Source: a virus
Taxonomy: Duplodnaviria > Heunggongvirae > Uroviricota > Caudoviricetes
Direction: 5' to 3' (one strand)
Length of the DNA stretch: 27,070 bases
IMG/VR virus record: IMGVR_UViG_2651869694_000009
Span: 1 to 27,070 of that record
Shown: one piece after another, positions 1 through 27,070 of the stretch
How positions within the stretch are numbered: position 1 is the stretch's first letter
How the letters are laid out: each line of letters starts with the position of its first letter
Translations under genes and position numbers: made by a program
The notes under the pieces: model-generated
Databases searched by the model: none
Seen by the model: only the letters and a program-made list of their open reading frames with translations
Told to the model about the DNA's origin: nothing

Positions 1-225
1 GCTAATCAGGCATATCACCAGATGGTGAAGCTGGGGATCGTTGAACAACGCGAACGATACAGCCGTACCGCGATTAACAACATCAAAAAATTCTGGTCAC
101 TGACAGCGAAAGGCTGCATGTTCGGCAAGAACATCACCAGTCCCGCAAATCCGCGCGAGACGCAGCCGCATTTCTTCGAATCCCGATTCCCTGAGCTGTT
201 AAAGCTGCTCGATACCGTACATTGA
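1..225 (+). CDS. 3' end of an upstream gene truncated by the window edge (listed ORF 22-225 is open back to base 1); function unknown, presumably a nin-region-like gene
   Basis: Frame 1 has no stop from base 1 to the TGA at 223-225. No motif recognised. Confidence 0.35.
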   Translation, partial: ANQAYHQMVKLGIVEQRERYSRTAINNIKKFWSLTAKGCMFGKNITSPANPRETQPHFFESRFPELLKLLDTVH

Positions 226-226
226 G

Positions 227-1222
227 GTGACCGTGAGAGCACTACTGACCCCTGAAATTGCCCCGCGTATGGGGATCGTATTGTTCAGACCAGGTTCAGA
301 GCTGATGCCCCTGTTTATGCAGGGGCGTGTCCTGCTGGAGCCTGAGCCGGAACGTTATTCATCTTTCGCCAGTGGTGCCGTTCCGGCGGCATCACAACCG
401 CTGGCGGATGATCCTACCGTTCGGGCCGTGTTCCGCAATGAGGCAGTGATCCGTCGTGCTGGTGGCGTGGAATGTCTTGAAAGCTGGTTACTTCGTGAAA
501 AAGGCTGCCAGTGGCCTCATTCCGACTGGCACAGCGAGAACATGACCACAATGCGACACGCTCCGGGTGCAATCCGTCTGTGCTGGCACTGCGATAACCA
601 GCTGCGCGATCAGTTCACGGAACGGCTGGAATCAATGGCAACGGATAACTGTGCCCGCTGGGTGTTGTCTGTTGTGCGTCGGGATCTCGGTTTTGATGAC
701 AGTCACGTTGTGACAATGCCGGAACTGTGCTGGTGGCTGATTCGTAATGACCTGGCGGATGCCTTACCGGAAAGTGCAGCCCGTAAGGCACTGAGATTAC
801 CGAAGCCTGTTGTGCCGTCTGTCACCCGGGAAAGTGACCTTGTGCCTTCGGTTCCTGCCACCAGCATCATCCAGGATAAGGCGAAAAAGGTGCTGGCGCT
901 GAAAGTGGATCCGGAGTCGCCGGAGTCTTTTATGTTACGCCCAAAACGTCGCCGCTGGGTTAATGAAAAGTACACGCGCTGGGTTAAGACACAGCCGTGT
1001 GCATGTTGTGGAAAGCCCGCTGATGATCCCCACCACCTGATAGGTTACGGTCAGGGTGGAATGGGAACAAAAGCCCATGACCTTTTTGTGTTGCCTTTGT
1101 GCAGAAAGCATCACGACGAGCTGCATGCGGATACCGTGGTATTTGAAGAAAAGTATGGCTCTCAGTTGGAGCTGATATTTCGTTTTATCGATCGTGCGCT
1201 GGCAATTGGCGTGCTGGCCTGA
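227..1222 (+). CDS. DUF968-family phage protein (YdfU-like) with a C-terminal Cys/His cluster
   Basis: 331-aa ORF. The C-terminus reads CACCGKPADDPHHLIGYGQGGMGTKAHDLFVLPLCRKHHDELH, an HNH-like metal-binding motif. From memory it matches E. coli Qin-prophage YdfU along its length. Sits directly upstream of Q, as in Qin. The true start may be the GTG at 233 (MRALLTPEIA), which follows GAGGTGA at 224-230. Confidence 0.75.
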   Translation: MTVRALLTPEIAPRMGIVLFRPGSELMPLFMQGRVLLEPEPERYSSFASGAVPAASQPLADDPTVRAVFRNEAVIRRAGGVECLESWLLREKGCQWPHSDWHSENMTTMRHAPGAIRLCWHCDNQLRDQFTERLESMATDNCARWVLSVVRRDLGFDDSHVVTMPELCWWLIRNDLADALPESAARKALRLPKPVVPSVTRESDLVPSVPATSIIQDKAKKVLALKVDPESPESFMLRPKRRRWVNEKYTRWVKTQPCACCGKPADDPHHLIGYGQGGMGTKAHDLFVLPLCRKHHDELHADTVVFEEKYGSQLELIFRFIDRALAIGVLA

Positions 1223-1239
1223 TTTTGTGGAGAAAGTTG

Positions 1240-1617
1240 ATGCGTGATATTCAAATGGTTCTGGATCGTTGGGGAGCATGGGCGGCGAGTGATAGTTCAG
1301 GAGTAGACTATTCTCCTATAGCTGCTGGGTTTAAAGGGCTTCTTCCCTATACAAGCAAAACACGTCAGGCATGTTCAGATAGTGATGCATTAATTATTGA
1401 AGGTTGTCTTGCTCGTCTAAGGCAAAAAAGGCCGGACGAACATTCGCTTCTTGTTGCCCATTACCTATACGGTATCTCTAAAAGAAAGCTCGCCAAGGCT
1501 CGTAAAAAGGATGAGAAACTAATACGCATTGAGATACAGATGGCTGAGGGGTTTATTGATGGCTGCCTATCGATGCTGGAAATTAGTCTAGAGATGGACC
1601 CCGAAATTAAAGATTGA
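1240..1617 (+). CDS. Q: Late-gene antitermination protein Q (QuuD / phage-82 Q-like family)
   Basis: Translation MRDIQMVLDRWGAWAA...IAAGFKGL... closely resembles E. coli DLP12 QuuD as I remember it. The ATG at 1240 follows GGAGAAAG. The ORF track starts at an upstream TTG (1225). Confidence 0.85.
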   Translation: MRDIQMVLDRWGAWAASDSSGVDYSPIAAGFKGLLPYTSKTRQACSDSDALIIEGCLARLRQKRPDEHSLLVAHYLYGISKRKLAKARKKDEKLIRIEIQMAEGFIDGCLSMLEISLEMDPEIKD

Positions 1618-1622
1618 TTATT

Positions 1623-1648
1623 GAAGCCCGATTACTCGGGCTTTTGTT
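1623..1648 (+). terminator. Intrinsic terminator immediately after Q
   Basis: Hairpin AGCCCG (1625-1630) / CGGGCT (1637-1642) with a 6-nt loop, followed by TTTTGTT. It overlaps the stop codon of the convergent minus-strand gene. Confidence 0.6.
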
Positions 1649-2651
1649 CCACATCTCGAACATAGAGAATTACTGCTGACTTAATGTCACCATCGACGTG
1701 TTTTGCGTTAATGCTCAAATGTACAGGCTTTCTTTCCCACTCAGCTCGCTGCAATGCTTCTTTGTTTCCGGATTCATCAAGGAAAACATCCTGAACTACG
1801 CAGGTTAGACGTTGGTCGGTATCTACGCGTCGGACCTTAACTTTGAAACTCTCTGGGTCAGTATTATTGACTTCTTCAATTCGGTAAATACCATCAATCC
1901 TCATTTCTGATGAACGTCTACGAGCATTCGTAACCAACTCTTTCGCCATTTCAGAATCAATAGTAACGCCATCAATTTGAGCGTTATCTGAACGCACAAA
2001 GGATTTGACCATTTGGGTTTTAGCGTCATACGACATACGGTCCATGTTATCGAGAAGTGGTTTTTCCGCAATCATTTCTGAAATAACCCGCAGGCGTTTA
2101 GTTTCTTGCTCGCTCATGATCTGCATAGTCCGGAGATGTTCTTTCTCTCCATCCTTAGCAATTTCTGCAAGGCGAATATCTTTACGGTTGTCCAAGAACC
2201 GTTTAAATACTGTTACTCCGCCCCAGATGACTGCTGCGCCGAGAACAGTAAACATGATCTCAGTTGCGTTCATTTTACCAACAAGTTCCTGTGTGAGTTT
2301 GGTTAAAAAGCCATCAATGTTGATTTCTACTATTGAAGAACCCTGTTCTACCGTAACTTCTATTTCTAGGGCATCAAGTTCTTCTTTGGTCAGTTTGCGG
2401 ACGTCAGGGACACCGTACTTGGCAAGGGCATATGATTTGTTGATTTGAGCTTGCATTTCAACAAATCCCTTCATAACTGAAGGTGTTAGCGATCTGTTGA
2501 ATTTTTCACCGGTTAATCTGATGGTAAGGTTTGGCCATCCGTTGAAACTTAAACTGTCAGGTAAACCATAACCATCAAGATAGCTTTCAAGCAAATCGAA
2601 GGCTTGCTGCTCAGATTCAATGTCTACATGAATCTCATCAAACTTATCCAA
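1632..2651 (-). CDS. Hypothetical single-pass membrane protein (339 aa), moron gene; candidate superinfection-exclusion or abortive-infection protein
   Basis: Long ORF in AT-rich DNA (about 33% G+C in the 60-nt lines I hand-counted). One hydrophobic segment IMFTVLGAAVIWGGVTVF at about residues 131-149, followed by KRFLDNRKDIR. The start is TTG at 2651-2649, preceded by GAGGA with a 7-nt spacer. Opposite orientation to the phage backbone. Confidence 0.7.
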   Translation of the reverse strand: MDKFDEIHVDIESEQQAFDLLESYLDGYGLPDSLSFNGWPNLTIRLTGEKFNRSLTPSVMKGFVEMQAQINKSYALAKYGVPDVRKLTKEELDALEIEVTVEQGSSIVEINIDGFLTKLTQELVGKMNATEIMFTVLGAAVIWGGVTVFKRFLDNRKDIRLAEIAKDGEKEHLRTMQIMSEQETKRLRVISEMIAEKPLLDNMDRMSYDAKTQMVKSFVRSDNAQIDGVTIDSEMAKELVTNARRRSSEMRIDGIYRIEEVNNTDPESFKVKVRRVDTDQRLTCVVQDVFLDESGNKEALQRAEWERKPVHLSINAKHVDGDIKSAVILYVRDVEQKPE

Positions 2652-2825
2652 AAATATGTCCTCATTCTAAGCCAACTGTCACCGTGAGGTTTGGCAACGC
2701 CTGCTTTATTTTTCGTTTTAAGCTGTGTGGCAAAAAAATAATGGAAAAACAGATAAAAATCACTAACGCGGTCCGCATTTTCTAGATTACTGTGTTAAGA
2801 GTGGTTACTTCGCCACACAACTTAA

Positions 2826-2848
2826 ACCCGCCGCTGAGCGGTTTTTTT
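2826..2848 (+). terminator. Weak candidate intrinsic terminator or attenuator
   Basis: Short GC stem CCGC (2831-2834) / GCGG (2838-2841) with a 3-nt loop, then a run of seven T (2842-2848). The stem is short, so this is tentative. Confidence 0.35.
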
Positions 2849-2946
2849 GTACCTGTAAACTTGGTGCAGCACAGTAAACACGCTGGTGGTCGTGAATACT
2901 GACTTTTTATCTTGCTGGCTTTTTAGACAAGAGTTATTGGTATGTC

Positions 2947-3174
2947 ATGTTAACCAGAAGGGAAAAAGACATGCTAAAACAGCAAGATATGACAGAAACC
3001 GCCGCCGCAGTCCTTCATTTCTTACCTGCTGACAAGTGGGTAACGCCACGCATGATGACGAGAACTACCGGAGTAAGCGAAGCCCGGTGCCAGTTAATAC
3101 TGACTCAGTTAGTTCTGGCGGGTCTGGCGAAGGATAACGGCGGGTACGGGAATAAATTCAGACGCTGCCAGTAA
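2947..3174 (+). CDS. Small winged-helix DNA-binding protein (PapI/FaeA-like pattern), putative regulator
   Basis: 75-aa ORF; the real start may be an internal Met. The segment AVLHFLPADKWVTPRMMTRTTGVSEARCQLILTQLVLAGLAKDNGG has the helix-turn-helix plus wing pattern of PapI-type regulators. Assignment is by pattern only. Confidence 0.4.
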   Translation: MLTRREKDMLKQQDMTETAAAVLHFLPADKWVTPRMMTRTTGVSEARCQLILTQLVLAGLAKDNGGYGNKFRRCQ

Positions 3175-3324
3175 TGGCGGTTTCCTGCTGTGAAAATGGG
3201 CGGCTGGTGGGTGTTGGTAGCACCTGCCAGCCATTCGCTCATGCTTACTGGTCACAAGCGAACCACGGCCCACTGCTTTAGCGCAAAAGCAGAGTGAGCC
3301 TACCAGAGTTACGCTTACTGATCC

Positions 3325-4377
3325 ATGAAAAATACTGTAAAAATAAACAGTGTTGATTTAATCAACGCTGATTGCCTGCATTTTATTCAGTCCCTGCCTG
3401 ATGATTCCATTGACCTGATTGTTACCGATCCGCCTTACTTCAAAGTGAAACCTAACGGTTGGGACAATCAGTGGAAAGGGGACGAAGATTACCTTAAGTG
3501 GCTGGACCACTGTCTGGCCCAGTTCTGGCGGGTGTTAAAACCTGCCGGAAGCCTTTACCTGTTCTGTGGGCATCGCCTGGCATCTGATATTGAGATCATG
3601 ATGCGTGAACGTTTCAACGTGCTTAACCATATCATCTGGGCGAAGCCGTCCGGACGTTGGAATGGGTGTAATAAAGAAAGTCTGCGCGCATATTTTCCTG
3701 CCACAGAGCGCGTTCTGTTTGCTGAACATTACCAGGGGCCATATCGCGGCAAAAGTGACGACTATGCGGCAAAAGAAAGGGAACTCAAACAGCACATAAT
3801 GGCACCGCTGATATCGTATTTCAGGGATGCTCGTGCCGAACTGGGTATAACGGCAAAACAAATTGCCGAAGCCACAGGTAAGAAAAATATGGTTTCCCAC
3901 TGGTTTGGTGCCAGTCAGTGGCAGTTGCCGAATGAGGCTGACTATCGGAAGTTACAGGCACTGTTTTCCCGTATAGCGGCAGAGAAGTTTCAGGAACAAC
4001 AACTGGAACAACCACACCACCAGCTGGTGGCATCTTATGATTCACTGAATCGCAAATATTCTGAATTGCTGGATGAGTTTAAATCTCTCCGGCGCTATTT
4101 CTCCGTATCAGTCTCCGTGCCTTATACCGATGTCTGGACGCATAAGCCCGTTCAGTTCTACCCGGGTAAACATCCGTGCGAGAAACCGGCGGATATGCTC
4201 CGGCAAATAATCAATGCCAGTAGTCGACCTGGTGATCTGGTTGCTGATTTCTTTATGGGATCCGGTTCCACAATAAAAGCAGCAATGGCGCTGGGGCGTC
4301 GGGCGTTAGGTGTTGAACTTGAGTCAGAGCGGTTTAATCAGACGGTGAAAGAGGTAAGTGAACTGGTGGGGAAATAA
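3325..4377 (+). CDS. Orphan DNA methyltransferase, beta-class (N6-adenine or N4-cytosine), PF01555-like
   Basis: Catalytic motif IV DPPY near the N-terminus (LIVTDPPYF) and AdoMet-binding motif I near the C-terminus (DFFMGSGST). That order defines beta-class amino-methyltransferases. No restriction endonuclease partner is visible. Confidence 0.85.
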   Translation: MKNTVKINSVDLINADCLHFIQSLPDDSIDLIVTDPPYFKVKPNGWDNQWKGDEDYLKWLDHCLAQFWRVLKPAGSLYLFCGHRLASDIEIMMRERFNVLNHIIWAKPSGRWNGCNKESLRAYFPATERVLFAEHYQGPYRGKSDDYAAKERELKQHIMAPLISYFRDARAELGITAKQIAEATGKKNMVSHWFGASQWQLPNEADYRKLQALFSRIAAEKFQEQQLEQPHHQLVASYDSLNRKYSELLDEFKSLRRYFSVSVSVPYTDVWTHKPVQFYPGKHPCEKPADMLRQIINASSRPGDLVADFFMGSGSTIKAAMALGRRALGVELESERFNQTVKEVSELVGK

Positions 4378-4384
4378 TTCTGGT

Positions 4385-4410
4385 GGCCACGTTGCGTGGC
4401 CTTTTTATTT
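4385..4410 (+). terminator. Intrinsic terminator between the methyltransferase and the holin
   Basis: Perfect 7-bp stem GGCCACG (4385-4391) / CGTGGCC (4395-4401) with loop TTG, followed by TTTTTATTT. Confidence 0.7.
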
Positions 4411-4453
4411 CCAACACAGCACCCGCAAATATCGCGAGGTGAGAGATGACGAA

Positions 4454-4780
4454 ATGCCTCATAACCCAAATACCTGGCTGGACTTGGTCCAGAGCTGGTG
4501 GCGTGGAGACACACCGCTGGGTGCAGTGATTATGTCGATCGTTATGGCTGGTTTGCGCATCGCCTATTTTGGCGGTGGTGGTGGCTGGAAGCGAAAAACG
4601 CTCGAGATTTTGCTATGTGGCGCTCTGACGCTGACCTTTGCATCCGCTCTTGAGTATGTCGGATGGCCTAAATCACTTTCTGTTGCCATTGGTGGTGGGG
4701 TGGGGCTGATCGGTGTCGATGCTATTCGTGGGGCTGCAATGCGAGTAATCGGTAACAAATTTGGTGGCTCTAAGGAGTAA
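4454..4780 (+). CDS. S: Holin (lambda S-like, class I)
   Basis: Immediately upstream of the endolysin. Hydrophobic segments (GAVIMSIVMAGL, ILLCGALTLTFASAL, VAIGGGVGLIGV) and a charged C-terminal tail. The C-terminal pattern IGGGVGLIGVDAIRGAAMRVIGNKF resembles lambda S. ATG at 4454 follows GAGGTGA. The longer ORF from 4358 runs through the terminator hairpin and is rejected. Confidence 0.7.
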   Translation: MPHNPNTWLDLVQSWWRGDTPLGAVIMSIVMAGLRIAYFGGGGGWKRKTLEILLCGALTLTFASALEYVGWPKSLSVAIGGGVGLIGVDAIRGAAMRVIGNKFGGSKE

Positions 4781-4783
4781 TTT

Positions 4784-5260
4784 ATGCAGGTACTAAATTC
4801 CCAGCGTAAAGCTTTCCTTGATATGGTGGCTTGGTCAGAAGGAACGGATAACGGACGACAACCGACACGTAACCACGGTTATGACGTTATTGTCGGTGGT
4901 GAACTCTTCACTGATTACTCCGATCACCCTCGCAAACTTGTCACGCTAAACCCGAAACTCAAGTCAACAGCCGCCGGACGTTACCAGCTTCTTTCACGCT
5001 GGTGGGATGCTTACCGTAAACAGCTTGGCCTGAAAGATTTTTCTCCAGAAAGCCAGGACGCTGTAGCTCTGCAGCAGATTAAAGAGCGTGGCGCTTTACC
5101 GATGATTGACCGTGGCAATATTCGTCAGGCAATCGACCGTTGCAGCAATATCTGGGCGTCATTACCTGGTGCAGGTTACGGTCAGTATGAACATAAAATC
5201 GGTGACCTGATTGCACGGTTTGAAGAGGCTGGTGGGGTGATAAATGAAGTTGAGCTATAA
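4784..5260 (+). CDS. R: Endolysin, lytic transglycosylase (lambda R family)
   Basis: 158 aa. The translation MQVLNSQRKAFLDMVAWSEGTDNGRQPTRNHGYDVIVGGELFTDYSDHPRKLVTLNPKLKST... is nearly identical to lambda R as I remember it. Confidence 0.93.
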   Translation: MQVLNSQRKAFLDMVAWSEGTDNGRQPTRNHGYDVIVGGELFTDYSDHPRKLVTLNPKLKSTAAGRYQLLSRWWDAYRKQLGLKDFSPESQDAVALQQIKERGALPMIDRGNIRQAIDRCSNIWASLPGAGYGQYEHKIGDLIARFEEAGGVINEVEL

Positions 5261-5636
5261 GCTGGTTATCGCTGCTTTCTTCGTTACTGTCATTGGTTCT
5301 TTCATCTGGTCAGCCAACCACTACTACAGCAAATATCAGTACGAAAAGAAACGTGCTGATGAGGCTGAACGAAATGCTGGATCAGCAACAGCCATTACCA
5401 ATAACGTCCTGCAATCACTGCAAATCGTCAATACAGTACTGGAGGCTAACCAGCATGCAAAACAGCAGATCGCACTGGAGTCACAGAGAACCCAGGAAGA
5501 TATCAAAATGGCTGTTGCGGATGATGATTGTGCTTCACGTGCTGTGCCTGCTGCCGCTGCTGACCGGTTGCGGAAGTACGCGGACAGTTTACGTGAGCGT
5601 TCCGGTGGCACCACTGCCACCCAGCCTGACTTCTGA
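5244..5636 (+). CDS. Rz: Spanin, inner-membrane subunit (Rz-like)
   Basis: Directly after R. N-terminal membrane anchor LVIAAFFVTVIGSFIW followed by a charged, probably coiled-coil periplasmic region. Confidence 0.8.
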   Translation: MKLSYKLVIAAFFVTVIGSFIWSANHYYSKYQYEKKRADEAERNAGSATAITNNVLQSLQIVNTVLEANQHAKQQIALESQRTQEDIKMAVADDDCASRAVPAAAADRLRKYADSLRERSGGTTATQPDF

Positions 5637-5778
5637 TACTCCTGTACCGTTTATACCTAATCCGCTGACGTATGGTGCCAGTCTGGAGCTGAATGTGAGT
5701 CTGTTGTCTGCGCTGGCTAACTGCAATCGGGATAAAGCTGATATTCGTAAAATAGATGCAGAGAGAACTAACCATTAA
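5521..5778 (+). CDS. Rz1: Spanin, outer-membrane lipoprotein subunit (Rz1-like), overlapped arrangement
   Basis: In the +1 frame inside Rz. Tandem ATG at 5521/5524. Lipoprotein signal MMIVLHVLCLLPLLTGC with lipobox L-T-G-C and a Pro-rich mature part. Extends past the Rz stop. Confidence 0.75.
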   Translation: MMIVLHVLCLLPLLTGCGSTRTVYVSVPVAPLPPSLTSDTPVPFIPNPLTYGASLELNVSLLSALANCNRDKADIRKIDAERTNH

Positions 5779-5799
5779 GCAATAAAATTGTCAAATTAA

Positions 5800-6426
5800 T
5801 CAGTTGTCAAATGAATATACGTTAAAGGTATATGTCGACATAATTTCACCAAGTACCTCAATACATACACTTTTTTTATGAAAATTACTGGGAAATGAAC
5901 TTAGCTCCTCAAGACATTGCACATAAGTGCTGATATCACTTGCATCACGTTCAAGGAATTTCACTTGACCAAAAGAAGGAGTTTTAATCTTGGTTCTTTG
6001 CTGGATTATATGGATAAAGTGTGTAGTTGGTGAAACTATTACTCTTGAAATATCGGAAATGATGTCTTCTTGAACTTGCCGATAAAGTAAATCCTTTGGG
6101 TAATGGTGTTTTATCTCGATGGTTGCAACATTGCCATTATGTTCAGACGTTAATATCGACTGGTTATAAAGTGATATGTCAACAGCGCCGATACCGAGTT
6201 TTGGATGCTCACTTAAAGCAGTTAGTGTGCTGATTTGATTGAGTATAACAACTAACTCATCACGTATTTGTGTTTCATGTTTGCGATTGTAGAAGTAGCC
6301 ATTCAGTTCATTTAACTTTTTATGCATCCTATCGTGACTAATTGCTTCGATCAGTAAATCCTGAATCATACTTTTCTCTAGGTAATCCGAACGGTTGTAA
6401 GTGACAGTATTGTGCTGGCATGTCAT
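5800..6426 (-). CDS. Hypothetical protein (208 aa), downstream gene of an AT-rich moron operon; possible PD-(D/E)xK-type nuclease
   Basis: Long ORF in DNA of about 32-37% G+C, where stop codons are frequent and long chance ORFs are unlikely. Contains GIGAVDISLY ... VATIEIKHH (D83, E104, K106), compatible with a PD-(D/E)xK core. Start uncertain because no clear SD precedes ATG 6426. Confidence 0.6.
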   Translation of the reverse strand: MTCQHNTVTYNRSDYLEKSMIQDLLIEAISHDRMHKKLNELNGYFYNRKHETQIRDELVVILNQISTLTALSEHPKLGIGAVDISLYNQSILTSEHNGNVATIEIKHHYPKDLLYRQVQEDIISDISRVIVSPTTHFIHIIQQRTKIKTPSFGQVKFLERDASDISTYVQCLEELSSFPSNFHKKSVCIEVLGEIMSTYTFNVYSFDN

Positions 6427-6469
6427 TAATATGTAAAGGTATTGTGAATGCCAGAAAGATAACGAAGTA

Positions 6470-6805
6470 TCATCGATAGAAAAACTTTACAGCCCACTCG
6501 TAAACAGCTTTGTAAATCGGTTCATGGTAAATACTATCGATACTATTCAGATGTGCGATCATCGCCTCCACAGTTGTAGTGGTTGTTTCTAATATTTCGA
6601 TTATTGCAGGGCGGTCATCATCTTCATCGAAGTATTCGAACAGCAGTACAGGTTTACCATGCAATTCAGCATCTGAGACTCTAAGGTTACAACTACCGCT
6701 CAACTCAAAGTGAATTTTGTAATTACCTTCTACAGAATGGCCTACGGGGAAAAAGTATAGGGTGTCATCTTTGTTCAAAAGCCATTCCCATTCATAACTA
6801 TTCAT
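6470..6805 (-). CDS. Hypothetical small acidic protein (about 111 aa), upstream gene of the AT-rich moron operon
   Basis: ORF on the same strand, 43 bp upstream of the 208-aa gene. The preferred start is the second ATG (6805), preceded by AGGAG with a 7-nt spacer; the ORF track starts at 6823. Acidic patch FEYFDEDDDRP and a TTTT run. Confidence 0.6.
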   Translation of the reverse strand: MNSYEWEWLLNKDDTLYFFPVGHSVEGNYKIHFELSGSCNLRVSDAELHGKPVLLFEYFDEDDDRPAIIEILETTTTTVEAMIAHLNSIDSIYHEPIYKAVYEWAVKFFYR

Positions 6806-6955
6806 TTGTGAACTCCTGTTCATTGAGTTTCAACAACTATCAACTACATCCAGCGAAGCATAAAAGATCGTTTATGGCAAAACCGGAATGGAGTGCGATT
6901 CGATTCTGAGAAGGGTGCCACGTATCGTACGCGAACCATCCAAGAGGATTATGCA

Positions 6956-16974: not shown

Positions 16975-17243
16975 TGAAAGAGCTTGAGTTAAAGAAACCG
17001 ATCACTGCTCATGGCGAGACACTCTCCGTACTGGAGTTTGATGAGCCCACCGGGAAAGATGTCCGCGAGCTGGGGTATCCCTACCAGATGAATCAGGATG
17101 AGTCCGTCAGACTTCTGGCGCATGTGGTGTCGAAATACATTGTGCGGCTGGCGAAAGTGCCGCAAAGCTCTGTCGACCAGATGTCTCCGGCAGACATGAA
17201 TGCAGCGGCGTGGCTTGTGGCTGGTTTTTTCCTCCAGGCCTGA
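16974..17243 (+). CDS. Tail assembly chaperone, short form
   Basis: 89 aa between tube and tape measure. Its 3' end carries the slippery heptamer T_TTT_TTC (17225-17231). Confidence 0.75.
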   Translation: MKELELKKPITAHGETLSVLEFDEPTGKDVRELGYPYQMNQDESVRLLAHVVSKYIVRLAKVPQSSVDQMSPADMNAAAWLVAGFFLQA

Positions 17244-17392
17244 CGGCTGAATACCTCACTGATCGCTTCTTTGACTGCGCCAGCTACTGGCACATTAATC
17301 CCTTCGAATTGCTGAATATGCCGATCAGTGAAATTCCCTTACTGGTCAGTCAGGCAAACAGGATAGAGCAGGAGAAACGCACACATGGCTGA
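16974..17392 (+). CDS. Tail assembly chaperone, -1 frameshift-extended form
   Basis: After a -1 slip at 17225-17231 the reading continues FPPGLTAEY... in the frame of ORF 17210-17392 and ends at TGA 17390-17392, overlapping the tape-measure start. Confidence 0.65.
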
Positions 17393-19220
17393 ATTTGAGC
17401 TTAAGGCGTTGATCACCGGTGTCGACAGGCTTTCTCCCGCGCTGTCGAAAATGCAAAAGAAAATCCGGGGATTTAAACGCCAGGCGGAAGAAGCGTCACA
17501 GGGTGGGCTGGCGCTTGGTGGCGGACTGGCTGCGGGTCTGACGCTTTCCCTGAAATCTTATGCCGATCAGGAAAACGCCGCCACCGGGCTGAAAGTTGCC
17601 ATGATGGATGCGAACGGTGAGGTCGGAAAGAGCTTTCAGGACATCAATAAACTGGCTATTGGTCTGGGTAACCAGCTACCCGGTACAACGGCTGATTTCC
17701 AGAACATGATGCAGATGCTGGTGCGTCAGGGGATCCCGGCAGAAAACATTCTGGGCGGTGTGGGTAAAGCGACAGCTTATCTTGCGGTACAACTGAAAAA
17801 AACACCGGAAGCGGCTGCCGAGTTTGCCGCAAAGATGCAGGATGCTACCGGAACGGCGTCAGAAGACATGATGGGGCTGTTCGACACTATCCAGAAGGCG
17901 TTTTATCTGGGCGTTGACGATACCAACATGTTGTCCTTCTTCACTAAAACCAGCTCTGTTCTGAAGATGGTGAACAAGGACGGTCTTCAGGCTGCACAGA
18001 GCCTTGCCCCCATCAGCGTCATGATGGATCAGATGGGGATGAACGGGGAATCGGCAGGTAACGCCCTGCGAAAAGTTATCCAGTCCGGATTAAGCGTTAA
18101 GAAAATCAGGGACGTCAATAAAATCATGGCCCGCCAGAAACTCGGGGTACAGCTCGATTTTACTGACGGCAAAGGGAGTTTTGGCGGTCTTGATAACATG
18201 TTCAGGCAACTGGCAAAGCTGCGAAAACTGACCGACGTTAAACGAACTGGTGTACTTAAGGCAATATTTGGTGATGATGCCGAAACCCTTCAGGTGGTCA
18301 ATGCACTAATCGATAAAGGAAAGGATGGCTACGATCAGATCCAGCAGAAGATGAATAAACAGGCCAGCCTGAATAAACGTGTTCAGGCACAGCTTGGTAC
18401 GCTGTCCAACCTGTGGGAGGCAATGACGGGGACCGCAACTAACGGTCTTGCAGCTATTGGCGGCGCATTTTCTGGTGACGCTAAAAATATCACGCAATGG
18501 CTGGGGGAGTTGGGGGAAAAATTCACGAAGTTTGCGGATGAAAATCCCCGGGTTATTCGCGGCGTCGTCGGGCTTGCTGCCGGTCTTGCGATTCTGAAAC
18601 TGGGATTGATGGGCGTGGGCAGTGCCATCAGCATTGTCAGCAGGATCATGTCGATGACGCCGATTGGCATGATTGCGACGGCGATAGCCCTGGCTGCGGG
18701 ATTAATTATCACTAACTGGGATGTTGTCGGACCTTATTTCAAGAAGCTCTGGGAAACCATTGGTCCTTATTTTGAGGCTGGCTGGGAACTCCTTAAGAAA
18801 GTTTTTGCCTGGTCGCCGCTGGGGATGGTGATCAATAACTGGGGACCGGTTGTTAAGTGGTTTCAGGATATGTGGGATAAGCTGAAGCCGATTATTGAAT
18901 GGTTTACCGACAGTTCCGGTGACACGGTCGATACCATTAACTCGGCGCAGTGGGGCGCGGGTGCTTATGATGCTTATGGGACGGGAATACCGGCACGGGG
19001 ATACACACCTTATCAGGCGGTAGATCCGGCTCAGTCAAACAACGCCTCCGATGCCACAGGCCCGAATCCCTTCATGATCAACAAAGCTTCTGCGCCAAAA
19101 GTTGATGGTGAGATCAAGGTCTCTTTTGTGAATTCGCCTCCGGGTATGCGGGTTATGGAAACGCGATCCAGCGGTTTTGATGTCAGCCATGATGTTGGCT
19201 ATACGCGCTTTGGCAGGTAA
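17385..19220 (+). CDS. Tail tape measure protein
   Basis: 611 aa, Ala/Gly-rich with predicted helical and membrane-like segments, downstream of the frameshifted chaperone. Confidence 0.85.
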   Translation: MAEFELKALITGVDRLSPALSKMQKKIRGFKRQAEEASQGGLALGGGLAAGLTLSLKSYADQENAATGLKVAMMDANGEVGKSFQDINKLAIGLGNQLPGTTADFQNMMQMLVRQGIPAENILGGVGKATAYLAVQLKKTPEAAAEFAAKMQDATGTASEDMMGLFDTIQKAFYLGVDDTNMLSFFTKTSSVLKMVNKDGLQAAQSLAPISVMMDQMGMNGESAGNALRKVIQSGLSVKKIRDVNKIMARQKLGVQLDFTDGKGSFGGLDNMFRQLAKLRKLTDVKRTGVLKAIFGDDAETLQVVNALIDKGKDGYDQIQQKMNKQASLNKRVQAQLGTLSNLWEAMTGTATNGLAAIGGAFSGDAKNITQWLGELGEKFTKFADENPRVIRGVVGLAAGLAILKLGLMGVGSAISIVSRIMSMTPIGMIATAIALAAGLIITNWDVVGPYFKKLWETIGPYFEAGWELLKKVFAWSPLGMVINNWGPVVKWFQDMWDKLKPIIEWFTDSSGDTVDTINSAQWGAGAYDAYGTGIPARGYTPYQAVDPAQSNNASDATGPNPFMINKASAPKVDGEIKVSFVNSPPGMRVMETRSSGFDVSHDVGYTRFGR

Positions 19221-19243
19221 TGAAAAATTAATCTGTTAATGAG

Positions 19244-19265
19244 TCCCACTCCGGTGGGATTTTTT
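19244..19265 (+). terminator. Intrinsic terminator after the tape measure gene
   Basis: Stem TCCCAC (19244-19249) / GTGGGA (19254-19259) with loop TCCG, followed by TTTTTT (19260-19265). Confidence 0.55.
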
Positions 19266-19280
19266 ATGTACGGAGTTTAT

Positions 19281-20609
19281 ATGACGTGGAAAGACAGACT
19301 TCAGGACGCGTCATTTCGCGGTGTGCCGTTTAAGGTTGAAGAAGAAAGTGCGGGAACCGGTCGCCGTGTGGAAACACATGAATACCCGAACCGCGACAAA
19401 CCCTATACCGAAGACCTGGGGAAAATCACTTTCCGCCCGTCCATCACGGCTTATGTGGTGGGAGATGACTGTTTTGACCAGCGCGATCGCCTGATTGACG
19501 CGCTGAATAAACCCGGTCCCGGCACGCTTGTCCATCCGACATACGGTGAGCTGAAAGTCTGTGTTGACGGGGAAGTTCGGGTCAGCACATCGAAAAGTGA
19601 AGGACGTATTGTCCGCTTTGACCTGAAGTTTGTCGAAGCAGGAGAGCTCTCTTACCCCACATCAGGTGCGGCGACGGCGCAGACGCTGATGTCATCCTGT
19701 TCTGCACTGGATGACTGCATCAGTGACAGCTTCAGCGGTTTCAGTATCGATGGCGTGGCGGATTTTGTGCAGAACGACGTCGTCGGTAATGCCAGCATAA
19801 TGCTTGGGTATGTTTCTGATGCGATGAAAGTGGTGGATTCTGCCGTATCGGATGCCGCCAGGCTGTTGCAGGGGGATATCTCGGTACTTCTGCCGCCGCC
19901 ATCGTCAGGCAAAAATTTCGTTGAGCAGGTGCAGAAAATGTGGCGTACCGGGAAACGCCTTTATGGTAACGCCAGCGACCTGGTCACCATGATCAAAACG
20001 CTTTCCGGTGTCAGCCTCGGCAGCGATCTGCAACCGCGCGGCGTCTGGAAAACGGACAGTAAAACCACCGCCACGGCGACGCAGCAGCGTAACGTGGTTG
20101 CCAGCACCCTTCGTACGACCGCAATCAGCGAAGCGGCGTATGCCGTCACCCGATTGCCTGCGCCAACAACTTCCGCGGTGATGCAGAATGCCGCAGTGGG
20201 GCAGGCAACAACACCTGCGCAGAGCACTGGCTGGCCTTCCGTCACGCATCCGGCACTGAACAATGCACCGGCGGTGAAAAACACGGTTGACCTGCCGACG
20301 TGGGAAGAACTGACTGACATTCGCGACACACTGAATACGGCAATTGATAAGGAGTTGTCCCGTACAACCAGTGATGCGCTGTTTCTGGCGCTGCGCCGGG
20401 TGAAAGCAGATCTGAATGCGGATATCAACACGCGCCTTGAACAGTCTGCACGGATCATTCAGCGCACACCGGATGAGGTTTTACCCGCGCTGGTGCTGGC
20501 GGCGACCTGGTTTGATAACGCGGCGCGTGACGCGGACATTATCCGGCGTAATGCCATTACGCATCCCGGCTTTGTGCCGGTGATCCCTCTGAAGGTGCCA
20601 GTGCAATGA
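19281..20609 (+). CDS. DNA circularisation protein (Mu gp43 / gpN-like tail protein)
   Basis: N-terminal motif WKDRLQDASFRGVPF...HEYPNRD is typical of this family. ATG 19281 is preferred because the ORF-track start (19239) lies inside the upstream terminator. Confidence 0.8.
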   Translation: MTWKDRLQDASFRGVPFKVEEESAGTGRRVETHEYPNRDKPYTEDLGKITFRPSITAYVVGDDCFDQRDRLIDALNKPGPGTLVHPTYGELKVCVDGEVRVSTSKSEGRIVRFDLKFVEAGELSYPTSGAATAQTLMSSCSALDDCISDSFSGFSIDGVADFVQNDVVGNASIMLGYVSDAMKVVDSAVSDAARLLQGDISVLLPPPSSGKNFVEQVQKMWRTGKRLYGNASDLVTMIKTLSGVSLGSDLQPRGVWKTDSKTTATATQQRNVVASTLRTTAISEAAYAVTRLPAPTTSAVMQNAAVGQATTPAQSTGWPSVTHPALNNAPAVKNTVDLPTWEELTDIRDTLNTAIDKELSRTTSDALFLALRRVKADLNADINTRLEQSARIIQRTPDEVLPALVLAATWFDNAARDADIIRRNAITHPGFVPVIPLKVPVQ

Positions 20610-21685
20610 ACGATAACGTCACGCTACGGGTAAATGGCCGGGAGTGGAATGGCTGGACATCGGTGCGTATTGGTGCCGGCATTGAACGGCTGGCGCGGGA
20701 TTTCAGCGTGGAGATCACCCGCCAGTGGCCGGGGGATGAGGGTATCACCACACTTCAGCCGCGCATTAAAAACGGTTCAAAAGTGGAAGTGCTGATTGGT
20801 GATGAGCTGGTGATCACCGGCTGGGTGGAGGCGACCCCCGTTCGTTACGATGCCCGTTCGGTCAGCACCGGTATTGCCGGGCGTAGTCTGACTGCTGACC
20901 TGATTGACTGTGCAGCCGAACCGACACAGTTTAACGGACGATCGCTGGTACAGATTGCGCAGGCGCTTGCTGCGCCTTTCGGCATTGAGGTGGTGAACAG
21001 CGGTGCGCCGTCGGGTGTTATTCCTGACGTCCAGCCTGATCACGGCGAAACGGTGATTGAGGTGATCAACAAAATACTCGGTCAGCAGCAGGCGCTGGCT
21101 TATGACGACCCGCACGGCAGGCTGGTGATTGGTGGTATTGGCTCAACGCGGGCACATACCGCGCTGGTACTCGGGGAAAACATCCTTTCCTGCGATACGG
21201 AGAAGAGTATCCGGGAGCGGTTTTCTGTTTACCAGGTGGCGGGGCAGCGTGCCGGAAACGACGATGATTTCGGTGAGGCCACCACCACCGCGCTGCGGGC
21301 CCGCACAGAGGACGCATTTATTGCCCGTTACCGTCCGATGTATATCAGGCAGACAGGGCAGGCTACGGGGGCAGGCTGTATTGCCCGTGCGGACTTTGAA
21401 GCCCGACAACGGGCGGCGCGGACGGATGAAACCACCTATGTGGTGCAGGGCTGGCGACAGGGTAACGGTACGCTGTGGCAGCCCAACCAGCGGGTGATTG
21501 TCTTTGATCCGGTCTGTGGTTTCGACAATACCGAACTGCTTGTTTCGGAAGTCACGTTTACTCAGGACCAGAACGGCACCCTGACGGAAATCCGTGTCGG
21601 CCCACCTGATGCTTATCTGCCTGAACCCGAAGCCCCCGGCGCGCGGAAAAAGAAAAAAGCCAGAGTACAGGAGGATCCGTTCTGA
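20606..21685 (+). CDS. Baseplate hub protein (Mu gp44 / gpP-like)
   Basis: 359 aa in the Mu-like baseplate gene order. Confidence 0.7.
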   Translation: MNDNVTLRVNGREWNGWTSVRIGAGIERLARDFSVEITRQWPGDEGITTLQPRIKNGSKVEVLIGDELVITGWVEATPVRYDARSVSTGIAGRSLTADLIDCAAEPTQFNGRSLVQIAQALAAPFGIEVVNSGAPSGVIPDVQPDHGETVIEVINKILGQQQALAYDDPHGRLVIGGIGSTRAHTALVLGENILSCDTEKSIRERFSVYQVAGQRAGNDDDFGEATTTALRARTEDAFIARYRPMYIRQTGQATGAGCIARADFEARQRAARTDETTYVVQGWRQGNGTLWQPNQRVIVFDPVCGFDNTELLVSEVTFTQDQNGTLTEIRVGPPDAYLPEPEAPGARKKKKARVQEDPF

Positions 21686-22233
21686 TGAGGACGATTGAAG
21701 CCATGCAGCGACAACTCCTCGGCCTGATTGGGCGGGCCGTGGTGAAAAGCATCAGTGCCGCCACGAAATGTCAGACCGTGGATGTGTCCCTGATTGCCGG
21801 TGAACCCAAAGCCGGGATTGAACATCTTGAACCCTACGGTTTTACCGCAAGGGCAAACAGCGGTGCGGAAGCGGTGGTGTTGTTTCCGTATGGCGACCGT
21901 TCTCATGCGGTGGTTGTTACGGTGTCGGACCGGCGCTACCGCCTGAAAGGGCTGCAGACGGGGGAGGTGGCTGTCTATGACGATCAGGGGCAGTCCGTGA
22001 CGCTGACCCGGGCGGGGATCGTGGTGGACGGTGCAGGTAAAACGATTACGTTTCGCAATGCGCCTAAAGCACGTTTTGAAATGGACCTGGAAGTGACCGG
22101 ACAGGTGAAAGACCTGTGCGACTCCGGCGGCACCACCATGTCAGCGATGCGGCTTGCCTATAACGGGCATCGTCACAGAGAGAACGGTCAGGGCAGTAAC
22201 ACCGACAAACCTGATAAAGCGATGGAGGCATGA
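21685..22233 (+). CDS. Baseplate spike / assembly protein V (Mu gp45-like)
   Basis: 182 aa in the Mu-like baseplate gene order. Confidence 0.7.
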   Translation: MRTIEAMQRQLLGLIGRAVVKSISAATKCQTVDVSLIAGEPKAGIEHLEPYGFTARANSGAEAVVLFPYGDRSHAVVVTVSDRRYRLKGLQTGEVAVYDDQGQSVTLTRAGIVVDGAGKTITFRNAPKARFEMDLEVTGQVKDLCDSGGTTMSAMRLAYNGHRHRENGQGSNTDKPDKAMEA

Positions 22234-22658
22234 TGGAACTGTGGCTGACGGTGAACGGTAAACGCACCTGCGCCAGCGCACCGCTGGATCCGCTGACCCG
22301 CGCCGTGGTGATTTCCCTGTTTACCTGGCGGCGGGCGGAGCCTGATGACAACGCCGACGTCCCGATGGGATGGTGGGGGGATACCTGGCCTGCGGTACAG
22401 AATGACCGTTACGGCTCCCGACTGTGGCTGCTTCAGCGCAGCAAACTGACCAATCAGCTGGTGCAGACGGTAAGGGGGTATATCCGCGAATGCCTGCAAT
22501 GGATGATTGATGACGGCGTGGTGTCCCGTATTGATCTGGATATCCGCCGCACCGGGATTAATGAACTGGGTAACAGTATCACTCTCTGGCGTCGTGACGG
22601 ACCGGTAATGATTTCTTTTGATGATCTGTGGAGTGCGATAACGCATGGCGGACAGTGA
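22230..22658 (+). CDS. Baseplate protein (Mu gp46-like)
   Basis: 142 aa in the Mu-like baseplate gene order. Confidence 0.65.
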   Translation: MMELWLTVNGKRTCASAPLDPLTRAVVISLFTWRRAEPDDNADVPMGWWGDTWPAVQNDRYGSRLWLLQRSKLTNQLVQTVRGYIRECLQWMIDDGVVSRIDLDIRRTGINELGNSITLWRRDGPVMISFDDLWSAITHGGQ

Positions 22659-23703
22659 ATTTCAGCGCCCGACGCTGGCAGAAAATATCAGTATGCTCCG
22701 TAACGATTTATTCGCCAGGCTGGACGTCAGCGACACGCTCCGGCGCATGGATGAAGACGTGCGGGCAAAGGTGTATGCGGCAGCGCTGCATACGGTTTAC
22801 GGGTACATCGATTATCTGGCAATGAATATGCTGCCTGACCTGTGCGATGAGTCCTGGCTGGCGCGACATGCTGCGATGAAACGGTGTCCGCGCAAGGGGG
22901 CCACGGCTGCCAGCGGGTATATGCGCTGGGAAGGTGTCAGCGATGGCCTGAAGGTGACTGCCGGGAGCGTGATTCAGCGCGATGACCTGGTTCAGTACAC
23001 GGCAACTGCCGATGCAACCAGCTCCGGTGGTGTCCTGCGCGTGCCGATCGCCTGCTCAAGTGCAGGCGCGGTCGGTAACGCTGACGACGGTACGGCATTA
23101 ATCCTGGTCACGCCGGTGAATGGTCTGCCGTCTTCCGGTGTGGCTGACACCCTGACAGGCGGATTTGATACTGAAGAGCTGGAAACGTGGCGCGCCCGCG
23201 TCATTGAGCGGTATTACTGGACGCCGCAGGGCGGGGCTGACGGGGACTATGTCGTCTGGGCTAAAGAAGTGCCCGGCATTACCCGCGCATGGACATACCG
23301 TCACTGGATGGGAACGGGAACTGTCGGTGTGATGATTGCCAGCAGTGACCTGATTAATCCCATTCCGGAAGAATCAACGGAAACGGCGGCAAGACAACAT
23401 ATCGGGCCACTGGCCCCGGTGGCAGGCTCTGATTTGTATGTGTTCAGGCCGGTGGCACATACGGTGGATTTTCATATCCGCGTGACGCCGGACACACCGG
23501 AAATACGGGCTGCCATCACCGCGGAGTTGCGTTCGTTCCTGCTGCGTGATGGTTATCCGCAGGGAGAACTGAAGGTATCGCGTATCAGTGAGGCGATTTC
23601 CGGTGCGAACGGGGAATACAGCCATCAGTTGCTTGCACCGGCAGACAATATCTCCATTGCAAAAAATGAACTGGCGGTACTGGGGACGATTTCATGGACG
23701 TGA
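22645..23703 (+). CDS. Baseplate J-like protein (Mu gp47-like)
   Basis: 352 aa in the Mu-like baseplate gene order. Confidence 0.75.
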
Positions 23704-24278
23704 CAAACGATGATTACATCCGTCTGTTGTCGGCACTGTTGCCCCCCGGTCCGGCGTGGTCAGCCAGCGATCCGTCGATTGCCGGTGCGGCACCGTCATT
23801 AACCCGAGTTCATCAGCGTGCGGATGCCCTGATGCGGGAGCTGGATCCGCGCACCACCACTGAACTGATAAACCGCTGGGAGCGTCTGTGCGGTCTGCCG
23901 GATGAATGTATTCCCGCAGGGACACAGACCCTTCGCCAGCGTCAGCAACGGCTGGATGCGAAGGTTAACCTGGCGGGCGGCATCAACGAGGATTTTTATC
24001 TTGCACAGCTTGCTGCCCTGGGCAGACCAGATGCCACCATCACGCGATACGACAAAAGCACCTTCACCTGCTCATCGGCCTGTACTGACGCGGTGAATGC
24101 GCCGGAATGGCGGTATTACTGGCAGGTCAACATGCCAGCTGCCACCAACACCACCTGGATGACATGTGGTGATCCCTGTGATTCCGCACTGCGTATCTGG
24201 GGCGACACCGTTGTCGAGTGTGTGCTTAACAAACTCTGCCCTTCGCATACCTACGTAATTTTTAAATATCCGGAGTAA
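23694..24278 (+). CDS. Tail protein (Mu gp48-like; matches e14 YmfQ in size and position)
   Basis: 194 aa directly upstream of the tail-fibre gene, as in e14. Confidence 0.65.
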
Positions 24279-24281
24279 TCC

Positions 24282-25064
24282 ATGCATCGTATAGACACGA
24301 AAACCGCGCAGAAGGATAAGTTCGGCGCGGGTAAGAACGGTTTTACCCGTGGTAACCCCCAGACCGGCACACCTGCCACCGATCTGGATGATGACTACTT
24401 TGACATGTTGCAGGAAGAACTCTGCAGCGTGGTGGAGGCATCCGGTGCCAGCCTGGAGAAGGGGCGGCATGACCAGCTGCTTACCGCGCTTCGTGCGCTG
24501 CTGTTAAGCCGCAAGAATCCGTTTGGCGATATCAAATCGGATGGCACGGTGAAAAGGGCTCTCGAAAACCTTGGTTTGGGAGAAGGTTCGGCATTACCCG
24601 TTGGTGTGCCTGTTCCGTGGCCTTCCGCCACTCCGCCAACAGGCTGGCTGAAATGCAACGGTGCCGCTTTTTCTGCTGAAGAATACCCGGAACTGGCAAA
24701 GGCTTATCCGACAAATAAATTGCCTGATTTACGTGGTGAGTTTATTCGTGGCTGGGATGACGGGCGTGGAGTGGATAACGGAAGGGGATTATTAACGCTT
24801 CAGGACGGTGCGATTGTCAGTCATAACCACTATTGGGGAATCTGGACTTCACGAACTAACGACCAGACTCTGGAAAGTTTTACAGGCACCACGATTTTAA
24901 AACAAATCACGCCCCTGTCTCCAGCCATTGACTTCGATAATTACCCAATTCCCAACCCGGCTATTACAGAGGGTGGTGTTGTTGCGGCAACGACTAAACC
25001 TGCAGGTGCGAATGAAACACGCCCACGAAATGTCGCTTTTAACTATATTGTGAGGGCTGCATAA
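24282..25064 (+). CDS. Tail fibre protein: constant N-terminal part fused to the variable C-terminal domain in the current orientation
   Basis: 260 aa. Conserved fibre N-terminus (MHRIDTKTA...[17 protein letters not shown]) and fibre-type C-terminal ending [11 protein letters not shown]. Contains the left crossover site at 24559-24584. Confidence 0.85.
24559..24584. repeat. Left crossover site of the invertible segment (pix/gix/hix-type, 12-2-12 bp)
   Basis: CTCTCGAAAACC TT GGTTTGGGAGAA. Positions 24571-24584 are a perfect inverted repeat of 26439-26452. The half-sites resemble Hin/Gin recombination sites. Confidence 0.75.
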
Positions 25065-25666
25065 TGAATAACGCAGAATTAAACAGTGAATTAATTGCCA
25101 CTATGGCAGGAGAAATTACTGTTTATAACTTTGACGTCATGAGTCGGGAGTATATTTCAGCTTCAACTGAATATCTTGCTGTTGGTGTCGGCATTCCGGC
25201 ATATTCCTGTTTAGATGCTCCAGGCACCTACAAAGCTGGTTATGCAATCTGCCGCTCTGCAGATTTTAACTCATGGGAATATGTACCAGACCATCGCGGT
25301 GAAATCGTCTATAACACCGAAACGGGAGACGCCAAAGAAATCACAACTCCGGGTGATTACCCCGAAAAAACAACCACTATCGCCCCGTTAACGCCATACG
25401 ATAAATGGGATGGTGAGAAATGGGTAACGGATACTGAGACACAGCATAGCGCCGCAGTAGACGCGGCAGAAGCACAGCGTCAGTCACTGATTGATACTGC
25501 AATGGCTTCCATCAGTCTGATTCAACTGAAATTGCAGGCCGGGCGGAAGCTGACGCAGGCAGAAACCACCCGACTTAACGCTGTGCTGGATTACATTGAC
25601 GCGGTGACGGCAACAGATACCAGCACCGCGCCGGATGTCATCTGGCCTGAACTGCCGGAGGCGTAG
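25064..25666 (+). CDS. Tail fibre assembly protein (Tfa, current-orientation partner)
   Basis: 200 aa. Its C-terminus (LDYIDAVTATDTSTAPDVIWPELPEA) resembles the conserved end of the convergent minus-strand paralogue. Confidence 0.8.
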   Translation: MNNAELNSELIATMAGEITVYNFDVMSREYISASTEYLAVGVGIPAYSCLDAPGTYKAGYAICRSADFNSWEYVPDHRGEIVYNTETGDAKEITTPGDYPEKTTTIAPLTPYDKWDGEKWVTDTETQHSAAVDAAEAQRQSLIDTAMASISLIQLKLQAGRKLTQAETTRLNAVLDYIDAVTATDTSTAPDVIWPELPEA

Positions 25667-26078
25667 GCCATTCAATATCTGGCGCACCGGAAGTATCGAC
25701 CAGTTCCAGTGCGTCCAGGTAATCCAGCCACAAATTATATTGCGCCAGTTCGTCACCTTTCAGACGACCAATAGCCGCTTTACCAGGCCATTGTTTACTG
25801 TTCATATAAACGTTGGCCTGATTAATCAATTGCTGCTTCTCCAATTCGGCTGCAGCAATTTGTTCCTCATGTGTTGGTGGTGGAATTTCGGACCATGCAG
25901 GAAAACCATTTTCTCCAGCGATACGGATTTTTCCTTTCGGCGGTAATCCGGAAAACTCAATATACACTTGCTCATCAACTTCAACAGCATCATCTGGCCA
26001 TGAGTCAGCTTGAGTGTAATCCTCTTTCATCTCCAGCGGATAGAAAGAGTTTGTAGTCGCGGAATATATGTAATTCAT
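25638..26078 (-). CDS. Alternative tail fibre assembly protein (partner of the alternative fibre C-terminus)
   Basis: 146 aa, convergent with the + strand Tfa. C-terminus LWLDYLDALELVDTSGAPDIEWPTPPA matches the Tfa family pattern. Confidence 0.8.
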   Translation of the reverse strand: MNYIYSATTNSFYPLEMKEDYTQADSWPDDAVEVDEQVYIEFSGLPPKGKIRIAGENGFPAWSEIPPPTHEEQIAAAELEKQQLINQANVYMNSKQWPGKAAIGRLKGDELAQYNLWLDYLDALELVDTSGAPDIEWPTPPAVQAR

Positions 26079-26099
26079 TTTTCACTCCATATAGCTAAA

Positions 26100-26447
26100 T
26101 TAACAGCCTAACGCTAAAAATGAAGCGCCGAGGCCAGGAGTACTGGCTCTGGATATAAATTTAACCGGGTCGGGACTAAAACCTGCACAGGCAATATAAC
26201 CAACAGCCCCGCTATCTGGTGTGTAGTCTTGTGAGACCAAAACACGCAGACATCTGTTTGGAAATGCAATCGGGAAATGGGTTACTACATCCTGTGCAAT
26301 GCCTGGTGCGCCGATTGAGCCCCACTGAAGAATAAAACCTGATGGTAATTTTTGATATCCAGTACCTGAAACAGAAAGCGTGAAGCTACCCATATCAGGT
26401 ATCTGATTCGCCCCTGTCCCTACATTCCTTTTAGCCGCTTCTCCCAA
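26100..26447 (-). CDS. Alternative tail fibre C-terminal domain, silent in the current orientation
   Basis: Open frame with no start codon of its own; the listed M is TTG coding Leu. Its first codons lie in the right crossover site and encode LGE, the same junction residues as the left site in the fibre gene. Confidence 0.7.
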
Positions 26448-26464
26448 ACCAACCTTTTAGAAAA
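26439..26464. repeat. Right crossover site of the invertible segment
   Basis: TTCTCCCAAACC AA CCTTTTAGAAAA, about 55 bp upstream of the invertase gene. Confidence 0.75.
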
Positions 26465-26518
26465 TGCAGTTATTCGGCTCAGATGGCATGATCCCGGATT
26501 TTTACAGGGTTATTTCTC

Positions 26519-27070
26519 ATGCTCATCGGCTATGTACGCGTGTCAACAAATGACCAGAACACTGCATTGCAACGAAACGCGCTGGAGTGCGCAGGATGTG
26601 AACTGATATTCGAGGATAAGATCAGCGGCAGAACGTCTGACAGGCCGGGCTTGAAGAAAGTACTCAGGACTCTGTCTGAAGGCGATACGCTGGTGGTCTG
26701 GAAACTGGATCGACTCGGTCGCAGCATGCGGCATCTTGTCGTTTTGGTGGAGGAGCTTCGGGAAAAGGGTATTAACTTTCGCAGCCTGACCGACAGCATA
26801 GATACGTCTTCACCAATGGGACGCTTTTTCTTCCATGTCATGGGCGCACTTGCAGAAATGGAAAGGGAGCTGATAGTCGAACGTACCAGGGCGGGATTGG
26901 CTGCGGCTCGTGAAGAAGGGCGAATAGGTGGGCGTCGATCAAAGCTAACTGATGAACAGTGGGCGCAGGCAGGCAGGTTGATTGCAGCAGGTGAATCACG
27001 ACAGCGTGTGGCATTAATTTACGATGTTGGGATATCGACGCTATATAAAAAATTTCCGGCAACCAGGTAA
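26519..27070 (+). CDS. pin: Site-specific DNA invertase (serine recombinase, Pin/Gin/Hin family)
   Basis: MLIGYVRVSTNDQNTALQRNAL... with the catalytic Ser in the VRVST motif and a C-terminal HTH. Very similar to E. coli e14 Pin as I remember it. Stop codon at the last three bases of the window. Confidence 0.92.
   Translation: MLIGYVRVSTNDQNTALQRNALECAGCELIFEDKISGRTSDRPGLKKVLRTLSEGDTLVVWKLDRLGRSMRHLVVLVEELREKGINFRSLTDSIDTSSPMGRFFFHVMGALAEMERELIVERTRAGLAAAREEGRIGGRRSKLTDEQWAQAGRLIAAGESRQRVALIYDVGISTLYKKFPATR

Follow-up and report, generated by a model that had tools for sequence, protein, structure and literature searches.

A minus-strand moron between Q and the lysis genes of a lambdoid Escherichia coli prophage encodes a membrane protein that is a candidate anti-phage factor

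What does a lambdoid prophage gain from a gene that runs backwards between its late regulator and its lysis genes? The window analysed here, a stretch of 27,070 nucleotides (IMG/VR record IMGVR_UViG_2651869694_000009, positions 1 to 27,070), is a lambdoid E. coli prophage that carries such a gene, for a 339-residue membrane protein, between Q and the lysis genes and on the strand opposite to all adjacent phage genes. Its coding sequence lies at 1632–2651 on the minus strand, stop codon included, as the ORF list, the translation, PHROG 6191 and the homologues agree; the same CDS is annotated in RefSeq as a hypothetical protein, WP_000357056.1, in a prophage of APEC O78 whose DNA is 100% identical and whose product is identical to the window protein. 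Translation starts at a TTG codon (2651–2649) that is preceded, across a 7-nt spacer, by the Shine–Dalgarno sequence GAGGA at 2663–2659 (2649–2663, minus strand). A previous, sequence-only reading of this DNA had described precisely this single 339-aa frame and its TTG start with a good Shine–Dalgarno sequence. The Enterobacter and Pantoea versions keep the TTG plus GAGG in the alignment, TTG or GTG begins most of the distinct gene versions among those listed for the family, and such weak starts are kept in distant clades. The same reading had put the region at about 33% G+C, a figure that does not hold: the ORF has 42.0% (GC3 38.5%) and the whole finding 41.8%. The two 60-nt lines that it had counted by hand are each exactly 33.3%, but they are not representative, and against the 52.7% of the window the gene region is richer in A+T by about 10 points instead of 20.

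The left flank of the slot is the Q antiterminator (1225–1617, plus strand), recognised by PF06530 (E 2.1e-52), by its RefSeq annotation and by 49% identity to QuuD of DLP12; its true start is probably M6, as in RefSeq. The two genes are indeed convergent, with stop codons 15 nt apart, and between them a 9-bp G+C-rich hairpin (1623–1644) holds the moron stop codon in its loop. The sequence and fold energy of this hairpin (−14.7 kcal/mol on the plus strand, z −3.5; −13.8 kcal/mol on the minus strand, z −3.0) suggest that it is probably a two-way terminator. The analogy drawn earlier with nmpC is correct: in DLP12 that gene occupies the same slot in the same orientation, on the opposite strand between quuD and essD, where it converges on a PF06530 Q and lies upstream of the holin gene, although its product is an outer-membrane porin unrelated to the window protein in sequence, in fold and probably in role. 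The parallel with stx fits only loosely, in that stx is on the strand of the late transcript and the window gene on the other; unlike stx, the window moron also probably lies upstream of the Q-dependent promoter.

Comparison with the phages cdtI and PhiR40_1 places the borders of the cassette at about 1600 and at 2763. Both phages match the window in Q and in the right flank, but the slot between these is filled by two unrelated minus-strand ORFs in cdtI and by a third, unrelated minus-strand ORF in PhiR40_1. The gene belongs to a moron cassette that is exchanged as a unit between Q and the conserved downstream region: it is present, absent or replaced between conserved genes, deviates in base composition (G+C 0.42 vs 0.527) and has, in the 1623–1644 hairpin, what is probably its own terminator. 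The view of it as an independent, AT-richer, opposite-strand cassette in the Q-to-lysis interval thus survives, with a G+C of 42% and a slot that is swapped in both phages. Upstream of the gene, a cassette-specific 5′ region (2652–2763, minus strand) is not common to cdtI, although that phage has the same flanks, and is partly conserved with Enterobacter. A promoter consensus scan upstream of the moron gene gave a sole match, of 9/12, that overlaps the Shine–Dalgarno sequence and is not credible, and the Enterobacter/Pantoea alignment of this region has conserved blocks but no clear −35/−10 pair. This lack of a credible promoter counts against a defence role, and because of it expression in the lysogen is deduced solely from the position of relatives beside cI. 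On the other side of the border, an element common to phages of this Q type (2764–2829, plus strand; alignments with cdtI, Enterobacter and Pantoea) is, to judge by its position, probably the Q-dependent late promoter with a Q-utilisation site. In phages with a different Q, the shared sequence starts only at about 2792 or 2825, and the element was not found in DLP12. A terminator-like motif at 2830–2849 was considered as tR′ and rejected, being no better than shuffled sequence (z −0.3) and having a stem that is not conserved in cdtI. An Rfam search gave a sub-threshold STnc130 match only.

Because the gene is missing from close phages with the same flanks (cdtI, PhiR40_1 and mEp460), it is dispensable. 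Of 5,426 complete E. coli genomes, 87 (1.6%) contain the region in its entirety, and of the 1,411 with a match to part of it only these 87 do so. These observations bear on the possibility that the protein serves the phage's own cycle, as a membrane-associated helper of lysis timing, of DNA entry or exit, or of lysogeny control. Such a helper would suit the frequent position of the family gene near lysis genes, the strong conservation of the architecture and of the N-terminal domain, and the co-orientation of relatives with late or structural genes in Mu-like phages and with tail genes in P. aeruginosa and Providencia-like prophages. It is hard to reconcile with the absence of the gene from those three closely related phages, with its patchy presence in E. 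coli, with a position that differs wholly between phage groups, and with a window gene that opposes every neighbouring phage gene in strand; we consider it very unlikely.

The family to which the protein belongs is large, uncharacterised and almost entirely phage-borne. The sole match in curated libraries is PHROG 6191, of function unknown (E 1.6e-152, residues 3–337 against positions 2–337 of a 338-position profile). With 101 full-length homologues, at identities as low as 26%, and 1,511 cluster representatives from an exhaustive search (~1,500 clusters at 50% identity), the ORF is not a chance one; nearly all of the best 150 of the 1,511 matches are 320–350 aa long. The hosts include enterics, Pseudomonas, Acinetobacter, Halomonas, Moraxella, Pasteurella and Burkholderiaceae. 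The earlier remark that no family could be recognised agrees with searches of Pfam, where only a sub-threshold FNIII-A_GpJ match appeared (18.6 bits against a cut-off of 27), of NCBIfam, which gave only noise on the hydrophobic helix, and of PADLOC-DB v2.0.0, where none of the 5,027 defence protein models matched the window protein at E up to 0.1, nor the homologues from phi458, Mcat17, Pmp14 and L032. The want of a PADLOC match also counts against a defence role. Searches of PDB sequences with the protein and with the family profile returned nothing (E 0.12 or worse). The Pfam family DUF7947 was considered and rejected: 8 of 38 members gave weak matches, all in the OB part, the best at E 0.0018 and 17.5 bits against a gathering threshold of 27 bits, and the window protein itself gave none. 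Homology to a porin, a lipoprotein or other known cargo, which would have spoken against the anti-phage idea of the sequence-only reading, was looked for in Pfam, NCBIfam and PDB sequences and was not found, and the predicted structure, an alpha/beta domain with an OB-fold, is not that of a porin; the idea is therefore not refuted. A full-text literature search with the accession WP_000357056.1 and the PHROG number gave nothing, the accession appearing only in a supplementary table.

The AlphaFold2 model of the 339-aa protein (pLDDT 84) has four parts: an N-terminal domain, a glycine-rich helix at residues 131–149, a helical linker and a C-terminal OB-fold. The N-terminal domain (residues 1–128; 2268–2651, minus strand) is acidic, with a net negative charge in 96% of 237 members, is built in the order beta-alpha-beta-beta-alpha-alpha-beta-beta-alpha, and gave no structural match. 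It is the best-conserved part of the family; the conservation of its core is unlike the fast-evolving sensors of many defence proteins and weighs against a defence role. The glycine-rich helix (IMFTVLGAAVIWGGVTVF; 2205–2261, minus strand) is seen on the Kyte–Doolittle and Hessa scales and in the model, in which it runs from 129 to 163 with a kink at G144–G145. It is, as had been proposed from the sequence, the single hydrophobic segment, with the best 19-residue Kyte–Doolittle window (mean 1.77) starting at residue 131 and no second hydrophobic peak along the 339 residues, and the segment is hydrophobic in 93% of the 237 members. Its summed Hessa value is about +0.4 kcal/mol, against a family median of +0.5, so that it is probably a single transmembrane segment of marginal hydrophobicity; the marginality is itself a feature that fits poorly with a defence role.

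Beyond the helix, residues 150–245 (1917–2204, minus strand) comprise, from the model and charge counts, a basic juxtamembrane stretch (KRFLDNRKDIR) followed by a helical linker and a small hairpin, with helices at 146–163, 167–174, 181–196 and 198–218 and strands at 223–232. The C-terminal domain (residues 246–335; 1647–1916, minus strand) is a five-stranded closed beta-barrel with a helix between strands 3 and 4, as in OB-folds, and its best structural matches are periplasmic or secreted proteins, namely metal binders of the SilF/CusF type and the B subunits of AB5 toxins. The C-terminal part is as highly charged as had been noted, with 33 K/R and 36 D/E in residues 155–339. For the OB domain itself, net charge averages −1.1 and is below zero in 67% of the 237 members, a slight acidity that is unlike typical nucleic-acid-binding OB-folds and is a further point against a defence role. 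No signal peptide or lipobox was found in the 339-aa protein, the acidic N-terminus of which was read directly (MDKFDEIHVDIESEQQ). Within 15 residues of the helix, K+R averages 3.9 on the C-terminal side and 2.05 on the N-terminal side, and is higher on the C-terminal side in 76% of the 237 members. The positive-inside rule and the acidic N-domain thus favour an N-out/C-in orientation, and we infer an inner-membrane-spanning protein whose N-domain lies on the outer side and whose linker and OB-fold lie on the inner side. An N-out orientation needs the export of a 128-residue domain without a signal peptide, which is unusual. The four-part architecture is invariant, and a profile search for further domain arrangements, with the N-domain alone as query, returned only gene fragments.

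It is informative to examine where the relatives of this gene lie. In a survey of 113 loci, 55 are convergent to Q, at 6–24 nt from its stop codon, and 32 follow a cI-like repressor gene in the same orientation, in the slot that holds rexAB in lambda, mostly at 26–574 nt but at up to ~1.8 kb in an Acinetobacter cargo cluster; the latter group includes relatives in Salmonella, Morganella, Moraxella phage Mcat17 and E. coli phage phi458. Other relatives are found in Mu-like modules, and there are slots within head modules as well; the co-orientation with tail or head operons in several phages would also suit a role in the phage's own life cycle. The relative in Pasteurella phage Pmp14, a single case, follows a complete type VI retron by 85 nt, another lies inside a type I restriction–modification operon that also holds an NTase/HEPN-like pair, a third lies beside a CoiA_N protein and a helicase, and one in Acinetobacter adjoins an HSDR_N protein. 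A conserved partner gene was sought and rejected; the immediate neighbours differ in every context class, and the moron is therefore a single-gene unit. The relatives occupy slots where prophages and defence islands keep anti-phage genes, a location that makes the gene a good defence candidate.

Two further positions invite a different explanation. One clade of relatives lies between the tail tube and chaperone genes and the tape measure gene, and those of P. aeruginosa lie between tail genes I and J, which is the type of site where HK97 keeps its exclusion moron, gp15. HK97 gp15, a small protein, is likewise an inner-membrane-protein moron among tail genes; the likeness is one of position and membrane location, and the window copy differs from it in lying outside the tail module. 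The protein might, then, exclude superinfecting phages at entry, blocking genome injection without killing the cell, for example by binding incoming tape measure or ejection proteins or a component of a host inner-membrane channel. Binding to a conserved host entry component would accord with its membrane site and with an N-domain that is highly conserved and possibly periplasmic, and SNIPE provides a precedent for membrane proteins that act at injection with tape measure proteins (PMC13190303). Set against this, known blockers are mostly small and not kept across genera, whereas this family keeps a 335-aa three-domain layout from Moraxella to E. coli; the family-wide weak start suggests a product that is harmful in excess; and the window copy and most relatives are outside tail modules. 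We judge entry exclusion unlikely, if worth keeping in view.

Bor/Iss, Lom and NmpC are prophage-encoded envelope proteins that alter the physiology, the stress tolerance or the virulence of the host, and the presence of nmpC in the same slot of DLP12, of iss after the lysis genes in the same prophage type in APEC O78, and of periplasmic or secreted proteins among the best OB-fold matches would all fit such a lysogenic-conversion factor. A host-specific virulence role is ill-fitting for a family that spans phages of very different hosts and habitats, however, and chromosomal copies are found in restriction–modification or CoiA/helicase neighbourhoods; nor does the protein have a signal peptide, a lipobox or porin homology. 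We regard lysogenic conversion as improbable.

On balance, we lean towards a self-contained moron whose product is anchored in the inner membrane, is made at a low level by the lysogen, and protects the cell and the prophage from other phages. The anti-phage guess of the sequence-only reading is strengthened by the rexAB, HK97 gp15-like tail, retron and restriction–modification contexts, by the weak start and by DefensePredictor, so that superinfection exclusion or abortive infection now has substantial circumstantial support as a candidate function and is, in this sense, partly supported. DefensePredictor, an independent machine-learning model, lists WP_000357056.1 in its Table S10 as a "putative novel defense gene" with a mean log-odds of 6.55, against a cut-off of 4 (Science 2026). 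The protein is outside the systems tested in that study, being absent from Tables S6, S7, S8 and S11, and the overall validation rate was 45%.

If it is a defence factor, its nearest match in working logic is the pair PdpSau, of Sa2-type prophages of S. aureus, and AbiP, of Lactococcus. These proteins too are each encoded by a single accessory prophage gene beside the lysis genes, and combine one membrane helix with an OB-fold-like domain at the C-terminus; upon infection, PdpSau causes the membrane to depolarise (PMC10127798). The likeness rests on architecture and logic, with no PADLOC model matching the window protein. The helix of PdpSau and AbiP is placed right at the N-terminus, whereas here it is central (131–149) and preceded by a conserved 128-residue domain without a known fold; likewise, the C-terminus of those proteins is basic and binds nucleic acid, whereas the OB-fold here is slightly acidic. 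A second comparison is with RexA/RexB, since many relatives lie exactly at the rexAB position, directly downstream of cI and on the same strand. RexB is a membrane protein thought to collapse the membrane potential. RexAB consists of two genes and RexB has four helices, in contrast to one gene and one helix here, and the window copy, unlike rexAB, is located at Q and not at cI. Homology to either protein was considered and rejected (hhalign probability 0.07% for RexA and 0.12% for RexB). Finally, SNIPE, a membrane-bound nuclease with DUF4041 and GIY-YIG domains for which the inner membrane is a phage-recognition site (PMC13190303), resembles the candidate defence protein of the window in being a single protein, constitutively bound to the membrane and helical in its middle region, but SNIPE ends in a nuclease, whereas in the window protein no catalytic domain can be recognised and no PADLOC model matches.

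These comparisons invite speculation about how an anti-phage membrane protein of this kind might work. With its N-domain outside the inner membrane and its linker and OB-fold on the cytoplasmic side, the protein would endanger the cell and would for that reason be kept at few copies. Upon infection, the OB-fold or the N-domain would recognise a phage component, after which the glycine-rich helices would assemble into an oligomeric pore, collapsing the membrane potential and so aborting the infection, following the logic of RexB, AbiP and PdpSau. As a whole, this scheme of a phage-triggered pore is tentative and we think it doubtful, and its oligomerisation and pore formation are purely conjectural. 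A more elaborate version, to which we attach little probability, would make the family a new class of transmembrane sensor-effector, in which a periplasmic N-domain monitors the phage entry apparatus or a host entry component and a cytoplasmic ring of OB-folds, like AB5 B-pentamers, is coupled to it through the glycine-rich helix and gates an oligomeric pore. In that case phages would have carried through the Proteobacteria a Rex-like "suicide channel" made of one polypeptide, to which no characterised system is related.

Should the gene prove to be a defence factor, it would add a large and almost wholly phage-borne family, missing from Pfam, PADLOC and the solved-structure record, to the anti-phage repertoire, and a role would be assigned to a gene that 1.6% of complete E. 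coli genomes carry, the family being present also in widespread prophages of Salmonella, Klebsiella, Enterobacter, Pseudomonas and Acinetobacter. Its unusual layout, in which a central helix lies between a novel domain and an OB-fold, could point to a hitherto unseen coupling of phage sensing to the membrane. If it is not, it would be one more uncharacterised moron, among ~1,000 DefensePredictor candidates. In lambdoid phages, the slot between Q and the late promoter stands out as a hotspot for cargo genes, and searching it could yield more systems. As a minor observation, Foldseek against BFVD aligned the model with a phage protein annotated as DUF6575 over 331 columns (E 3.8e-6), with a TM-score of only 0.31 and 5% identity; the family of the 339-aa protein has no Pfam or PADLOC sequence match to DUF6575, a domain that was named as new in defence (Vassallo et al. 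2022).

The open reading frame between Q and the lysis genes is without doubt a true gene, given its homologues: 101 full-length relatives, down to 26% identity, occur in Enterobacterales, Pseudomonas, Acinetobacter and Burkholderiales, and an exhaustive profile search returned 1,511 cluster representatives (588 at E < 1e-30), with a length of 320–350 amino acids in nearly all of the best 150 of these 1,511 matches. Its 339 codons occupy window 1632-2651 on the minus strand, starting from a TTG with the Shine-Dalgarno sequence GAGGA 7 nt 5′ of it, and the translation is identical to that of the same CDS in RefSeq, WP_000357056.1 (“hypothetical protein”). The gene is convergent to that of the Q antiterminator (PF06530; window 1225-1617), and the plus-strand genes beyond it are a 75-aa PHROG 331 gene, an N6/N4 DNA methyltransferase, holin, lysozyme and Rz. 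The E. coli APEC O78 prophage in which RefSeq has this CDS is 100% identical in DNA over the stretch of the sequence-only reading (1618-2946), and among 5,426 complete genomes of E. coli, 87 carry the full region. The feature described in that reading is real, although its figure of 33% G+C for the region needs correction: both 60-nt lines that were counted are indeed 33.3%, but the ORF as a whole is 42.0%, compared with 52.7% for the window. As that reading also proposed, the protein has one hydrophobic helix (the best hydropathy window begins at residue 131) and a highly charged C-terminal half, and curated-family searches recognise no family; by sequence, the family is unrelated to any characterised system. 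Regarding Q itself, its ORF (plus strand) starts mechanically at a TTG at 1225; RefSeq and alignment with QuuD of DLP12 point instead to Met 6 (MRDIQMVL…) as the true start.

Alignment with phages having the same flanks delimits a variable cassette at approximately window 1600-2763. At its 3′ end is a G+C-rich hairpin of 9 bp (1623-1644) that folds well on either strand (z −3.5 and −3.0) and whose loop contains the stop codon of the gene. Immediately beyond the other end, a block of ~65 nt (2764-2829), which includes …ACGCGGTCCGCATTTT…TGTGTTAAGAGTGGTTACTTCGCCAC…, is conserved in E. coli, Enterobacter (L014/L015), Pantoea (L019) and phage cdtI (L012), all with this type of PF06530 Q. In phages with other Q types the shared sequence begins only at about 2792 or 2825, and the block is absent from DLP12, whose QuuD is 49% identical to the Q of the window. 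Judging from its position, the block is probably the Q-dependent late promoter together with the Q-utilisation site; if so, the cassette would lie between Q and its target, outside Q control. A consensus scan and alignment with the Enterobacter and Pantoea versions yielded no credible candidate for the gene's own promoter. In the conserved DNA that separates the cassette from the 75-aa gene, a minus-strand stretch (2816-2952) matches the enterobacterial sRNA STnc130 in Rfam over its full length (model positions 1-135), at a sub-threshold 25.2 bits (gathering threshold 55, E 0.51).

The interpretation of the gene as a moron is well supported, as the same slot in phages cdtI and PhiR40_1 holds other cargo between the same flanks. 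In cdtI, Q and the right flank are as in the window, and the interval (L012 1927-3315) contains two unrelated minus-strand ORFs of 146 and 312 aa, the latter encoding a DUF6731 protein. In PhiR40_1, the slot (L116 1991-2437) contains a further, unrelated minus-strand ORF of 147 aa. None of these ORFs gave a PADLOC match or, among those checked, a match to Pfam. The Q-adjacent slot seems to be a hotspot for cargo and would merit mining. The analogy drawn earlier with nmpC is apt, in that DLP12 carries nmpC beside QuuD in the same slot and orientation; that with stx is only loose.

We used probe proteins to classify 113 loci that carry relatives of the gene, obtained from exact-protein look-ups, one species-representative genome scan and one IMG/VR scan. 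Nearly half (55) are convergent to a PF06530 Q, 6–24 nt from its stop codon; these encode 26 distinct proteins, none of which falls below ~68% identity to the query, and the gene on the opposite side varies. In another 32 loci (15 distinct proteins) the gene follows a cI-like repressor on the same strand, as rexAB does in lambda, at a distance of 26–574 nt in most and up to ~1.8 kb in an Acinetobacter cargo cluster. This group includes Salmonella (Typhi among them), Morganella, Pseudomonas, Acinetobacter, Moraxella phage Mcat17, whose repressor was confirmed as Peptidase_S24, and E. coli phage phi458 (hhalign 98%). The protein shows no homology to RexA or RexB. Other relatives separate the tail tube/chaperones from the tape measure gene, are placed between tail genes I and J (P. 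aeruginosa), or belong to early/late or head modules of Mu-like type. In the interval between tail chaperones and tape measure gene, a 136-aa putative lipoprotein (MKKIIIASVVAFFAFSLSGC…; L105 6161-6571, with relatives in L106-L112) adjoins the family member and is a second moron of the same slot. In a Vreelandella maris Mu-like prophage, the gene directly 5′ of the moron slot (L033 3126-4352) encodes a Mu F-like head morphogenesis protein whose C-terminus is a PBECR2 toxin-nuclease domain (E 3.6e-22).

Four loci link the family with defence genes that are already recognised. Pasteurella phage Pmp14 has a full-length homologue (hhalign 99.4%) 85 nt after a complete type VI retron (HTH_VI E 2e-32, RT_VI E 2e-88); this retron (L118 1153-2407) is near the right end of the genome, and the record calls its genes simply “transcriptional regulator” and “polymerase”. 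A Burkholderiaceae genome has the family gene within a type I R-M operon that also contains a nucleotidyltransferase pair and a PD-(D/E)XK gene; a chromosomal copy in Halomonas converges on the genes for a CoiA_N protein and a helicase; and in Acinetobacter an HSDR_N protein is encoded in the same cI-downstream cargo cluster. No neighbour is conserved across contexts among the classified loci, which argues that the gene works alone. Versions from E. coli, Enterobacter and Pantoea all keep the TTG and the GAGG Shine-Dalgarno, and TTG or GTG starts also occur in Salmonella, Moraxella, Pseudomonas and Halomonas clades, with ATG in a minority that includes Morganella, Acinetobacter and phi458. Retention of a rare start across such distant clades suggests selection for low dosage, as would be expected if the product were harmful in excess.

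An AlphaFold2 model based on 38 homologues (mean pLDDT 83.9, pTM 0.65) places an alpha/beta N-terminal domain at residues 1-125, with no known counterpart to its fold. Residues 129-163 form a long helix that begins with the hydrophobic, glycine-rich IMFTVLGAAVIWGGVTVF and is kinked at G144-G145. After this segment come a basic stretch (KRFLDNRKDIR), helices up to residue 218, a small hairpin, and a C-terminal barrel of five strands, in which a pair of helices connects strands 3 and 4. Across 237 members, the hydrophobic segment is conserved but marginal (mean Kyte-Doolittle 1.67; median summed Hessa value +0.5 kcal/mol), cysteines are nearly absent, the C-terminal OB-fold is weakly acidic, its net charge averaging −1.1, and conservation is highest in the N-domain core (36-110). 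Because K+R within 15 residues of the helix are biased to its C-side (mean 3.9 versus 2.05 on the N-side; higher in 76% of members) and the N-domain is net negative in 96%, we favour a predicted single-pass, N-out/C-in topology, which would entail the unusual export of a 128-residue domain without a signal peptide. A profile of the N-domain only retrieved gene fragments and nothing else; therefore, the architecture is invariant.

WP_000357056.1 was not found in the searchable full text of the literature; it is present in a supplementary table. Specifically, Table S10 of DefensePredictor (“uncharacterized clusters”; Science 2026, PMC13092281) labels it a “Putative novel defense gene” (mean log-odds 6.55, minimum 4.51; stringent cut-off 4) with no HHpred or Foldseek hit. 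It does not appear where that study tabulates the transcription units it tested, its plaque assays, its validated proteins or its strains; the overall validation rate was 45% (PMC13092281). Our own Foldseek search matched (E 3.8e-6) a phage protein annotated with DUF6575, which Vassallo et al. 2022 named as a new defence domain, but with a TM-score of 0.31 and 5% identity this is a lead only, and neither Pfam nor PADLOC links DUF6575 to the protein.

Position, neighbourhood, start-codon conservation and this independent published prediction support a putative role in defence, and we think it somewhat more probable than otherwise that the product is a lysogen-expressed inner-membrane anti-phage protein; a conversion role unrelated to phages appears improbable, and a role in the cycle of the carrying phage itself very improbable. 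Within the anti-phage reading, we lean tentatively toward abortive infection, in which the glycine-rich helix would oligomerise, over a block of genome entry, which we regard as rather unlikely. [quoted passage not shown] The logic of the protein likely resembles that of known prophage exclusion proteins. Of the roughly one thousand E. coli defence candidates that have been predicted, it stands out because of its large family, invariant architecture, and presence in the classic slots that many phage lineages use for cargo.

Elsewhere in the window, a second AT-rich opposite-strand ORF, of 208 aa and just after Rz (5800-6426, minus strand; G+C 0.36), occupies the bor/iss slot of lambda, DLP12 and APEC O78. 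Its PHROG is 12494 (function unknown; E 1e-126), and searches of Pfam, NCBIfam and PADLOC returned no match; it is probably another moron. The DNA methyltransferase gene (3325-4377, plus strand; PADLOC MTase_II E 1.6e-151, Pfam N6_N4_Mtase), preceded by the 75-aa gene, comes after the presumed late promoter and before the holin gene, and no restriction enzyme is encoded nearby; its product appears to be a late-expressed orphan methylase.

Follow-up and report, generated by a model that had tools for sequence, protein, structure and literature searches.

The inverted repeat between the moron gene and the late genes of the prophage analyzed here probably is a non-functional by-product. The whole stretch of 27,070 nucleotides is called the window in the following. 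With moderate confidence, the repeat is not regarded as a unit; its two arms seem to be parts of two separate promoter-proximal elements which are located back to back, and their complementarity would have arisen on the side. The repeat itself is of little importance. What is gained is the annotation of the interval as a compact divergent promoter pair, consisting of a predicted moron promoter and a presumably Q-dependent late leader/terminator cassette, the latter being found in over 1,400 genome records of E. coli, among them K-12 DLP12 and some Stx2 phages. For the QuuD/PF06530 antiterminators, this annotation offers start sites that can be tested and a palindrome as a candidate for Q binding, and it also shows the insertion of cargo between Q and its promoter in these phages.

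The features of the interval are, in window positions:

2663-2659, minus strand: ribosome-binding site GAGGA of the moron gene
2717-2734: left arm of the repeat, TTTAAGCTGTGTGGCAAA, covering about -6 to +12 relative to the predicted moron start on the minus strand
2724-2731 and 2812-2819: exactly complementary 8-bp core of the repeat from sequence comparison, TGTGTGGC and GCCACACA
2740 to 2735, minus strand: predicted -10 hexamer of the moron, TATTTT, with TAnnnT at a fixed position in 27 of 27 distinct variants
2758-2763, minus strand: weak -35 candidate of the moron, GTGATT, read from the sequence, with a 17-nt spacer
2769-2777: palindrome GCGGTCCGC, candidate Q-binding element, between the -35 region and the -10 hexamer of the late promoter
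2788-2793, plus strand: predicted -10 hexamer of the late promoter, TACTGT, from TAnnnT conservation
2800-2848, plus strand: predicted late leader RNA of about 49 nt, its start deduced from the -10 hexamer
2809-2826: right arm of the repeat, TTCGCCACACAACTTAAA, covering about +10 to +27 relative to the predicted start of the late leader RNA
2829-2848, plus strand: intrinsic terminator with the hairpin CCGC-TGAG-GCGG within AAACCCGCC...GGTTTTTTT, followed by a T run

Genomic Context of the Interval

The window comprises the late region of a lambdoid prophage. The genes surrounding the interval are:

227-1222: DUF968 gene
1240-1617, plus strand: antiterminator Q gene, PF06530 (E = 2e-52)
1632-2651, minus strand: moron gene, 339 amino acids, TTG start, PHROG 6191, function unknown
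2947 (start codon): conserved ORF of 75 amino acids, PHROG 331

Beyond the moron, the 75-aa ORF is followed by a DNA methylase gene and then by the holin, lysozyme and Rz genes. The moron protein has no match among defense systems. Its homologues are encoded in 65 viral loci (49-100% identity), and most of those with at least 69% identity keep the divergent arrangement with the late cassette. Distant homologues (49-63% identity, L189-L206) are located in other contexts, which lack the late cassette as well as the CACAGC motif of the start region; therefore, the gene seems to move independently of the promoter region. The DNA of positions 2560-2760, which travels with the moron, was identified in 87 of 5,426 E. 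coli genomes and is nearly identical in 86 of these. It was not found in the phage collection, and the moron 5′ region had no match in the species-representative genomes scanned.

In addition, two structures were observed outside the interval. A plus-strand hairpin (AAGCCCGA-TTAC-TCGGGCTT) followed by TTGTT (1623-1647) is located just past the stop codon of Q and reaches into the final codons of the moron. It resembles a terminator, which would keep early-operon transcription from running antisense through the moron. Furthermore, a perfect 10-nt inverted repeat (TATCTTGCTG / CAGCAAGATA, 2908-2917 / 2980-2989) lies on either side of the start codon of the 75-aa ORF and could form a structure around its translation start.

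The Predicted Late Promoter, Leader and Terminator Cassette

Positions 2760-2848 probably represent the late promoter, leader and terminator cassette of the PF06530 Q family. The block GTTAAGAGTGGTTACTTCGCCACACA(A/G)CTTAAACCC together with the terminator recurs behind many unlike upstream sequences. By scanning viral contigs for the block GTTAAGAGTGGTTAYTTCSCCACACARCT, at least 120 loci were identified, among them 51 different 80-nt upstream sequences. Among the block matches listed, 86 loci have at least 3 kb of upstream sequence. In 85 of these, a PF06530 Q homologue (49-100% identity) is encoded on the same strand, and the distance between the end of this gene and the block ranges from 59 nt to 3.8 kb. 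Phage Ayreon, which carries a different Q, has in common with the window only the terminator and the downstream DNA, and the block is absent.

The right arm belongs to this cassette, and it is found conserved in DLP12 of K-12 as well as in over 1,400 records of E. coli. The homology with other phages begins at varying points slightly upstream of the right arm, and the DNA further upstream differs by phage. The cassette is directly preceded by the Q gene in 1720a-02 and by another moron in mEp460_4F5, PhiR40_1, and others. In K-12 DLP12, the block is located between nmpC and essD, and in phiP27 and Stx2a_1447 it is found upstream of methylase, tRNA and stx2 genes. In the PF06530 Q loci, cargo genes of many kinds, spanning 0 to 3.7 kb and often encoded on the opposite strand, were observed between the Q gene and the late promoter. 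The moron site was placed downstream of pR′/tR′ by Tree et al.

The hexamer directly 5′ of GTTAAGAG was compared across 43 distinct upstream variants. It starts with T in 41 of them and with A at the second position in all 43, followed by three variable positions and a T which is again present in 43 of 43. As the A at the second and the T at the sixth position are invariant, the hexamer is read as a -10 element, and the transcription start is predicted near 2800. The hexamer is also kept in 27 variants of the moron family. The late promoter has a poor -35 region, and its spacer ranges from 16 to 19 nt among the variants. A sigma-54 promoter at TGGCAA was dropped by eye, its spacing being 2 nt short.

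The 5′ half of the right arm provides the 3′ strand of a small hairpin in the leader (GUGGU/GCCAC), and its 3′ TTAAA is the A-tract ahead of the terminator. The stem and loop sequences of the terminator vary among relatives, while the hairpin pairing and the T run are kept, and the same terminator carries a terminator annotation in phage Ayreon. A search by eye for pause elements in the initial transcribed region gave two weak candidates, AAGAGT (2797-2802) and CAACTT (2819-2824). No matching paper was found in a full-text literature search for the leader sequence, and the K-12 3′-end mapping (supplements of PMC7815308) has no entry for essD or nmpC.

Another variant was observed in the locus L005 (E. 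coli 2017-02-2CC, NZ_AP027764.1, 3012-6108), in which an IS3 remnant takes the place of the moron. Its leader lacks the terminator hairpin, and CCACACAACT pairs with the downstream AGTTGTGG. The genes downstream encode an enterotoxin A family protein, a scabin-related ADP-ribosyltransferase and a subtilase AB5 B subunit.

The Palindrome as a Candidate Q-Binding Element

The position and the symmetry of the palindrome are kept in the loci L001-L142, and its type shifts with the Q clade. The type of the window, GCGGTCCGC, accompanies Q proteins which are 70-100% identical to the window Q. The type GCGTACGC is found with Q proteins of 51-58% identity, TTTACGWWCGTAAA-type palindromes with those of 49-53% identity (K-12 included) and TGTTATAACA with a Q of 50% identity, while the palindrome belonging to the phiP27 Q is GGAATTCC. 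In phages lambda and 21, the Q-binding element is located between -35 and -10 (PMC6606751). Because its type tracks the Q clade and its placement is the same as in these two phages, the palindrome may be the Q-binding element, of a kind unlike the direct repeats bound by Q21.

Taken together, sigma-70 RNA polymerase would start near 2800 from the late promoter with its -10 hexamer TACTGT (2788-2793) and the palindromic candidate element (2769-2777), make an RNA of about 49 nt and stop at the terminator (2829-2848). The Q protein encoded upstream would load onto the polymerase, and transcription would then run on into the methylase and lysis genes.

The Predicted Promoter of the Moron

The left arm was found only together with this moron family. 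The transcription start of the moron is predicted near A2728, which places it inside the left arm, and most clades share CACAGC at positions +2 to +7 of the predicted transcript. The -35 candidate shares sequence with the upstream region of the opposite-strand late promoter, and the surrounding GTTAGTGATTTTT is conserved across the moron variants. The first match of the promoter scan (minus strand, 2682 to 2653) was rejected, as its start would fall inside the coding sequence, and the conserved TATTTT was preferred. Between the window and L105, the left arm is changed at 5 of 18 positions, which is more than in its flanks.

The predicted starts, near 2800 on the plus strand and near 2728 on the minus strand, are 72 nt apart and diverge, therefore neither of the two predicted primary transcripts holds both arms. 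The first-pass annotation had presumed a promoter of the minus-strand moron in this interval and possibly a short plus-strand transcript ending at 2848. Both proposals are supported in silico, the former by the -10 hexamer, which fits TAnnnT in every variant, and the latter by the invariant A and T of its own -10 hexamer, the leader, and the terminator with its kept pairing.

Extent and Chance Level of the Inverted Repeat

The repeat had been described as an 8-bp pair about 80 bp apart, formed by CTGTGTGGC (2723-2731) and GCCACACA (2812-2819), with the remark that it may be due to chance. As read from the sequence, both parts are present. C2723 lies opposite A2820 and forms no pair, which leaves 2724-2731 and 2812-2819 as the exact part, with a gap of 80 nt between the two cores. 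The window contains 95 pairs of exact 8-bp inverted repeats with a gap of 20-150 nt, compared to 57 ± 10 in dinucleotide shuffles, and the 8-bp form of the repeat, taken alone, is at chance level. For the 8-mer, the remark thus nearly holds.

It does not hold for the longer form. The repeat lengthens to arms of 18 nt (2717-2734 TTTAAGCTGTGTGGCAAA and 2809-2826 TTCGCCACACAACTTAAA), which are complementary at 16 of 18 positions and separated by 74 nt. From start to start, the arms are 92 bp apart, corresponding to about nine helical turns. On the minus strand, both mismatches turn into G-U, giving 18 uninterrupted pairs. For a 16/18 repeat with a gap of 20-150 nt, the expectation is 0.04 per window, and at least one is present in 2.7% of 150 shuffles. 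In a local alignment of the two flanks, the observed score was attained in 2 of 500 shuffles. Because of this expectation and of the alignment result, the 18-nt repeat is considered as real and beyond plain chance. An inverted duplication of the whole promoter unit is not supported, as the similarity ends at 18 nt. A miniature transposable element was rejected, since the right arm is present without the left arm in more than 1,400 E. coli records and no flanking direct repeat or target duplication was found.

The sole other 16/18 inverted repeat of the window in the same gap range is located at 25585-25602 / 25711-25728, with the core GCTGGATTAC / GTAATCCAGC. It straddles the apparent junction of opposite-strand ORFs.

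Conservation of the Pairing and Alternative Explanations

The first alternative is a functional long-range RNA stem, as had been suggested in the first-pass annotation. In transcripts crossing the interval, the arms would form a helix of 16-18 bp enclosing both promoters. Such RNAs could originate from early-operon read-through on the plus strand or from antisense read-through on the minus strand, and the helix could remodel the leader or make an RNase III site, coupling moron expression to that of the late genes. Such a repeat is rarely expected by chance, its minus-strand version has 18 pairs including two G-U pairs, and the stem is part of the minimum-energy folds of both strands (-36.7 kcal/mol, z = -1.9, and -53.6 kcal/mol, z = -2.0). 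The folding of both strands hence recovered the proposed stem, with z-scores near -2.

The relatives do not maintain this pairing. In the window, the duplex energy of the arms is -19.9 kcal/mol on the plus and -28.6 kcal/mol on the minus strand. The relative L130, with 17 of 18 positions paired, is better than the window (-26.6 and -31.0 kcal/mol). In L105, in which the change of A2732 to G creates a pair, about -19 kcal/mol is reached, and in L005 about -15 kcal/mol. However, in L127 and L128, which keep the moron (98% identity) and the left arm and have a different leader allele, the energy is reduced to -5 to -11 kcal/mol, whereas it ranges from -20 to -31 kcal/mol within the window clade. 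For 21 additional lineages sharing the arrangement, the values are -8.9 kcal/mol for cognate arms and -8.4 kcal/mol for non-cognate arms (676 of 5,000 permutations), and the mean in shuffles is -7.0 ± 2.9 kcal/mol.

Among seven close variants (alignment A2), 85% of the cells pair, compared to 82.6% in shuffles, with one double change, and no covariation between the arms above the shuffle expectation was found in these variants. Position 2820 shows an A/G polymorphism in all contexts, whose alleles are freely combined with either C or T at position 2723. The late cassette was compared in 31 distinct upstream contexts. An inverted copy of the right arm is present solely in the moron family of the window, while the other 30 match it at 8-12 of 18 positions, which is shuffle-like. 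Moreover, the predicted starts leave no primary transcript with both arms, and the terminator-like plus-strand hairpin after Q (about 1623-1647) would limit read-through from the early operon. Strong pairing is thus restricted to the window clade and lost in close as well as distant relatives, and a functional long-range stem is considered unlikely.

A shared RNA motif is the second alternative. Both divergent transcripts would carry (G)CCACACA(A/G)CUUAAA near their 5′ end, and one trans-acting factor would serve both, a candidate being an Hfq-dependent sRNA such as GcvB with its target consensus CACAACA. The conserved CACAGC of the predicted moron transcript is consistent with this, as is the leader, in which CACACA(A/G)C is retained and predicted to lie in a single-stranded part. 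In addition, the phage sRNA AgvB binds GcvB through a CACAACA motif (PMC4104026). However, the moron transcript would include no more than about 12 nt of the left arm, and in many copies the GcvB consensus is disrupted by the A/G polymorphism. In addition, the diverged leader alleles lack the motif, and the leader is not homologous to AgvB or AsxR. A common factor is therefore judged quite unlikely.

Known small RNAs were also considered. An identity with the anti-sRNAs AgvB, AsxR or EcOnc03, whose sequences were taken from the supplement of PMC4104026, was rejected, since their conserved 3′ region of about 42 nt (AGTATCTCATGC..TTGCCCGAACCCAYTCGGGC) had no match in the window when up to 3 mismatches were allowed. 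HnrS (EcOnc10-12) was rejected as a different late-region sRNA. An Rfam scan matched no family at the gathering thresholds, and a permissive scan gave chance-level matches only. The best sub-threshold match is the Salmonella sRNA STnc130 (minus strand, 2816-2952, 25 bits vs. a threshold of 55, E = 0.11), which takes the hairpin at 2829-2848 as a minus-strand terminator. The stretch 2849-2946 is highly conserved, even in phages with other Q types.

Third, a single DNA-binding protein (either Q or a repressor or nucleoid protein) could recognize the arms as two inverted sites and loop or bracket the divergent promoters. A pair of protein-binding sites had also been suggested beforehand, and the arms do bracket both promoters, with roughly nine helical turns from start to start. 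Nevertheless, the late cassette occurs behind 30 other upstream sequences, none of which holds a second site, the left arm evolves faster than its flanks, and the clade-specific palindrome (2769-2777) is a better candidate for a protein site. This possibility is regarded as highly improbable.

Finally, an invertible promoter switch, in which recombination between the arms flips the 74-bp late-promoter segment to drive the moron, is hardly credible: the geometry of inverted repeats around a promoter-bearing segment is that of known invertible promoters, but a query in the flipped orientation matched 0 of 5,426 complete E. coli genomes, its best full-length matches being the 82 unflipped carriers (84.6% identity), all IMG/VR copies have one orientation, the segment is very short, and no link to an invertase was found.

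The By-Product Explanation and Its Limits

According to the preferred reading, the complementarity is a by-product of two neighboring modules. The left arm would overlap the start of the divergently transcribed moron (near 2728), and the right arm would belong to the leader of the late cassette. Two modules, each with a CACACAGC-type motif, would have been joined, and the complementarity may have been lengthened by drift, gene conversion or a small inverted duplication. The near-perfect complementarity over 18 nt appears to be limited to one recent clade and to lack selective maintenance. The arms do not keep their pairing in L127 and L128, in the 21 lineages or in the 30 other contexts, and this is what the comparison of related prophages, proposed as a check of the repeat, has yielded.

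Some observations count against this explanation. With an expectation of 0.04 per window, pure coincidence is unlikely, and the by-product account leaves the route of the repeat's origin unspecified. The 18 minus-strand pairs, the folds with the stem, the 17 of 18 pairs in L130 and the change of A2732 to G in L105 point in the same direction. A recently evolved function of the repeat in the window clade is conceivable. In its specific form, a newly evolved functional link in one prophage clade, RNAs across the divergent promoters would form the helix of 16-18 bp, which would be cleaved (e.g., by RNase III) or mask the late leader. This is rated very unlikely; if true, the expression of the moron in the lysogen would be tied to the state of late transcription.

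Comparison With Known Systems

The fimS-type invertible promoters resemble the interval in having inverted repeats around a promoter. They differ from it in that no second orientation was present in any genome examined here, no link to a recombinase was found, and the segment has only 74 bp.

AgvB, AsxR, EcOnc03 and StxS are short RNAs (51-74 nt) of lambdoid prophages, which are likewise encoded beside moron sites close to pR′. StxS, an early-termination product of pR′, represents a terminated leader with a regulatory role, and AgvB carries the CA-rich motif CACAACA. Unlike AgvB and AsxR, the window leader has no similarity to their conserved 42-nt 3′ part, and the leader RNA is a prediction from the sequence.

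In the DLP12 prophage of E. coli K-12 (quuD-nmpC-essD), the block and the terminator are present with one base different within the arm region (TTCGTCACACAG), and a minus-strand moron (nmpC) is also located between Q and the cassette. In contrast to the window, DLP12 has no upstream inverted copy of the leader sequence, its palindrome is of the type TTTACGTACGTAAA and its Q is only 49% identical. The DLP12 lysis cassette has been described to be under a Q-like factor, as cited in PMC7918800 (its refs 27, 28). In K-12 MG1655 (L140), the start of the lysis cassette, as far as it can be placed by the primers given in PMC7918800 and attributed there to an RpoE study, is located at about 4875, compared to 5224-5275 for the block. 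By this placement, the K-12 block follows about 350 nt downstream of this start, which represents a different promoter; therefore, its transcripts would have to pass the terminator of the block to reach essD.

The window Q is a distant relative of the phage 21 Q in the PDB (E = 7e-4), and the Q21 binding element at the phage 21 pR′ is also located between -35 and -10 (PDB 6P18, 6JNX; PMC6606751; bioRxiv 10.1101/651190). Unlike the Q21 element, which is a TGAGCA direct repeat, the candidate element is a palindrome here (GCGGTCCGC, GCGTACGC, TTTACGWWCGTAAA, and others), and it would be centered about 8 nt further upstream if transcription starts at 2800.

The pR′-qut-tR′ region of lambda with its 6S leader shows the same general organization. 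In both cases, a constitutive-type sigma-70 promoter, predicted in the window, is located 3′ of the Q gene, with the Q-binding element, a candidate in the window, between -35 and -10, and a short leader, predicted in the window, extends to an intrinsic terminator with the lysis genes downstream. However, the window Q is from a different family (PF06530), and its leader has a length of about 49 nt compared to 194 nt in lambda. Furthermore, the cargo is located here between Q and its promoter (0 to 3.7 kb) and not only downstream of tR′.

Follow-up and report, generated by a model that had tools for sequence, protein, structure and literature searches.

Two AT-rich genes lie on the minus strand of an Escherichia coli prophage, where the lysis cassette gives way to the packaging genes. 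What are they, and do they work as one unit? The window, by which we mean the whole stretch of 27,070 nucleotides that was analyzed, belongs to an e14/SfV-like E. coli prophage whose head is of the HK97 type and whose small terminase is of the P27 family; its tail is contractile and its invertase is of the Pin type. The region in question is identical in a prophage of strain UPEC_U013. An earlier note, made from the sequence alone, had read positions 5779-6955 as an operon of two real genes, horizontally acquired at the place where lambda carries bor, and as a candidate undescribed defence or toxin module. We call the two genes A and B, A being the upstream one on the minus strand (Table 1).

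The maximal minus-strand frames in the interval, taken from the ORF list, encode 208 aa (5800..6426) and 117 aa (6470..6823). The likely starts lie further in, at 6369 for B (189 aa) and at 6805 for A (111 aa), according to PHROG profiles, the RefSeq annotation and alignments of homologues. For A, an AGGAG lies 8 nt before the ATG at 6805, and the PHROG match (1e-77) spans residues 7-117 of the maximal ORF. Because of these starts the A-B gap is 100 bp and not 43 bp, the latter being the distance between the maximal ORFs only. The strand and the 111 aa of A given in the earlier note therefore stand, while its 208 aa for B and its 43-bp gap are likely 189 aa and 100 bp. The G+C content is 37.4% over 5779-6955 (39.3% in A and 35.3% in B) as compared with 52.7% for the whole window. 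The AT-rich contrast is thus real, even if the 65% quoted for structural genes was overstated, the measured range being 52-61%. Several Enterobacterales genera hold homologues of each gene, and the dN/dS values, 0.08-0.15 for B and 0.16 for A, are indicative of purifying selection. Judged from these sequence comparisons, A and B are genuine genes, as had been supposed.

Table 1. Coordinates of the features at and around the A-B locus (positions of the window).
Feature	Position	Strand	Basis or remark
DNA methyltransferase, 350 aa	3325-4377		upstream of holin
Rz1-like o-spanin gene (lysC), left flank	5521..5778	+	end of lysis cassette; RefSeq annotation of identical locus L001
Low-GC variable cargo segment of the Rz1-HNH hotspot	5750..6955	.	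homology breakpoints; G+C 0.374 vs 0.527 for the window
Gene B, PD-(D/E)xK nuclease-like	5800..6369 (maximal ORF to 6426)	-	PHROG 12494; WP_000613842.1 'hypothetical protein'
A-B spacer, 100 bp	6370..6469	-	
Promoter-like site for B, TTTACA-17 nt-CACAAT	6409..6437	-	consensus scan; predicted; inside A-B spacer
Gene A, acidic protein	6470..6805	-	PHROG 14397; WP_001089763.1
Conserved leader/promoter region accompanying gene A	6806..6897	-	homology with A-only loci; upstream alignment
Terminase_2-type terS stub, foreign and orphan (5' end, 11 codons); recombination scar	6874..6909	+	translation MAKPEWSAIRF*
HNH endonuclease gene, right flank	6956..7306	+	first gene of packaging module; RefSeq annotation, ORF list
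P27-family terS	7432-7926		after HNH endonuclease gene

The interval between the Rz1 and HNH genes corresponds to the site of bor in lambda, and A and B lie on the strand opposite to the lysis and packaging genes that enclose them, just as the earlier note had it. The entire interval is present in 75 of 5,426 complete E. coli genomes, and one or both flanks in many more. Comparison across related prophages with the same flanks showed that the slot is variable. It is empty in L006, where the Rz1-HNH distance is 26 bp, and it holds a plus-strand gene for a 184-aa protein in L007, a GrlR-like 106-aa gene in L008, and minus-strand genes of 124 aa and 83 aa in L009 and L010, respectively. In L056 a gene for a 151-aa membrane protein sits beside B, replacing A. 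On the left, homology with the empty-slot and other-cargo prophages stops sharply at about 5745-5765, at the 3' end of Rz1. The right breakpoint falls exactly at 6955/6956, position 6955 being the base that precedes the HNH start codon. The segment that varies, from about 5750 to exactly 6955, is close to the 5779-6955 first delimited, and horizontal acquisition of A and B is supported. The slot is a recombination hotspot, either vacant or occupied by other, unrelated cargos, of which there are at least five and which face either way. Except for the GrlR-like protein, the alternative cargos had no match in Pfam or PADLOC, and no known defence gene was found among the other cargos of this hotspot. 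The neighbouring Q-holin slot of E. coli UMNK88 carries a TIR+caspase pair. In E. coli, new anti-phage genes come in large part from prophage hotspots. These are known reservoirs of defence genes and are enriched in them (PMC9519451).

Do A and B form a unit within this hotspot? Among the complete E. coli genomes, 79-80 carry each gene and 75 carry the intact pair. We counted the co-occurrence of the two genes in IMG/VR viral contigs, with neighbours scored within 3 kb. Wherever both genes were present, both were at least 94% identical to the window. All 24 of the divergent B loci (50-71% identity) were without A within 3 kb, and all nine of the divergent A loci (51-74% identity) were without B within the same distance. 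The loci that carry A only (L011-L018) represent at least six different lambdoid backgrounds, in which A is always divergent from the small terminase gene; B was found without A in L002-L005, L029-L034 and L056. In Yersinia, Citrobacter and Pectobacterium, B occupies the lysis-to-terminase slot with no upstream partner, and in the same slot it follows a gene for a 103-aa secreted-type protein in Proteus and a gene for a 75-aa acidic protein in Enterobacter. Even in the phage type of the window, L056 and L057 have kept a 96%-identical B with A swapped for the unrelated membrane-protein gene. The genes upstream of B in other lineages, together with those beside its distant Bacteroidota relatives, showed no similarity to one another and none to A. 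A conserved partner of B was also sought among the small upstream genes of six lineages; this candidate was rejected, as these genes are mutually unrelated and several loci have none. In several genomes an IS3 element splits B after codon 38 and leaves A intact, and the reverse case, A lost and B kept, was not found among the complete E. coli genomes. The IS3 insertions could mean that B is costly or dispensable. Across lineages, A and B neither co-occur nor co-evolve as a unit. The A-B linkage is that of one near-clonal E. coli cassette and the divergent loci are unpaired; A and B are therefore not a unit, and the two-gene operon or module of the earlier note, whether toxin-antitoxin (TA) or two-component defence, does not hold.

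The upstream DNA of the two genes tells the same story of separate arrival. As compared with the A-only loci, homology of the window extends from 6472 to 6897, that is, over A and about 90 bp upstream of it, and as compared with the B-only loci it is limited to the B coding sequence. In an alignment of A upstream regions, the most conserved block is the reverse complement of a short terS stub, whose translation compares with the real TerS N-termini MAKPDWG.LQ and MKKPDWEAIK. The TerS of the window phage itself is of the P27 family and unrelated to the Terminase_2 type. The foreign stub next to a resident P27 TerS shows that A recombined in separately, having been brought in from a different phage lineage along with the opening codons of its divergent neighbour. 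In Enterobacter, B too has a similar terS stub, MTKPDWSVLQHRL, upstream of it, and an extra small gene is inserted there between B and the resident terS. In L003, L030 and L034 the DNA upstream of B consists of the terS start codon followed by GTATAATCC, with a perfect -10 element (TATAAT) about 35 nt before the B ATG. The promoter-like site in the A-B spacer of the window aligns with this TATAAT element, and the same approximately 65 nt, including the site, are kept upstream of B in L056 despite the replacement of A. The site may serve as the promoter of B. An intrinsic terminator between A and B was not found by scanning, the spacer had no significant RNA structure (fold z-score -0.45), and an Rfam scan of 5400-7300 returned no RNA family. 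As the spacer has no terminator or stable structure, read-through from A to B is possible in the arrangement of the window; it is not a conserved feature. A and B thus appear to be self-contained cassettes beside terS, each with its own upstream DNA, probably stacked by recombination between two points, the conserved 5' end of terS and, opposite it, the end of the spanin genes.

Gene A encodes a cytoplasmic protein of 13 kDa that is acidic (pI 4.56) and contains a DEDDD stretch. Only 14 homologue clusters were found, all in Enterobacterales prophages. The AF2 model is weak (pLDDT 60) and consists of five strands followed by two C-terminal helices. Searches of Pfam, NCBIfam, PADLOC v2.0.0 (E<=1) and, by profile, PDB sequences gave no match for A, and its PHROG family is of 'unknown function'. 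The one feature that recurs is its place next to terS, the first packaging gene, from which it is directly divergent in many lambdoid phages. As a low-confidence guess, A might be a protein-binding inhibitor that acts in exclusion or counter-defence.

Gene B could be placed much further. The curated families offered little: against Pfam, NCBIfam and PADLOC v2.0.0 (E<=1) B had no match, and its PHROG match carries 'unknown function' only. The family is rare, with 31 clusters in an index of 5.8 billion proteins and 49 profile matches (E<=0.001) among 1.84 billion representatives; a broader profile gathers about 120 members, mostly from Bacteroidota and metagenomes. The AF2 model of B is confident and shows a helix, three strands, a helix and a strand around a central mixed sheet, with no extra domain. 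This is the core fold of PD-(D/E)xK enzymes. In 39 B-family sequences, some as low as about 20% in identity, five columns are invariant and no others: K30, E32, D64, E85 and K87. The PD-(D/E)xK motif has a D at the start of strand 2 and (D/E)-x-K within strand 3, often with a glutamate in helix 1, and on the predicted strands D64, E85, K87 and E32 fit these places. E32, D64, E85 and K87 are the predicted catalytic residues, and their strict conservation is the strongest evidence for assigning B as a nuclease. Single distant members of the family weakly match HSDR_N and PDDEXK_4 of Pfam and SduA and REase_II of PADLOC, all of which are PD-(D/E)xK families. The closest structural neighbours of B are type II restriction enzymes, even though a Foldseek search of the model against PDB and BFVD gave no match at E<=0.001 and profile searches against PDB sequences gave nothing significant. 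Taken together, sequence and model argue that B is very probably an active PD-(D/E)xK nuclease. The label 'undescribed' therefore fits A, which is unassigned, and no longer fits B. The earlier note recognized neither protein as a known family, and PADLOC and the curated-family searches indeed match neither. Both proteins are annotated as hypothetical everywhere, and the RefSeq accessions and PHROG identifiers of A and B appear in no paper among open-access PMC and bioRxiv. With B, a very large superfamily that is already well known gains a divergent family, and the genomic niche is likewise of a familiar kind.

Then, what would such genes do for the prophage or its host? With moderate confidence, we favour the reading that A and B are independent morons in a hotspot and that B is a lone nuclease which the lysogen expresses and which acts against incoming DNA. 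A and B are unrelated accessory genes, probably placed by separate recombination events. Lysogen expression is proposed for B on account of its orientation, which opposes that of the late operon; transcription would start from a sigma-70-type promoter of its own, and A may likewise be positioned for expression in the lysogen. For both genes this expectation draws on their orientation relative to the late operon, as with lambda bor, and on promoter-like elements, which were assigned from consensus matches and conservation only. The B protein, probably a homodimer like small type II enzymes, would be an Mg2+-dependent DNA endonuclease that cuts incoming phage or other foreign DNA, independently of any linked methyltransferase and of gene A. 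Upon prophage induction, head-on late transcription would silence B. That B cuts foreign DNA is suggested by its protein class, its moron position, the defence cargo of the Q-holin slot and the enrichment of prophage hotspots in defence genes, which makes a defence role plausible. The distant relatives of B are solitary genes in chromosomal, non-phage contexts. In Tamlana, one lies between Kiwa and type I hsdM/hsdS, in Tenuifilum one lies near the HEPN protein AbiU2, another is near a WYL protein, and several others have unremarkable surroundings.

Two other readings would tie B to a partner. If A and B were a dedicated pair, either a two-component defence or a TA module with acidic A as the antidote to nuclease B, one would point to their adjacency and common direction with no terminator between them, to their near-constant co-occurrence in E. 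coli (75 of about 80 genomes), to the pI of 4.56 of A, and to the fact that IS3 removes B with A retained and not the other way round in the complete E. coli genomes. This linkage, however, is confined to the near-clonal cassette, as the 24 divergent B loci without A and the nine divergent A loci without B make clear. A is replaced next to a 96%-identical B in L056 and L057, the upstream genes of B in other lineages are mutually unrelated and sometimes absent, and A and B have separate upstream DNA and separate recombination scars, all of which renders a dedicated pair very unlikely. The partner might instead be the methyltransferase upstream of the holin, in which case B would be the restriction subunit of a type II restriction-modification (R-M) system split by the lysis cassette. 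Type II restriction enzymes are indeed the nearest structural neighbours of B, and both the window and the Citrobacter locus L003 carry this methyltransferase upstream of the holin. UMNK88, however, has A and B with the TIR+caspase pair instead of the methyltransferase; the methyltransferase occurs in 1256 of 5426 E. coli genomes as compared with 80 for B; in Yersinia and Proteus there is no methyltransferase homologue within 8 kb of B; and no type II methyltransferase is adjacent to the distant relatives of B. No linked and co-inherited methyltransferase was thus found for B, the pairing with that of the window was rejected on the evidence of UMNK88, the genome counts and the Yersinia and Proteus loci, and we regard an R-M origin as extremely unlikely. 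The TA and R-M readings are largely excluded.

The two rivals that we retain concern a solitary B. It could be a selfish, free-standing homing-type endonuclease that, when expressed from the prophage, cuts B-less related phages near the Rz1/terS junction and spreads by co-conversion during repair, with any exclusion of competing phages as a side effect. PD-(D/E)xK homing endonucleases exist, I-Ssp6803I being an example; B is polymorphic for presence and absence between conserved genes with sharp boundaries, and the terS stubs that accompany the cassettes resemble co-conversion tracts. The same stub pattern is nevertheless seen with A, which is not a nuclease, so that homing is not needed and ordinary recombination at the conserved 5' end of terS suffices, and the distant relatives of B reside in chromosomal, non-phage settings; we consider homing quite improbable. 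It is somewhat harder still to see B as a servant of phage DNA metabolism (recombination, repair or junction resolution) or as a non-catalytic DNA-binding protein. B is accessory and variably present, and it runs counter to every lytic gene; RusA is already encoded by the phage, and the strict conservation of the D/E-x-K catalytic residues speaks against a role without catalysis. A more far-reaching version of the favoured reading, in which B is a solitary nuclease acting against incoming DNA, is that B founds a methyltransferase-independent family of restriction-like nucleases with a novel principle of self/non-self discrimination, that A is a new exclusion or counter-defence factor travelling with terS, and that the junction is an immunity reservoir. 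This we hold to be unlikely, if well short of far-fetched. Reliance on host Dam/Dcm methylation, or recognition of phage-specific DNA modifications or ends, would be examples of such a principle. All members of the close B clade come from Dam-positive Enterobacterales. It is difficult to see how the host would stay viable with a lone active endonuclease and no means of protection, a point that weighs on the defence reading in general. If the far-reaching version were true, lambdoid phages would keep, at the lysis-terS junction, a store of single-gene immunity functions that has hardly been explored and that recombination shuffles at the conserved start of terS.

What does the locus contribute in a wider sense? 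In e14/SfV-like and other lambdoid phages, the Rz1-packaging hotspot holds at least seven unrelated cargos, almost all of them uncharacterised, and the terS stubs record how such cassettes get stacked. B, a candidate single-gene immunity nuclease, occurs in about 1.5% of the complete E. coli genomes, and several other Enterobacterales have it as well. Its restriction-endonuclease fold, its predicted catalytic tetrad and its lack of a methyltransferase make up a concrete hypothesis that can be tested cheaply. The independence of A and B guards against mis-annotation as a TA pair or a two-gene system. Should B be inert or purely selfish, the finding would be one of ordinary moron turnover.

How does the locus compare with known systems? 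Small defence genes placed on the opposite strand within the lytic operon, with alternative genes in related prophages, have been described as TERi (in Listeria), Tab and Tai (10.1101/2025.02.27.640495). The likeness of these to the A/B locus is one of architecture only, with no sequence relationship. Whereas they come with self-immunity genes in the lytic operon and target the terminase or assembly, no self-immunity gene is evident here and the predicted action of B is that of a nuclease. The e14 family carries defence cargo of its own, namely mcrA and lit, and includes a type IV nuclease. McrA of e14, however, is an HNH enzyme and shares no sequence relationship with B. Small homodimeric type II restriction enzymes such as R.SwaI, EcoRV, BglI, NgoMIV and BamHI have the PD-(D/E)xK fold that is predicted for B; unlike these, B is a single-gene moron in a prophage late operon, with no detectable sequence similarity to any solved enzyme and with no cognate methyltransferase. 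In the latter respect B is like Shedu (SduA, DUF4263), a solitary PD-(D/E)xK nuclease proposed to act against invading DNA without a methyltransferase, and one distant B-family member weakly matches the SduA model of PADLOC (E 1e-5). Shedu proteins typically carry a variable N-terminal sensor domain, which B lacks. With no SduA or DUF4263 match in PADLOC or Pfam, a length of 189 aa and no extra domain, the B of the window does not qualify as a Shedu protein. The bor gene of lambda also stands on the opposite strand in the late operon and is expressed in the lysogen. Its product is an outer-membrane lipoprotein, whereas the N-termini of A (MNSYEWEWLLNKDD) and B (MIQDLLIEAISHDR), read directly from the sequences, have neither a hydrophobic leader nor a lipobox. 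What A and B share with bor and other lysogen morons is the layout, in which an AT-rich accessory gene between Rz/Rz1 and the packaging genes is placed on the opposite strand, and with it the predicted expression in the lysogen.

In addition to the slot between the Rz1-like gene and the HNH endonuclease gene, which holds gene B (encoding a 189-aa predicted PD-(D/E)xK nuclease), cargo was seen at a site closer to the Q antiterminator. The gene for a 339-aa protein there is a further opposite-strand moron of the window. It lies in a low-GC patch (approximately 1200-3000), with 40-44% G+C around the gene, and its product had no match in Pfam or PADLOC. In E. coli UMNK88, the Q-holin slot is filled instead by a minus-strand pair of TIR-domain and caspase-family genes. 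The Q-holin slot is thus another hotspot for cargo, and its contents probably include defence genes. The 350-aa methyltransferase, found in 1256 of the 5426 complete E. coli genomes and sharing 82% identity with a homologue encoded by a Citrobacter prophage, showed no linkage to gene B. At the right end of the window (24282-27070) the G+C content is lower, at 44-47%, and this stretch looks like an invertible tail-fibre segment.

Features of the window and of comparison loci from other genomes (L-numbers)
Feature	Location	Strand	Setting
339-aa moron gene	window 1632-2651	-	opposite strand, between Q antiterminator and methyltransferase/holin genes
350-aa orphan DNA methyltransferase gene	window 3325-4377	+	directly upstream of holin gene
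Tail-fibre C-terminal and assembly genes	within window 24282-27070	+	face minus-strand alternative set
Alternative tail-fibre set	window 25638-26447	-	opposes plus-strand tail-fibre C-terminal and assembly genes
Pin/Gin-type serine invertase gene	window 26519 to window end		after minus-strand alternative set
GrlR-family protein gene	L008 934-1254; L011 5416-5736
terS start (or stub) joined to GTATAATCC	L030 3911-4000; L003 4143-4182; L034 3963-4000		upstream of B
Gene B split by IS3-family element	L027 3460-4930; L028 1274-2715; L087 3115-4320
Distant B relative with type I hsdM, hsdS	L019 4001-7521		Tamlana haliotis
B-family gene and 114-aa protein gene	L126 4652-5588; L127 3380-4316		Empedobacter

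GrlR is a regulator of type III secretion in attaching-effacing E. coli. A GrlR-family gene is an alternative cargo of the Rz1-HNH slot (L008), and in Escherichia sp. ESNIH1 (L011) it adjoins a locus that carries gene A, the gene for a 111-aa acidic protein, without B. In other genera, the 5' side of B has GTATAATCC, a perfect -10 hexamer, directly after the start codon or a stub of the small terminase gene terS. This abutment suggests that terS-proximal morons have their divergent promoters right at the beginning of terS, and that the 5' end of terS is the recombination joint at which cassettes become stacked. In several independent records gene B is broken after codon 38 by an IS3-family insertion and gene A is intact; in one such strain, CD45, the remaining left-hand part of the prophage is deleted as far as icd. 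Such repeated inactivation could mean that B imposes a cost or is not needed.

In Tamlana haliotis, a distant B relative is followed after 82 bp by type I hsdM and hsdS genes and immediately preceded by a Kiwa (KwaA/KwaB) system. No hsdR was seen within this 8.6-kb locus, and one B-family member weakly matched Pfam HSDR_N, the N-terminal nuclease domain of HsdR. It would be unusual for a stand-alone nuclease to have a type I methylase/specificity pair as its partner. In Empedobacter, a gene for a 114-aa basic protein with a hydrophobic segment at its C-terminal end lies 4 bp upstream of the B-family gene, and two different genomic contexts share this pair, adjoining transposases. Whereas B of the Enterobacterales belongs to no such unit, the two Empedobacter genes possibly move together as a genuine mobile unit.

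Follow-up and report, generated by a model that had tools for sequence, protein, structure and literature searches.

A new family of predicted PD-(D/E)xK nucleases carried as cargo between the lysis and packaging genes of lambdoid prophages

The window analyzed here, namely the whole 27,070-nucleotide stretch of the IMG/VR record IMGVR_UViG_2651869694_000009, belongs to a lambdoid prophage of Escherichia coli whose packaging module is of the HK97/P27 type, and between its lysis cassette and its terminase genes lie two genes on the minus strand. A preliminary description of the larger of the two had noticed a D...ExK arrangement that might be the signature of a PD-(D/E)xK nuclease, and had proposed the small acidic product of the other gene as its partner. 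The locus therefore raises the question of whether this motif marks a genuine nuclease and, if so, what such an enzyme might be doing at this position and with which of its neighbors. The relevant part of the window is organized as follows:

3325-4377, plus strand: DNA methyltransferase of 350 aa, upstream of the holin gene
between the methyltransferase and the lysozyme in gene order: holin
4784-5260, plus strand: lysozyme
Rz1 stop at 5778, plus strand: Rz and Rz1
5800-6426 and 6470-6805/6823, minus strand: the two genes between Rz1 and the HNH gene
6956-7306, plus strand: HNH endonuclease
7423-7926, plus strand: small terminase
from 7923, plus strand: large terminase
5500..7000: cargo island of low G+C, located between the stop of Rz1 (5778) and the HNH gene; the composition profile gives 0.37-0.43 here and about 0.55 for the phage backbone

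The candidate nuclease gene is oriented against the late operon, and the low G+C over both minus-strand genes is typical of acquired cargo ("morons"). The 1.2-kb stretch from 5700 to 6900 is 100% identical to a prophage of strain UPEC_U013, and no near match to the two-gene cassette was found in the phage GenBank collection. Among related E. coli prophages that share these lysis and packaging genes, the content of the space between Rz1 and the HNH gene varies: the slot is empty in ETEC1730 (L025), in ST540 (L026) it is occupied by the lipoprotein gene iss, likewise on the minus strand and against the late operon, and in strain 0-4 (L024) it is filled by two other small hypothetical genes, both on the plus strand. 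Phage lambda has at this same position bor, a lysogenic-conversion gene related to iss. The likeness of iss and bor to the nuclease gene is limited to the genomic slot directly after the lysis genes; the proteins are unrelated, and Iss, unlike the nuclease family, is annotated as a serum-survival lipoprotein. Thus, the nuclease gene is self-contained, horizontally acquired cargo in lambdoid prophages, at a site of variable content that separates the lysis cassette from the packaging genes.

We recover the 208-codon open reading frame at 5800-6426 on the minus strand as it had been described, along with both of its diagnostic peptides at the residue numbers given: GIGAVDISLY starts at residue 78 and provides D83, and VATIEIKHH starts at residue 100 and provides E104 and K106. 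The 208-aa length is an over-call, and the protein is probably 189 aa long. The most likely start codon is that of M20 (coordinate 6369), because all homologs begin with MIQ... at this methionine, the 189 positions of the PHROG 12494 profile cover ORF residues 20-208, the RefSeq annotation (WP_000613842) is of 189 aa and the purine-rich TAGAGAAAAG precedes M20. No Shine-Dalgarno sequence was found upstream of M1, which falls inside the spacer of a promoter-like site. The region is accordingly best described by these features:

5800..6369, minus strand: coding sequence of the 189-aa PD-(D/E)xK-like protein (WP_000613842, PHROG 12494), stop codon 5800-5802, probable start ATG 6367-6369
6370..6426, minus strand: 19-codon 5' extension, probably untranslated, unconserved in homologs and lacking a Shine-Dalgarno sequence; its ATG (6424-6426) is in the promoter-like spacer
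6409..6437, minus strand: promoter-like site (TTTACA, 17-nt spacer, CACAAT), after the 111-aa stop codon and ahead of M20
6470..6805, minus strand: acidic 111-aa protein (WP_001089763, PHROG 14397), preceded by AGGAG, seven nucleotides ahead of its ATG (6805); the PHROG profile corresponds to ORF residues 7-117

The promoter-like site has 9 of 12 consensus matches in a consensus scan, and it is a weak one, as the region contains fewer such sites than its shuffles do. Terminator prediction returned none. In the 189-aa numbering used hereafter, D83, E104 and K106 become D64, E85 and K87, and together with two further residues they occupy the following codons:

6274..6282, minus strand: codons of K30 (6280-6282) and E32 (6274-6276), in an N-x-K-x-E motif where core helix alpha1 begins; both invariant, 129 of 129
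6178..6180, minus strand: codon of D64, one residue before strand beta2; invariant, 129 of 129; aligned with EcoRV D74
6109..6117, minus strand: codons of E85-I86-K87 in strand beta3; E and K invariant, 129 of 129; aligned with EcoRV D90-I-K92

Taken alone, the bare pattern D-x(10-30)-[DE]-x-K means nothing: it arises in 57% of the shuffles of this very protein and is present in 20 of the 51 window ORFs of at least 100 aa. A version in which the motif is embedded in hydrophobic, strand-like sequence is seen in 0.3% of the shuffles and, among the window ORFs, in the nuclease ORF only. The real significance of the motif comes from conservation and structure. A word-indexed search recovered a narrow Enterobacterales clade of unannotated proteins with 48-98% identity, in which 57 columns are invariant; that the three motif residues are among them is only weak evidence for the motif. 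Distant members emerged when 1.8 billion representative proteins were searched in full with a HMMER profile, and a second profile search contributed about 80 more, mostly of about 190-230 aa and from Bacteroidota, Acinetobacter and metagenomes. In a 39-sequence alignment extending to about 20% identity the sole invariant columns are K30, E32, D64, E85 and K87. The same five columns, and exactly these, are 100% invariant in 129 full-length homologs with a median identity of 24% to the query and a lower range of about 17-20%, with E54 and P56 conserved at 99%. Hence, only five of the 57 close-clade columns remain invariant when the family is widened, and the three motif residues are all among them, an outcome with a chance probability of about 3e-4, calculated as C(54,2)/C(57,5). 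The preliminary description had named the loss of these residues among homologs as grounds for abandoning its reading; they are instead retained without exception. The family as a whole therefore conserves the signature of the superfamily, that is, an acidic residue at the beginning of beta2 and a (D/E)-x-K in beta3, and the D...ExK motif is real and constitutes the functional core of the protein.

The predicted structure points in the same direction. An AlphaFold2 model built on a 20-sequence alignment (pLDDT 86.7, pTM 0.87) is a single domain with the elements H31-46, E50-53, E65-68, E80-89, H97-108 and E117-127, after which come a helix and a C-terminal beta-hairpin (residues 163-187). Its core has the alpha-beta-beta-beta-alpha-beta topology that, with a mixed sheet, defines the fold of the superfamily. 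D64 is one residue ahead of strand 65-68, E85 and K87 are within strand 80-89 and E32 is at the start of the core helix, so that in the model D64, E85-x-K87 and E32 are in what appear to be their canonical positions. A restriction-endonuclease-like core had been anticipated for this protein, and the prediction bears this out, both in topology and in that the best structural matches are restriction endonucleases of type IIP. Foldseek comparisons of the model with the PDB and BFVD yielded nothing significant and no match below E 0.02, the top rows, all non-significant, being Alba, methyltransferases and DHFR.

At the sequence level, scans of the nuclease and the 111-aa protein against Pfam, NCBIfam and PADLOC gave nothing at or near threshold; PADLOC-DB v2.0.0 contains no known or candidate defense family that matches either protein at E up to 10, and profile searches of PDB sequences with alignments of the close and the wide family gave no meaningful match. 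When the members were scanned individually against Pfam, sub-threshold matches were found to concentrate on families that carry the name of a PD-(D/E)xK nuclease or of a restriction enzyme. The strongest are to HSDR_N (PF04313; P0046 residues 9-93, E 1.4e-4, 22.2 bits against a cutoff of 25.1; also P0050) and PDDEXK_4 (PF14281; P0084 residues 47-141, E 1.2e-3, 19.3 bits against a cutoff of 22.3; also P0079), and others are to PDDEXK_9, DpnII-MboI and Tox-REase-7. All but the last were examined member by member and cover the motif region. HSDR_N and PDDEXK_4 are the nearest curated sequence families, both below their gathering thresholds, and the window nuclease itself had no match to either in the Pfam scan. 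The present family also lacks the helicase/ATPase context of type I R subunits.

Alignment of the family profile by hhalign with EcoRV, for which the query sequence was identical to PDB 1eo3_A, is statistically weak (score 22.1, P 0.012, probability 3.5%), but its register is catalytic: D64, E85 and K87 are opposite EcoRV D74, D90 and K92, and E54-x-P56-K57 is opposite E64-E65-P66-K67. Only two of 400 shuffled EcoRV sequences reach this score. The corresponding catalytic residues of SwaI are D76, D93 and K95 (PMC5415892). The nuclease most resembles this EcoRV/SwaI branch, yet it forms a family of its own. Identity to type IIP enzymes of the EcoRV, SwaI and HincII kind is about 13%, with no significant sequence match to any solved structure, and unlike these enzymes the family has no linked methyltransferase and displays the additional invariant N-x-K-x-E motif; at 189 aa the protein is also shorter, and it is devoid of the C-terminal swapped helix of SwaI. 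Altogether, membership in the PD-(D/E)xK superfamily is well supported and we regard it as very probable. The protein represents a new and unnamed family of a very well known superfamily, described by no searchable paper or curated family; a literature search with the two RefSeq accessions and the two PHROG identifiers returned nothing.

The family occurs in about 1.5% of complete E. coli genomes and is fairly common in Enterobacterales prophages, a single 90%-identity protein cluster named from Enterobacter hormaechei being present on 246 contigs; its distant relatives are in Bacteroidota and Acinetobacter. Several of its neighborhoods are those of defense genes. In Proteus prophages the Lamassu genes LmuA (E 1e-148) and LmuB (E 9e-237) are directly beside the nuclease homolog in the same slot, and since Lamassu adjoins it there, the slot between lysis and packaging genes appears to be a hotspot for defense cargo in lambdoid prophages. 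Among distant chromosomal members, one in Tamlana is placed between Kiwa (KwaA, KwaB) and the type I HsdM/HsdS genes plus Fic, another comes directly after AbiH and is near a C5-methylase/HATPase set and radical-SAM/HxsD genes, others are near WYL regulators and PDDEXK_4, cREC and YAcAr genes, and a further distant member is 1.6 kb upstream of a HEPN AbiU2 gene. These associations amount to guilt by association, but they are consistent across phyla. The LmuA/LmuB pair is complete at L011 (118-3018) and is also found at L073, L076 and L077, all from Proteus.

Taking these lines of evidence together, we propose, with a probability of roughly 0.6, that the gene encodes a 189-aa, single-domain, metal-dependent DNA endonuclease with the PD-(D/E)xK fold, which as self-contained prophage cargo protects the lysogen from foreign DNA. 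The defense role, the most likely one, is drawn from the location of the gene and from its neighbors. If the enzyme works as SwaI and EcoRV do, D64 and E85 would be the ligands of the catalytic Mg2+, and K87 would position the attacking water, serving either as a general base or as an electrostatic catalyst; E32 on helix alpha1, together with E54, might complete the acidic pocket. Expression in the lysogen would be from the gene's own promoter, for which the promoter-like site at 6437-6409 is a candidate, and the enzyme would then cut incoming phage or other foreign DNA, thereby protecting the lysogen, with neither the 111-aa protein nor a prophage methyltransferase being needed. However, toxicity would be expected of a sequence-specific nuclease that stands alone with no methyltransferase, and hence an essential part of the mechanism is missing from this scheme. 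The host might be spared through specificity for modified DNA in the manner of type IV enzymes, through blockage by a host-wide methylation such as Dam or Dcm, or through activation only during infection. As in type IV systems, the nuclease is solitary, lacks a methyltransferase and is alone in many prophages; with regard to modified-base readers (SRA, EVE/YTH, winged helix), the Pfam scan of the protein gave no domain of any kind.

There are analogs for such an arrangement. McrA of the e14 prophage is a solitary HNH enzyme in which self is spared through the modification state of the substrate. A more recent one is HepS of Gifsy-1, a prophage-encoded HEPN RNase that protects the lysogen and is switched on by a phage protein (PMC13043305); despite its different fold, it may be seen as a precedent for activation restricted to infection. 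Both are single nuclease genes of prophage cargo that protect the lysogen with no methyltransferase partner, which is the arrangement proposed here for the nuclease, whereas neither the HNH domain of McrA nor the HEPN RNase of HepS is homologous to the present family. The prophage defense systems Tai and HepS were both considered; they are not homologous and serve as analogies only.

It is conceivable, although we offer this only tentatively, that the family goes further and constitutes a single-gene anti-phage defense system, in which an EcoRV-like endonuclease with no dedicated methyltransferase or immunity protein distinguishes self from non-self in a manner unusual for the fold and spreads among lambdoid prophages as a cassette that plugs into the lysis/terminase slot. 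The distinction could then depend on blockage by Dam or Dcm methylation, on recognition of hypermodified phage DNA or on activation by a component of the infecting phage. Either way, a testable function is now available for the unannotated PHROG 12494, which is a "hypothetical protein" everywhere. If it is indeed a defense nuclease, a one-gene system would be added to the known list, and the post-lysis slot, which holds iss in relatives, would be marked as an exchange site for defense cargo in lambdoid prophages. The part that could prove interesting is how a restriction-type enzyme without a methyltransferase spares its host, and the interest of the family rises if it is a single-gene defense with an unusual solution to this problem. 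Otherwise it is one more ordinary family in a superfamily that is very large and well understood and whose nucleases are commonplace among prophage cargo.

The alternative that survives best, though we consider it unlikely, is that the nuclease serves the life cycle of the phage itself rather than defense, for instance as a structure-specific or recombination nuclease or as a degrader of host DNA. Its transcription against the late operon and its low G+C speak against such a function, as does the presence of the gene in no more than about 1.5% of E. coli genomes. Prophages closely related to this one remain functional when the slot is empty or taken up by iss, the prophage already encodes RusA, and the distant members of the family are in chromosomal defense islands and not in phages. 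Less likely again is that the resemblance is superficial and that the protein is a non-nuclease nucleic-acid-binding or other alpha/beta protein with a chance D...ExK.

Another rival reading would make the nuclease the R component of a type II restriction-modification system, with the 350-aa methyltransferase as its cognate. The best structural matches, being type IIP enzymes, would favor this, and so would the presence of this DNA methyltransferase 1.4 kb away in the window prophage and of an 82%-identical one in the Citrobacter locus L009. However, the two genes are on opposite strands with the lysis cassette between them, and the methyltransferase is absent from most nuclease loci, some with a 100% identical nuclease among them. 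It is missing in 14 of the approximately 22 E. coli-clade phage loci with sufficient flanking sequence, including two with an identical nuclease (L030, L064). Within 6 kb of the nuclease there is no methyltransferase in the Enterobacter and Yersinia loci or in most of those from Proteus and Providencia, and a search of the same 6-kb span for methyltransferase Pfam families found none in Enterobacter or Providencia loci. A linked methyltransferase, as expected of type II systems, is therefore not a property of the family, and the pairing with the gene at 3325-4377 was rejected on co-occurrence, leaving this a very improbable account of the locus. The methyltransferase (plus strand) is itself a separate variable module, present in 8 of the approximately 22 otherwise very similar prophages, that is, in about a third.

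Equally improbable is a scheme in which the acidic 111-aa protein, as an antitoxin, DNA mimic or inhibitor, curbs a nuclease that is either toxic or regulated. The composition on which the preliminary description had drawn is confirmed, in that the 111-aa form has a pI of 4.56 and 20 D/E against 8 K/R, and includes the stretch FEYFDEDDDRP, of which FEYxDEDDD is conserved. The genes are adjacent on the same strand, a small upstream gene also accompanies some distant members of the nuclease family, and the two-gene cassette is whole in 73 of the 80 E. coli genomes that carry either gene. This joint inheritance is nevertheless uninformative because the cassettes are 95-100% identical, and the two genes have a promoter-like site between them. 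Beyond the E. coli clade the 111-aa gene never adjoins the nuclease: tblastn found no relative of it near the nuclease homologs in prophages of Enterobacter, Yersinia, Citrobacter, Proteus and Providencia. Enterobacter prophages have an unrelated 75-aa gene upstream of the nuclease homolog, and Yersinia has a 206-aa gene downstream of it.

In many loci the nuclease is entirely alone. It has no same-strand neighbor in Citrobacter L009 and in the IMG/VR loci L057, L059, L062, L065, L067 and L069, in all seven of which its start is 37-42 nt from that of the divergent small terminase, and it stands by itself beside the HNH gene, again without a same-strand neighbor, in L074, L075, L078 and L079. 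Even within E. coli, L050 and L051 combine a 96%-identical nuclease with a divergent 151-aa protein that replaces the 111-aa gene. Conversely, 111-aa homologs with 65-77% identity are alone between the small terminase and the lysis genes in L018, L019, L021 and L022. As each gene is found without the other across prophages, the proposed role of the 111-aa protein as a partner, DNA mimic or nuclease inhibitor is unsupported, and the two are independent cargo genes stacked in one slot. An AlphaFold model of the 111-aa protein was poor (pLDDT 62, pTM 0.53).

The broader notion of a conserved small upstream partner was likewise rejected, since the upstream genes of Enterobacter, Tenuifilum, Empedobacter and Acinetobacter are mutually unrelated and unlike the 111-aa protein. 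In Tenuifilum, for example, the upstream gene (L013, 4670-4951) encodes a 93-aa protein of repeated "KEREADLKVF"-like units that is unrelated to the 111-aa protein. The 111-aa family, with its conserved FEYxDEDDDRP, is itself mobile cargo of enterobacterial prophages and is also present in the small-terminase/lysis slot of L023; a Pfam scan of the small neighbor genes in other loci gave nothing apart from an aspartyl-protease-like gene in that same locus.

Several members of the nuclease family are longer, at about 310 aa (P0085, P0133, P0135, P0138, P0143, P0144 and P0160; L015, 5001-5936), on account of a C-terminal extension. In these proteins, the named examples of which are from Acinetobacter, the extension mostly matches DUF6508 (PF20118), and it may hint at the substrate or at regulation.

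Elsewhere in the window, a second low-G+C trough (0.40-0.43) contains the gene for the 339-aa hypothetical protein WP_000357056 (1632-2651, minus strand), which has no Pfam match except a weak, sub-threshold one to a GpJ fibronectin-type domain. This gene is situated between the Q antiterminator gene and the methyltransferase and has the look of a further cargo gene. G+C is lowered a third time (0.45-0.50) at 24500-26500, in the tail-gene region near the 3' end of the window.

Follow-up and report, generated by a model that had tools for sequence, protein, structure and literature searches.

A probable tail-fibre host-range switch, orthologous to the e14 P segment, in an SfV/e14-like temperate myophage

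We analysed a 27,070-nt phage sequence (positions 1 to 27,070 of IMG/VR record IMGVR_UViG_2651869694_000009; hereafter the window) and found near its 3′ end a locus that is, with a probability of about 90%, a tail-fibre host-range switch of an SfV/e14-like temperate myophage, belonging to the Fis-dependent Din family and orthologous to the e14 P segment. The P-inversion system of e14 was reportedly described in 1985 by Plasterk and van de Putte. The system is thus an already known one, studied by read mapping and qPCR in 2014 and 2025 (PMC4272514; PMC12529663 for the e14 P segment and PinE), and the value of the present analysis lies mainly in annotation, with nothing new added to the biology of DNA invertases. 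The anatomy of the locus, its homology, the intact catalytic and Fis-contact residues of its invertase and the two orientations in related genomes were observed directly. Through a switch of this kind, the particles that a clonal phage population releases can bear either of two receptor-binding tips, and recent work on e14 suggests that it may also alter the susceptibility of the lysogen to other phages.

Positions 24571-24584 carry TTGGTTTGGGAGAA on the plus strand, and positions 26439-26452 carry its reverse complement. An earlier note had reported this pair as a 14-bp perfect inverted repeat; the position was correct, but the perfect repeat is 15 bp long (24571-24585 / 26438-26452). It lies within an extended repeat of 24 nt (24562-24585 / 26438-26461; 88% complementary), which ranked first in our repeat search. 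Around it we found the two 26-bp sites of 12-2-12 organization that had been proposed, at 24559-24584 and 26439-26464. The left crossover site reads CTCTCGAAAACC TT GGTTTGGGAGAA, with the core TT at 24571-24572, and matches e14 pixL at 26 of 26 positions, the published pixL (TTCTCCCAAACC AA GGTTTTCGAGAG) being its reverse complement. The right crossover site reads TTCTCCCAAACC AA CCTTTTAGAAAA on the plus strand, with the core at 26451-26452, and TTTTCTAAAAGG TT GGTTTGGGAGAA as the reverse complement; compared with e14 pixR, it agrees at 23 of 26 positions, the three mismatches all falling in the outer half-site. This outer half-site is degenerate, carrying GG instead of CC at the two bases adjoining the core, as does hixR. 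When compared with known invertase sites, both 26-bp sequences aligned with hix, gix, cix, pix, mix, and bix. The right-site variant was also present in two related elements, L001 and L043.

The earlier note had further stated that the two core dinucleotides differ (TT and AA in plus-strand coordinates). This was not the case: they are the same core on opposite strands, reverse complements of each other. Read towards the segment, both cores are TT and hence identical, as inversion needs. The description of the crossover as resolved to the base rests on homology: the cleavage points are those expected from sites mapped in other systems, and the comparative data place the exchange within the shared repeat. 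We also searched the window for additional crossover sites, as in a shufflon or a Min-like multi-inversion system. Allowing up to two mismatches, we found the 14-mer at the two sites only, and the other matches to AAACC-NN-GGTTT with up to two mismatches occurred at chance level; further sites were accordingly rejected.

The repeat by itself is not unusual. When the window was simulated with a first-order Markov model, 17% of the simulations contained a perfect inverted repeat of 14 bp or more within a distance of 3 kb, and the window itself contains a second 15-bp inverted repeat (21024/22716) that is apparently meaningless. Both observations would suit the explanation that the repeat is merely what two diverged fibre genes with a common GLGE motif leave behind, with no site-specific recombination involved. 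Since the repeat alone is not significant, the case rests on homology and context. The significance of the pair comes from the sole exact AAACC-NN-GGTTT in the window (24566-24577, inside the left site), from the matches to pixL and pixR, and from the adjoining invertase gene. Such a by-product is extremely improbable given the 12-2-12 architecture with a left site identical to pixL and an invertase gene next to the repeat, and it is contradicted by the hundreds of genomes with the exact flipped junction and by the strand switches inside the repeat. In e14, moreover, experiments have demonstrated inversion at this sequence, the repeat TTGGTTTGGGAGAAGG being reported as the boundary of the inverting P segment (PMC12529663).

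The invertible segment extends from 24571 to 26452 on the window (1882 bp core to core) and corresponds to the e14 P segment. As sequenced, the fibre ORF occupies 24282-25064 on the plus strand and encodes 260 aa. Its constant N-terminal part (24282-24570; residues 1-96 and the first base of Leu97) lies outside the segment, and the core TT forms positions 2 and 3 of codon Leu97. Residues 97-101 are LGLGE, in agreement with the claim that the left site falls inside the fibre gene at these codons. The segment begins with variable tip A (24573-25064, plus strand), which carries a Phage Tail Collar domain (Pfam Collar, 1.5e-15), matches the T4 gp37 tip and gp12 in the PDB, and is related to the stfE fragment of K-12 (94% identical to stfE′, on the opposite strand). 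Tip A is currently fused to the constant part and expressed. A 200-aa TfaE-like chaperone, chaperone A (25064-25666, plus strand; Pfam Caudo_TAP, 1.2e-31; 86.6% nucleotide identity to K-12 tfaE), follows with its start overlapping the stop codon of tip A.

The second cassette lies on the minus strand. It comprises variable tip B (26100-26450), with a gp53-like C-terminal domain (Pfam Gp53-like_C, 3.8e-15) and weak PDB matches to R-pyocin and phage fibre tips, and the 146-aa chaperone B (25638-26078; Pfam Caudo_TAP, 6.9e-37), which converges with chaperone A in a 29-bp overlap. As the earlier note had proposed, inversion would therefore swap the fibre C-terminus together with its cognate chaperone, the segment containing two tips, each with its own Caudo_TAP chaperone. 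The minus-strand frame at the right site reads TAA-AAG-GTT-GGT-TTG-GGA-GAA (stop-K-V-G-L-G-E), with a TAA two codons upstream of GLGE. This bears out the description of a minus-strand ORF that lacks a start codon and begins with the junction residues: the ORF has neither ATG nor GTG, GLGE is kept, and the TTG listed as the start of the tip B ORF was rejected as merely the Leu codon of GLGE. The cassette that faces away is expected to be silent because it has neither promoter nor start codon, and chaperone B is predicted to be silent in the sequenced orientation. Both cassettes are intact ORFs. Simulated inversion yielded an in-frame fibre of 213 aa, and because the crossover falls in Leu97 and GLGE is common to both cassettes, in-frame fibres result in both orientations. 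These findings indicate that the silent fragment on the minus strand (26100-26450) is a genuine alternative end of the gene and no pseudogene, that the product of the fibre gene varies with orientation, and that assemblies of this region can differ in orientation and still be right.

We then compared the junctions with complete E. coli genomes, counting those that covered at least 80% of the junction sequence. The observed junction was found in 513 genomes, and the predicted flipped left junction was contiguous in 382, with up to 99.3% identity; these counts refer to homologous elements and not to the source copy. In flipped relatives, homology switches strand inside 24562-24585 and 26438-26461. 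Two of them, L007 and L011, carry the segment flipped between flanks of 97-98% identity, with the strand switch inside the 24-bp repeat, and the constant fibre flank is likewise 97-98% identical in relatives of either orientation. The protein family of chaperone B occupies the ON position in L002 and L007. We found no perfect flipped twin exceeding 97% identity in both flanks as well as both cassettes, L007 and L011 coming nearest with cassettes of 94-96%. The best complete E. coli genome covered 92% of window positions 23700-27070 at 96.9% identity, and a 31-mer spanning the right site and the spacer had no exact match among the genome contigs searched. Both orientations thus exist among related genomes, and by analogy with the family the switch would also be active in the present host.

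The pin gene occupies 26519-27070 on the plus strand and encodes a small serine recombinase of the Din family (183 aa), with the Pfam domains Resolvase (8.3e-51) and HTH_7 (8.6e-13) and a full-length, gap-free match to the Gin structure 3uj3 in the PDB (8.9e-92). Pin is 100% identical to WP_023568707.1 of E. coli APEC20/16 and shares 86.9%, 81.4%, and 79.2% amino-acid identity with PinE, Cin, and Gin, respectively. It carries Tyr5, Arg7, Ser9, Asp64, Arg65, and Arg68, and has the wild-type residues His106 and Met114. Its K46, K47, R50, Q150, R153, and L154 are the equivalents of Hin K47, R48, K51, Q151, R154, and L155, which contact Fis or the enhancer and are conserved in invertases only (PMC3798978). 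Judged from its sequence, pin is intact: it keeps its full length and lacks none of the catalytic and Fis-contact residues.

The earlier note had also suggested looking for a Fis-binding enhancer in the 5′ part of pin. We found there a predicted recombinational enhancer (26537-26608) with two matches to the consensus KNNYRNNWNNYRNNM, predicted Fis site I at 26541-26555 (TGTCAACAAATGACC; pin nt 23-37) and predicted Fis site II at 26589-26603 (GCGCAGGATGTGAAC; pin nt 71-85), spaced 48 bp centre to centre. Matches at nt 23 and nt 71 were present in pin, cin, gin, and pinE at identical codon positions, and both matches in pin fall inside the stretch equivalent to cin nt 19-90, which the P1 record marks as enhancer. 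Judged at the sequence level only, the locus thus carries in cis the enhancer that characterizes the Din family. The conservation of these sites is not independent evidence, because the codons they cover encode the most highly conserved region of Pin. Third-codon-position conservation was 0.66 in the enhancer stretch versus 0.55 (one-sided p = 0.053; twelve sequences that are not independent), a marginal result that is suggestive of constraint at the DNA level.

In the family to which Pin belongs, cleavage chemistry and Fis dependence are established features, and the switch would by analogy operate as follows. Pin dimers would bind the two 26-bp sites in inverted orientation, and host Fis the two sites 48 bp apart in the first 90 bp of pin. 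On supercoiled DNA, the crossover sites, Pin, and the Fis-bound enhancer would assemble into an invertasome, in which Ser9 of each subunit would cleave the central TT with a 2-bp stagger. Rotation of one subunit pair by 180 degrees and religation of the ends would follow, which the identical cores make possible. Whichever tip is joined to the constant part would obtain transcription, a ribosome-binding site, and a start codon from it: in the sequenced state a 260-aa fibre with the Collar tip would be made, followed by the 200-aa chaperone, and in the flipped state a 213-aa fibre with the gp53-like tip, followed by the 146-aa chaperone.

An alternative is that the switch is a fossil, with its parts intact and the segment locked as sequenced, pin being unexpressed or the degenerate right site unused. 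The spacer upstream of pin (26465-26518, plus strand) presumably holds the promoter and ribosome-binding site, and between the right site and the ATG we found no strong sigma-70 consensus, which would fit a silent pin, as would the departure of the right outer half-site from consensus beside the core. Decayed copies do occur among the relatives, with pin frameshifted in L043 and tfa frameshifted in L002, and the P segment of e14 is mostly in one orientation in wild-type K-12 cultures (PMC12529663). On the other hand, Pin is complete in length and in its catalytic and Fis-contact residues, both cassettes are open, and hixR, listed as a known Hin recombination site, has a similar degenerate outer half-site. 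In L043, the same right-site variant is joined to cassette A (tip A) in the OFF orientation, and other invertases of the Pin type can work in trans when they are present in the cell (PMC12529663; PMC4134206). We therefore regard a locked switch as improbable. In the window, as in Mu gin and K-12 pinE, 67 bp separate the core from the ATG.

As a probable switch of the e14 type, the locus can be compared directly with the P segment. In K-12 e14, as in the window, the genes are arranged in the order ymfQ (Mu gp48-like), fibre, tfa, tfa′, fibre′, pin. The left site, the inner half-site, and the core are identical, the constant fibre part shares 96.8% nucleotide identity, and tip A and chaperone A have their homologues in stfE′ and tfaE. 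The orientation in MG1655 is opposite, the StfE-type tip being ON in the window. Cassette B consists of the gp53-like tip and the 146-aa chaperone, whereas K-12 has the stfP/tfaP pair; the segment is 1882 bp long compared with 1797 bp in e14, and pin is an allele distinct from pinE, with 74% nucleotide identity despite the amino-acid identity given above. Flipping of the P segment in e14, at the same repeat, is reported to render K-12 resistant to T2, to become more frequent during T2 infection, and to be reversible (PMC12529663). It is conceivable on these grounds that inversion serves the host here as well, by altering a fibre protein made by the lysogen and so blocking adsorption of other phages, as reported for e14 against T2, and the homology of the constant region and the stfE-like tip to those of e14 would be consistent with this. 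We consider such a host benefit rather unlikely, as e14 is a defective remnant, whereas the window prophage has a complete late region, 97.5% identical in its structural module to Shigella phages SfI, SfII, and SfV, in which the fibre belongs to the virion and is expressed late; in addition, the second cassette is not the one of K-12.

The locus was also compared with other members of the family. The Mu G segment has the same layout (constant Sc, Sv-U, U′-Sv′, and an invertase transcribed away from the segment) with 26-bp sites of the same family, an enhancer in 5′ gin whose Fis-consensus matches lie at the same nucleotides as in pin, and Mu-type baseplate genes (gp45-48), which are also found upstream in the window. 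It differs in its gix core (TC/GA versus TT/AA), in its length of about 3 kb with much longer fibres, and in a gix pair that is identical over 26 bp, whereas the outer half-sites of the window differ. The C segment of P1/P7 shares the core TT/AA and a closely similar inner half-site (GGTTTAAGAGAA versus GGTTTGGGAGAA in the window), and the cin enhancer at nt 19-90 aligns with pin nt 19-90. This segment is 4.2 kb long, and cin, unlike pin, lies on the other side of it, its 3′ end overlapping cixL. The Hin/hix system of Salmonella has the same enzyme family and Fis/enhancer-contact residues, and its hixR ends in GG beside the core as the right site of the window does; Hin, however, flips a promoter and is encoded inside the invertible segment, whereas the system described here exchanges gene ends.

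A further comparison involved P2-like prophages of E. coli, which have invertible fibre modules such as that of EC958 Phi2; inversion of such modules has been observed directly in PacBio reads (PMC4134206). A P2-like prophage of strain HH194M (L008) contains the same segment of 1887 bp (24566-26452 in the window) at 98.0% identity, as one inverted piece with the same inner half-sites. Its constant fibre part and the rest of its tail module are unrelated (P2 type), and its invertase gene shares only 74.7% nucleotide identity with pin. Across the seven elements compared, the inner half-site and core were invariant and the outer half-sites variable. These observations tentatively raise the possibility, to which we give some but limited credence, that the two cassettes may travel together, as one invertible module, between unrelated tail systems of phages, with the crossover sites as joints. 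If so, exchange by an invertase acting in trans, or exchange through very short homology at the sites, would shuffle receptor-binding modules between co-resident prophages. Sandmeier reportedly proposed such modular exchange in 1994.

The window stops at the pin stop codon, and no attachment site was found within it; tRNA and Rfam scans of the window likewise gave no match. One phage record, ON470584, is partial and rearranged and was uninformative. Among the related elements, L043 adjoins an icd fragment and iraM, as does e14.

The tail-fibre switch in this region is a P inversion of the e14 type, known since 1985 and re-examined in 2014 and 2025. The 14-bp perfect inverted repeat described in the earlier note was found as reported, with TTGGTTTGGGAGAA at 24571-24584 and its reverse complement at 26439-26452, and the perfect match between the two arms runs one base further, to 15 bp. 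Of the inverted repeats in the region, the extended form (24 nt, 88% complementarity) ranked highest. By itself the repeat is statistically unremarkable: when the window was simulated with a first-order Markov model, 17% of runs contained a perfect inverted repeat of 14 bp or more within 3 kb. Another perfect inverted repeat of 15 bp, CTGACGTCCAGCCTG, occurs inside two baseplate genes (21024-21038 and 22716-22730), so a match of such length is weak evidence on its own; this second repeat lacks the AAACC-NN-GGTTT signature and other invertase-site features and is probably due to chance. The case for the fibre repeat therefore rests on what its sequence matches and where it is placed.

The repeat lies within two 26-bp sites of 12-2-12 layout, as had been proposed, in a register shared with the sites in the Mu and P1 records. 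The left site (24559-24584) reads CTCTCGAAAACC TT GGTTTGGGAGAA, and on the minus strand the right site (26464-26439) reads TTTTCTAAAAGG TT GGTTTGGGAGAA. These sites aligned with known invertase sites. The reverse complement of the left site is exactly pixL, given as TTCTCCCAAACC AA GGTTTTCGAGAG in a table of Din-family sites (PMC3241671), and the right site, with the outer half CCTTTTAGAAAA, differs at three positions from pixR, TTCTCCCAAACC AA CGTTTATGAAAA (PMC3241671). The core-adjacent GG of this outer half also occurs in hixR (TTTTCCTTTTGG). The TT/AA core is that of P1 cix, whereas Mu gix has TC/GA. The claim that the two core dinucleotides differ proved to be a strand artefact, as the plus-strand TT of the left site and AA of the right site are one dinucleotide when each site is read towards the segment. 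Identical cores are required for religation after a 180-degree rotation. The placement of both sites was confirmed: the left site is inside the tail-fibre gene (24282-25064), where its core TT forms the last two bases of the Leu97 codon and residues 97-101 are LGLGE, and the minus-strand frame at the right site reads stop-K-V-G-L-G-E, with the same junction residues and no ATG or GTG start codon.

Pfam matches gave the gene order as a Mu gp48/YmfQ baseplate protein (23694-24278, plus strand), a fibre with a Tail Collar domain (24282-25064, plus), a Caudo_TAP chaperone (25064-25666, plus), a second Caudo_TAP chaperone (25638-26078, minus), a gp53-like fibre C-terminus (26100-26456, minus) and a Resolvase and HTH_7 protein, Pin (26519-27070, plus). 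The K-12 e14 prophage has the same order (ymfQ, stfP, tfaP, tfaE, stfE', pinE), with 96.8% identity between the window and K-12 across the left flank. The expressed tip of the window is homologous to stfE' and tfaE, silent in K-12 and on the opposite strand, and the orientation is therefore opposite to that in MG1655. The convergent chaperone genes overlap by 29 bp (25638-25666), as tfaP and tfaE do, and an 18-nt inverted repeat (89%; 25585-25602 and 25711-25728) reflects the homology of the sequences that encode their C-termini (LDYIDAV and LDYLDAL).

We built the predicted flipped arrangement and queried 5,426 complete E. coli genomes with 600-bp junction sequences, counting matches at 80% coverage or more. 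The flipped left junction was found in 382 genomes, in one piece and at up to 99.3% identity, and the observed left junction in 513; for the right junction, the counts were 766 (flipped) and 120 (observed). These junction data contradict the reading of the repeat as the coincidence of a shared peptide motif. In two relatives, from strain WP4-S18-ESBL-09 (L007) and an IMG/VR contig (L011), an inverted segment sits between flanks that share 97-98% identity with the window; alignment of the flank stops at 24585 and that of the inverted part begins at 26461, which puts the strand switch within the 24-bp repeat. In strain STEC17-183 (L043), the exact right-site variant of the window is joined to the Collar-tip cassette, in the OFF position. 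As for the claim that the crossover was resolved to the base, comparative alignments place the predicted exchange within the shared repeat, and its assignment to the central dinucleotide would rely on knowledge of the family.

Pin (183 aa) aligned with crystallised Gin over its full length without gaps. Its amino-acid identity was 86.9% to K-12 PinE, 81.4% to P1 Cin, 79.2% to Mu Gin and 100% to a RefSeq protein of E. coli APEC20/16. Pin retains Ser9 and the catalytic residues around it, and its His106 and Met114 are wild type, whereas the crystallised Gin chains have Val at position 114. The Hin residues that contact Fis and the enhancer are conserved in invertases only (PMC3798978), and their Pin equivalents (K46, K47, R50, Q150, R153 and L154) are conserved. 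That the switch is a locked fossil is unlikely, because its parts are intact and flipped relatives exist.

A search of the 5' part of pin for the suggested Fis-binding enhancer yielded two candidate sites. The P1 record annotates the enhancer at nt 19-90 of cin, and matches to the Fis consensus KNNYRNNWNNYRNNM fall within this stretch at nt 23-37 and 71-85, alike in the aligned pin, cin, gin and pinE genes (26541-26555 and 26589-26603 in the window; 48 bp centre to centre). The right core is 67 bp from the start codon in the window, Mu and K-12 alike, and the site-to-enhancer geometry is therefore conserved. Conservation at third codon positions was in marginal excess in the enhancer stretch (0.66 vs 0.55, p = 0.053) and this stretch doubles as coding sequence for the best-conserved part of the enzyme; thus, the putative enhancer is supported by homology, not proved.

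By analogy with the family, Pin dimers would bind both sites and Fis would bind the enhancer within the 5' portion of pin; in a complex assembled on supercoiled DNA, Ser9 would cut both TT cores with a 2-bp stagger, and one subunit pair would rotate before the ends are rejoined. The constant fibre part (residues 1-97), as read from the sequence, supplies transcription and the start codon. In the arrangement as sequenced, a Collar tip completes a fibre of 260 aa, to which a chaperone of 200 aa is translationally coupled; in the simulated inversion the tip is gp53-like, the fibre has 213 aa and its chaperone 146 aa, consistent with the proposed exchange of the fibre C-terminus and its cognate chaperone. 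The solved folds matched by the two tips differ (T4 gp37/gp12 type vs R-pyocin/AP22 type), which fits two receptor specificities.

Inversion in e14 has been claimed to defend the lysogen against T2 (PMC12529663), a rival reading of the benefit, not of the mechanism, and a less natural one for a prophage that, like this one, appears complete. The upstream structural module (7400-24560) is 97.5% identical to Shigella phages SfI, SfII, SfIV and SfV, and antiterminator Q, lysis genes, terminase, portal and others are found elsewhere in the window; the element resembles the late region of a temperate myophage that is complete rather than a remnant. The pin stop codon (27068-27070) is the exact end of the window, leaving the attachment site and the genes beyond pin (mcrA in e14) out of view.

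A 2025 study described the 1797-bp e14 P segment, bounded by TTGGTTTGGGAGAAGG and its complement, and used sequencing and qPCR to show that PinE and PinQ invert it (PMC12529663); its phase variation had already been shown by read-mapping in 2014 (PMC4272514). The system is already known: RefSeq includes the Pin protein, and annotated equivalents of the module occur across E. coli genomes. Beyond it, one side observation, of mild interest, bears on possible mobility of the cassette pair. The whole segment 24566-26452 recurs at 98.0% identity, as one inverted piece, at 2512-4398 of L008, a P2-like prophage of E. coli HH194M with an unrelated constant fibre part and a 74.7% identical invertase, and homology to the window breaks exactly at the crossover cores. 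Among the seven elements compared, the inner half-site and core are invariant and the outer half-sites variable. Exchange of invertible fibre modules between tail systems is an old idea, with which the near-unchanged cassette pair in L008 and the break at the cores agree. The G+C content is 0.42-0.47 in the invertible segment (24700-26500) vs 0.55-0.63 in the baseplate genes, which fits a module of different origin. Decay was seen in relatives: pin is frameshifted in STEC17-183 (L043 3867-4415), and strain 2014C-3075 (L002 4587-5636) has a frameshifted chaperone and a silent fibre fragment mis-annotated as an 'integrase' pseudogene.

Three minus-strand ORFs interrupt the otherwise plus-strand late region, at 1632-2651 (339 aa), directly after antiterminator Q, and at 5800-6426 and 6470-6823 (208 and 117 aa), between the endolysin and HNH/terminase genes. 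They had no Pfam match, only PHROG families of unknown function, and look like moron-type cargo. Between the genes for the tail tube and the tape measure are two short ORFs that overlap (16974-17243 and 17210-17392), at a position usual for tail chaperones produced as a pair through programmed frameshifting. A large HNH endonuclease (phrog_96; 227-1222), a DNA methyltransferase (3325-4377) and, beside terminase, a second small HNH endonuclease (6893-7306) are ordinary for this phage group.
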